This document shows positions 1 through 64,000 of a DNA stretch of 64,000 bases, piece after piece. Source of the DNA: Convolutriloba macropyga (Eukaryota); assembly GCF_964194025.1 (NCBI RefSeq), contig NC_134477.1:50344001-50408000 (forward strand), in the 5' to 3' direction. The notes below the pieces were generated by a model that saw only the letters and a list, made by a program, of their open reading frames with translations, was not told the origin of the DNA and made no database searches. The translations under genes were made by a program, and so were the position numbers. Every line of letters begins with the position of its first letter. The first letter of the stretch is position 1.

Positions 1-3000
1 TGCTTTCAAAGTACCACTCACTCGCGCCACTCTCAGTAACTTCATTCCACCACCTAAGACCTGCAATAACAACAGGGCACCTTAATTTGCAAACAAATCA
101 AATTAAAAACCGTCATGAGAGAATGGAAAAGCGCGCATTTGTTCGCAATTTGGTCATTAAAAAGCAATGTAAAACAAAATATCGAACTAACTAAAAAATC
201 GAAATAGAGAAATGAACTAAAAATATTGAATCTAACTAATACTGATCATTTAAAACGTCACAAATTTAAGAGAATTTTTGATAAATCACAAATTTTTGAG
301 AGTCGAGAACTTCATAGCATTCTACTCGTGTCTTAGAAAATGATCAAACGAATACTTTCATTATTTTACCCACAAAGTGATAAAAATCAGTATTTAACGA
401 TCACATTGAAGATACATATAAGCAAAATGAAGAAAAAATTGTACATGAATTAAGAAATTTGATTGTCTTCCAAGTTCAAAAAATATGTTTAATTATCTTT
501 TATTGGCTATTCGGAGGGGTTGTGAAGTAAAGGAGGGTGAACTGGCAGGTCAAACTAAGAACCGCACGAAACCAGCAGGATTAATGTATTCGCTACGAAC
601 TTTGTTTGAGAGAAATTAGCAATCTTACAAACCCGAAGAGCACTGATGGAGACCATTTGACGATTGAGAAAAAATGAGTAAACAAAAATAGCTGTTGGAT
701 TTCCAGTCGCTGTTTATGTAAACACGTAGTGTTAAAAACAAGGAAAGTAAAAAATCCGGTTTTTTAAACTGCTCTTGAAGGCAACCCCCCCAAAAAAACA
801 ACACCTTTTATTAGAATTAGATATCCTCAGCTGACCTAACCGAAAAAAAACAACACCTTTCTATTAGAATTAGATATCCTCAGCTGACCTAAAAAAACTT
901 TAATAAAAGTACGAAGGAGTCATTTTTAGCTTAAGAGAAGTCTTTTGAACAAGAAAAATCCACTTCGCTGAATTCATGGTCGCAATTCATGATTACATGA
1001 ATGAATGATCAAAAAGCTTCCTGGGAGCTAAACATTGCATAGAAAAAAAACCGAGAACACAAATATTTTTGAGACATCAAAATATAATAGAGGGTATGCA
1101 AACATCAATACTACAAACGGTTTAGAATGGAGAAAACGTGGTTAAAAAACGTGATCAGAAACTGTTCAAACAAAAGCTAAAACATTTCTACTGTTCGACT
1201 TATAGTAAAAATTGTCGAACACCCATATTAAGCCCCCAAAGGTTTATCAAGATATTCTCTCGCAAAATAAGAACCACTTTCCGACCTTTTTCTCACAAAA
1301 AGAGCAGTTTTTTGGCGTTTTTAATTAATATCCGCGAACTTACTCTTGAAAATGAAACGAAATCTATTTCTCTATTACCATTAACTAACTTACCCACTAG
1401 TAGTCGACCAGTGACGTTCTTCACTGTCCAAAAGTCCATTGAGTGTAGAAGAGCGATGACCACAAAAGCAATCACGAAGCTACTTGTGAACCATTGACAG
1501 AATATGTACACAAGCACAGCAAGAGTTCTGAACAGGACATGGAACAAACACGTGACCGGATGATGGATGCTCTTTTGTCGGCCACCGCCTCCCGATCCTA
1601 AAGAGAACTTCAGTGAAATTGCAGAGTACAGGACGTGAAACATTTTGCATGATCAAGAAAAAATATTAGTATATCTCGAGGGAATCAATTGTCAAAAAAG
1701 AAATTGTATACCTGTATAATAGTAGAATGCTACAGACTAAAAATTGGTTGGTGATATAACAAAGTACCAAGCAGAGATTTTCGAGATTCCTACAATTAAG
1801 AAGGTCTTAAAAAATTATAACTTCAAGATGAGGGCACTAATAAGGGCTGCAATGCAGAACTTTTCAAAACATTTTATGACAAGTGCTGCATTGTGCGTTA
1901 AAGCGAGTTCATCATGTGACTATTAATCAATCATATAGATGCCCTTTTCTGAAAAGGAACAACTGGAATCTGAGAACTTCTTTTCTAGTGTTCTGTAAAT
2001 TTTGAAAGGAGGCAAATACATAAGGACAAAACCTCGACCAACTTCAAATACCGGCTCTTTCCCTAATATAGTCCCACCATAATAGTATTTTCATGGTGAG
2101 TGGGGGATGGAAGCTTCATTCCCTCAAAGCTGGCGCAGCTATAATGGAAAAGAGCCCACAACCCAAGCAAGGATAACAGGTAAAACATCTTGACCTTTCT
2201 AGGGACAAAAGGGATGAATTAAAAACGCTTCCATTTGCTATTCAAGACACCCCAAAAGCATGTTCGACTGTAAGTAAGCAAAGAAACTCATTCCATACCG
2301 ATTATGTACTCCCAGCCTAGCTCTAAATAGCTATATAGTTTCAATATCGATTACCATGGCAGCTATTTCATTTCATAAGAGAGAAATAAAATGTTCAGCG
2401 ATACGGCATGGGGTCATGGGTTAAGTCCTGGGACATGGGGTCTACTCAGAAACTATTTTTAAAAAAATAATAATCAGTTCAATTAACAAATCGAAGCTCT
2501 CTTAATCAAGGCCGCATAGCCTAACGGATAAGGCGTCTGACTTCGAATCAGAAGATTGGGGGTTCGAATCCCTCTGTGGTCGCTCTTTTTAATTCCAGCT
2601 ACATTCATTGAAACTTGAATTCAATTCTGTTATCAACTTGTAAGCCGTGTTTTGTAAGCCCAATCGAGAACTAAAGGGGTCTATTTTGCTTAGGACTAAT
2701 TCTATTTAATGATCACCCCAATTAAAATTATCTGACCCTCAAGATCGCAACGTTATTTTTTTCCTGGGCGAAAGACGCTACCTGTTATTAGAAATGAAGT
2801 GATCTTTTCCCCCACTTCTGAGATATCCAATAAGCACGTAAAGGATTTACTTATAATCTGCTACCGGTGTGCATGGGAGTACCAAGATTCCGACTTTCAA
2901 CCTCCATGAATTCAACCTGTAGGAGTATACAAAAAAATCAATTCTTTCCCGTCAATGCTGCCCCGCCTCCGTAACACCCCATCGAAAGAACATCAATTCA

Positions 3001-3177
3001 TATCAAATTATTTTTTATAAAATTGCACGCACTCTTGCGGTTGACAGATAATGTTCCCGCGAAAATAACGAGAGGGGCACTAAGGGAGAAATCCAAAATC
3101 TTACCAGATGGTGTCATGAAATCTGTGTTGTCTTCATCCTCGCTAAGAGCAGTAAAACGGGCATTGGAGCCACTCAT
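1..3177 (-). CDS. TVP23: Golgi apparatus membrane protein TVP23 homolog (5' part; continues past the left edge)
   Basis: Exons 3177-3105 (MSGSNARF...TPSG), 1597-1394 (SIHHPVTCLFHVLFR...DFWTVKNVTGRLLVG) and 60-<1 (LRWWNEVTESGASEWYFES). Introns are GT-AG and phase-1 matched. HP..FH..FR, DFW.VKNVTGR.LVGLRWWN and W.FES are TVP23/FAM18 family signatures. Confidence 0.93.
790..892. repeat. Short tandem duplication (~52 bp x2)
   Basis: aaaaaaacaacacctt..attagaattagatatcctcagctgacctaa occurs twice. Confidence 0.85.
2510..2582 (+). tRNA. tRNA-Arg (anticodon TCG)
   Basis: 73-nt cloverleaf: acceptor stem GGCCGCA/TGTGGTC, anticodon arm TCTGA-CT-TCG-AA-TCAGA, T-loop GGTTCGAATCC. A T5 Pol III terminator follows immediately. 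It lies antisense in TVP23 intron 1. Confidence 0.95.
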
Positions 3178-3384
3178 TTTGAGACAGTCGTGTTCAGCAA
3201 AAAGGTTGATAAGTGAACAATTGATCTGAAAAAAGCAGTGACATTTTTACTAATAAAGTGATATGGTGTCACAAAATTGAACTTTTCAGGAGCTATTCAT
3301 CATATGACGGAAAGATTAAGTATCTGTAACGTAGAACTTCTTGACCTCCTCTAAAGTATAACCCTAAAAAAACACCTCAAATAT

Positions 3385-3750
3385 AAACATAACCGGCTAG
3401 CGTCGGGCGAAATGCTCTCAAACGACCGGTTGGCTTCGTCGTTATAGTTAGCTACGATTTAAGGAGGCTAGCTTTAGCTTTATTAATGGGCCGTGAGGTG
3501 CGCGCAGCGAGTGAGATGGTGTACAAGGGGGGGGGGGCAATTTTGGGACTGAATGGGGCGCCGTCTTTACGGTCTGAACGATGTGCAGAGGTGGGGATTG
3601 GGGGGGGGGGGGGGTGAAGTGAGGGGTGGGGTGTGGGTCTGGGGGACGTAAGGAACCGTCCTTCACACCATGAGTATAATACGTCTCCAAAACAGCTTCT
3701 GTGAATCGCAAACTTGGAGACTAGTGAGCTAAAAGGCTCAAAAATATTTT
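3385..3750 (-). mobile_element. HINE-like (Helentron-associated) family A, truncated copy
   Basis: The start aaacataaccggctagcgtcgggcgaaatgctctcaaacga matches the family-A terminus at 50361. Has a G-rich core and the cttcacacca motif shared with other copies. Confidence 0.6.
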
Positions 3751-3794
3751 GGATCTATTCTGTTTTGCATCCCCCAGCTAAGTGGGCTCGTATC

Positions 3795-4802
3795 TTTTAA
3801 TCAACACCTGTTGCGATAATAGCAGTTAAATAAACTGCCAATGTAATAAATTTTAATGCCCGATCGACACTGGAAAAACACTTGAGCATTAGACTACGAG
3901 TTTATCACACTTTTATCGCCAATATTACTAAGTAAACGGTTGCGATAAAAGAGTGGTGATAAACTCGTAGTCTAATGATGGAAACAGTTTGATAAACTTG
4001 TAGTATAAAAATCATAGCCGGTAGAATACCGGAAACGACTCGAATCGTCGGGCATTATAATCTCTAACCTAACCTTACCGAAATCAGACCATCAAAACAG
4101 ACAAGAGAAAAAAACAAAAGTAGCCCAACAAACCACATTAAAGTTTTAAAAATGCCGACAATCTTTTAGGTACGGGGGGAGCTAGTTGGGGTGGGTGGGT
4201 AGATAGGTTGGGGATGTGGGTAGTGCTGGGGTACTTGGGGGGGGGGTAGTTAGGTGAAGGGAGGGGGTAATTTTGGGGGTATGTGGGGGGGGGGGTTAGT
4301 TGGGGCGGGGGGGGGGAGGTAGGTGGTGGGTGGGTAGGTAGGTGGATAGATAGGTTGGCGAGGTGGGAAGTGCTGGGGTAGTTGGAGGGGGGGTAGGTGG
4401 GGGGTAGCTAGGTGAAGGGAGGGGGTAGGGGTAGGTGGTGGTAAGTTGGGGGGGGGGGTGCGGGGCGGTGGGGGGGGGTAGGTAGGTGTTGGAAGGGGGG
4501 TTGTTCGGTGTAGTTTAAATAATCAGGGGTGACTTATATAGGAACAAAAAATCTCACCATGACCTCTTAAACTTGAACATTTCCAGCATTTCCTAATTAC
4601 TATACCTTACAAACGAAGCTACTGTTAAAGTCCAATGTTCGGAAACAAGTCAACAATCAAAAACGGAGCTAAATGCTCGAACAGAAGGAAGTTAAAATTC
4701 AAGTCATGAACAAACTTGCTTTCTACTAAAAAACCTGTAGAATCTCAATACTCCTCTTCGAGTCGTAAAAACAAACAGGATCGCAACAGGTGTTGATTAA
4801 AA
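3795..4802. mobile_element. Non-autonomous TIR element (MITE-like, ~1 kb)
   Basis: Perfect 23-bp inverted repeats ttttaatcaacacctgttgcgat (3795-3817) and atcgcaacaggtgttgattaaaa (4780-4802), with TTAA at both ends. Confidence 0.7.
4170..4500 (+). repeat. G-rich low-complexity tract (G-quadruplex-prone, GGGTAG/GGGG-like)
   Basis: Dense G3-G10 runs over ~330 bp. Confidence 0.85.
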
Positions 4803-4907
4803 AATTACCACACGGTTGTTATTGCACTCGAAGTTATCATAAAACCTCGGCTTCACCTCGGAGTTTGATAACTTTTCGGTGGCCACAACAACCGTGTGGT
4901 AATATTC

Positions 4908-5562
4908 ATTACGCCCCCAGGCGCGCATGCTATGTTTTACATAGTAACGTGCTACATAGCAACATATACTTTGTACCTGGGGGAGATGTAGGGAGGAGGA
5001 AGAGGATAAGGAGGAGGAAGATGAAGATAAGGATGAGGAGCAGGATAAGGAGGAGGAGGAGGATAAGGAGGGAGGAGCGAGGAGGATAAGGAGGGAGGAG
5101 CGAGGAGGAGGAGGGGGAGGAGGAGGAGGAGGAGGAGGAGGAGGAGGAGGAGGAGGAGGAGGAGGAGGAGGAGGAGGAGGAGCTTGGAGTAGAGAGATAA
5201 ACATAAGCTTACCAAGGTTCGTACGATGACTTTATTAGAAGTTATTATAGGCCACTATTCAGATTTAAAGTGAAAATCGAATTCAATTTTGACACTGCTT
5301 TTAACCAGCTCTCGTTACAATAGCAACAGTTGCATAACTTCCCGGCGAAAACACGTTAACGCCAAATTAGCAATAAATCTGCTTCGTCATTTGACTACGA
5401 GTTTATTACCACTCTTACCCTTCAAACTACATATAATATTTAGGATGTTTTCGGTTTGTGCCCCCCCCCAGTTTAGTGGGTGCATATTTGCACCCCCAAA
5501 CGCACGTGCCATATTTTTACATAGTGATTTACAATGTAATGGCACGTGCTATGTAAATGGGG
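4908..5562. mobile_element. Dispersed element with internal (GGA)n microsatellite, copy 1
   Basis: Colinear with 29260-30040 on both sides of the GGA tract (4990-5182). The poly-P, poly-L and R-rich ORFs here are microsatellite artefacts. Confidence 0.7.
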
Positions 5563-6145
5563 AGCACAAACGGAAAAGATCCAAAATATAAATATCAGAT
5601 CTTTCAAGATACTTACTCTTTGAGACCACTTTTTTCTTAATTAAATTTTAGAAGTTTAGCTGACAAATCTGCACAAAATGTAGACTCCAACTTACAACCA
5701 CGTGAACTGCAGTAGTGCGGTAACAAGCAGACTGCGTGGTGTAATGATCCAATCTAAAAATTACTATAGACCATGATCGTGCATCCATTTGTTTAAGGCT
5801 TCCAATGGCGCAGAGAGGGACCATCAGTTCATCAATTTTGCGAAACCGTTTGCCACAAATTTTTTGATTTCAAATTATTTTTCTCTGCAGAAGATATGGA
5901 GTTATGGAGTTGCAAAACATTGCCATACATTTAACAATTTTTTTTTTGAATATAGATAACACTTCCGCTATATTTTTCCTTTTTCTTACAAAGATCTTCA
6001 CCAGCAAATTATTGAATAGTTAGCCATTTTGGTTGTCGAAAAAAACAATGAGAGAGCATGAGACTTTTCGAAACAGCGTTGGAAAGAGCGTTTCAAAGTG
6101 AGTAATACTTTAACAAGCATGACAATGTTGCCGATTCTTAAAGAG

Positions 6146-6756
6146 AAAACATAGCTGGCAGATTCGCAGAAAATAGCCGCAAAATCTTCGTAGATCCGCA
6201 GTCTCAAAAAGACGCGTTACCAAAAACTTAATCAAAAGAATGAACCAAAGCAATTGCTACATTAAGAATGAAAAAGACATGGCGAGCAAAATTCATTTCA
6301 GTCAAATTTCATAAACGAATTAAAAGCAGATTTGAAATGATTGACTACAAATGCTCGTAACGAAAAATTTGGCGCAATAAAAAACATAGGACAAGTCTTG
6401 AAACAATTCAAAGAATTTTTATTGACTAAAAACATAGACCAAAAATTGACTATGAATGTATTGGTAAAATCATTGACAATCGGGAAAATCAAACACAAGG
6501 GAAAGTCAAATTGTCGTAAGCGAACGTAAAACCACAAGCGACTAAGCGATTTTCTTTCCAACGCTAGTTTCTCACTACTTCAAAATTAGAGTGAAAAAAA
6601 TTTGCGCCGCAAAAATACTCATTTTTTTGTTCCTGTTTCGGCATGACCAAAATCATCACTTCAATGTGACTTGAACCCCAATACAATTCAAATTCTTGGA
6701 ATTGAAAAAACCAACAGACGTATAATAATAGCCTCAGCTATCGCTTTGCGGCTATT
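6146..6756 (-). mobile_element. HINE-like family B copy
   Basis: 12-bp subterminal IR aatagccgcaaa (6172-6183) / tttgcggctatt (6745-6756), with a degenerate hairpin at the left end. The interior is homologous to 60900-61367 and 36300-36660. Confidence 0.65.
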
Positions 6757-9754
6757 AACAAAAAGACAGTAGTTTTCAAAAGTTTCTCTAGGCGGAGATT
6801 AGAAACTAGGAAGACACATCTTTTGCAAGCTGACATAATTATGTATAGAATAGCATGGCCATCTTTGAGAACTGCGACAAAAATTTTTCTGCAACAAGTC
6901 GTACAGGCTAGAATTCTATTGATCAAAAATAAACTTCCAGTGAAAAAGTATCGTGAAACAAAGACAAAACAGGCGAAAAATTACAGAGATAGCACTAACT
7001 ATATGAAATCGAACTATATATCAATAAATTACGCATCCGACCAGCAACTCGGAGACATTATCTCAGCATAAAAAAATTTTGTAGCTTATTAACTTCATAT
7101 ATTAGAGACAAATCACCGAACAAACAAAATGCCCACTGAAATATCTAATGTATTGTTCAACAAAAGCGGAGAAGTTGCAAAACTGAGCTCTAAATTCCGG
7201 AACAGATTGTCGCAGACAACAATTTATAAGTTTTTATCGAATTGCCATTTGAAACGTCTTTTCTAACCCAAACCATTACTGAAAACACAAAACCGCAATA
7301 AACATTACATTTTCAACCAGTAGAAAGACGACGCGAACTGTCTTTGCTGACCTCAAGCTACAAGTTGACCCAAAAAGTGAGGAAAAAGTGGCAAAGCTCA
7401 ATAATCCATTTTTATTTCGAAAGTTCGAAAGTCAAAAGACCATAACCTTCTGACAACAATTGAATAGGTTTCCTTGGAAATCCTTATGAAGCCAATCGGA
7501 CCTGTCATTACTAAGCCTTGAGTTGTTCCGTTCTGTAAATAACATAAGCAAAAAAAGTCAGAAAGCAAGTCTGGGAAGACGTGCTCACTTGCGTTTTAAA
7601 CGAGCGAGAAATGGTCCAAAAATGTTAAAGCAAGCATTTGACGAGCTGTTTTGTGAATGAAAGCATTTCTGAAAACGAGGAAAAATCGAGATTTGTGATC
7701 CTAATTTAAAATTCTGGTTACAGTTCATGCTGACGAGCAACCAATTTAAAAAATTTTGAGTATTCCTCGGCAAAACAGCTCGTCATTTGATAACCATAGA
7801 AAAGTAATCAGATATCAATTCATCAAAACGACATTGTTGCGCGACAGTGGGCAAAAATTAGTTTTGTTACACTGTACGGATGATAGTCCGCTAAAAATAT
7901 TTAATCTCAAAATCACCAAATTTTTGGCAAACAAGCATTTTGAAGACTCGCATTTTTTTTCTGACGAAGACAGATCTGCATTGGTTAGAAAAAGATCAAT
8001 GAAAGAAAAGCGTTGTATTGGAAACTAGTTGTATTTGAAATCATTGCAAAGTCTCGTGATTGCAATTAAATTCTGGCTAAAATTGATTATGCCGAATCAA
8101 ACAGTCAATATGCAAAAAGTCTAAGCAACGCAAAATGATATCATCAAACAATGATGAGAGATGTTAATATTCTGCACCTTTCTACAGGATCACTTCATCC
8201 TATTTTACTACATGGCTATCTTTTGTTTCCATCTCAGACGTCTCAAGTTTTTTCTTTTGCAGTGTTAACGCAGTTTTTCTGTATTCTACACTGCCGGTGA
8301 TTGCTGGAAAGGATACCAAGATCCGAGAGTTTGAATTTCTCGACATCAAATATGCGCGTGCATGTGTGTATCTCTGCTGTATGTGTGCTGTAGTGGTGGT
8401 GGGGGCGAAGACACTGCTGTTTATGAAAAAAGCGTTACGTATGCATTTAATGTGTGTACGGTACCGCGGGAACAGAGGGTCCAAATGAACATCTTGCAAA
8501 AATATTGCAATAAAATTATTGGTTACTCATTATTGGTTTCACTATGGTTACATCTCTAATCTTAAACCAAAAAACTTTACTGAAAAAAGGTCACACATAC
8601 TGCCACAGTTCCTTGAAGACCTGGAACAACAAAATACACATCACTAAAACTGCTGTCCTCAGCTTTCACCAATTTTCCTTACCAATTTATCATACATGGC
8701 CATGGCCAGCACTTACTCAGCTGTCCGACATTATGATTTCTAGAACTAAGCCTAGTATTTGATCAGACGGAGTTGTGAGAAAACAATTCCGTTATTTTTT
8801 TAATTTTTGAAGCAAATACAAAAAAACCTCTTCCGAAGAAATATGAGGAAACATACTGTAATCAAAAACTGTAAAAAAATTGAAGCTTTCAAACCAGAAT
8901 TTATAAAACACAGCTGGCAGATTGCCAGAAAATTGACGCTTCGATCTGCATTCTAAAATATTGTAAGAAACGGACCAGAAAAGAGACTTCCATTTATTAA
9001 CTTCCATTTAAATGCTGTTATATTTCAATTAAGAATCTGTTTAACTTATTGCTGCTTTTATTAGCTAGTGACACACACTCACTTGATCTTATCTCTTTTA
9101 ATTGAAGTCAATTTATGAGAGTGAGGTAAAAGTCACGTGCGACCAAAAACTTATTTATGCGAATAAACAAAAAACTCGCTCCACTAGGACTGCAAAATGA
9201 CGGTCACGCATGCAATTCAGTAGAAATTGCATGCACGAATGAACAAAAATTGTCACAAAAACCCTGACGAAATAAAAAACCAAAAGATGCTATTAAAAAT
9301 GACTTCATATACTATTATTCCGAGTTTACGGTCTTTCAACTTCACGGTTGCATAAGGATGCCTCTGCTAAAAGATGGTTAAGTTGAATTGAAAACGCCTT
9401 TAGTTCGCATGTTTATTGCACTTTGTTCATCAGGTATAGTGATCATACAAACATGAAATCAACTTACTACACTGCAACTTTAAAATGTCCATCTGTTCTT
9501 GAGACGTTTAAAAACATCGTTATTGCACAATCTCGGCCAACAGTTTAAACACGAAGTAGGTATTTAAGCTAGTTAGCAAGCATGCTTCAAGATTCAACAA
9601 TAAATATCTGCATAGAGAAACCGTTGTTACGAACCATTACAGTACTTGTACATTCGTATTTTGTTTTAAAATAGTGACCAAGTATACAAATTATCGTTGG
9701 GAAATTAAGTTGATTAGGTAAGATTCATTCAGCGCTATTACGTAATTAGGCAAC

Positions 9755-11970
<2,216 letters not shown>

Positions 11971-13224
11971 TTTGATTTGGTTCGAAGATTGATTTAAAGC
12001 TGTTTATGTAGACAGAAAAGATGGCGATAGAAAGATAGACAAATTTCAATTGGCAACTTGTTCGTCTCAATAGAAGATTCAAAACACAAGGACTCAATCT
12101 GAAACGAATTAACAACAGAGTGCTTCAAGAGAATATCCAAAATTTTCCTTTTGCTTACGAGCAGCTGAATTAAGTCAACTGGTTTAGTCACGCGAAAAAT
12201 TGAAGAATAAATACAAATCGCACATCGTAACAAAAATATAACTAGGTAACCCCCAAATACAATATATAGTTGCTGTGGAATCAGGTTGCTATATTCCCGA
12301 ATATAAACAACATTCGCAAACAACAAAGGCCGACAGAATTCCTTCGCTTATTTATACAATTTCCAATCTTAATCATCTCTAGTCATAACAAAAAGCAAAA
12401 AAATACTAGTTAATCCTGTTATAACGCACGTGTGTAGAAATACTTTCAACATTACAGTTTAAACCGAAATGCTCAAAAATTGAGCACAAATTGCTAAAGG
12501 AGAAATAACTGAGCCAGTATTTTTTACTCACGTTTTATGTAACATGGAAAATATTTCCCAACTTAATCGCAGCGACACAAATCGGCCCGTGTATAATTGT
12601 AATACACGGTCAATTCAGCCTGTTATTTTCATGGATTTTTTGTAATCCCCTACCTAGCAACCAGTTAAAATATCTCAAGGCAGGAATGCAAAAATCAAAA
12701 GTGGAACCGTCCGCCTTTTGTAATTTCCCCCATTATAACCAAAATCCAAAACCTGGCTTGAATAAATAACAATGTAATCCAGCTTCCAATATAAAAGCTT
12801 AATTGTTGTTCTTTTGTCTGCCTTTCTTCATAAATTCCAACTCAATTTTGCATCTCTAGAAAAATTGCGATTAAATCGTTTGTTTAGACGACCGTTGCTA
12901 TAACAAAAACACGCCATCATACAGCATTGCAATAAGAGCTATTTTTGGAGTCGATTTAACAGAAAATAAATGATCGTTCAGCTGTGAAACTTCCTTAATG
13001 AAATTAAAATCCTTGAAGGACAATTGGAATAAGTGTCCGGGCAACCTGCACTTCATCAAAAACAAAGAATTAACTGCGATCAGATATTGTTACTTGCCCT
13101 CTAATAGCCCAAAGCGTAAAGCAAACACCTCCCCTCCCCCCTACCTATTGAAAATAAAGCCGAAAATACATCCGTCCTCAGTTAACATATCCTGGAGAAC
13201 ACGGAAGTTTTCGTAAGCATGAGC

Positions 13225-15012
13225 CCAGAAGTTGACGCAAGTTGAATCTAAAGCAAACGTTCGAAAAACTAAGCATCCATAGTTTTGTCCCATAAAGTTG
13301 CAGCAACGCAATTGAACGTTTGAAAAACTCCAGACATTCAAATGAACAATGAAGCGCTGATGTATGCATGTTTTAAATGTGAACTCTGACCTTTGAATAT
13401 CGCTAGATAGCGTTGCAACTCTATGGTACTATAGCGTGTTGAAATAAGCGAACGTTTCAAAAGCCTTAGGTTAGAGTTCAAAGGTCAAAATTCAAATTTA
13501 AAACATGTAGAAAAAAATGATAAAAAGAAAACTAAATGGAGAAAACGTTGACATTCAAATGAGCACATTGATGCTCAATTGCACGTTTTTGGCATTTTTC
13601 GAACGTTCGCTTATTTCAACTTTATGGGACAGACTATAACTAGTCCGCCCATAAAGTTGGATAATCGAACGTCTGAAAAACGCCAAAACATGAAATTGAA
13701 TATTATATGAGCAATATGAACAGCGTTTTTTGAAACGTTCTATTATAGCGTGTCCCATAAAGTTGCAATATAGTCAGTCTCATAAAGTTTCAACGCTATC
13801 GAACGTTTCAAAGGTCAAAGTTCAAATTTAAAACATGCGGATATATAGCAAAACACTGCCAATTTGCATGCCCGGAGTTTTTCGAACGTTCGCTTGCGTT
13901 GTTGCATCTTTATGGGACTTACTATAAGCGAACGTTTCAAAAACACTGTCTACATTGCTCATTTGCATGCTAAATTGCACGTTTTGGCGTTTTCGGTTGT
14001 TTCAACTTTATGGGACAGACTATATTTCAACTTTTTGGGACACGCTATATATAGTCTGTCTCATAAAGTTGAAATAAGCGAACGTTCGAAAAACGCCAAA
14101 AACGTGCAATTGAGCATCAATGTGCTCATTTGAATGTCCACGTTTTTCAGCAATAAGCTTTCATTCGTCAATTTTTTCTACATGTTTTAAACTTGAACTT
14201 TGACCTTTGAACTCTAACCTGTGGCTTTTGAAACGTTCGCTTATTTCAACTTTATGGGACACGCTATATAAAAATTAATATGCCGATATCGCATCCTTTG
14301 ACATCGAACTTTTGACCTTCAAAACTTTCGAAAGCGTTTCAACTTGATGCTATGGACTATAAACACGTAAACACGTAAAGGTCAGACAAACGGTCTACGA
14401 GCAGCAAATACGGTCCGGTCCGCTCCTACAAAAATGCAAAGTCAACGAACATTTCAGAGACCAAAGTTCCCATTTATAGTTAGTCCCATAAAGTTGCAAC
14501 GCAATTGAACGTTTCAACGGTCAAAGTTCAAGTTTAAAACATGCATGCATCAGCATTTCATTGTTCATTTGTTTTTCGAACGTTCGATTGCGTTGCTTTA
14601 TGGGAATACCTATAATATGAAGTTTTGAAAAACGCCAAAACGTGCCAGTGGGCAAAGGAGCAATATGAACAGTGCTTTTTGAAGCGTTCGATTGTTTCCA
14701 CTTCATGAACACATTATAGTCCGTGTTATATGAAGTTGAAACGCTGGCGAACGTTTCAAAGGTCAAAGTTCAAGGTTTTTAAAAAAAATAAAGATATCTG
14801 CATTAATGATGTTCATTTGGATTGAATGGAAGTTTTTCCAACATTCGCTTGCGTTGGAACTTTCTGGGGCTAACTATAGTTTCCATAAAGTTGCAACGCT
14901 ATCGAACATTTCAAAGGTCAAATCGAAAACATGCAGATAAACATTTTGATTGCCGTTGCATGTCAGAAGTTTTCGAACGTTCGCTTGCATTGCAGCTTGC
15001 TTGGGATTACCT
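13225..15012. repeat. Array of palindromic ~110-200 bp units (foldback/MITE-like)
   Basis: Recurrent arms gtcccataaagttg..gaacgtt and aacgttc..caactttatgggac in alternating orientation. Block ~13436-13638 is an inverted copy of ~14050-14250. Confidence 0.8.
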
Positions 15013-16302
15013 ATAAATAAATAATCAACAAGATGGCTCGCGCGAGACTGTGCAGCACAGAATGTTCCAACATGCGTCGACTTTGACAAAAACTTTATTC
15101 TGAGTCGAAGAGACCTTCAACAAAATCAAGCACTTCGAACGTCCGCTCAGCAGCCTTGATCCGGGCTTTTTTTTGAAAAAATGACTTATTCAGAACCCTC
15201 ATGTTGATTTAATTTAACAGTAGCGTTGTCCAATTATTTTGCAATGAAAAAGTGGAATTTTTGCAATTCATTTAGTTTGCAATTTTCACAAAAGTGCAAT
15301 TTTGCAATTTTTGCAAAATTTATTTTGCAATTTTCACAAAGTTCAAAGACCAACAACAAAGGATTTTTAGTTAACGAAAAAATGAAATCTAAAATTGGAC
15401 TCAAATAATGTGCAAAGTTGTCGTTTTGGCAAGATGTTAATTTATAATTTGTGTGTCCTATATTAGCACAACTTCGAATCAAAGTAAAACAAGCCGAGAT
15501 TTTTTCTCTTTGTAAGGTTAAAATTGCACAAAGTACTTTTTCAAAAAACATTTTCCTACATGAAAAAAATTAACTTTTCGTTTATCAATTAACTCACACT
15601 CGTGGATTGTGGTGTATGTGATGTATGTGTATGGTGGCTCCATGATTCAATCAATTTTTGATCAATTGAAAGTCATCAGATAAGAAACACGGTGAAGTGT
15701 TTAAAAAAATAAAGTTGAATAACTCCTTGGTTTTTACTATGTTGTTAAAAAATTTCGATATGTGATAAATTAAAATAACTCTGAAATGGAACTTAAATAC
15801 GCGGAGAACATGATTCATGAAAGTAATTTGCAACAAAAAAGAAAATTTAGACTAACAAAGATAGAATTTGCTGAAGTCAAAACATGAAATAGAAAAGTTT
15901 CTTTCACCAAGTTATTGTTCCTGTTAAAATGGTTTCCAATGACACCTAAAAAACTTCACTAATTTTGATTTCAAACGAAGGATTGCAAAAAGTGGTTAGT
16001 TACTAAGAAAATTAGGATTTAATTAAAAAAAACCCTGATTGGAGCAATTTATACGCCTTCACAAAAAACAATTTTGTCAAACAAGGTCATATATTCAATT
16101 TTGTCAACAATGTCATGCAAATTTAGAAAATCACCCAGACACAAACGCAAATCTTTAATCGTACAAAAACAACTGACGAATATCAGACTCTCAATTTTCT
16201 TGCAGCCCTCTTCTGCACAGGGGAGTAAACGTATCGGCAAATAAGCTCACTAAAGGGTTTCGAACAAAGTGCTTTAAGGTTATAAAGGTCACCCGAAGGA
16301 CT

Positions 16303-16468
16303 TGTTGCGGATGCAACTTCAAGATGGCTAAATATGGAAGTTAAGATGATTTGCCGCAAAAAACTTGACTTTATGTCCCACATTGCTGGCTGTCAGTTAC
16401 CAAAAAAAACATGGAAACAAAACACCTGAATTTGACTTTTTCAATGCTAGAAATATGTTTTTACTACA
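16303..16468 (+). repeat. 5' LTR
   Basis: tgttgcggatgc...tttttactaca; identical by eye to 25591-25756. Confidence 0.95.
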
Positions 16469-16914
16469 TATTAATGGTAACTAACCGACATTCAACCTTC
16501 TGATGTTACAATTACATACGCTAACGATTACTTGGTTGTGACAAGAGCAGACAATGATGCATGGATTTTTTACTGGAATCAGATGTCATCAAGGACAATT
16601 TTTTTTGGAAGTTGGGTTTCAGACGTCACCCCTACAAGATGTTCTAGTTTTTTTACTGGTTTCAGACGTCACCAGCAGAAGTCCGCCCGAGGTCTCAGAC
16701 GCCACCTCTGATGTCCTGTTCCCCGGTTAGATCGAGCCAAAAATCTTTAATTTTTTCGACAAAAAGCCACCAAAAAATTGAAATTTGTCCCCCAAAAACC
16801 TGTTTTCTGTTAATATAGCACCTCGATGGATAAACTGTGACTAATTTTATTATTTTAATAGCAAGTAAAAACAATTTAACTACTTTGAAAGAAAAATTTG
16901 GTGAGAAAAAGGCC

Positions 16915-18300
16915 AAAAGTCAGAAAAATGGTCGCAAAATCAGAAAAATAAAAAAACCCATTTCGATTTTCTGATTGCATTTTCTAATGAAATACCAAAA
17001 AAGCCTTCGAACTATTTTTTTTGAGCTAGTTTTCAAATAGCGAGAAGGCCATTCTAGTCGATATATCATACTGGAGTCTCAAAAACGAGAATTGTCAGAA
17101 AGTTTTTTCTGAAACCAGAAAAATCAAAAAACCCATTTTGATTTTCTGACCCCCTATCTTATTGATTCACAAAATAAACTCTTAAACTATCTTTGTGAGT
17201 TAGTTTAGCAGTAGCCAGAAAGCTATTTTGGTCGATATAGCATACTGAGTCATCAAAAACGAGAATTGTCAGAAAATTTTTACTGAAATCAGAAAAATCA
17301 AAAAACCCATTTTGATTTTCTGACCCCCTATCTTATTGATTCACAAAATAAACTCTTAAACTATCTTTGTGAGTTAGTTTAGCAGTAGCCAGAAAGCTAT
17401 TTTGGTCGATATAGCATACTGAGTCATCAAAAACGAGAATTGTCAGAAAATTTTTACTGAAATCAGAAAAATCAAAAAACCCATTTTGATTTTCTGACCC
17501 CCTATCTTATTGATTCACAAAATAAACTCTTAAACTATCTTTGTGAGTTAGTTTAGAAGTAGCCAGAAAGCTATTTTGGTCGATATAGCATACTGAGTCA
17601 TCAAAAACGAGAATTGTCAGAAAATTTTTATTGAAATCAGAAAAATCAAAAAACCCATTTTGATTTTCTGACCCCCCTATCTTATTGATTCACAAAATAA
17701 ACTCTTAAACTATCTTTGTGAGTTAGTTTAGCAGTGGCCAGAAAGCTATTTTGTTCGATATAGCATACTGAGTCATCAAAAACGAGAACTGTCAGAAAAT
17801 TTTTACTGAAATCAGAAAAATCAAAAAACCCATTTTGACTTTCTGACCCCCTATCTTATTGATTCACAAAATAAACACTTAAACTATCTTTGTGAGTTAG
17901 TTTAGCAGTAGCCAGAAAGCTATTTTGGTCGATATAGCAAACTGAGTCATCAAAAACGAGAATTGTCAGAAAATTTCTGAAATCAGAAAAATCAAAAAAC
18001 CCATTTTGATTTTCTGACCCCCTATCTTATTGATTCACAAAATAAACTCTTAAACTATTTTTGTGAGTTATTTTTACAGTAGCCAGAAAGCTATTTTGGT
18101 CGATATAGTATACTGAGTCATCAAAAACGAGAATTGTCAGAAAATTTTTCTGAAATCAGAAAAATCAAAGAACCCATTTCAATTTTCTGACCCCCATACC
18201 CTATTAATTCACAAAATAAGCTCTTAAACTATCTTTGTGAGATAGTTTTGCAGTAGCCAGAAAGTTAATTTAGTCGATATAGTACACTGGGATCTCATAA
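16915..18300. repeat. ~174-bp tandem repeat (~8 copies) in the Bel 5' leader
   Basis: gagaa(t/c)tgtcaga recurs at about 17087, 17261, 17435, 17609, 17784, 17958 and 18129. Confidence 0.92.
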
Positions 18301-19525
18301 AAAAAAAACAAGAAAGATCAGGAATTTTTAAAATTTTTTCTGAAGCCAAAAAAAAAAACCTAAATTGTAAATCAAACAGTCTAACTCATTTTTTGAGTAA
18401 GATTTTGAAACTGTCTAAATTTTTCTTTTCGAATATATTATATTCGGAGTCTGGAATCAATAATAGTTACAGAAAAAAGTTCGAAACAGGTTTCTTCAAA
18501 AATAGAAAACTCTTATTACAAAATCCCAAGAACACCTCCGATAAAGAAAGCAAAAAACACATAAAACAATTTCCCAGCTAGAACAAAGTGCTGATTTTTC
18601 GAAAGATTTGCAAAACGATATATATAAAATATAGCCTTCAGCAAAAAAAAAGAAAAAAAAAGAAACAAACTCAAAAAGTTTTCCCCTGTTAACTTTAAGA
18701 ACCGTTTATTTTTTTTCCTTGTCCGCGGTCACAAACGTCACCGAGAAGAAGTCCCTATTCCCCTGCTGGTCTCAGTAGTCACCAATCAAAAGAACAAATT
18801 TTCCACGCTTCCAGTAGTTACCGAGAAGAAATCGATAATTTTTACTGGTTTCAGAAGTCACCATTGTAAAATGAGAAGCCTTTTCTCTTTGGTATCAGTA
18901 GTCACCCCATTTAGAAGATTTCTATTATTTCAAGAAGAGCAAAACATCTCTCAAGAACCTCAAGCAGTTCTACACAGTAAAGTCCTTAGTGGGTTTTCCT
19001 AAATCAACACAGAGACAACTCAACAACCAACGTTTTTTCTTGTAACCCTCATTGCCTAGTCGCTCCGCAAAAAAAAAAAAAGAAAAAAAAATTATATATA
19101 TTTTTTTTCAGCAACCTCCTTTTGGATTTCTCGTAAAAGTAAAACAGTAGAACTAATTGTTTTTGCTTACATTCAGGGAGAAAGCACAAACTAAAGTTTA
19201 CAGTCATTGTCCGAAGAAAAAAAAACTATTTGAAAACAAAAAAGAAAATCTATTCGTAGCAGTTATTTGGTCCTGAAAAAAAAGACGATAAACGATCGAA
19301 CGACTTTTTTTTCTTTTTTAGCAAATAAAATCTAATATAATTAGCATCACCACAACCTTAAGATTCTTGTTTTTGAAAAAATTTGCGTCGCTGAACTTTC
19401 ATAGGAAATTTTTGGCTGATTAGCCAAATTAGATTTTGAAATCAAAAGTTCGTCGCTTCGGTTTTTCGCCGTTTTCATTTTAACCTGAAAGACAACCATA
19501 AGAACAACAACAACAGAGATCAAAG

Positions 19526-22500
19526 ATGTCGCAAAGGAACAACGACGAGTGTCAGTTTGCAGTAAACATGTTTAAATCAACGGAAAGTTCTTTGAAAAGC
19601 CAGCTTGATTTGTTACAGAAGGCAATAGACGATAGAAAGAGCTTCCGATCATTAAATCTAGTGATAAGCAGAGACAAAACGCTGCAAACAGAATTGGACA
19701 AGAAGACAGAAGCAGTGTTGAGGGCGAAGCCTCACCAGAGTACAGCAACTTCGATTCTCGACAGACAGAAAGCCTTAACATCCAGACTGCAGCAATACGA
19801 ACTGGAAGTTGACACATTGGACGATGATGGTCTGTTAAGCCAGTCCTCAACAAGATTTCGCGAAGACGTCACAATTCCCTCTCGCCCAAGCAGCCGACGT
19901 CTGGATTCAGAACGATCAACACCAACACGCAATGTTATCACTGAAGAAAGATTTGTCGAGCAAGCAGCCAGTTCACAACCGAACGACACAACAGTCATCC
20001 TTAATCCACCGCCCATTCCTCCAAGACCAGTCAAGCCATCACTATTCCTGGACAACCAGCAAATCCAGGATCCTCTTATTAGCCATTTGATAAATCAACA
20101 ACAAAATTTCCATCAACAGAACAGAAACCAGTTTGTTGACTCCAACTCAACACATCATGCTAGTCATTATCATCCAACGGCATCAAACACCCTAGAACAA
20201 CCCAATGCTAATCATCAGCAAGAAACCTTAATTTTGCCGCCTCTCAACATGTCAAACTTGGATCATCAGTTGAACCAAGAACCCAATTTCCTAACGGCAA
20301 AGGATTTAGAATTCAGCGGTTCTCAATCCAAACAAAAGCAGTTTGTTAACCGTTTCAGTTTATCTTTGACCCCTGAAAGTCAGAGAGGCTTCCGAAGCGT
20401 CAACGTACCTTGTCCAACCCTTCAAGATGAAGGCGGAAACCCATTCCTTGGCAAAGCAATTATTGACAAGCCTCTTAATCATGGACCTGAATACGTGACA
20501 ATAGATCATAACCCTCACTCATCTAAACAAAACTACGTTCAGCCTATGCATTATTGTTTCACAAACAATCTACAACCAACAACAGCTGCAAACGTAGTTT
20601 CGGATGTCCAGAGCTATTGTTTTTCAAAAGAACAAGATGTTCAACTCAAACCTCAAAAGCCTGAAAACAGTTTTGTGCAACGTGTCAGTTCTTTCAACAT
20701 CGGTCCCAATGATCCTGTAAAAAACACAACCTTGACAAACAGCTTCCCAATTCAGGGTTTAGCAGTTCAAAGGCCTCCTGTTTACCCATCTACTACCCCA
20801 GCGCAAGCAAACATCCAGTCAGTGCAGAGCGATCTACAACTTCTTACAACGCATTCCACAACCTCTCAAGAAGCGAACAAACCAGTCCATAGCTTCAATC
20901 CGGCTACTCAAACCAGTATGGTGGACATTGGTCAGAACAACGCAAACGCTTATTTATCATATCCTTTACCCATCAAGAACATGGCAGCTGAACCCGCTGT
21001 AAATCAAAGTCATTCAAACGACGAAATTTCGCAGTTGCGGCCTCCCCCTCTACCTAATCTTTATCCAACTAACACCTTGCCAACTTCAAGCGTAAGGCAA
21101 CATCAGGCTCCAGTGTTTGCTACAGCTGGACAATTTGTCCCCTCAATGACCAATAGTGAACTTCAGCCAACATCTGTCGACCTAAAATGCTCGATCAAAT
21201 TGCCGCCATTAAAACTGCAAAATTTTAATGGTAACCCCATGCACTATCACGAGTGGATAAATAATTTTTTCTCAATGGTTCACAATAACATTTCAATTAC
21301 TGACACTCACAGAATAACCTACCTACAGAATTCAGTGTCGGGTAAGGCAAAGGATCTGATACATGCTTACTCTTGTGATCCATCCTATTATAATACAGCC
21401 CTCAACGAGATAATGAGCCGCTTTGGCGACCCTTCAGTTGTTGTCAACGCTTTTATCAACCAATTAGAGAGCTGGAAATGTAACAGTTCTTACAACAAGC
21501 AATCCTTCATAGCATTCTCTTCATTTCTAAAGAGACTTGTCCAGGCTTTTCAGAACCTAGGTTTTCAAGCCGACCTTCAATCGTCTACATTAATGAGGAA
21601 AGCGAAGGAAAAAATTCCCCACAACTTGCTTCTTAAATGGTCTGAATACACCCTGACAGAGAATGTTACAACAACTACCCTTGTTGAGTTTCAAAAATGG
21701 CTTGATGTTCAAGCAAGGGTTTATGACAAAGTAAACCAGGAAAATAGAACCAGTACCTTCACTCACAACAAAAACGGTAATTATCCTGCTGTGACAGCAC
21801 AACAATCGGTTCAAGAACAGTTTAAGCAAACAACTGCAAAACAGTCTCAAAGGAACGATTTAGATCAAGGAAAGGTTAATCACAACGGCTCGAAAAATGA
21901 GCAACAGTTTGCAAACAAGCACACAAATTGTGTTCAATGTCACAAACCGCATTTTGTTGCAACTTGTTCAGACTACCATAAATTGTCCCCTGAAGGTCGA
22001 TTTCAAACTATCCAGAAAAATAGCTTGTGTACAAACTGTTTAAGTAATCAACATCGCAGAGACACTTGTCCCTCCTCGAAGCGTTGTCAAGTGTGTAATG
22101 GTTTTCACCATACAACACTACATAATCCAGCTAAACAATTCAGCAGAACACATGCCGCTTTTACTACCAGCAACGTTCAACAGCAAACTAAAACCTCAGG
22201 TCAACAAAATTGGTCATCGAAAGACGACAACAACTCACAAACGCAAAAAAGTATTGAAGCAACTCAGAATAAAATAACACAATTCAAACCCAAAAGCAAT
22301 CTCAGGTATGGAAAAAATTTTGGAAATAATAATAATCAACAGTTATCGAAACGTGCGAATTTGAATGGACCTTCTACCAGCCAAAATTTCAATGTCAACA
22401 AATTATCCAGTACACCGAAATATTGGTTTGAGCAGTTACAGCTGCTGCCAGTATCCTTTATCAAAGAAGATAAAGTATTCGACACGTATGCTCTCATTGA

Positions 22501-24022
22501 CCCCGGCAGTCAGTTTACGCTTTTATTAGATGCTGTCTCTGACTACCTGGAACTCCCACGCGAATATCAATCTTCAACTACTGTTCAATATCTAAGCGTT
22601 GATTACGAAACGCCCCTATCAAAAATAAAGCAACCAATAACAGTTTGCCCTTTCAATCAGTTTGATGAAAAGTTCCAAATATCCAGAGCCTACAGCACCC
22701 CTACATTAAACGTTAATGCAGCCAATGTCACTGAGCTAAACTATGTTTGCGATGCATTCAATGAACTTCGACACATATATTTCCCAGACATTGCCGAAGG
22801 TAAGATTGGAGCACTCCTTGGTGTCAATGCTTTTGCCTTTACGCATCCTACTGAAGTAATTCAAGGCACCGAAATCCGCCCCTTCGGAGTAAAGACAAAG
22901 CTTGGATGGACACTTGCAGGAGAGTACCTGAACACACTAGGAAACCGCTCTTCAAAATCTTCTAATAAATCGAAAGTATTTGTATACCATGTCTGTCGGA
23001 AAAGTCCAGAACAACCCTTGGACAATTTGATACAAGAATTTTGGTCAATAGAGAACGATGGTACCAGAAAACAAGATAATACTATCACTGAAGATGAAAA
23101 GTCTGCCATTCGAATACTTGAGAGTACTATCAACCACACAGGGGAAAGGTATGAAATAGGTCTTCCATGGAAAGTACCTGCCAATCTTCAAAATAACTAT
23201 TTTTCTGCCCTCAATCAGCTAAACAGTTTGAACAAACGACTTAAAAATGATCCAAAACTAAGTGATATGTACCAACAGACTCTTGTCACAGATCTCGAGA
23301 AAAGTTACGTCAAGCCAGTGGAAATGACAGACCCACCCCCTGAGAAAATATGGTACTTGCCGCATCACCCTGTTCAAAGCGCAAACAAACCAAACAAAGT
23401 GCGTCGTGTCGCCAATGCAGCGTCAAAATTCAAAGGCGAGTCACTAAATTCCAATCTTCTAACAGGACCAGACCTCTTAAACAGTCTAATAGGAATTTTG
23501 GTCAGATTTCGTGAAAAACCTATTGCTATTTTGGCAGACATTGAAGGAATGTTCATGCAAATCGGCATCCGAAATGAAGATCAATCTGCGCTACGTTTCC
23601 TATGGTCTATTGACAACGATGTGCGACAGTTTCAATTCACCAGATTGATTTTCGGTGCAACTTGCTCACCATCTTGTGCAATTTTTGTCTTAAACAGATG
23701 CGCAGAGGACAACGTCGAGACATATCCAAAAGCACAGAGCGCTATAAAGTCTTATTTTTATATGGATGATTACATCCAGTCCTTCGACTCTCCTGAAAAT
23801 GCCAACGCGACTGCATTTGAAGTAAAGAACTGCCTGCGAGCCGGTGGTTTCCGCCTCACAAAATTCCTGTCAAATCATCAACAGGCTCTTCAGTGTATTA
23901 CTCCAGAAGACCTCGAGGAGCCCAAGAGTGAAACAAGAGTCCTCGGACAAAAATGGAACCTTGAAAAAGATACATTTTTCATGAAATCCCTAGGAGAACT
24001 CCCTAAAGAAGCTGAACAATAA
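19526..24022 (+). CDS. Bel/Pao gag-protease-RT polyprotein (1498 aa, ends at a premature TAA)
   Basis: DUF1759-like gag (LPPLKLQNFNG), three Zn knuckles (CVQCHKPHFVATC, CTNCLSNQHRRDTC, CQVCNGFHHTTLH), protease ALIDPGS, RT WYLPHHPV...YMDD. Confidence 0.9.
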   Translation: MSQRNNDECQFAVNMFKSTESSLKSQLDLLQKAIDDRKSFRSLNLVISRDKTLQTELDKKTEAVLRAKPHQSTATSILDRQKALTSRLQQYELEVDTLDDDGLLSQSSTRFREDVTIPSRPSSRRLDSERSTPTRNVITEERFVEQAASSQPNDTTVILNPPPIPPRPVKPSLFLDNQQIQDPLISHLINQQQNFHQQNRNQFVDSNSTHHASHYHPTASNTLEQPNANHQQETLILPPLNMSNLDHQLNQEPNFLTAKDLEFSGSQSKQKQFVNRFSLSLTPESQRGFRSVNVPCPTLQDEGGNPFLGKAIIDKPLNHGPEYVTIDHNPHSSKQNYVQPMHYCFTNNLQPTTAANVVSDVQSYCFSKEQDVQLKPQKPENSFVQRVSSFNIGPNDPVKNTTLTNSFPIQGLAVQRPPVYPSTTPAQANIQSVQSDLQLLTTHSTTSQEANKPVHSFNPATQTSMVDIGQNNANAYLSYPLPIKNMAAEPAVNQSHSNDEISQLRPPPLPNLYPTNTLPTSSVRQHQAPVFATAGQFVPSMTNSELQPTSVDLKCSIKLPPLKLQNFNGNPMHYHEWINNFFSMVHNNISITDTHRITYLQNSVSGKAKDLIHAYSCDPSYYNTALNEIMSRFGDPSVVVNAFINQLESWKCNSSYNKQSFIAFSSFLKRLVQAFQNLGFQADLQSSTLMRKAKEKIPHNLLLKWSEYTLTENVTTTTLVEFQKWLDVQARVYDKVNQENRTSTFTHNKNGNYPAVTAQQSVQEQFKQTTAKQSQRNDLDQGKVNHNGSKNEQQFANKHTNCVQCHKPHFVATCSDYHKLSPEGRFQTIQKNSLCTNCLSNQHRRDTCPSSKRCQVCNGFHHTTLHNPAKQFSRTHAAFTTSNVQQQTKTSGQQNWSSKDDNNSQTQKSIEATQNKITQFKPKSNLRYGKNFGNNNNQQLSKRANLNGPSTSQNFNVNKLSSTPKYWFEQLQLLPVSFIKEDKVFDTYALIDPGSQFTLLLDAVSDYLELPREYQSSTTVQYLSVDYETPLSKIKQPITVCPFNQFDEKFQISRAYSTPTLNVNAANVTELNYVCDAFNELRHIYFPDIAEGKIGALLGVNAFAFTHPTEVIQGTEIRPFGVKTKLGWTLAGEYLNTLGNRSSKSSNKSKVFVYHVCRKSPEQPLDNLIQEFWSIENDGTRKQDNTITEDEKSAIRILESTINHTGERYEIGLPWKVPANLQNNYFSALNQLNSLNKRLKNDPKLSDMYQQTLVTDLEKSYVKPVEMTDPPPEKIWYLPHHPVQSANKPNKVRRVANAASKFKGESLNSNLLTGPDLLNSLIGILVRFREKPIAILADIEGMFMQIGIRNEDQSALRFLWSIDNDVRQFQFTRLIFGATCSPSCAIFVLNRCAEDNVETYPKAQSAIKSYFYMDDYIQSFDSPENANATAFEVKNCLRAGGFRLTKFLSNHQQALQCITPEDLEEPKSETRVLGQKWNLEKDTFFMKSLGELPKEAEQ

Positions 24023-25425
24023 ACTCAACGGAAACTTTTCAGTCTGGTGTCATCGATTTTTGACCCAATTGGGTTTCTTGGCCCAATGACAATAAAGTTC
24101 AAAATTCTTCTTCAGCAGCTTTGGAAGTTAGGTAGAAAATGGGACGAGCCACTCCCAATTGAACTTCTACATCCCTTACAAAAGCTCCTTAACAGTTATC
24201 ACTCTATGCCTCAACTTGAAATTCCACGACAGATGACAACACAGAATCTACTGGAGACAGAGAACCAGTTGCATGTTTTTGTTGATGCATCGATTGTTGC
24301 AACGTGTGCTGTTGTCTACCTCAGGAGCTTGAATAAGACCAGCAACGAAGTACAAACTGCATTCGTGATCGGGAAATGCAAAGTAGCGCCCGTAAAACAG
24401 TTGAGCGTTCCAAAGTTGGAACTAGAGGCATCTGTCACAGGTGTTCGACTCCTGAATTTTGTTAGACATGAACTCTCTGTTGAAATCAGCAATGTTTTTT
24501 ATTGGACGGATAGTCAAGTTGTCCTTGACTGGATTGGTTCTTCCAAGAAGCAACCAGTTTTTGTTGCTAATCGCATTGCAGAAATAAAATTAAAAAGCAA
24601 ACCTGACAATTGGAATCATATTGCGACAAACTTAAACCCAGCTGATCATGGTACTCGTGGATTAGAACCCAAGGAAATTGAAGCAAAATGGTTTAAGCTA
24701 CCAGATTTTCTCTCCACAACTGATGTCTTTTGTAGATCTACAAAGCAAATGCCAATTTGTGCTGCAACAACACGATCCGCCTTAAGAACCAAGAAACCAG
24801 TACTCGACCCTAAACAGTTTTCAACATGGACAAAGATTTTGCTAACGATAGCTACTGTTTTCAATCTGATCTACAGAGCGAAAAAACACGGCTGATCCAG
24901 AGTGTCAAGCGGACGCTCCTGATCATTCTAGGGTCAAGAAAGTTTACTTTTGACGTTTTCCACACAATCATGGTTGAAGCAGAAGCTATGATGAACTCCA
25001 GACCACTTACAAACGTGTCGGACGCCATGAAAAACGAAGAACCATTGACGCCAAACCATTTTCTAATTCAGCGTCCTTTCAACTCTCTTCCCCCTGGTAT
25101 CTTCCCGTCAACCAAGCCAGCTAACATGAAGTCTTGGAAGAATGTTCAACAATTCCTCAACCACATCTGGAGGAGACTGGTCCGGGAATACCTACCGACC
25201 TTGATAAAGCGACCAAAATGGACCGAAAACGCCGGGACTTCACTCAAAGTCAACGATGTGGTGTGGATCCTGAAACACTTCACCCCACGTGGTATTTGGC
25301 CTCTGGGAAGAGTAGAAGAAGTGTTTCCTGGACGAGATGGTAACAACAGAGTAGTTAAAGTGAAAACGGCTTACGGCACCTTCGTCCGCCCCGTGTCCGG
25401 TCTCGCCCGTGTTTTCGCTGATTAG
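24023..25425 (+). pseudogene. Remainder of Bel pol: RNase H and internally deleted integrase
   Basis: In frame after the TAA: TQRKLFSLVSSIFDP, LHVFVDAS, LELEA, WTDSQ, NPADHGTRG. At ~24888 it jumps to RLIQSVKR...NSRPL...WPLGRV (integrase C-terminus); the HHCC and first two catalytic Asp regions are absent. Confidence 0.88.
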
Positions 25426-25590
25426 CTTTTTTGTTGATATTTTTCGCGCTCCGGTTTTAGGCAAAGGGGGTTGCATATAATTTTATTCAATTTAAGTTGG
25501 GTTTATGGATTCTAACTGGAATTGGAAACATGTTTATTTGGTGGATTTATTCGTGTTTTACCCTCTTATTCCTGTTGCCCCCGTGGAGCA

Positions 25591-25756
25591 TGTTGCGGAT
25601 GCAACTTCAAGATGGCTAAATATGGAAGTTAAGATGATTTGCCGCAAAAAACTTGACTTTATGTCCCACATTGCTGGCTGTCAGTTACCAAAAAAAACAT
25701 GGAAACAAAACACCTGAATTTGACTTTTTCAATGCTAGAAATATGTTTTTACTACA
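25591..25756 (+). repeat. 3' LTR
   Basis: Copy of 16303-16468. Confidence 0.95.
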
Positions 25757-28695
25757 GGACATTAAATAAATTTAGATTACGCAGAAATCAAGAGAGGTCA
25801 GGTCTGACAAAACCAACTGAAAAGCTAAAACGCTCTAGCCAAAATTGTACACAATAATTGAAACGTCCTTCAACAATAATGGTTGCAAACTTTGTTCAAG
25901 AGCAACAAGTAACCAAAAACACAAACGAACTGGCAGAAAATGATCTTTTTACGAACCTATCTGACACGCTGAAATTTGTTTTCTTTTTCTCGAACTTCAA
26001 ATTTGTCAACCCGCAGTTGTCTAGAACATTTGAAAATTTTCAAACTATCAAAATAGTCAAAGAAAACTAATTCCAATGGAAACGCCCCCCACTGCTCCGC
26101 AGAGACATTAAGGAAAAATTATGAAAAGACGTCATCTAGAAATACCTTACATAATGTTCAACTTGAAGAAAAAAGAATACAAAAGATCAATAGCAAAAAA
26201 AAACATTTAAAAATTGACAACTTGTTTAAGTTGAACGATTCCAGCAAAATGAATTCAGTTCAACAAACCCAAAACTACTATCTAGAATGAAGTTCAGAAA
26301 GCTCAAATTATTCAGGAAGCAGACTAAGACTTATTGAAAAGCAACAATAATTGACAAATACCATTAAATAAATTAAGTACAACGTTAAGTTTCTTTATCC
26401 TAATGAAACCAAAACCCTTAAAATGTAATTAAAATTAAATGATTGCTTTTTAAGTGGAAAAACAAACTAAACAAATACTTGAAAACTTTTTGTAGCAAAA
26501 GAGCAGCAGAAAGAAATTTTTTTCAAAAATCCGTCTCGTTTTCATTTAAACTCTAAACGGAGAAGTTTATAACTGATACCATAAACAATAGTAGGCATAT
26601 TTTTTAGGCGTATTTAAAACTTTATACACAAAAAGCTAAGCAAAAGTTCAATTGTCAGTAATTGGATAGATCAATCAATTTGCTTGTATTGTATCAATTG
26701 CCACACAAATGTAATCAGCTGGGTTTATATTAATTCAACGTCACTATCGTCAGTTACGAAGCTTCAAAATTTTCTGACTTACAGGCTTTCAAGCCCTTGC
26801 AGATGCAAAGAAAAATTCTCTCAAAAAAGCAGAAGCAGTTAAGGATCAAATGATAATTCAATAGGAAAATTTTATGTCGCAATAAATTTTAAGAAGAATT
26901 TATCTTAAATTTCACTTCCAGAGACAGATCTTCAAGTTGATATTACACACACCTTGGACTATGTTGCTCACAAAAAGTTCAATATCCTTTTTAAAACTGT
27001 TTACAAATAGCGTAAATTAGAAATATGAAAACGTTTCGAAAATAAGTACTGCAGTGACTTCAAATGATAAAATTAAAAATTGAAATTTGCATGATTACTT
27101 GTTAAGAACATTTAAAATGGAGCCAAAGGAAAAACATTACTGACAAAGCGGACAAATTTCTCTCAATCGACAGGTTACGCTTAGTTCGCATCAACAAGTG
27201 GGTTGCACAAGTCAAATTAAATTGAAATTATTAGAGTTCATTATAGACCTTATGAAAAATGTGAATTGCCGAAACGAAACCAATGTCGCGCAGCACTATT
27301 CATTTGACTTGTATTAGTAAACTGCTGCCTATTTATTGCACCTCCTAAAATGTGAATGAGAGGGAAATTAAGATCACGCAAAAATCAGTATTAACTCATT
27401 CGAAAAGACAAAACGTTCAAATCAAATATTTGCAAAGATAAAGAAGTCATAAATTTCGTTTGGGAGAAACTAAAAATAGTTCGGATGAATAATGGCTTCA
27501 CATGCGATGCGCAATCGCATGTTTCACCTTTTTCGAACGTTCCCTTTTTCCAATTTAATTCGACAGACGAAAAAAGCCGGTAGAATACAGAAATAGCTGC
27601 AAAATACAGCTAAGTGCCATACTAAATAGATAACAACAGGTTCTGCATTAAATGATGGAGCACTTACCACTCGACTATCAGACCCTTATGACCTCTATCA
27701 TGACCTCTTATGACCAGCTAACAATCGCTTTTGGATTAGCAAAGCAGACTTAATTTTTCAATCAGAGCAATGTAGGTCAAGCAATCAAGCGTGAAAGTGA
27801 CTCCAGAAATGAAATTAAAAAATGTTCTAGAAAGCAGTCAAGCAAAAATTCTGCATACAAAAGGCTCGGCTATCAGGGCCTTGTCATCTACTCTCTAACA
27901 AACGGTTTTCTCTAACAAACATCTACTCTCTACAACAAACTAGTTTGGAGAAAGAGTAATTGAAACCACTCAAAAAATCAAGAGTGAAAAAGTCACTTGA
28001 GAGGTCAAAGATTATTCAAGAAAAGCGCATAACGGTCAATCAAACAATTTGTATAAAAATACACACACGTTTACAATAATTACTTCTCATTCGAGTGCAA
28101 TTAAAAAAAAGATCACCGCAATATAACTATGTTCAGCTTAAAGGTACATTAACTAAACAAGTAGGAACAATAAAAATACCCCTGGACGAAATAAATATAT
28201 TGAGGTAAAATGATGAATTTGACTACTCTCAGTTTGATTTCTGATATTTTTCAAATGTTCGCTTCAATCTCATGGCACATACTATAGATTGTGAACTTCA
28301 CCAGGAGAAAAACATTGAAAAAATCAAGACCTGCAAAGACAACGCCGGTTTTCAAAGTTCTAGTTTAAAATTTTGCTTCTTTTTCTAGGCGTACTTAAAA
28401 ATTTATACACAACAGAAAGTTGTGCAGAAGTTTACACGTTAGAAATTGGGTGCGATAGATCAATCAATTTGCCTGTATTGTTTCAATTGCTATACAAGGC
28501 AGACAAAACTCGGTTTCAGCTCGGTTTCTATTAATTAAACAGTTCCGAAGCTTTAAAATTTTGAACTTAAAGGCTTTCAAGCCCTTGCAGATAACCAGCA
28601 AAGTTCTCTCAAAAAAGCAGAAGCATTCAAGAATCAAATGATAACTCGATAGGTAACAGAGTTTCTTTCAAATAACAAATTTTCATCATATCACA

Positions 28696-29663
28696 TCAGA
28701 AATCTTTAATTCTTCTGTGTCTTGGCTTCGGTCTGTCAATCTGGACTTGCTTGTATGTCATTTCTATTAGAGTTTGCCAGTATTCCATTGTCTTCGGATC
28801 CAACTCTTCCAGTTTCGGGGGTCCATTTTTCCTGGTAGGGGTGCTAGAGAAGTGTTTCAGATTCACTAAATTTGTTCAGTTCGTTATTGAACTAAAATCC
28901 TGTTCTATGTAGACTAAATATGGGTCTGGGCCAATCATAAAGCTGGCAGTTAAAAATTAACTGATCAGGACGACAAAAAATCCAGTGCCTACAAATCGCG
29001 GACCAGATGCCTGGTTAACCAGACATTTTTAGAGACCAGTGTTATAAGTTAGTACCAGATTTTCTACGCATCGAGTTATTAACGCGAGATGGTGCCTTTA
29101 GAACTGAAATTATTAATAACGGGTTCGGCGATTTAAAATTGTAAACGACAGCAAATTATATCACGGAAAATAAGGGAAAAAGACAATCGAAAAGTCAAAT
29201 AGGTCAGGCAAAAAGTTTTCTTAAAAAGACAGGGATCATTTCTGCTTGCCCCCCCCCCCACCCCTCCCAGCTTAGTGGGCTTATATCTTTAGCGCCACCC
29301 AGGCGCACGTGATTTTTTTTTTACATAGTAACGTGCTATATGACAACATATAATTTGTGACTGGAGGGCGTAAACCACTGTGAGCCAGCACAGAATAGAG
29401 AACTTAATGCCCTCTGGGCGATACATGTCTCCCGTTTTTGATGACAAAATGTTCTTGGGTCAGACGAAAAAAGGGTCAAGCGAAAAATCGCAAAGAACAC
29501 AGGACTAATATAATTACTACAAACTTTGTTTGAGAGCAATTAACCAGTATAACCACCTCATAATATAACCATTAACATCTCAAAACTGCTCTCAAACTAT
29601 CGGAGGGCGCTCAATTTCTATTGTAGCCTGCTTCACAGATAGATGTAGGGATGAGGAGGAAGA

Positions 29664-29694
<31 letters not shown>

Positions 29695-31848
29695 GAGGAG
29701 GAGGAGGAGGAGGAGGAGGAGGAGGAGGAGGAGGAGGAGGAGGAGGAGCTTGGAGTAGAGAGATAGGCTTAAGATTACCAAGGTTCGTAAGATGACTTAA
29801 TTAGAAGTTATAGGCCACTATTCAGATTTAAAGTGAAAAATTGAATCCAATTTTGGCACTGATTTGATTTAATCAGCTCTCGTTGCAATAGCAACAGTTG
29901 CATAACTTCCAGGCAAAATTAAACGTTAACGCCAAATTAACAAAAAATCGGCTTCGTCATTTGACTACGAGTTTATTACTACTCTTACCTTTTAAACTAC
30001 ATATAAAATTTGGGATCTTTTCAGTTTGTGCCCCCCATGTTTGGAAGAAAACAGCAATAAAATAAAAAGGCGGGGAACATTCTTCGAGCTAATTATTCCT
30101 GTTTTTAGATAACGTGTTGAAAAAATTTAAGTCCGGTAACAGCAGAATTTTGCAAAAATTGTCAACTGACCTAAAAATGGAACTGAAAACTCAAAAGAAA
30201 CTTTAATAGGTAAAATAATTCTAAGAAAATGAATAGAATTTCAGCTACCACAACATACGCATGAAGCTGAAAAAAGCCACATTTAAAAAAACACCGAGAC
30301 GGTTATCTTAGCGATTCATTCAGATTAATCATTTTTGAAAAAAAAAACAGATAAGTCCGCTACAAACAATAACATTTAAAAAATCGGATCTTGGTCGCCC
30401 ACAAATATGAGAAACTACACAAATTGAGTTTCAATTAGATTTAGAGTCACAAATCCATAAAGTGTGTGAAGAAGTTATTTCTTAGACTGAGGTAAGCTCA
30501 GCTTTGATTTAAAAACAGAAACCAACTAACTTCGGAAAAATTGCTCTCGAATGACAGGCAGCGCAATTAAATTCAGGGGCTGTAGCCTAGATAAATTTTT
30601 CTTTATGAGTGCAAAAACATCAGCCGAAGGTACAATTCGAACCCCGACATCTTGAGTCTGATTCCGTAACCTCGATGGATGGATTAACCAATCGGCTATC
30701 AGGGCCTTGTCATCTACTCTCCAACAGTCGGTTTTGTTTGATCAAAAAACTTTATTTCGGAGTGAGAGCAATTGGAACCACTCAAAAATCAAGAAGTGCG
30801 TGAAAAAGTTACTTGAGAAGTCAAAGATTATTCTAGAACAAAACGGTCAAGCGAAAAATCACATCTGGCCTGAAAACTCGAGCGAAAATAAATTTGGAAA
30901 ACATTTAAATAAAAAATCACTGCGTAATCAAGAAACGTCCAAATTCCACACAAAAGCTATTTCTTGCAATGAAGCGCTCTCTACGTCATAACACACTCTT
31001 GAACTTTCCGCTCAATAGTCGACACATTCTGAAAGTGCTTCCGCAAAAACCGTAAAACTTTACTCTTATTGTGCAATTACAATAGGTGAAAGCACCCCTT
31101 TTGAAAGCTGTTTTTTCAACAACTAGGTGAGACACTTCCCTTATTTGCCATAACCACTCAGGATATTCCGAATCATCCTGTAAAATGGGAGCGTCTTCTT
31201 TGTCTTTGTAGACTTGTGATCCAACACACATTTTGGTCAGTGTGCCTGGATCTTGAGGAAGGGTGATATTAGCACCAGTCGAAGTAGCTCCCCCTTTGGA
31301 ACCTAAAATTATTATAATTTATCTAGCAAGAGATTTACCATCGGATCTACAATCAGCCAGTTGTTTCCGACATCGGCTCCATAATATTCAAACATGAGGA
31401 AACGAGGTGATAAGTTGGTTCTTTCCATTTGAGCCCCCTTATGGTGATTACCAGCTGTACGTTACATGACCACTACTTACCTCCTGTGCCACCTATGACC
31501 ACCAAGATACCAACTACATGTGTATTGAATCTTTCTAGCTATTACCCCCCCCCCCCCCCCACCACCGTACGCTATCCGCATCCACTTATAGAACATGTGC
31601 CATTACATTGAACAATGTGTTAATATACAACGAGTTCCTAGGGATTCAGAAAATGTGCAGCAACTACGCCGTGGGTCACAAAATTACTGCTGATTAGGTA
31701 AAATTCTTGCTGATTAAAAGTGCGGTATAGATAGCCGTAACGTACCTATTCGAACAGCTCCTGGACGTGCTTTAGCAAAGAGAGGTCTGCACGTGCAGCT
31801 AAAACAACGCACAGCTGTCAAGGCAACAACAGCTGTAGTCATTGACAT
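28696..31848 (-). CDS. MRPL54: Mitochondrial large ribosomal subunit protein mL54 (137 aa)
   Basis: Exons 31848-31746 (transit-peptide-like MSMTTAVVALTAVRCFS...), 31302-31140 (CVGSQVYKDKEDAPILQDDSEYPEWLWQI) and 28843-28696 (GPPKLEELDPKTMEYW...*). EYPEWL and GPPK.LEELDP...EYW match mL54. The intron-2 donor appears non-canonical. Confidence 0.88.
29260..30040. mobile_element. Dispersed (GGA)n element, copy 2, with a HINE-A fragment (~29390-29541) inside
   Basis: Homologous to 3767-3794 plus 4908-5465. GGA tract at ~29650-29748. Lies in MRPL54 intron 2. Confidence 0.7.
30515..30865 (-). mobile_element. HINE-A-like element with a tRNA-derived (A/B box) segment
   Basis: The left end accaactaacttcgg..aattgctctc resembles the family-A terminus. 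The minus strand reads GGCCCTGATAGCCGATTGGTTAA...GGGGTTCGAAT. A partial second copy is at ~27865-28030. Confidence 0.5.
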
Positions 31849-32779
31849 CCCTCACATCTGAAAAGATTCAAAATATTACAGCTTCCTTATGGAAGAAGAC
31901 CTATTAGTTCTCCAATTTAGTATCAAAAATTTACTGACGAGAAAACCTGATCGGTGAAAAGCTGTATGGCAATATATGCAGAACGGGATGGTATATTATC
32001 ATTTGTGACATATTAGACAAACATCGAACGAAACGAATTAATCTTAACGATAAGCGGGGAAATCGATTGTAACTTATTTGAAGGGGCGGGAAAAGTATCA
32101 AATTGCTGTGTGCCTGTCGTATAAAATTCATGGCCCAAAACTACACATGCAAATTAAAATTGAGAGAAAAAACAGCAACTCGGAGTGGCCACGAAAACGG
32201 TGCATCACACCCAATATACCAAGCATCTCCCCGTTACGGCTTGCATTAGCAAGAGCCCAAAACCTCTGCTGAGAAATTATTAGCAACTGCTGAGAAAATT
32301 GATTTTATACTATATTATTACCTGTGCAATGTACAAAATTGATCAAATCAGTGCAGATCAAACGGCACACAACAAGCATATTTGAATTTAAAAGAGACAT
32401 TTAAAAATAATCAATATAACAGTGATTTCCAAAAATAACTAGGTCTTTCTTTAAACGCTTCTTTAAACGCTAATAACATTCTTTAAACGCTCTATGACGA
32501 AAACTAGAGGCGGTAGAGGGGTCAAACTTTCTATACATTCATAGTACTCCACCAACTGATGACCTGACACGTAATAATTCAATTTTGAAAATTTTCCTTA
32601 GTTTCTTCTTTTGACTAATATTTTAAATGATTTTGTTGCGAAGTACCTGCGAGATGAAAAAGTAAACATGGCATTATCATTTACGAAGTCCAGAAAATAA
32701 AGTCCATGCACTGCTTCTAATATTCATTTAAACCGCTTCCGTGCAATTTGTTTGTTTGTATTCAACCAGTTTTTTAAGC

Positions 32780-33519
32780 AATATAAAGCGATCAACTAAC
32801 GCCGGAAGAACTGCGTTAAACACAAATAAACAGTTCGTTAGAGCTGATAACACCTGCTCAACTATAGAACTCTTACTAGCGGTGTACCTTAGTGGTCCCT
32901 ACTGGGGCCTTTTTGTCCCGGATCTTCAATAATGATCTCCCTCGCGCTGTAGTTTTCCCCGAAATGTATTCAACATAAAAGTATCGTCTTCAGGGAACTT
33001 AGAAGAGAAGTTCGAATCGATCTTGCAGGAATCGAGGAGTGGGTCACCGATCACAAAATGGAAGTGGCAGCAAGCAAAAGCTCCAAATTTTTTCTTCAGA
33101 AGCGTCCAGAAGTACTCTCAGCTCTTCGGTGAAAAACTGATGTCATCAACAATAGTCCAAGACCTCGGAATTCTTGTTTCCAATTACCTAAACTGGACCA
33201 ATCATGTTAAAAAGACCAATTTTCGACATGGCGCGAAATGTCGCGGCCAAAGTACGATGGTGAGTGATACTGGCTCTTTACAAATCAGTAATTCTACCAG
33301 TTCTCCTGTTTGGCTTTTCCTGTTCTCAGTTGTCAGGTGATGATCTCGAGAGATTTCAGAAAGCATTTTGAAGGATATGTGGAGCAAGTAGCGAATACCT
33401 TACCTAACACACCTGAGGGTTTTAATCTTTACCCTTGTACATCCAGCTGAGTAAACTGATTCTTCACTCAGAAAAGTCAGAAGAGAAAAAGGAGAGGAAA
33501 ATTTAGCTTCAAGCTGCAA
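32780..33519 (+). mobile_element. Degenerate CR1/L2-like LINE RT fragment
   Basis: Disrupted GVP*.SLLGP...NDLP and VQDLGILVSNYLNWTNHVKK motifs. Confidence 0.6.
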
Positions 33520-35300
33520 TCCCGAGAGGGAACTACTCAAGGCGACCCACTTGCAATGGCAATGTATGGACTAGCTATTTTTCCCCTCATCGAAAAGGTT
33601 TCCGACGACAACCTGATTCAAAAATGGTACGCGGATGACGGAAACGCCGCCGGATCGGTCGAAGCGCCGAAAGTCCTTCTATCGAAGTTGAAACTGCATG
33701 GTTCTTCATTCGGTTATAATGTTATCAAATGCCATTTCATCACCAAAGCAGAGTTCGTCAATGACGCAAAAAACGTGTTTAAAGGTGAAGAAGTAGATAT
33801 TATTGATGGATCAAGAGTCCTTGGATCTGTTATCGGAAACGTGGTCTCCTGCAGACAATACATAGAAGATCAAAAGCAAAACTATCTACGTGTATTGCAA
33901 AAATTAGCCAAACACGCGAAAATTGCAGCTCAAAATGTGTACAAATTCTTGACGAACTCTGTGCAGCATAAATTAACCTTCTTATCGAGGACAACGCCAG
34001 ACACGTTCGACTTGTTGGAAGAAGCCGACGAGACCTATCGCGACATATTTTCACTCCCCGTACGCGAAGGTGGACTCAACATCATTCGCCCTGAAGTTCT
34101 CGAATACGAACGTTCAAAAACCATTTCAGAGCCGCTATCCCTCGGGGACGTATCAAACATCGAGTCCGAACAATTAAAAAGAGTTGAGAAGATCAGAAAA
34201 GACAAATCAGTGAAAATGATTGAGAAAAAATCCAGAATTAAAAACTGTTTGAATGCAAACAAAATGTATGCAATTGATCTAGCCTCTGAAAAAGGAGCTC
34301 CATGTTGGCTTAATGCCATGCCATTGAAAAAGTACTTGCCATTGAAAAACTTCAATCTGTCCAAGTCTGAATTCCGAGATGGTATTGCTCTTCGGTATGG
34401 TTGGGAGCCCCCCAAACTTGCGTCCATTTGTGTTTGTGGCGAGCCGTTCACAGTTGCCCATGCCCTTCACTGTCCCAGAGGCGGGTATACCCACTTAAGA
34501 CATAACGACATCCGTGACTCTTTCGCCAATCTGCTTGAGGAAATTTGTTTTGATGTTGAAATTGAGCCTAATCTTCTGCCGTTGCAAGGTGAGTCCTTTG
34601 CAAATAAAACTACCAGCACTGAAGATGACGCACGATTGGATACTAAAGCCAATGACCTCTGGGACAGCAGATTCACAAAAACGTTTTTCGATGTAAAAAT
34701 CTTCAACCCCTTTGCCAAAAGCTGCCCGAAAATATCGAAGACGCGTATAGCTACCATGAAAATATCAAAAAAATTGAAATACGAGCCTCGAGTTATAAAT
34801 GTTGAGAAGGGCACTTTCAGTCCCTTGATTTTTTCTTGCACAGGAGGAGCAGGGCCTTCAGCAACTCGGGTGATAAAGCAAGCTGCCAGCAAACTGAGCC
34901 TTAAGAACGACGACTCCTACGCCAACATCATCACGTTTATCCGAACGAAAATCAGCTTTGCGCTACTCTGGAGCTCCGTACTCTGCCTGCGCGGTTCCCG
35001 CTCGCTCCGAAGACCGCAGCCGGTCGAGGCTTCCATGGGGGCGGTTGTCGAGGAAGGGAGGCTTTTAAGTTGATACTCCTTTATTTGATTTTCTTTTAGA
35101 TTTGTTTTACGTTCTGATAATTTTTATCTCACTTTAAGTTGATTGCTGGTTTGTAGCAAACCCTTCGCTGTACCCAACCTTCTCTCATCTCCTTTTTAAA
35201 TTCGTTCTTTTTCTTAACTGGTACCGATTGAACTAATTTCTGCCACCATTTTTGTAAATACTGTTCTCGACCTTTCTGTAACTGTTCTGATTAAACCTCA
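33520..35300 (+). mobile_element. 5'-truncated CRE-clade-like non-LTR retrotransposon (RT, Zn finger, restriction-like endonuclease)
   Basis: EGTTQGDPLAMAMYG, WYADDG, CVCG...HALHC, RHNDIRD, DARLD...FFDVKIFNP, KKLKYE; T-rich 3' UTR. The right boundary is approximate. Confidence 0.85.
33556..35073 (+). CDS. CRE-like RT/RLE ORF fragment (505 aa, partial)
   Basis: ORF track 33556..35073; motifs as above; lacks the N-terminal half of the RT. Confidence 0.75.
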   Translation: MAMYGLAIFPLIEKVSDDNLIQKWYADDGNAAGSVEAPKVLLSKLKLHGSSFGYNVIKCHFITKAEFVNDAKNVFKGEEVDIIDGSRVLGSVIGNVVSCRQYIEDQKQNYLRVLQKLAKHAKIAAQNVYKFLTNSVQHKLTFLSRTTPDTFDLLEEADETYRDIFSLPVREGGLNIIRPEVLEYERSKTISEPLSLGDVSNIESEQLKRVEKIRKDKSVKMIEKKSRIKNCLNANKMYAIDLASEKGAPCWLNAMPLKKYLPLKNFNLSKSEFRDGIALRYGWEPPKLASICVCGEPFTVAHALHCPRGGYTHLRHNDIRDSFANLLEEICFDVEIEPNLLPLQGESFANKTTSTEDDARLDTKANDLWDSRFTKTFFDVKIFNPFAKSCPKISKTRIATMKISKKLKYEPRVINVEKGTFSPLIFSCTGGAGPSATRVIKQAASKLSLKNDDSYANIITFIRTKISFALLWSSVLCLRGSRSLRRPQPVEASMGAVVEEGRLLS

Positions 35301-36819
35301 CATACATTTTGTCTATATGCCATTGTAGTTTGTTCCATTCTAATTCAAGCTGAACAAGATTCTGAACCGTATTCATCCAATGGTGAAATGAATTAACCCA
35401 GTGGGACTCAAGATTCGGCTAATTACTCTGGTGCGGAAATTTGTCCATGAAAATTTCTCTGAACCGAATGCCGGCACTTGGCAGTTGCAATATGTGACTG
35501 CAACAACTGAAGAAACAACTCGACGACGTTGTAATTAACTGCAATGGAAAAATCACCTCAGCATAAACTATAACCAACAACTGCAAATTTTTAAATAAAA
35601 ATGCAATTTCTTCGCACTTTTTAGTTGATTTTTACTAGTGAAATGCTGCCACATAAGCTGCTTAAACTTTTGAATGCGAGAAATTTGGATCACGCAGAAC
35701 AAAAATGTCAAGGGCGAAAAGTCAAAAATTTAACATAATTGCTTCAAACTGGTCCGAGAGCAATTAAGCAGAACTTTCAGGTCAGGCCGATTTCACATAA
35801 ATTATTTGGTCATTATCGATCGGCAAACTTTAAAGTGAACTCATTGATGTAGAAAATGAAAAACAACGGTGTCCAAAATCAAACATTCCATAATCCCTGT
35901 AACTAATAACTTCACCTCCGTTTACGGCAAATAAAAATATAGTCGGTAAATTGTCGAAAAATACCCGCCTTGGAAAAAGGAGAAAATGACCTGCCTACCT
36001 AGCTACCTTTCCCAAGTTTCAAGAGTACTAATTCCAGTTTCAGTTATATTCAAAAACTATACATAAATCTACTTCTAAACTGAAAGCTATTCAGTTTTTT
36101 AGATATGTCAGCCAGAAATCGCTCTAACGGTCTTTGATAACCTAATGCACAATAACTTAATGACAGGGCTTTATCCCGTTTCCTTTGATTTTTGTTTTTT
36201 GACATTGACCGTATTCACTCCATTACGCAATTCAATGCGTGAAAGTATTTAAAATCGATTACGTTGAAACAGTAAGTTATGAGTCGAACGTAAAAATCGT
36301 GACATTCGTAAAAGAAAAACCTGATCAAAATGTCAAGCGAATTGAAAAACATAGCATAACGAGTCCTGACACAATTCAAAGAACTTGCATTGACTAAAAA
36401 ACCTAGACCTAGGATGGACTATGGATGGATTGAAAAAACCAATTAGAAAAAAAAATCAAGTTCAAAATTTTGGAAAAGCAGTAAATATCAATGTCAAAAA
36501 GGCACAAACAACAGACGAAGCGGGTTTTTGTTCAAACACCGTTTTCTAAGTCTACTTTAAAATCAGAGCGAAAAAAATCACGCTGCAAAACTTTGCCTTT
36601 TCGCAGCACTTCTGTTTCGGTGTAACTAAAATCATGACTTCAAAAATAATTAAATCTTTAAAAAATATATAGCCGAAAGATTTCGGAACCGACTCGAACT
36701 GGATATTCACTTAGTCCCGGTCAGCCACTGATCAACCAAAAATAGCCTCTACTCATTTATGGTTATTTTGTAAAACAAAAAAAAAACAGTAAGAACAAGT
36801 CGCCACTCCGAAAAAAATA

Positions 36820-38710
36820 ATGGAGCGGTCGGCTTCGTCAGTACCTAGCCACTGTTTAGTGAGGTTAGCTTTAGCTTGATTGAAGTGGCCTTGGATTAGG
36901 GTAATAGACCATGACATCACGCCACATAACAGCCGCTGAAGTGCGGCATCAACAAAAGAATTAAGGAGAGAGAGAGAGCTTAAACGTGAGCAAGGAGGAA
37001 AAAAACGCCAGCCAACACATAGAGAGCGAGAGAGAACTAGGAATTTTTTCCATGATGAGATTTGACTCTACATTTTCAAGTTTTCTAAACTTGTTAGTAA
37101 CTAAATCATATAGAAAAAAACTGAAAGTGCAAAATTCCAAGGAAAAGTTTCCACATTTCGCAGTAAAGAAAATGTTCAAAAACATTTTTTGTCTCTTGAT
37201 TTTTTTCAGGTAACACATCTGCAAGATTTAAAAAGCATCGTTGACCTGTAATGATCGCTAAACTCAGAAAAGGATAAAAAAAATTCAAAAATTTTAAAAC
37301 CAATTGCATATTTTAACAAAATCTTGCTGAAATTCGTCATATTAATATCTTCAGAACACCATTTCGTTTTCTCAAGAGACCATCTAGTAAGCCCATTTCA
37401 TGCCTTAAACAGTTTCACTGGCTCATAAAGATCCAATCACTTGGAACGTGATAATTTTTCAAAAATTTTTCAAATTAAAAGTTATCAAAAAAATTCTAAA
37501 ACTCGAGTTATTAAAATAATGATAACAGCAGCAGCTTAGTATCAAACCTCGAAGGAGGCTTCTTAGCTCTTGAGGCTGGAAAAAAATCAGAAAAAAAATA
37601 AACAATTCAAAAAACATGAAGATTACCAAAAATTTTTCAAAAAAATGCTAAAACTCGTTAAACGTTAAAATCTTTAAAAACACTCCATTGCATCTAGAAA
37701 CTATCCAATAACTAGTTATCAAACTCTAGAGGAGGTTCCTTGGCTCTTGAGGCCAGATAAACCTATAAAATGACAAAAATTGTCAAAAAAATTGCAAGTT
37801 TTTTAAAAACAAATCGATAAAATTTGTGATATTAAAAAATTGAAAACCACCACTACCACTCCATTACCACTTAAAACTATGCATTCACATATTATCAAAC
37901 CTTAAGCAGGTTTTCTGAACCCTGAGGCTGAAAAATCTTGAATAATGACAATAAATGTTCAAAAAAATTCTAAAAATCGTGATGTTAAAATCTTGAAAAA
38001 AGTCCATTATGTCTATATTAAGTAACCTATCATTAAACCCTAGAGGAGGCTACTTGGCTGTTGAGGCCAGATTAACCTAAAAACCGACGAAACTTTTCAA
38101 AAACCTTGAAAAAAATTGCAAAAGTTTTTTTCAAAAAATTGCAAAACTTCGCGAATTGGAAATGTTGAAACCATTCTATTACCACTAGAAACTGTGCAGT
38201 AACCTATAATCAAACCATAACATCTAGGGTTCCTTGAAATCTAGGGTTGATAAAACTCAAAAATTTGACAACAATTTTACAAAAATGACAAAAATTTTCA
38301 AAAAGCTTGAAAAAAATTGTAAAAATTTGTATAAATTTGCGTGTTTTTAGCGAGCGGTTTTTCGTCAATAGCTAGCCATGGGGGATGCTGATGGGGGTGG
38401 CAACATTCCAGTGGGGGGACAGCGCTGTGGGGGGAGGGGGTGGGTGCAATGGTGGGGGGGGGTCTTCAACCTCTAAGAACCGCTCTTCACACCATAGTTA
38501 TAAGTCTCTAAAACAGTTTGAGCTGAAACAGAGCTGAAAGGCTCTAAGAGCACTTAATGCCCGCTGGGCGCTACCTGTTTATCCCGTTTCTGAGGACGAA
38601 AATTCAAAAGCGTCAGACGTAAAAATCGGTCAAGCGAAAAACGAAAAATCACATAAAAAGAAGACCGACAGGACTAATATAATTGCTACAAACTTCGTTT
38701 GAGAGCAATT
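36820..38710 (-). mobile_element. HINE-like family A long copy with degenerate ~180-bp internal repeats
   Basis: Colinear with 50361-51803; ends aattgctacaaacttcgtttgagagcaatt. Confidence 0.75.
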
Positions 38711-39399
38711 AAAAACTGCCAAACGGTACAGAGACAAACCCTATAAACAAAAACTAACAAATTTTTCCGTTTACAAAACTTCCTACAAAATGCAAAATTC
38801 TGAATTCAAAATGCAAAATTCTCCCTCTACAAATTTTCCCTACTCGATCATTGACCTATCCAAGGACTGCCTGTCAGAGACACCCAAATCAACAATTGAA
38901 AAAAAAAACATGACAAATACCAAATTTGTATGATTTCTTTTATTATATAAACTGCACTATTTAACAATGAATTTTCATCTTTGAACAAAAATTCTTAGTA
39001 AATATCTGTCAGTTAACAAGCAAACAAAAAATCCATAAAAAAGCTTAAAAACCAGAAGAAATATACAAGAATGCTTAAAAACAGACGAAAATAAGACAAA
39101 ATTTGATAAAAATTATTCCATTTTCTTGAACAAACACAACTCACAAACAATATTAATCAAATCAAAATATCACTAATAACACTAAAACACTAAGCTGAAC
39201 CATAAAACGACCCCAATTGCTATCGAAGAAGACCGTAAAAAGTGCTAAAAAACGTTCTACAGGCTAAAATAGGAGAATTAGCTCAAAATATTATCTAACA
39301 GTACATTATTTGCACCAAATGGTTAAAAAACATTGTATTGCTGCAACATTTAGAGTTAAAACTAAAAAAGCTCTTTGAAAAAGCCGCAAGTGCTCAAAA

Positions 39400-39708
39400 A
39401 ATAACGATCGCTGAGCGAAAACTTTCATACTCATTTTTCTCGCTCTCTTACAATACTGCATGAACAAAAAACCCTCTCTCTTTCGCTAACCATTCGGCTT
39501 CTTTTCAGCAGATTGACCTAAACAATTGTTTGCACGTGCGCGTGACATTTTGCATCCTGAGAAAAGAGAAGTCACCGATTTAAAAAATAGATCACCATAA
39601 CTCCTCTTCGAGTAGTAAAAAAAAGCGCCCAATACAAACCAAATTCTTTCAATTGTATAAAAAGGAGATCCCCAAATAGTAGCCACTGAGAGGCTGACGG
39701 CGACTATT
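39400..39708 (-). mobile_element. HINE-like family B partial copy
   Basis: ctcctcttcgagt...gcgcccaatacaa...tagccactgagaggctg..ctattaa, shared with 61285-61367 and 63940-64000. The left boundary is approximate. Confidence 0.55.
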
Positions 39709-40527
39709 AACAATGTGATTCAGAATTTAAACTCTTTAAAAAAGTTTTAAAATTAATATCGATGTGAAAAACTCCGAGACCTAGGAAAGAAACACCTTAT
39801 TTTTTATTTCACCCTTTCTATTAATTCTTACTTTTTCTGTGACCTCTAGGAGCGCAGCCACAGTACTGTTTTTTACGTCTGAAAAATGTCAAAAGTCTCA
39901 ATATGACTAACATACGATTAAAAATTGGGCGTTCATAGCTTTTGCTCAATGCATTTTAAAAGGAGATGTGTCATTAATCAGACTCTTTCAATTTGATCCA
40001 ATGTTTTTACAGGGGAATTACCAAAGCCTGTTTGTTCTTGATCGCGGAAAATTTATATTTTGAGAGACTTAATGATAATTTGTTTCAAACAGTGATGATC
40101 AATAATTGAGGACCAACCTTTCACCAAAAATTTCATATCGAATGGGAGGCAAAATCTATTTCAAGGGAGTTTTAAAAAAAATTTCCATCACAATTTTATT
40201 TCTGAAAAAAATTACCAGAGGACATGAAATTGGTATAGATACCAGATTGCCAAAAAATTCGCAGAACAGACTGATTGAACCCAAGTTTAATGGGACAATT
40301 GATAGATGAAAGCATTTCAAATTCAAATTACGAAAAACTGAGGTTAAGAGCGCACTGAGGTTATCCCGGACTCGAATTATCAAACCATTGAACTTTGCGC
40401 TTATGAAAGACTGGTAGACGTAAGTATAGACCCATTAATTTCTCATCCTTTCAATTGTGGAAGAATTGAAACTGTTAGGTAAAAAAAAGAAAACCCCTCG
40501 ATCGAAATTTTAATTCAACATCAAATA

Positions 40528-43500
40528 CTAATCAATACTTTCACTTTCTTCAAATTCAGCGCTTGTTTTCAACAATTCAAACCGTTCCTCAAAGTACTGC
40601 TTCAACATTTGCAAATGAGCTAATTTCTTTGTGAAGGTCAATTTGTGATTTTTTGACAATCCAACGCATACAACTTGCATGAAAGTCTGAATTCTTGGGT
40701 GCTTCGGGAAATCTTGAATAAACTTCTCCAGGAAAATGTGATCGTGGAATGGAACATTATCTTCTTCCTCATAACCCTGCTCGTTCTCTATCGGAAATTT
40801 CCACAGTTTTCCCTGAAGTGTTAATTTTATCATCTCTTCGAACCCATTTCGAGTTGGTGTTTCGAATAAAGACGTGGTATCTTTGTGTAGTAAAACGTTC
40901 CAAGCCGATTGCCCAAACTTTTCCATACTTTCATCAGCAGAAAGTCGAGAATCAGTTTTACTTTTCATGAAGTTCGCGTCAAAGATGTTCAATCGTTGTT
41001 GACCATATAAGGATATATTTCTGTCACTAAAATCATCTCTTGCTCTTCGACGTCCTGTGCGCCTTGATGACATTCTGTTTTTAATCCAGTCACTAAAAAC
41101 AGCCACTGAAAAAATAGTCAATCAAATTCAAAGTGATAATTTGATCCTTTAAATTATTCGACAACAAGCATGAACTAATCCTTCTCTAACTGTAGAACAC
41201 AAAAGATATACTTGTAGTGATCAAATAACTAAAAAAATGATTAAATTTTCCTTTCTTTAGATACAGAGTTTCAAAATTCTTTCATCCATAGCAACAACTT
41301 AACACGAGGGTTTAATAGAGGAAATGAAACCAAGGTAGCTACCGGGTCCAATTGTTAGAAAATATTTTTACTGCCATTTCTGAGTAAAGAGATGGACACA
41401 TACAAAAGGGACAAGATGTGGGGGAAGGGGTGATTGTGAGAATATCACAAACCCGTGTTCATCAGGCCTCCCTTCTTCATCGTAGCCGAAGTCACCAGAC
41501 ATTCCAGCAGTATAAGCATCAATTGTTTCATCACTGAAGAATTCCTCGTAGTCATCGTAACCCCTGTCAGATCTCGTCTCTGTTTCTTGTCTCTGTCTGG
41601 TCCAGCCCTCTGCAGAATACTTTGCGTCGAAACCTATAAGATAATTTAGCCAGTAAACTCAAGCAACTGAAAATGACAGCTACCTTCCTAGGATTAGAGA
41701 ACTAAGGTAAAAGAAAACCAGATGCAGAAAACATAAAACATAACCCACGAATGCCGGACAACTTGATCTCGTTCGACTGCCGTGTGCTCAATTCCATGGG
41801 GGGGGGGGGGTGAGACAATAGGTTTACTATAATGCTATTTTATCAAATAAGGTTATTAGGTGAGGAGCTTACAGGTGAGGAGCAAGATTCAAAGTATAAA
41901 GAAAATTTAGCGATCGCTCCTAATCTTTCCAATTGAATTTTAGAAGTAAACTACCGCCATGTGATAAGCTGCTTGTAATTGTGATTGAGAGAGCAGTTTA
42001 AATTACGCAGACAAAGACGTCAAGCGTGATACGAAAATGTCCCTCGAAAAATCAAAAAGGTCAAGAAAAAATTTTGCACAAAAGACAGACACGCTACTAC
42101 AATAATTGCCTCTAACATAATGCATCCCAAGTTAGCATTTAAGAATGGAGTTATTTGATATAAACTAAAGCCAAAAGCATGTTTTCCGAGATACGCTGCG
42201 TACACTTCTAAATTTTGCAAACATTTTTTCCGGCCCCAATTTAGGCAGCCTATCAAGTTGCACTCATTTTTATTTTAAACGGGAACTTGGAAAGAATAAT
42301 CTCGGCTCAAAATTTCTGATACATATCAGGAGAACAATAATTTCACTGCCCAAGTATCAGCGTCGATTCAATCAACAGCTTCTATATTCAACATCTGCGG
42401 ATAATCAAGGTCAAAGTTGCCCCGAAAAATCAACTGATAATTCTGGTGTCATCCTCACATTCTAGGCAGTGCAACGGATTCAAAAAAGCGTACAACGCGA
42501 CAGCTTGTGGCTCTTTTCTTCTCAGCCTCTTCTCATTGTCCTTGAAGTGTGTTTCGTAGGTTTTGATGAGCAATTTTTAGACAGCCTGGTTCTCGTCTGT
42601 TGCGGAGCTATCTGAGGAATCTATCATTGCAATGACTCTCTTTTGTGGTTTTGTTGTGAACACTGCGCTTGTTCCCAGAAGTGAAGACCAAACTGAAATT
42701 ATCTGGATTTTCATTTTTTCAGCATGCTTGTCGGCAAACTTAATGGCGTATGTGTATGCTGTTCGCTTACCAGAAATTTTTATCTTGCTTTCTGGTTCAT
42801 GAAAACACAATAGGGTTAACCGGGATGATTTATGTGAGAGGTTATCAAACATCTGGTTCTGGACACAAGTTTTTAGCGCTTTCATTTAGGCGGTTCTATT
42901 TTGTCGGTCCTTGGAATTGCGCCATCAGCGTAATACATTGTCATCTGTCCGAAAAATGGTTTCACTGCAACATGATCGTCATCTCGCTCTCGGAGAAATT
43001 AACCAGCTCACCGCCCAGCGTTGCCCGAAGTCACCGCCCAGCGTTGCCCGAAGTTCAAGAGTTGGTCAGCTGAGCTGTTTGATTGCTGCAACTTTTCACA
43101 ATTTCATTAAAAAACGAGTTGTGGTTGTTGTAGCTGTTGCATAGAGCTGCAATTCGCAGAATATTCTGGTGGGATAAAGGCGTTTATTGCCGTTTTTAAC
43201 TGGTACCCTAGTTGCATTTGTATAAGAAAGATAAATATAGTATTAGTGTGACTGCCTATCCACAACTCACTTGTGGTGCGGCGACCTTTCTGCTTCTATG
43301 CCATGGTGAAAGACATGCAGTCCCGGTTTTTTTTGGGGGGGGGGTCGTGTTGGACTGATGGTATTAAGTCAAGCCAGTTGGCTACCTCTATTGGTCTTTC
43401 CCCACAGGTCTAATACTTTCAGGTCTGTGGTGTTCTTACTGCAGTTGAAAATGTGGTTTACTTCATGCGGTGTTACTTGACATCTGGGACAGCGGTTATC

Positions 43501-46500
43501 AACATTGTTACAGATCCTACTCAGGTAAGAGTTTAGCAGTGGGCAGTATCCAGTTCTCAGTTGTGCTAATTGGATACGTGCAATTCGTGGCAGCGTGTGT
43601 TATTCTTCTGCAATCTTTGGTGAAAGCATACCTAGTTGCTTTCTGTCTTTGTACAATTGAGCATGGACTGTGTGTCGGTGGATACTTCTTGTATTATTTG
43701 CGATTCAATTGCTCTTTATTGTTTGTGTTGTTTCGGGCGATCACTATAAATATCATTCAGTATCGGTCTCATGGGACAAAAACTGGTTGAGGAGGTTCTT
43801 TTATGAACAGTACGATGGCTTTGACACCTGCCAGCTAGAAATTGCTCTACTAGCATTTCTGTGTGATCTTCAACAGGCAGCATTCTTCAACAGGCAGCAT
43901 CAACCTCATTGTGTAAGTCATTGATGTCTGATATTTTTGCATTTTTGCACAGCCATTATTTGTGCAAGAGCAAAGCTTTGTTGTGTTTGCAGGTGGTTCA
44001 AGTTCCTATTGCTGATTAAGGAAGCCCAAATGGGAGCACCATAGTTCATGACGCTCAAACCGATGGCTTTGTAGGTCATTGAGAGTGTCTTTTTAGCGCA
44101 TACACCACCTTGGGTGACACCCTGTTTAATTTTTCTCCACTTTGATTTCTAGTGTTACATTATAAAAAAACCGGCAATGTAAGTGTGAAGCGACACATCT
44201 TTGAGTGCTATTTGGTAGTGGTGCCTTCAGTATGTCTCTTACTTGTAGGTTGTGATCAACCGTGTAGAAAGCCGCGGTGAGGTCTAAAGCTACTAGTAGA
44301 GTACGCTTGCAGGGTTTCTTTTAATTCAGGCCTTTCTGTATATCGTTGGTGACAATATTGAGAGATGTTATGGAGTGCTCAGGTCTATAGACAAGCAAAT
44401 GTTATTTGAGTGAATATTCTATAAAGTCACTTAGTAAGAGTTTTTATGTTAGTTTTGCAATGGTGGACAGGAGTGAATTAGTCTGAAGCTTTCAGATTCG
44501 TCTATGGGTTCACCAGGTAAAACTCCTGTACAGGTATACCCCGGTCAACTTTGATGTTCGGGATTTTGCACTGTTTACAGAAAAGTTTATGGTGACAGTG
44601 AGGGATCTCAGTGCTATGGGGCATAGATGGTGTAGTGTAGGTGGGTTGGAGCCTTACTTTTTTTGTCTCATAGCTTCTTGCACTGTTAAACTTAAACATT
44701 TGCACTCTATTTTCAGTTTCCTTTTTGTTCTTAGTGTATTTGTTTTCTGTTTTTCGTTTCTCTTGGGCTGTGGAGTGTATTGTTGGCTAAACTTGTTGGC
44801 GCATTTAGTAGGATCATGGTGAGAAGTAGTCTTCTTAGCGTCAAAGTATATGGCTCTGTTTGCAGGTGGTTTATCGTTACTTGACGAAAGTCCTTTTACT
44901 GTGTTCCAGAGTTTAAAGCAGCTACTTCTGTGAGTAAGTGTTTGAACAAACTCGATCCATTTCTTGCGCTTTTCACTTTGAACAAATTTGTTTTTCATGG
45001 TTTAGTTGCGTGATTTTGGGGTTCCCAGGATCTTTTCGTTGCATTTCATCTCTCGTTTCAGAAATATGTACTGCTTCAATGGGAAAATTGGCAGCCATTG
45101 TTTTAATTCTTTCTTGTGGGATATGCCTGCCAGGCGCTGGATTGATGGCTTTCCTTAAGATTTTTTTGGCATGGTAGACATTTGTTGGCCTTTGTTGTTT
45201 CTTCAGTTTTAGTTCAATGTCGTCTGAAAAACTTGCCCAGTCAGCTTTGATGAAGTTGATGAAAGTTCTTTGTGGTGTTGTGTGTGATGATGTCACAGGT
45301 GAAGGATAGAACTATTGATAACTAATCCGATCCTAATGCGTACTCCGTGCGCCAATCGAAGCTCATTGCTATGCTTGAGCTGGCGAGACTGATGTCCGGG
45401 GAGCTTTTACAAGAATCAGTTACTCTTGTGCGGGCATTTTCGTTGAGTAACACATGATTGTAGAGGTTTATTTTACTTGCACCATTGTTTCCTCTGTCTT
45501 CCGTTAGTTTCCAGTGCCATAGTGGGCTTTGAGCATTGAAATCACTGACAATGCATTCATCTAACTCCAGTAGTTTACTGATTGATTTATTGTATCCTGC
45601 ATCACAGCTAGAGGATGGTGGTATGTAGGTGTTCACTAGTTTGATGTTATGACCAACTGCGGTGAATTCTATGGCTTGCACCTCTAGGTGCTTGTCGGAA
45701 GATCTAATTTCTTGAAACGGAATTCTGTCCCTAATAATAAAAGCTACTTCTCCACCCTTGCCACTTTCTTTGGACCTATTTTCTCGGACTGTGCAATAGC
45801 CAGGTTGGCTTTTTAATTCAGGTTGGTCTTCGGATGGCACCCATTTGGATGTTTATTTTCTGCATCCAGTCTATGATGCTGTCTAGTTTTTGTTTGAGAC
45901 TATAACAATTCAGTTGAAGAATGTTGAAGTGTGTGTTGTCGTGACTGGGGAAACTTTGCCTTGTATTTGCTTCTATTATCTCACACCAGGAGCAGCGCTT
46001 ACAGTCTAACTTGTTGTTCCATTGCTCTATGGACTGTAAGTTGGTGCGATTCAGGTGTAACCATCTTTCGCTGCCGTATTGATTCCAGTTGCAAAGGTGA
46101 CCAATAGCACAAGGCGTTGCGCCGGGGTTTGTTTCAATGCCGCCGAGGATTAGAAGAAGAAGCAGGGTAAATATGTGTTTCCCATAAAATGCAGGATAGG
46201 GACCAGAGAGACTGGGCTTGCCTGATCCCGCCGCAAAAACCAGTTTCTCGCAGTCTGTGTACAGTATGTATGGATCCTGGGAGCGGTTGCCCGCTCGTAG
46301 TTCTGCCGCGTAGAGGCTTCATACTTGAGAACCACGAGTTGTGGTTGTATGCTCTGCGCGTAGTCGTAGTCAGCATCGTGAACCTCAATTGGGTGCATTA
46401 TTTTGAGTTGATTATGCTCTTGGAGCGTTTCCAGTTCTCGGAGCGTTTTCTTTAGTGTTGGGATGTAGTTGACGTCCGAGACGGAGCCTTGAATTTTTGG

Positions 46501-47904
46501 ATTTGAGTTCTACAATTGTTCAACTTTTTCATGGGAGCAGTCTTAACTTTCCAAGATGTGTATGAGACCTATGGATTTTTCGCCAAGGGACACAACAAGA
46601 CGCCAGTGATACACAAATTACTCAGTTTTTTTTCAATGTTAGAACAATAATGATCTATTTTGAATCCCATCTTTACACACCCACCCCGAGCCAAAAAGGA
46701 TTATCATTATGCATCTCATTTTGTACCGGCGTAGAGGGTTTAAAAATCTTATTTCATGGAAAATGAATCAAAGGTTTATGGGATTTGATATGGTACCGCT
46801 TCATACCATCCTGAAATTCACACGTCATTTTTTAAATCAAAAACCTTTCTATTTCTCAAACTCACCCGGCAGAGGAAATTGACGAATCAAATCACTTAAA
46901 TTGTCTCCAGGTGATGAACTTTCATCTTCTTTCAACTCCACAGATTCTTGAAATTTTGATCCATATTTGCGCGCCGTTGTAGTCTCCTGTTTCTCATTTT
47001 CAATCAAATTTTTATTCTTCCTTCTCCTTTTCCTCTTTTTCGAAGGCGAGGGCGACCTTGCTCGACCCTCTTTTTCGACATCGTTTTCAGCCGTATTTTG
47101 AACTCTAGCATGGTGTTCCGCAATCGCCTCCATAAGACTAAAACTAGGCCCTCTCTTGTCAGATTCTACCTTATTCTCAGGAATCTTATTTCTGACAGGT
47201 GGCGTTTTTGGAGCTTTGAGAAATTCGGAAAAAGAATTCACAGTGTCAGCAGATTTTGAAGTTTGAAGCAAAGTTGAGTCAATAGTAGATGACAAACTCT
47301 CTCTTTTGCTCGTATCGGCTACAATTTTGGCCATCGGTTGTTCCACATCTTCTTCGACGCTTTCATAAGCGTTGCCATAACTTTCTTCCATATTCTGCTG
47401 GTTTAGTTCTTCCATAAACTCCTCATCAATCCCAAATTTGTTATCAGACAACTGATCTTTAGCCCCTAATGCAATCTCGCACATTTCAGCCAATTCGTTT
47501 TGAATTTGTTTCTTTTTCGTCCCTTTTACTTTTTCACTGAAGGCTTTAGATGCGTTGATTGCTTCTTTGCGGGCTTGTAATTTTGTATGACTCACAAATT
47601 GTTCGTTTCCAGTCGATTTCTGGTCGCGTTTTTGCTCTGCAGGGTTTTGTATTACTTCGTCTAAAGGTGTTCGTTTCAATTTAATATTGGCCAGAATATT
47701 TTTCAAGCGTTCGTCACGCGACTGGGTAGATAAGTCGTCATTTTTAACTGTATCCTTTTCAATTTCAATGCTGTCATCGTTAAGTTGTTCCCTTAATTTT
47801 GATGAATTAGCACAATACCGACAGAATGGTACAAAGAGATGAAATCTACTGGCTGAAAATCTGTTCAAGAGAGATGAAACTGCTTTTGAGTACTGATAGT
47901 TCAT
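40528..47904 (-). CDS. MRPS31: Mitochondrial small ribosomal subunit protein mS31 (~594 aa)
   Basis: Exons 47904-46866, 41633-41453 and 41092-40528 with phase-matched GT-AG introns (phase 1, then phase 2). C-terminal NGFEEMIKLTLQGKLWKFPIENEQG, FHDHIFLEK, FMQVVCVGLSKN are the mS31 signature. The N-terminus resembles a transit peptide. Confidence 0.85.
43210..46500 (-). mobile_element. Degenerate APE-type LINE (2A-like motif, Cys/His remnant, APE, RT with core deleted, C-terminal CCHC) in MRPS31 intron 1
   Basis: FNILQLNCYSL, DFNA, SSPDISL and GSD (APE); LVALDLTAAFYTVDH and KQGVTQGGV (RT); LAQLRTGYC...CPRC...H...HIFNC...DLW (C-terminus). Many stops and frameshifts; boundaries are approximate. 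Confidence 0.88.
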
Positions 47905-48972
47905 TGTATCTAAAATGTATATGGGTAAATAAACACAGGCTTTATAAGACCGCACAATAACGATACGTTTACAACTCCAGCTGACATTTTTGAAAACAGG
48001 TTCGTACAAGCAGGATCTGTTTTTTCACGCTGAATTTTGAGGGATGACAAGTCATCATATGGATCCTTAAGACTTTCACGTTTTGTCTAAACGTCGTAGA
48101 GATAAAGAGCAACATCATTTGGCTAGCGAACTTTAGGCTCCTACTTTTGATTTAAATCGAAATATTTCAGTTGCACTTTCAAAAAGGGAAAAATATGAAA
48201 GATAGAGCTTGGATTGGGGGAATGTACTTTTTCTTTAAACATTAAGCTATTCTGCGAAAATGATCAAATTATTAGCTGGCTGAATCTGTTCTATTACATC
48301 TCCCCTAGCAAAACGCATCGCACGATGAACACTTGTATAGCTTATATCACCACTAATCGTGGTGATAAGGGTAAAATTCGACACTTTCTTCAAGTTATCT
48401 GTCTGTTCCAAAAAGTACATCTAGCAACAGAAGTTAGTAACTTAGCCGGCAAATTACCAAAGACTCTACTGTTGACTCCATTGACATTTACCGCGATTGA
48501 AACAGATTGAAACAGAAAAGAAGTATTTCCAAATTAGGAAACCTTATTTCATGAAACGCATTTAGTACTGATAATTTTTAAATACGGAAAAGGTTTTGGT
48601 GAAAAAAGACTAAAGAACAGAACAACTTATATCAAAATTAAGCGACCGTTCCAGACGACACAGAAACAGTCCAAAATGGATTAAAACTTCCTCTCGAAAT
48701 ACTACAAAACCACAAAAAAATTTAAGCTAAAGATAAAAAAAGCATATGCATCAATAATTTACACTTGCTCCACTAGAATGAAACATTAGCTACCTCAGAA
48801 GGTATTTTTATGTTCAGCAGAACACTGAACCTGTAATATTGATTCAGAACTTTGCACAAAAAGTTAGAAAGTAAATATTTTTGGCTAGCATTCTTTAACC
48901 AGCTGGTTATAAAAACTAACTTCCGTTTTCAAAAAAAGAAAATTGGCAGAAAATTCATCTCACTTTTGGAAA

Positions 48973-49378
48973 AAAACGACTAACGTCGGTCGAACTGCTC
49001 TCAAACGACTGTCGAACAGTTGGCTTTGACAGAATCTAGCCAACGCTTAAGGAAGCGAGGTTTATCTTAATTGAACAGGAGTGGGGTGAGCATGGAGGGT
49101 ATGGGGAGCTGGGTTACGGGTGGAAAAATGTGCGGTGTGGGGATTGAGGATGTGAAGAGGGGTGGGGTCAAGTCGAGGGGGTCAGACTCCAAGAATCGAC
49201 CTTCACACCATAAAATTATGCCTCCAAAACAATTTCGTTGAATCGTATACTAAGAGTCTCGCAAGCCAATAGAAAAAGTATTTACGGTTTTTGGAGACTA
49301 AAAGTGAAAAAGGTCAGACAAAAAATCTGCAAAAATCGACGACCACAGGACTAATACAATTGCTACAAACTTCATTAA
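48973..49378 (-). mobile_element. HINE-like family A short copy
   Basis: cgactaacgtcgg..tgctctcaaacga at left; ggactaatacaattgctacaaacttc at right. Confidence 0.65.
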
Positions 49379-49741
49379 CAAGCGATACTGCAATGAGAGC
49401 TGAGGATGGAAATTAGTACTCATACAATTAGCAATGAAACTATCAAGACTTAAGCGAGATAATAAGCATAGTTAGGTAATGCGTTTCAGTGATCACGCTA
49501 AAGCCGGTCTTCGACTTCAATTTATTTGACTGCATTTGGTTTTCACTGGTTCGCGCTCAAAGCACCTCGAAAAGAACTATTTCGACAGTAGAATTGAGCA
49601 GTGAAACAGTATCACATAAACTGCAAGTAATATATTTCAAAACTGGTTGAAAATATTTCCGACGAACGTCGGATGAATTGGTTTCGATAGACAGGTGATG
49701 GCAAATAGAGCGAGTGTAGCTCAAAAAACTTTAGTGCGCAA

Positions 49742-49927
49742 AAACCTCCGTACCATGGAGGATTCGAACACCGAACCTCCAGAATGCCCGACCAGCATCT
49801 TAACTACTAAGATATGAACATTAAAATTTTAGAAACAACTTCATTTCAGAAAAAGACCAACTTAGATGACTCAAAAACGAAAAATGTAAGCGTGAAAAGG
49901 TCACAAAAACTTTGTCCGAGAGCAATT
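49742..49927 (-). mobile_element. tRNA-derived segment within a HINE-like end
   Basis: The minus strand reads CATATCTTAGTAGTTAAG...GTGTTCGAATCC (A/B box-like, no valid cloverleaf). The element ends tccgagagcaatt. Confidence 0.45.
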
Positions 49928-50360
49928 AACAAGATTGCAATGATAGCCGGAGGAAGAGTTGTCACAGTTGATTAAAAAATAAGTGTTATTCCTGTGTAAC
50001 ACTCTACAATTTAAAAATCTAGATTTGATATTATGTAACCAGTTGAAGATTATCTTTCAGAACATTAAAAAAGAGAAAAAAGTCTATTTTTAGAATGGAA
50101 GGAAAAATACGACGCAACACTTCATTAAAAAAGGGAAATACCAGATCAAATAAACGTTCACAATTTTGTTCAAACAGTTAGTAGTCTTCGAAAATAACCG
50201 TTCTATTGGGCCCCTGAATCTACTCTGGTACAGCCAATGAGCATAACAAATCGTGCGCTGGGCCGCCGTATAGCTTATATGATCAATAATCTTGTTGATA
50301 AAGGGGTAAGAATAAAAAAGCATTTCTTTGCGAGCAAATTGTCCTAATGGTTAAAATTAG

Positions 50361-51803
50361 AAACATAACCGACTAACGTCGGGCAAATTGCTCTCAAACG
50401 ACCGGCGAGCGTTTGGCTTCGTCAGTAGCAAGCCAAGGTTTCGTGAGACTAGCTTTAGCTGGATTCGACTCTGCAACTTTTAGTTTTCTAGCCTTGTTAG
50501 TAAAAAAAAATCAAATAAAAACTGATATTTCAAAAAAGTTTACAAAATATTGCAAAATTTAAAAGAAAAGCTTCCAGATTTCGCAGTGAAAAAGTTCAAA
50601 ACTAATTTTTGGTTTCTGGAGTTATGTCAGGTAACCCATCCGCAAGACTTGAACAGCTTCGTTGGCCAGTAATGATCGTTAAACTCAGAAAAGGACAAAA
50701 ATACTCAAAAATTTTGATGAAAATAGCAAATTTAAAAAAATTGCAAAAACTCAAGATATTAAAATCTTGAAAACCATTTCATTGTCTCAAGAGACTATCC
50801 AGTATCCCTATTTCAAGCTTTAAATAGTTTCACTGGCTCATAAAGATCCAAGAACTTGAACATGATAATTTTCCGCAATGTTGAAAATAAATTTTATCGA
50901 AAAATTGCTAAAGCTGGAGTCATGAAAACATTGATAACCAGTCCATTAAGTCTAGAAACTATGCGACAGCTCAATATCGAACCTTGGAGGAGGTCCATAG
51001 GACACTGGTGCCGGAAAAAAGATAGAAAAGTTAAAATATTCAAAAAACTTGAAACAATTGCAAACATTTTTTTAAAAAACTGATAATAGAATATTGAAAA
51101 ACATCCCATTACATCTAGAAGCTATGCAGTAATCTATAATCAAAACCTAGAGGAGATTCCTTGGTACTTCAGGCTGGAAAAACCAACAAAAATTTTCAAA
51201 AAACTTGTAAAAACGCAAGTTTTATAAAAAAAAAATTGCTAAAATTTGCACGTTTTGTCAAAAAAAAAAAATTGCTAAAATTAGTGACGTTAAAATGTTG
51301 AAACCATTCCCCTACCACTAAAAACTATTCAGTAGCCTATTATAAAAGCCTAGAGGAGTTTTCTTGACACCTAGGGCTGAAGGAACTCAAAAAATGACAA
51401 AAATTTTCAAAAAGCTTGAAAAAAATTGAAAATTAGTATAAAGTTGCGTGTTTGTAGCGATCGGTTGTTCGTCAGTAGCCACCGTGGGGGGAGGGAGGAG
51501 GATGCACAGGGTGGGGGCTATTGGGGAGGGGGCAACAGTGGGGGGGGGGTCAACAGTGGGGGTGCTCTTCAACCTCTAAGAACCGCCCTTCACACGATAA
51601 GTATAAGTCTCCAAAACAGTTTGAGCTGAAACAGAGTTGAGAGGCTCTAAGAGCACTTAACGCCTGCTAGGCGCTACCTGTTTATCCCGTTTTTGTGGAC
51701 GAAAAGTCAAAAGCGTCAGACGACAAATCGGTCAAGCGAAAAATCGGATAAAAAAGACCGACAGGACTAATATAATTGCTACAAAATTCGTTTGAGAGCA
51801 ATT
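50361..51803 (-). mobile_element. HINE-like family A, complete copy
   Basis: Perfect 16-bp subterminal IR aattgctctcaaacga (50386-50401) / tcgtttgagagcaatt (51788-51803). Small hairpin ccgac-taac-gtcgg at left, a partial IR beside the right subTIR, A/T-run flanks and no TSD. Confidence 0.8.
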
Positions 51804-51991
51804 AAAAACCATGATTTCATTTAGGAGACCAAGCCTTTGCACAAAAACAGATACATTTCGAAGAAGACGAAATAACCGCACTTCTTTCTCCTATGATAAG
51901 TAATCACAACTAACAATCTAAGTTTACAGGATATAGATCGATGGGTTTTAATAGAATAAGCATAAAGAAACACACCGTCCTATAAGGGTTT

Positions 51992-52257
51992 GAACAACTG
52001 GCAACGGTCGCACAAATTGCTCGCGAACCCCAGGCGAGGGGTTGGCTTTGATTGTAGCAGCTAGCGTATGAATAGGGTGGCCTTAGTTCGTTAAAGCGTA
52101 CACTCGGACTTTACCAGTTCATCCTATTCGTTTTTACAAAAACTCTTTTGAGGAAATTGATCAAGAAATCGCCGGAAAAAATCGGTCCAGCAACAATTTT
52201 GCATATAAAAGATACACATGAGAGCAGTAATGCTTCAAACTTCGTTCGCGAGCAATT
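51992..52257 (-). mobile_element. HINE-like family A variant, short complete copy
   Basis: Perfect 14-bp IR aattgctcgcgaac (52015-52028) / gttcgcgagcaatt (52244-52257). Confidence 0.7.
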
Positions 52258-52551
52258 AAAATATACGATCTCTTGACCCCATCGTTTTTGAGCGAACTCA
52301 TGATCATGAAAATTGCACAGAAAACCGATTCGAAGTTGTCAGCGTGGTTTACTCTAAATAGTCAACACTAAAGCTGAATATGAATGATTGATCGCTGTAA
52401 AAGTTTGAGGTGTCAAAGTAGATATTTTATTCCCCGAGTTATGAAGATAGAACTCAAAACTAACAATTTACAAACTAAACAGCAGCTATAAATCAAAATA
52501 AAGTATTTTCCACAAAATATGATAAACATCTATCTGAACAAACTTGATAAT

Positions 52552-53112
52552 TTACAATTTAACAATTTTTGACTCATTCAAAATTCTGCGATAGGTTTCT
52601 TTTATCTGTTCCGGTTTCGAAGACGTAGACATCAGAATGGAAAACACGTCATTTGAACCAACACTTCCTAAATTATCGGCCACAAATCGCTCGATGTCAA
52701 ACAACAACAAGCAAATTTCGTTGAAGCGCTCCTCAGGCGGGGTGACTTTCAAAATCACTTCCGGGCATATCAATTTCTCGCGGGTTACAAAATCATCAAA
52801 ATTTTCAAATTGCGGGAATTTAATCGGAGAGTTTGCGGTTTGTAGAGTCACGATTGGTCCGCCAGTCGACTCTAATGCAAGGTTAGAATTCATCTGGACT
52901 TGGTTTAGCTTTGAATTATCGGGCAGTGTAGTACATTGAGACGATGATATACTTTGGTTTGAATGAGAAGCACCCTGATTTCGGTTGTAAAAATGGAAAG
53001 CATTATGGGAGTTGTCAGCAGTGAGCGTTGAATAAAAAGCATCTTGACCGGATATGGATATGTCTTTCGTTGAATTCCTGATGTACGAACTCTCGCTACT
53101 CAGATATGGACT
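52552..53112 (-). CDS. Terminal coding exon of an unrecognised protein (186 aa plus stop)
   Basis: Acceptor ttatatttcag (AG at 53114-53113) is followed by a 561-nt stop-free frame (SPYLSSESS...ESKIVKL*) that extends the listed ORF 52552..52893. Upstream exons were not found. Confidence 0.65.
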   Translation of the reverse strand, partial: SPYLSSESSYIRNSTKDISISGQDAFYSTLTADNSHNAFHFYNRNQGASHSNQSISSSQCTTLPDNSKLNQVQMNSNLALESTGGPIVTLQTANSPIKFPQFENFDDFVTREKLICPEVILKVTPPEERFNEICLLLFDIERFVADNLGSVGSNDVFSILMSTSSKPEQIKETYRRILNESKIVKL

Positions 53113-53390
53113 CTGAAATATAATTCAAAATTTCACATTTGCAATGCTTGAAAGCCACCACTTTGAAACAAAATTTGTTGAAAGCAAAATTCGGAAGTTG
53201 TTACTACGAGAAACAAAGAATTATTGAAAGCAGCCACCTAGTAACAAAACTTGAATTGGAAAATGTGAACTTTACGGGTTAATTAACTTCCAACTAAACA
53301 ATCCTATCGATCTTTACCTGTTAAGTTGAAACATAGAACTTATAACTATTACTATAAAAAAATAACCCACAAGGGTCAGCAGAATTCACT

Positions 53391-56300
53391 TTGTTGTTAT
53401 AAAATTATTAAACAGGTACAGATTTTGCCCTGATTCTGTAACAATCTTTGTCCATGGGCCATCTTCGGACATAATTAATTCAGGCAATTAAATAGTAGCT
53501 ATTTAGATGCTTCACATGAAGGCTTTTAGTGGATAGTATACTGATTAATAATAACCTTGATTAAAGCAGTTTCAGATGCGCACTAGCCACTTTATGGCTA
53601 CTACTTTACCAAGTAATAATTGTGTTTAAATTCGATAACTTGGAAGAGAAACACGGTTTCGATAAAAGTTGATAATTATTAGCGATAAGGTTAAATTCAG
53701 GTAAAATAGATACAATCAAACCAAATTTGGATATTTTTGAGCCAGTGCTTATTCAGCGGAATCTCAGGTCAATTCTCCTGGGTTCCGGTATTGAGCTGTA
53801 TTTGCAAATCTGTACCTCTGGTTGTATTTGTCCTTCTTAAGGCTTTGATGAGCTCTCTTTGAGGGCATATACAAACTCCAGAATAGTGGATTCACCAAGT
53901 ACTTCCAACCGTTTCAGTATTTACCATTATACAAGTTCATCATCAACAGAAACTTAGGGGAGATATTCAATCGGCTTAGGAAAAAAGGTTTATACGAACA
54001 TGACAACAACGTGTCATCAAGTTGTTTTGGAGAAACAAACAAACCAGAGGTTATGGTACTAGACGAAACACAGATCCAAATAAAGCTTTATAAAGTAATT
54101 TTTACTATTTGAGGGAATGAACTTGTTGTTATAAGATTATTAAACAGTGTCAGGTTTTGCCCTGATTCTGTAACAATCTTTGTCCTTGGGCCACCTGCGG
54201 ACATAGTTGATTAGGGCAGTTAAAAATTAGCCATTTAGATGTTTCACAGGAAGGCTTTTAGTGGATAGTATACTGATTAATAATAGCCTTGATTAAAGCG
54301 GTTTCGGATGCGCAATAGCCACTTTATGGCCACTACTTTACCAATTAATAATTGTGTCTTAATTTGATAACTTGGAAGAGAAACAAGGCTTTGATAAAAG
54401 TTGATAATTATTAGCGATAAGGTGACATGCAGGTAAAATAGATAATCAACTCAAATTTGGATACTTTCGAGCCAGTGCTATTTCAGCGGAATCTCAGGTC
54501 AATTCTCCTGGGTTCCGGTATTGAGCTGTATTTGCAAATCTGTACCTTTGGTTGTATTTGTCCTTCTTAAGGCTTAGATGCGCTCTGAGGGAATATACAA
54601 ACGCCAGTATAATTTCTTCACCAAGTACTTCCAACCGTCTCAGTATTTACCATTATACAAGTTCATCATCCACAGAAACTTAAGGGAGATATACAATCGG
54701 CTTAGGAGAAAAGGTTTAAACGAGCATGACAACAACGTGTCATCAAGTTGTTTTAGAGAAACAAACAAACCAGAGGTTATGGTACTAGACGAAACTCAGA
54801 TCCAAATAAACCTTTATAAATTAATTTTTACTATTTGAGGGAATGAAAATGTTGTTATAAGATTATTAAACAGTGTCCAATTTTGCCCTGATTCTGCAAC
54901 AATCTTTGTCCTTGGGCCACCTTCAGACATAGTTAATTAAGGCAGTTAAAAATTAACTGTTTAGATGTTTCACAGGAAGGCTTTCAGTGGATAGTATACT
55001 GATTAATAATAGCCTTGATTAAAGCGGTTTCGGATGCGCAATAGCCACTTTATGGCTACTACTTTACCAATTAATAAATGTGTTTTAATTTGATAACTTG
55101 AAAGAGAAACACGGCTTTGATAAAAAATGATAATTATTAGCGATAAGGTTACATGCAGGTAAAATAGATAACCAACTCAAATTTGGATACTTTCGAGCCA
55201 GTGCTATTTCAACGGAACCTCAGGTCAATTCTCCTGGGTTCCGGTATTGAGCTGTATTTGCAAATCTGTACCTCTGGTTGTATTTGTCCTTCTTAAGGCT
55301 TTGATGAGCTCTCTTTGAGGGCATATACAAACTCCAGTCTAGTTGCTTCACCAAGTACTTCAACCGTTTCAGTATTTACCATTATACAAGTTCATCATCC
55401 ACAGAAACTTAGGGGAGATATTCAATCGGCTTAGGAAAAAAGGTTTATACGAACATGACAACAACGTGTCATCAAGTTGTTTTGGAGAAACAAACAAACC
55501 AGAGGTTATGGTACTAGACGAAACTCAGATCCAAATAAACCTTTATAAATTAATTTTTACTATTTGAGGGAATGAAAATGTTGTTATAAGATTATTAAAC
55601 AGTGTCCAATTTTGCCCTGATTCTGCAACAATCTTTGTCCTTGGGCCACCTTCAGACATAGTTAATTAAGGCAGTTAAAAATTAACTGTTTAGATGTTTC
55701 ACAGGAAGGCTTTCAGTGGATAGTATACTGATTAATAATAGCCTTGATTAAAGCGGTTTCGGATGCGCAATAGCCACTTTATGGCTACTACTTTACCAAT
55801 TAATAAATGTGTTTTAATTTGATAACTTGAAAGAGAAACACGGCTTTGATAAAAAATGATAATTATTAGCGATAAGGTTACATGCAGGTAAAATAGATAA
55901 CCAACTCAAATTTGGATACTTTCGAGCCAGTGCTATTTCAACGGAACCTCAGGTCAATTCTCCTGGGTTCCGGTATTGAGCTGTATTTGCAAATCTGTAC
56001 CTCTGGTTGTATTTGTCCTTCTTAAGGCTTTGATGAGCTCTCTTTGAGGGCATATACAAACTCCAGTCTAGTTGCTTCACCAAGTACTTCAACCGTTTCA
56101 GTATTTACCATTATACAAGTTCATCATCCACAGAAACTTAGGGGAGATATTCAATCGGCTTAGGAAAAAAGGTTTATACGAACATGACAACAACGTGTCA
56201 TCAAGTTGTTTTGGAGAAACAAACAAACCAGAGGTTATGGTACTAGACGAAACTCAGATCCAAATAAACCTTTATAAATTAATTTTTACTATTTGAGGGA

Positions 56301-59205
56301 ATGAAAATGTTGTTATAAGAATATTAAACAGTGTCCGGTTTCGCCCTGATTCTGCAACAATCTTTGTCCTTCGGCCACCTTCGGACATAGTTAATTAAGG
56401 CAGTTAAAAATTAACTATTTAGATGTTTCACAGGAAGGCTTTCAGTGGATAGTATACTGATTAATAATAGCCTTGATTAAAGCGGTTTCGGATGCGCAAT
56501 AGCCACTTTATGGCTACTACTTTACCAATTAATAATTGTGTTTTAATTTGATATCTTGGAAGAGAAACACGGCTTTGATAAAAGTTGATAATTATTAGCG
56601 ATAAGGTTACATGCAGGTAAAAAAGATAACCAACTCAAATTTGGATACTTTCGAGCCAGTGCTATTTCAGCGGAACCTCAGGTCAATTCTCCTGGGTTCC
56701 GGTATTGAGCTGTATTTGCAAATCTGTACCTCTGGTTGTATTTGTCCTTCTTAAGGCTTTGATGAGCTCTCTTTGAGGGCATATACAAACTCCAGTCTAG
56801 TTGCTTCACCAAGTACTTCAACCGTTTCAGTATTTACCATTATACAAGTTCATCATCCACAGAAACTTAGGGGAGATATTCAATCGGCTTAGGAAAAAAG
56901 GTTTATACGAGCATGACAACAACGTGTCATCAAGTTGTTTGAGAGAAACAAACAAACCAGAGGTTATGGTACTAGACGAAACTCAGATCCAAATAAACCT
57001 TTATAAATTAATTTTTACTATTTGAGGGAATGAAAATGTTGTTATAAGAATATTAAACAGTGTCCGGTTTCGCCCTGATTCTGCAACAATCTTTGTCCTT
57101 CGGCCACCTTCGGACATAGTTAATTAAGGCAGTTAAAAATTAACTATTTAGATGTTTCACAGGAAGGCTTTCAGTGGATAGTATACTGATTAATAATAGC
57201 CTTGATTAAAGCGGTTTCGGATGCGCAATAGCCACTTTATGGCTACTACTTTACCAATTAATAATTGTGTTTTAATTTGATATCTTGGAAGAGAAACACG
57301 GCTTTGATAAAAGTTGATAATTATTAGCGATAAGGTTACATGCAGGCAAAAAAGATAACCAACTCAAATTTGGATACTTTCGAGCCAGTGCTATTTCAGC
57401 GGAACCTCAGGTCAATTCTGGGTTCCGGTATTGAGCTGTATTTGCAAATCTGTACCTCTGGTTGTATTTGTCCTTCTTAAGGCTTTGATGAGCTCTCTTT
57501 GAGGGCATATACAAACTCCAGTATAGTTGCTTCACCAAGTACTTCCAACCGTTTCAGAATTTACCATTATACAAATTCATCATCCACAGAAACTTAAGGG
57601 AGATATTCAATCGGCTTAGGAAGAAAGGTTTCTACGAGCATGACAACAACGTGTCATCAAGTTGTTTTGGAGAAACAAACAAACCAGAGGTTATGGTACT
57701 AGACGAAACTCAGATCGAAATAAAGCTTTATAAATTAATTTTTACTATTTGAGGGAATGAAATTGTTGTTATAAGATTATTAAACAGCGTCAGGTTTTGC
57801 CCAGATTCGGTAACAATCTTTGTCCTTGGGCCACCTTCGGACATAGTTAATTAAGGCAGTTAAAAATAAGCTATTTAGATGTTTCACAGGAAGGCTTTTA
57901 GTGGATAGTATACTGATTATTAATAGCCTTGATTAAAGCGGTTTCGGATGCGCATTAGTCACTTTATGGCTACTACTTTACCAATTAATAATTGTGTTTT
58001 AATTTGATAACTTGGAAGAGAAACACGGCTTCGATAAAAGTTGATAATTATTAGCGATAAGGTTACATGCAAGTAAAATAGATAATCAACTCAAATTTGG
58101 ATACTTTCGAGCCAGTGCTATTTCAGCGGAACCTCAGGTCAATTCTCCTGGGTTCCGGTATTGAGCTGTATTTGCAAATCTGTACCTTTTTTTTGTATTT
58201 GTCCTTCTTAAGGCTTAGATGCGCTCTGCGGGCATATACAAACGCCAGTATAATTTCTTCACCAAGTACTTCCAACCGTCTCAGTATTTACCATTATACA
58301 AGTTCATCATCCACAGAAACTTACGGGAGATATTCAATCGGCTGAAGAAAAAAGGTTTCTACGAGTATGACAACAACGTGTCATCAAGTTGTTTTGGAGA
58401 AACAAACAAACCAGAGGTTATGGTACTAGACGAACCTCAGATCCAAATAAAGCTTTATAAATTGAGGGAATGAAATTGTTGTTATAAAATTATTAAACAG
58501 CGTCAGGTTTTGCCCTGATTTTGTAACAATCTTTGTCCTTCGGCCACCTTCAGACAAAGTTAATTAAGGCAGTTAAAAATAAGCTATTTAGATGTTTCAC
58601 AGGAAGGCTTTTATTGGATAGTATACTAATTAATAATAGCCTTGATTAAAGTGGTTTCGGATGCGCACTAGCCACTTTATGGCTACTACTCTACCAGGTA
58701 ATAATTGTATTTTAATTTGATAACTTGGAAGAGAAACACGGTTTCGATAAAAGTTGATAATTATTAGCGATAAGGTTAAATTCAGGTAAAATAGATACAA
58801 TCAAACCAAATTTGGATATTTTTGAGCCAGTGCTATTTCAGCGGAATCTCAGGTCAATTCTCCTGGGTTCCGGTATTGAGATGTATTTGCAAATTTGTAC
58901 CTCTGGTTGTATTCGTCCTTCTTAAGGAGTTGATGAGCTCTCTTTGAGCACATATACAAACGCCAGTATAATTGCTTCACCAATTAGTTTCAATCGTCTT
59001 AGTATTTACCATTATACAAGTTCATCATCCAGAGATTCAATCAGTTAGATATCCAATCAGTCTAGGAAAATACAAAAGGTTCCTAGAGTTGCTAAAGGTT
59101 ACTAGATTGTTTTGGAGAATCAAACAAATTAGAGGTTATGGTACTAGATGGAACTCAGATCCAAATAATGCTTTATTTTTTCTTAATTTTTACTATTTGA
59201 GGGAA
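53391..59205. repeat. ~729-bp tandem satellite, 8 copies
   Basis: Unit starts at about 53391, 54123, 54849, 55578, 56307, 57036, 57763 and 58475. Confidence 0.95.
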
Positions 59206-59289
59206 TATGAAGCATTGATAAGAATACATGAAGTTTGAAGGAGAGGAGCAAAATCAGCACGAGACAGATATTTAAATTTAACGAACAAT

Positions 59290-59750
59290 TGGTAGCTATA
59301 CACAGAAATGCAATTGACCCTGTAGTGCGAGAGCGTCTTTCCTAGCTAATCGACCAAAGTGAAAAGAAAGGTGTAACGAACAATCGAAACCTTGAGATCA
59401 CAGGTTAAGTCAAAGAGTTGCAAAAATATTCATCCAAGAACTGCCTCATTATAAATAATTTACAGCTGATGCAACGCAGCGACAACGTCAAAGTTGACTG
59501 ATCAATTGGTGAAGTGTCATAAAATAGGACCTATCAAGAGCTGAGATCACTTCTTGCCTTCATCATAAAAATTGTTTATTTGGACATTGAAAATCGAGCG
59601 AGAGGTCAAAAGCAATCTTAACGCGTTTTCATGAAGCCCATCAACAATAAACCTTCTTACCTTTACGAGCGATTAAAAACAGACACAAAATTATTGGATT
59701 AAACGAAGAACCTTGGACTGAAGACAACAAACCAACAACACTTTCAAAAT
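59290..59750 (+). mobile_element. Degenerate LINE ORF1-like remnant (L2/CR1 type)
   Basis: Fragments VKELQKYSSKNCLIINNL, FIIKIVYLDIENR and KPINNKPSYLYERL resemble the LEQYSR.NCL.I / IIVKF / IY.NE.L ORF1 pattern. Confidence 0.45.
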
Positions 59751-60480
59751 TATTCGCAAAAAATCCAATGCAAAGCTGTGATCGCATAGGGCATTTGACG
59801 TTGAACACGCCAAGATGTCACTTTCCGGTGACGCGATGCTGAAAGAAAAGTTTTGCAATCAGAGAACTGACGCGGCTCCGAAGTTCCATATAAAAAATGG
59901 TAGCAATAGAACTTTAACCCATCTGTCTACTTCAAATCGCAACGGACGAATCAGAGTCCAGAATCAATAAGTACCCAACTGAGGATATTCCGAAAAAATG
60001 GAATTACTGTAATTTATCACTGCTCTCAAGAAATCTTAATGACACAGCACTCTACGTTGACATTACGTTTGGTGTACTTTAAGGGTATGTCATTGTAGCA
60101 CTCCTTTTTGAATCTACGTTAATGATCTTCAGGTTAGTTTTTACCAATGTAAGTATATAATTGTAAAAGATAAATTCAATGACAACTATTACTATTATAA
60201 TTTCTCAAACGGCAGGAGAGCTCTTGGAGCTAAGGTAGCCTGGTTTGGCTGGAGTCTATTTTCGGCTAGCTTAGAGCAGCTGGTAAGAACTCAAGTTGAA
60301 CTGAGTACCATTTCTAGATTTTCTGAGCACCATTTCTAGGTTTTTATGTATGAAATTTGGCCAGATTTGAGTTGTTTTGAGCAAATAAGCACAAAAAAGA
60401 TGGTTTTTTGAAATTAAGGACATTTTTCGGGGGTGAGAGTACAGATTTCATTACAATAAACTATTCTTGAGTTTATAGAA

Positions 60481-61367
60481 AAAATATAGCCGGCAGATTG
60501 CCGGAAAATAGCCGCTGTTGACGCGCTTGATGCACATCTGGATTGAAACAAAAAACATACCCGGCAGATTGCCGGAAAATAGCCGCCGTTGATTCCCATA
60601 ACCAAGATTGGGATTGAAAAAAGAGAAAACTAGTGAAAAAAATTATTTTTGTGCCAACAATTTTACCGTGCGAACTATTTTGATGTCATTTTGGAGCTGA
60701 ACATGCTCCTGTTTCGTAATGAGACCACACAGGGGCTAGGCCAATACCAATGAAAATCATTTTGAATTGCTTTGCTGAGCAACTGCTGTCCAAAAAACAC
60801 TTTTAGCAGAATGAGAGAAGAGTAAAAACTAGCCACGAGACGTCAAAAAAGATTTCACGAAAATTTCGAAAAGGCGGCGAAATGAGGTAAAGCGAAAAAT
60901 TTTTATTCGACGAAGTAAAAAAACATAGCAGGACAAGTCCTGACGTACAATTCAAAGATTTTTTATTGACTAAACAGAAAACCAGACCTAGAACGGACTA
61001 TGAATGAATTGGGAAAACCATTTAGAAAAAATTCTGATCCAAAAAATCGAAAAAACAGTAAAAATCAAAGTGCAATTGCCGCATATGCACAAAAAAACCA
61101 CTAGCGAGAAAGCGAATTTTTGTTCAAACACCGTTTTTGCAATCTACTTTAAAATTTGATCGAAAAAATTTCACGCAACAAAACACTCGCTTTTTCGCTC
61201 CACTTCCTGTTTCGGCGTGACTAAAATCACTACTCCAATTTGACTTCAAAAATCATGTAAATGTGTAAACAGATCTTTAAAAAAGACAGCGCCCAATACA
61301 ATTCAAATTTTTTGAATTGTAAAAAAAGGAGCGCTATAATAGCCGGCTGAGAAGCTGAGCAGCTATT
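60481..61367 (-). mobile_element. HINE-like family B copy with duplicated hairpin end
   Basis: Hairpin ccggca-gat-tgccgg plus aatagccgc occurs twice (60490 and 60561). The right end is taatagccgg...gcagctatt. Confidence 0.7.
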
Positions 61368-62109
61368 AAAAAAGAAGATAAATTGAGAGAATTTTTAAAA
61401 AAGTCTTAAAGAGTGTTCTAATTTGGCGTGCAGATTCAGTTGGATTCTAAAACTACATTAAACTCAGCTTCTAAACTGAAAGCTCATAAGCTTAATACCA
61501 ATGTCAGCTAGCAAACACTCTAACGAACTTTGATAACCTAATTATCAATGACCTAATGCCCAGGCTTTATCGGTTTATCCCGTCTCTTTTGACTTTGACA
61601 GTTATCAAAACATTGCGTAATTAAATGCTTGACAGAATATAAAATCCATTCAGTTGAAACAGTGAGTGAGGTAAGTCAGAAGTCAAACGTGAAAATCGTG
61701 ACTTACGTAAAACAAAAAACGTGATCAAAACGTAAAGCAATTAAAAAACAAAGCCGAAAGAACTCCGGAAACGTTTCGAAGAATCGTCTTTGTGAACGAA
61801 TTACCCTTTAATTCAACTGCTTAATAATAAAGTGAATACTAAAATAAAAAAAAACAATCAGCCAAAAAAATGAAGATTATGGAACTAAAAAATTAAATTA
61901 TACCTGTCTAAAAAACAAGGCAAATGTGTTGTACGCAATTGAAAACCGATTGAAAAACAAAGTAGGGGAGCAGCAAAAATGAAAACCTGCCAGGCTCCCA
62001 AAACTCTATAGTGGAAGTAAAATTTGAATATTTCAAGAAATGGACAAAATTTTAACAAAAAAAACCATTTCCGTAAGTTCTCTCGATCGCAACAAAATTT
62101 TACTATAAA

Positions 62110-63726
62110 AACAGCAATTAATTGGTAACTAATTGAACTTTGTCGCTTCAACTATAAACATTTGTTGTCGCTTTTAATCACAATAGACGCAATGAAACGA
62201 AACAATGACCAAAAAAGTCAAAACGATAATAATGAAAAAGACTAGAGAGACAGAACAATATTCAAGCACAAACGTTCGTATGTTACGAGAACCAAGCCCT
62301 AAGAAATTTTACAGAAAAGAGTGTCCTTTAAAATTAGTAAAAAATATAGCTAGCTCAACCTCAGTGCCAAATTATAACAAATAAAATCAATTGCAAACAA
62401 AAAAAACAAGTTGAAGGAAAAAGACAAAAATTATCATTTCAAATCGATATCAATTTAACAAAAGCAGGGCGAATTAAAACTATAAGTCTCAAAAAAATGT
62501 TAGAAAGAAACACGCTAGAATGTGGAGAATACATACATTGTGGAAAATAGAAACTAAATCGCAATTTCTGAAAAATTCAAAACCTAAATTGAAGTTGCAA
62601 ACTCTAAAAGTCAAAATGAAAGCTGGAAGTAAAAACATGGATTTTGTGTAATTAAGCAATCAAGGCTGAAGAACATTATATAGCTAGTCTCAGTAAAAAA
62701 AAACAGCTCAATTAGCGCCAAAAATGAAGAAAATAAAGAAAGAAAGCCAAAAAGGTGACAAAATGAGAAATATGGGCCAATTTTGCACTTGAAACGCATT
62801 ATTAAGCGCTCAGAAACATTGTGTTATCAATTTCAGATGGTTGCATATTCAGGCCGCATCTGTCAACATTTACTTCTAAAAAACAAAGTTATAAGAAAAA
62901 AATTGGGCCAATTGGCCAACAGCAATTAATTGGTAACTAATTAAACTTTGTCGCTTCAACTATAAACATTTGTTGTCGCTTTTAATCACAATAGACGCAA
63001 TAAAGCGAAACAATGACCAAAAAAGTCAAAACGATAATAATGAAAAAGACTAGAGAGACAGAACAATATTCAAACACAAACGTTCGTATGTTACGAGAAC
63101 CAAGCCCTAAGAACTTTTACAGAAAAGAGTGTCCTTTAAAATTAGTAAAAAAATTTAAGCTAGCTCAACCTCAGTGCCAAATTATAACAAATAAAATCAA
63201 TTGCAAACAAAAAAACAAGTTGAAGGAAAAAGACAAAAATTATCATTTCAAATCGATATCAATTTAACAAAAGCAGGGCGAATTAAAACTATAAGTCTCA
63301 AAAAAAATGTTAGAAAGAAACATGCTAGAATGTGGAGAATACATACATTGTGGAAAATAGAAACTAAATCGCAATTTCTGAAAAATTCAAAACCTAAATT
63401 GAAGTTGCAAACTCTAAAAGTCAAAATGAAAGCTGGAAGTAAAAACATGGATTTTGTGTAATTAAGCAATCAAGGCTGAAGAACATTATATAGCTAGTCT
63501 CAGTAAAAAATAAAAACAGCTCAATTACGAGCCAAATTGAAAAAATTAAAGAAAGCCAAAAAAGTGACAAAATGAGAAATATGGGCCAATTTTGCACTTG
63601 AAACGCATTATTAAGCGCTCAGAAACATTGTGTTATCAATTTCAGATGGTTGCATATTCAGGCCGCATCTGTCAACATTTACTTCTAAAAAACAAAATTA
63701 TAATAAAAAAAATTGGGCCAATTGGA
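62110..63726. repeat. Tandem duplication, ~808 bp x2
   Basis: aacagcaattaattggtaacta at ~62110 and ~62918; the copies are nearly identical. Confidence 0.92.
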
Positions 63727-64000
63727 CGAAAACATGGCTAAAAACTGTCATCTATATGCCCCAATCTCTCAAAGACTGCTTTCAAAGTCAAAAAGTTATT
63801 CACTGAACGCAACGCATGAACAAAAAACTTCTCTCGCTCAGAAAAATTTAGTTCACATGGCAATTTTACTAACTTTCACTATTAGGTCAAATTGCCGCCT
63901 GAACAAATAGTACTTCCGGTAAAAAAAACCTTCTGAAAACCATACTCCTCTTCGAGTCGTAAAAAAAGGAGCGCGCCTAAATAATAGCCGTTGAGAGGCC

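Follow-up and report, generated by a model that had tools for sequence, protein, structure and literature searches.

A probable spliceosomal intron with a GG donor in the mL54 gene of the acoel Convolutriloba macropyga

The window analysed here is the whole 64,000-nucleotide stretch G000:C10:50344001-50408000 of the 1.176-Gb genome of the acoel Convolutriloba macropyga. Its minus strand carries the three-exon, single-copy gene of the nuclear-encoded mitochondrial ribosomal protein mL54 (MRPL54); one locus only was found in the genome, and no retrocopy or processed copy. Exon 2 on its own matches the mL54 family of Pfam (PF08561, E = 2.4e-07), homologues of the protein number 171 at E <= 0.001, and the identity with mL54 of S. 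roscoffensis is 66% over 100% of the length. RefSeq holds two proteins of one cluster, XP_075256202.1 (mL54-like isoform X2, 133 aa, P0001), which is 100% identical to the product of exon 1, exon 2 and exon 3 from 28831, and XP_075256200.1 (isoform X1, 137 aa, P0002), which uses the acceptor 28843 and also maps exactly with intron ends GG..AG. The GG donor at 31139 is common to both isoforms; the GG-AG junction of mL54 is already present in public RefSeq models. The 3' UTR extends to at least 28612, where a contig of run X5 (see below) ends. MRPS31 lies in the same window (48.0-40.5 kb), and its exon junction falls in an unconserved stretch, where its placement is ambiguous. The features of the mL54 gene are as follows.

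31746-31848, minus strand: exon 1, coding part; ATG at 31848-31846; RefSeq proteins P0001 and P0002 map exactly
31303-31745, minus strand: intron 1; 443 nt, GT-AG, phase 1
31140-31302, minus strand: exon 2, ending ...EYPEWLWQI + AG; PF08561 match and exact protein map
31134-31139, minus strand: donor GGAAGT, non-canonical, following exonic AAG; no difference between the genomic contigs of X1 and X2
28832-31139, minus strand: intron 2 of isoform X2, the major form; 2308 nt, GG..AG, phase 2; X5 contig and exact map of P0001
28844-28845, minus strand: upstream alternative acceptor AG (exon 3 from 28843; isoform X1, 137 aa); exact map of P0002
28832-28833, minus strand: major acceptor AG (exon 3 from 28831; isoform X2, 133 aa); X5 joint and orthologue sequence IRKNGPP
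28696-28831, minus strand: exon 3, coding part, starting at 28831 or 28843; stop codon at 28698-28696

On the minus strand, exon 2 runs out as ...TGG CAA ATA AG|GGAAGTGTCT, in which G 31140 is the last exon base, G 31139 occupies position +1 and G 31138 (C on the plus strand) position +2. The acceptor at 28843 reads TCTCTAG|C and the one at 28831 reads TACCAG|G; both require a phase-2 donor. The neighbouring GT (GAA|GTGTCT) is in phase 0, and translation past the GG donor without splicing meets a stop codon after 52 unrelated residues. The AAG|GGAAGT donor and the AG acceptors ACACTTCTCTAG and CCCCTACCAG have exonic AG, A at +3 and a pyrimidine-rich tract before AG, which are features of the Eurytemora/Oikopleura type. 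The base at +2 was compared with runs X1 and X2, two samples of one study, each of which holds a 643-nt contig covering 30814-31456 with zero differences to the assembly and no alternative letter at 31138. Both runs probably come from the assembly project and so are not independent of the assembly. The evidence for +2 consists of the assembly and these contigs; the contigs of X5 stop short of the unspliced donor, so that the base is seen in the assembly lineage only.

Removal of intron 2 was followed by comparing four runs over 28500-32000, one of which, X5, belongs to a different study of 2016. The depth of X5 is 343-413 over exon 3, 106-183 over exon 2 and 0-10 over the unique parts of the intron. 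A 301-nt contig of X5 with a depth of 412 skips 2308 bases and joins exon 2 to exon 3 (31140^28831), and is thus about 60 times deeper than the unspliced intron contigs of the same run, which have depths of 7-10. The joint, at 28830/31139, has a 3-nt slide, so that the possible intron ends are GA..GG, GG..AG, GG..CA and AG..CC; none of these placements gives GT-AG, and GG..AG, the sole one with an AG acceptor, is the junction of isoform X2. A low-depth X5 contig at 28816-29149, with three differences, runs unspliced across the acceptor, which indicates that the X5 genotype carries the intron too. The joined form was not seen in the genomic runs X1 and X2, and read evidence for the acceptor of isoform X1 (28843) was not seen in the runs over 28500-32000. 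From the depths of exons and introns and the lack of a retrocopy, rather than from the record of the run, we infer that X5 is cDNA and the joint a spliced mRNA. A transcriptome of C. macropyga was reportedly published in 2016, which would fit this assignment. The cDNA-like contig shows the GG-AG intron excised exactly, and it is very probable that the splicing machinery of C. macropyga tolerates a start other than GT.

The protein encoded across this junction agrees with those of relatives. The mL54 of S. roscoffensis (P0003) reads ...AYPEWLWTIRKNGPPILEELD..., with WLWTIRKNGPP encoded in a stretch that lacks an intron, and the acoel-like P0004 reads ...WLWSLRKEGPP.... Isoform X2 of C. macropyga reads ...EYPEWLWQIRKNGPPKLEELD..., with WLWQIRKNGPP, and has the same length and register as the protein of S. 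roscoffensis; intron 2 splits its R codon (AG|G). The conserved and RNA-supported form of mL54 is the 133-aa isoform X2 with the acceptor at 28831. The original prediction had given the 137-aa product, which equals RefSeq isoform X1, and had offered the junction 31140^28831 as an alternative; it is this alternative that the high-depth X5 contig contains. Its reading of exon 2 as AG|GGAAGT with G at 31138 agrees with the assembly and the X1 and X2 contigs, and the reading frame bears out the phases that it had assigned to the donor, to both acceptors and to the adjacent GT. That the GG donor is used, as it had proposed, is supported by the X5 junction, by both RefSeq isoforms and by the restored sequence of the orthologous protein. 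None of the findings that it had named as speaking against it was seen: neither GT nor GC stands at the donor in the genomic contigs, and neither a different GT donor nor an additional exon is used.

The exon structures were mapped in nine orthologues, as follows.

S. roscoffensis (P0003): a single GT-AG intron at a different site (GAQ|VYK)
P0005, acoel-like contig, 65% identical: no introns; MRPS31 90 bp upstream
P0004: no introns
P0014 (Logan contig): no introns
P0007, P0010, P0015: a single phase-1 intron matching C. macropyga intron 1
P0017 (vertebrate): the counterpart of intron 1 and, 15 nt upstream of the position of C. macropyga intron 2, a phase-2 intron that interrupts the W codon of EYPEW
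P0024: the counterpart of intron 1 and, two codons (5 nt) downstream of the position of C. macropyga intron 2, another phase-1 intron

The phase-1 position of intron 1, after an AK(K)xI motif, is common to P0007, P0010, P0015, P0017 and P0024 and is ancient. An intron at the position of intron 2 is absent in all nine orthologues sampled, among them S. roscoffensis, two more acoel-like sequences and five animals beyond these. Judged from these orthologues, the position of the GG-AG intron is specific to the C. macropyga lineage. Sliding of the intron from the vertebrate site 15 nt upstream was considered and rejected as unlikely, since S. roscoffensis has homologous coding sequence for the five intervening codons (LWQIR) and no intron among them. 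That no sampled orthologue shares the position, and that the ends of intron 2 can pair with each other, are observations that go beyond the original prediction.

The interior of intron 2 differs from its ends in copy number, and the repeats and the two arms of the pairing lie as follows.

29202-29552 and 30489-30956 (within 29202-30956): high-copy repeats nested in intron 2; summed contig depths 10^4 to 10^5
31128-31141, minus strand: 5' arm of the stem, from exon -2 to intron +12, with the donor inside
28846-28859, minus strand: 3' arm of the stem (TGAAACACTTCTCT), adjoining the first AG

The ends of the intron have a contig depth of about 60, which is the single-copy level, and a search for copies of 30957-31139 and 28832-29200 in the 1.18-Gb genome returned self-matches only. 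Joints from 29543 to about 30520 occur in many contigs, and a second insertion, about 976 nt long and including a (CCT)n run, interrupts one of the repeats. Since the ends are unique and the repeats internal, the original intron comprised about 550 nt of unique sequence, into which the repeats were inserted later. Copies of the intron ends, as would be expected of an introner or MITE, were looked for in this genome and not found; the repeated parts are internal, nested segments only. No tRNA-derived SINE was found in intron 2 by ARAGORN. The ends form a 10+3 bp inverted repeat, and the trinucleotide AGG is present at both junctions; AGG is also simply the protosplice consensus.

In the stem, the exonic AG together with the intronic GGAAGTGT pairs with ACACTTCTCT, and the pairing ends about one base before the first AG. 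It consists of 10 bp including one G-U pair, a mismatch and 3 further bp, with a duplex energy of -16.8 kcal/mol. When the 2371-nt segment of the pre-mRNA is folded, the stem is part of the minimum-free-energy structure, with pair probabilities of 0.44-0.62. The pyrimidine-rich AG sites in the window served as pseudo-acceptors, of which 3-4% reach the same or better pairing energy with the mL54 donor; an anchored helix of at least 10 bp is attained by 2% of the pseudo-acceptors and by 0.3% of shuffles (P = 0.003). For comparison, anchored helices in the window's three GT-AG introns reach 4 bp, and their energies lie between -8.8 and -12.9. The stem is thus moderately unlikely by chance (P about 0.02), partly since purine-rich donors tend to pair with pyrimidine tracts. 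As the stem lies over the U1 binding site, it would be a competitor of U1 and not an aid to it. We also note that the 3' arm resembles the 5' end of U1 because both are complementary to the donor, and no weight is given to this resemblance.

With respect to U1, the mL54 donor matches the 5' end in eight of nine positions (AAG|GgAAGT), the mismatch being at +2. The best U1 genes start ATACTTACCTG, and the eight best are canonical or differ at positions 1, 3 and 4 only. A compensating U1 variant with C opposite the G at +2 was looked for and rejected, as all 18 matches to the 5' region of U1 have A at position 7, opposite intron +2. An altered U6 was rejected likewise, since each of the four U6 genes has the canonical ACAGAGA box. 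With both U1 and U6 canonical, the tolerance of G at +2 is not explained by the sequence of these snRNAs.

A further GG-AG intron turned up when ten introns of the genome's alpha-tubulin paralogues were resolved with a 97%-identical alpha-tubulin as guide. Nine of them are GT-AG and one is GG-AG. The latter (G000:C3:20483936-20484452) reads ttgcag|GGATCTGTTTCC...GGAAACAAAATCCCATTGTAG; its ends are single copy, and an internal 130-nt segment alone is repeated. Its end pairing, -19.8, is the strongest of the ten, the others lying between -5.1 and -12.9. The tubulin donor CAG|GGATCT is a poor match to U1 beyond +3, so strong U1 pairing is no general rule for GG donors, and the mL54 and tubulin donors have only AG|GGA in common. 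In the sample of 12 introns resolved, two are GG-AG and ten are GT-AG; the two GG-AG introns hold the top two ranks in end pairing (-16.8 and -19.8 vs -5 to -13 in the ten GT introns), for which the chance is 1/66. The suggestion made in the original prediction that recognition of the 5' splice site is relaxed in this lineage gains partial support from the second GG-AG intron, at the size of a ten-intron tubulin sample.

Several other explanations of the GG donor have to be weighed against genuine splicing. If GG were an assembly error or a polymorphism, the expressed allele would possess an ordinary GT or GC donor; the independent run X5 leaves room for this, as it shows the spliced form only and the unspliced donor lies outside its contigs. 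Such an explanation is very unlikely in view of the X1 and X2 contigs over 30814-31456, which have no other letter at 31138, the use of the GG site by the RefSeq models on the assembly, and the second GG-AG intron elsewhere in the genome. The joined form could also have arisen by a template switch of reverse transcriptase across the hairpin, at the AGG repeat, or from a DNA retrocopy instead of splicing. A 3-nt direct repeat at both junctions and a stable stem that brings the ends together are the geometry that favours such artefacts. Nevertheless, the depth of the joined contig exceeds that of the unspliced contigs of the same run about 60-fold, mL54 has one locus and no retrocopy, and exactly this join is needed for the conserved C-terminal half of the protein, which matches the orthologue residue for residue; an origin other than splicing is consequently extremely improbable.

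The question of which machinery acts on the intron raises two further alternatives. Assignment to the minor spliceosome (U12-type) could appeal to the rare non-GT/AT subtypes, GG-AG among them, that are recorded in survey papers (PMC2831892). The donor GGAAGTGT, with GGAAGT at its start, does not fit the U12 consensus [AG]TATCCTT, and no branch site resembling TCCTTAAC is present within 40 nt of the acceptor (last 45 nt AACAAATTTAGTGAATCTGAAACACTTCTCTAG...). A genome search with RF00007 gave no U12 snRNA match; its sensitivity was low, as it scored 44 candidates out of about 111,000 and did not recover the controls. We regard a U12-type intron as scarcely credible. More weight, though still little, is due to excision that depends chiefly on the end-to-end stem and less on U1 recognising the donor. 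Parallels would be the nonconventional, structure-defined introns of euglenids and the introns with hairpin ends in Fritillaria and Amoebophrya; in this case the base at +2 would be irrelevant. The top ranks of the two GG-AG introns in end pairing in the 12-intron sample (1/66), the position of the stem over the U1 site and the poor U1 match of the tubulin GG donor all point in this direction. Both GG-AG introns retain the AG|G donor and a normal AG after a pyrimidine tract, like spliceosomal introns, the sample is very small, and the P of the mL54 stem is only about 0.02, which together make stem-driven excision unlikely.

Intron 2 of mL54 is in all likelihood a genuine spliceosomal intron of 2308 nt in a single-copy gene, with GG at its 5' end, a normal AG at its 3' end and a unique core of about 550 nt that received the repeats later. 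It would be removed by the major (U2-type) spliceosome, in which the 8/9 match of the donor to an unchanged U1 5' end could offset the mismatch at +2. The 10+3 bp stem, which links the region of the donor to the bases immediately before the first AG, may hold the splice sites together. Introns of the form G[G/A/C]-AG whose ends pair may be a recurrent class in the genome, to which this intron would belong. On a wider scale, one may suppose that acoels of the Convolutriloba lineage have recently gained introns whose splice sites are defined by a stem between donor and pre-acceptor, which would free +2 from the GT rule with U1 and U6 canonical. Splice-site pairing guided by structure would then have arisen in a bilaterian independently of tunicates and copepods; we offer this tentatively and consider it rather doubtful.

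GA-AG and GG-AG introns are described for a copepod, Eurytemora affinis, and a tunicate, Oikopleura dioica (Robertson 2017, PMC5714493; Frey and Pucker 2020, PMC7072748). The mL54 intron is similar: exonic AG stands before a donor with G at +1, a purine at +2 and A at +3, the acceptor is an ordinary AG, and such introns lie in everyday housekeeping genes of an animal. It differs in that the animal belongs to Acoela and that its ends pair with each other, a feature not mentioned in the portion of PMC7072748 consulted. For E. affinis a U1 variant has been proposed; in contrast, no compensating U1 variant was found in C. macropyga. In Fritillaria borealis, GT/AG is lacking in about 95% of introns, whose non-canonical ends include the 3' ends, dealt with by duplicated U2AF, and RNA modification or protein factors are proposed for the non-canonical splicing (Soo et al. 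2026, PMC13326754). C. macropyga resembles Fritillaria as an animal genome that splices non-GT introns with conserved core snRNA sequences, and differs from it in the normal AG acceptor and in the ten GT-AG introns among the 12 sampled. Earlier work on Fritillaria is said to have found that its non-canonical introns were recently gained and often have hairpin-forming ends. The ends of mL54 intron 2 are single copy, so copy number gives no support to a transposon origin.

Introners are introns derived from transposons (review PMC11282704), and invasive intronic elements are known from Amoebophrya (PMC7789003). Like introners, the mL54 intron has a lineage-specific position, and its termini, which resemble an inverted repeat, and the short direct repeat AGG at its junctions may be further likenesses; unlike introners, which have many near-identical copies, the ends of the mL54 and tubulin GG-AG introns are single copy. 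The mL54 intron is also comparable to GC-AG introns, as its donor has a single U1 mismatch at +2 and the consensus elsewhere (AAG|GgAAGT, 8/9). In most eukaryotes, however, C at +2 is far commoner than G, and the tubulin GG donor departs from the GC-AG pattern in lacking a compensating consensus.

The C. macropyga genome note (PMC13650328) is without annotation or splice analysis, and papers on non-GT donors or introners in acoels were not found in the literature searched. The GG-AG intron of mL54 is thus an intron of a known kind in a lineage for which the literature searched does not describe such introns. The mL54 case contributes spliced-RNA evidence in a single-copy essential gene and the finding of no transposon copies for the ends of two GG-AG introns.

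The GT with which introns begin ranks with the best-conserved signals of eukaryotic genes, and to our knowledge very few animal lineages make routine use of GG or GA donors. In this acoel, an essential housekeeping gene present in one copy relies on a GG donor, with evidence from what we take to be spliced RNA. Gene prediction that is restricted to GT/GC-AG introns will break genes such as mL54 in acoel genomes. With this finding, Acoela joins the lineages that are open to work on tolerance at +2, and the donor-to-acceptor stem provides a specific hypothesis.

A further GG-AG intron besides intron 2 of mL54 is present in the C. macropyga genome, and it is located in a paralogue of alpha-tubulin, another gene of which lies in the window:

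G000:C3:20483936-20484452 (L052:986-1502), minus strand: second GG-AG intron, 517 nt, alpha-tubulin paralogue
window 9758-11533, minus strand: alpha-tubulin gene with GT-AG introns

Full-length alpha-tubulin copies without introns also occur elsewhere in the genome, at least six in number. The ends of the 517-nt intron pair as helices of 5 and 7 bp (GGGAT/ATCCC and TGTTTCC/GGAAACA) and are single-copy, the high-copy repeat being confined to an internal piece of 130 nt. Comparison of the nested repeats of the mL54 intron (window 29250-29330 and 30030-30050) with those of the alpha-tubulin intron (L052) shows that both contain runs of poly-G and a GGGGCACAAAC.GAAAAGATCCC-like motif. One abundant repeat family seems to have been inserted into both GG-AG introns.

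On the side of donor recognition, four high-scoring U1 snRNA genes, which share an identical upstream flank, start at the 5' end with TTGATTACCTG rather than ATACTTACCTG:

G000:C15:12297861-12298022, C7:54719635-54719795, C15:12374585-12374746 and C15:12406686-12406847: U1 genes L011-L014

The altered U1 positions are 1, 3 and 4, whose expected partners are intron positions +5 and +6, not the +2 position at which the mL54 donor carries its non-canonical G. These genes may form a class of variant U1, or else be pseudogene copies of a repeated unit.

The mL54 intron itself falls in the region encoding EYPEWLWxxR, where the introns of three lineages (orthologue loci L037 and L079, and window 31140) lie no more than 20 nt apart at three distinct positions:

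vertebrate mL54: W codon, phase 2
C. macropyga mL54: R codon, phase 2 (window 31140)
P0024, a further mL54 orthologue: two codons beyond the C. macropyga site, phase 1

The clustering has the appearance of a hot spot at which introns are gained or moved.

The surroundings of mL54 include a second mitochondrial ribosomal protein gene and two transposable elements:

window 40531-48009, minus strand: MRPS31, in the same orientation as mL54 and upstream of it
window 45325-45840, minus strand: LINE-type endonuclease/reverse transcriptase fragment, probably within a large MRPS31 intron
window 19526-25425, plus strand: BEL/Pao-type LTR retrotransposon, with an open frame of 1498 aa (DUF1759, reverse transcriptase) and, after it, a frame for a Pao peptidase A17

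Low-depth 151-nt contigs of sequencing run X6, which carries a different organism label, are identical to the window at 28963-29219 and 31871-32000; they derive either from the same species labelled otherwise or from carry-over between samples.

In the acoel-like contig L034 (208-1899), both MRPS31 and mL54 are devoid of introns and separated by only 90 bp. Since the two genes are neighbours in this contig as well as in the window, the MRPS31-mL54 pair is conserved; in C. macropyga, introns and repeats have enlarged it greatly.
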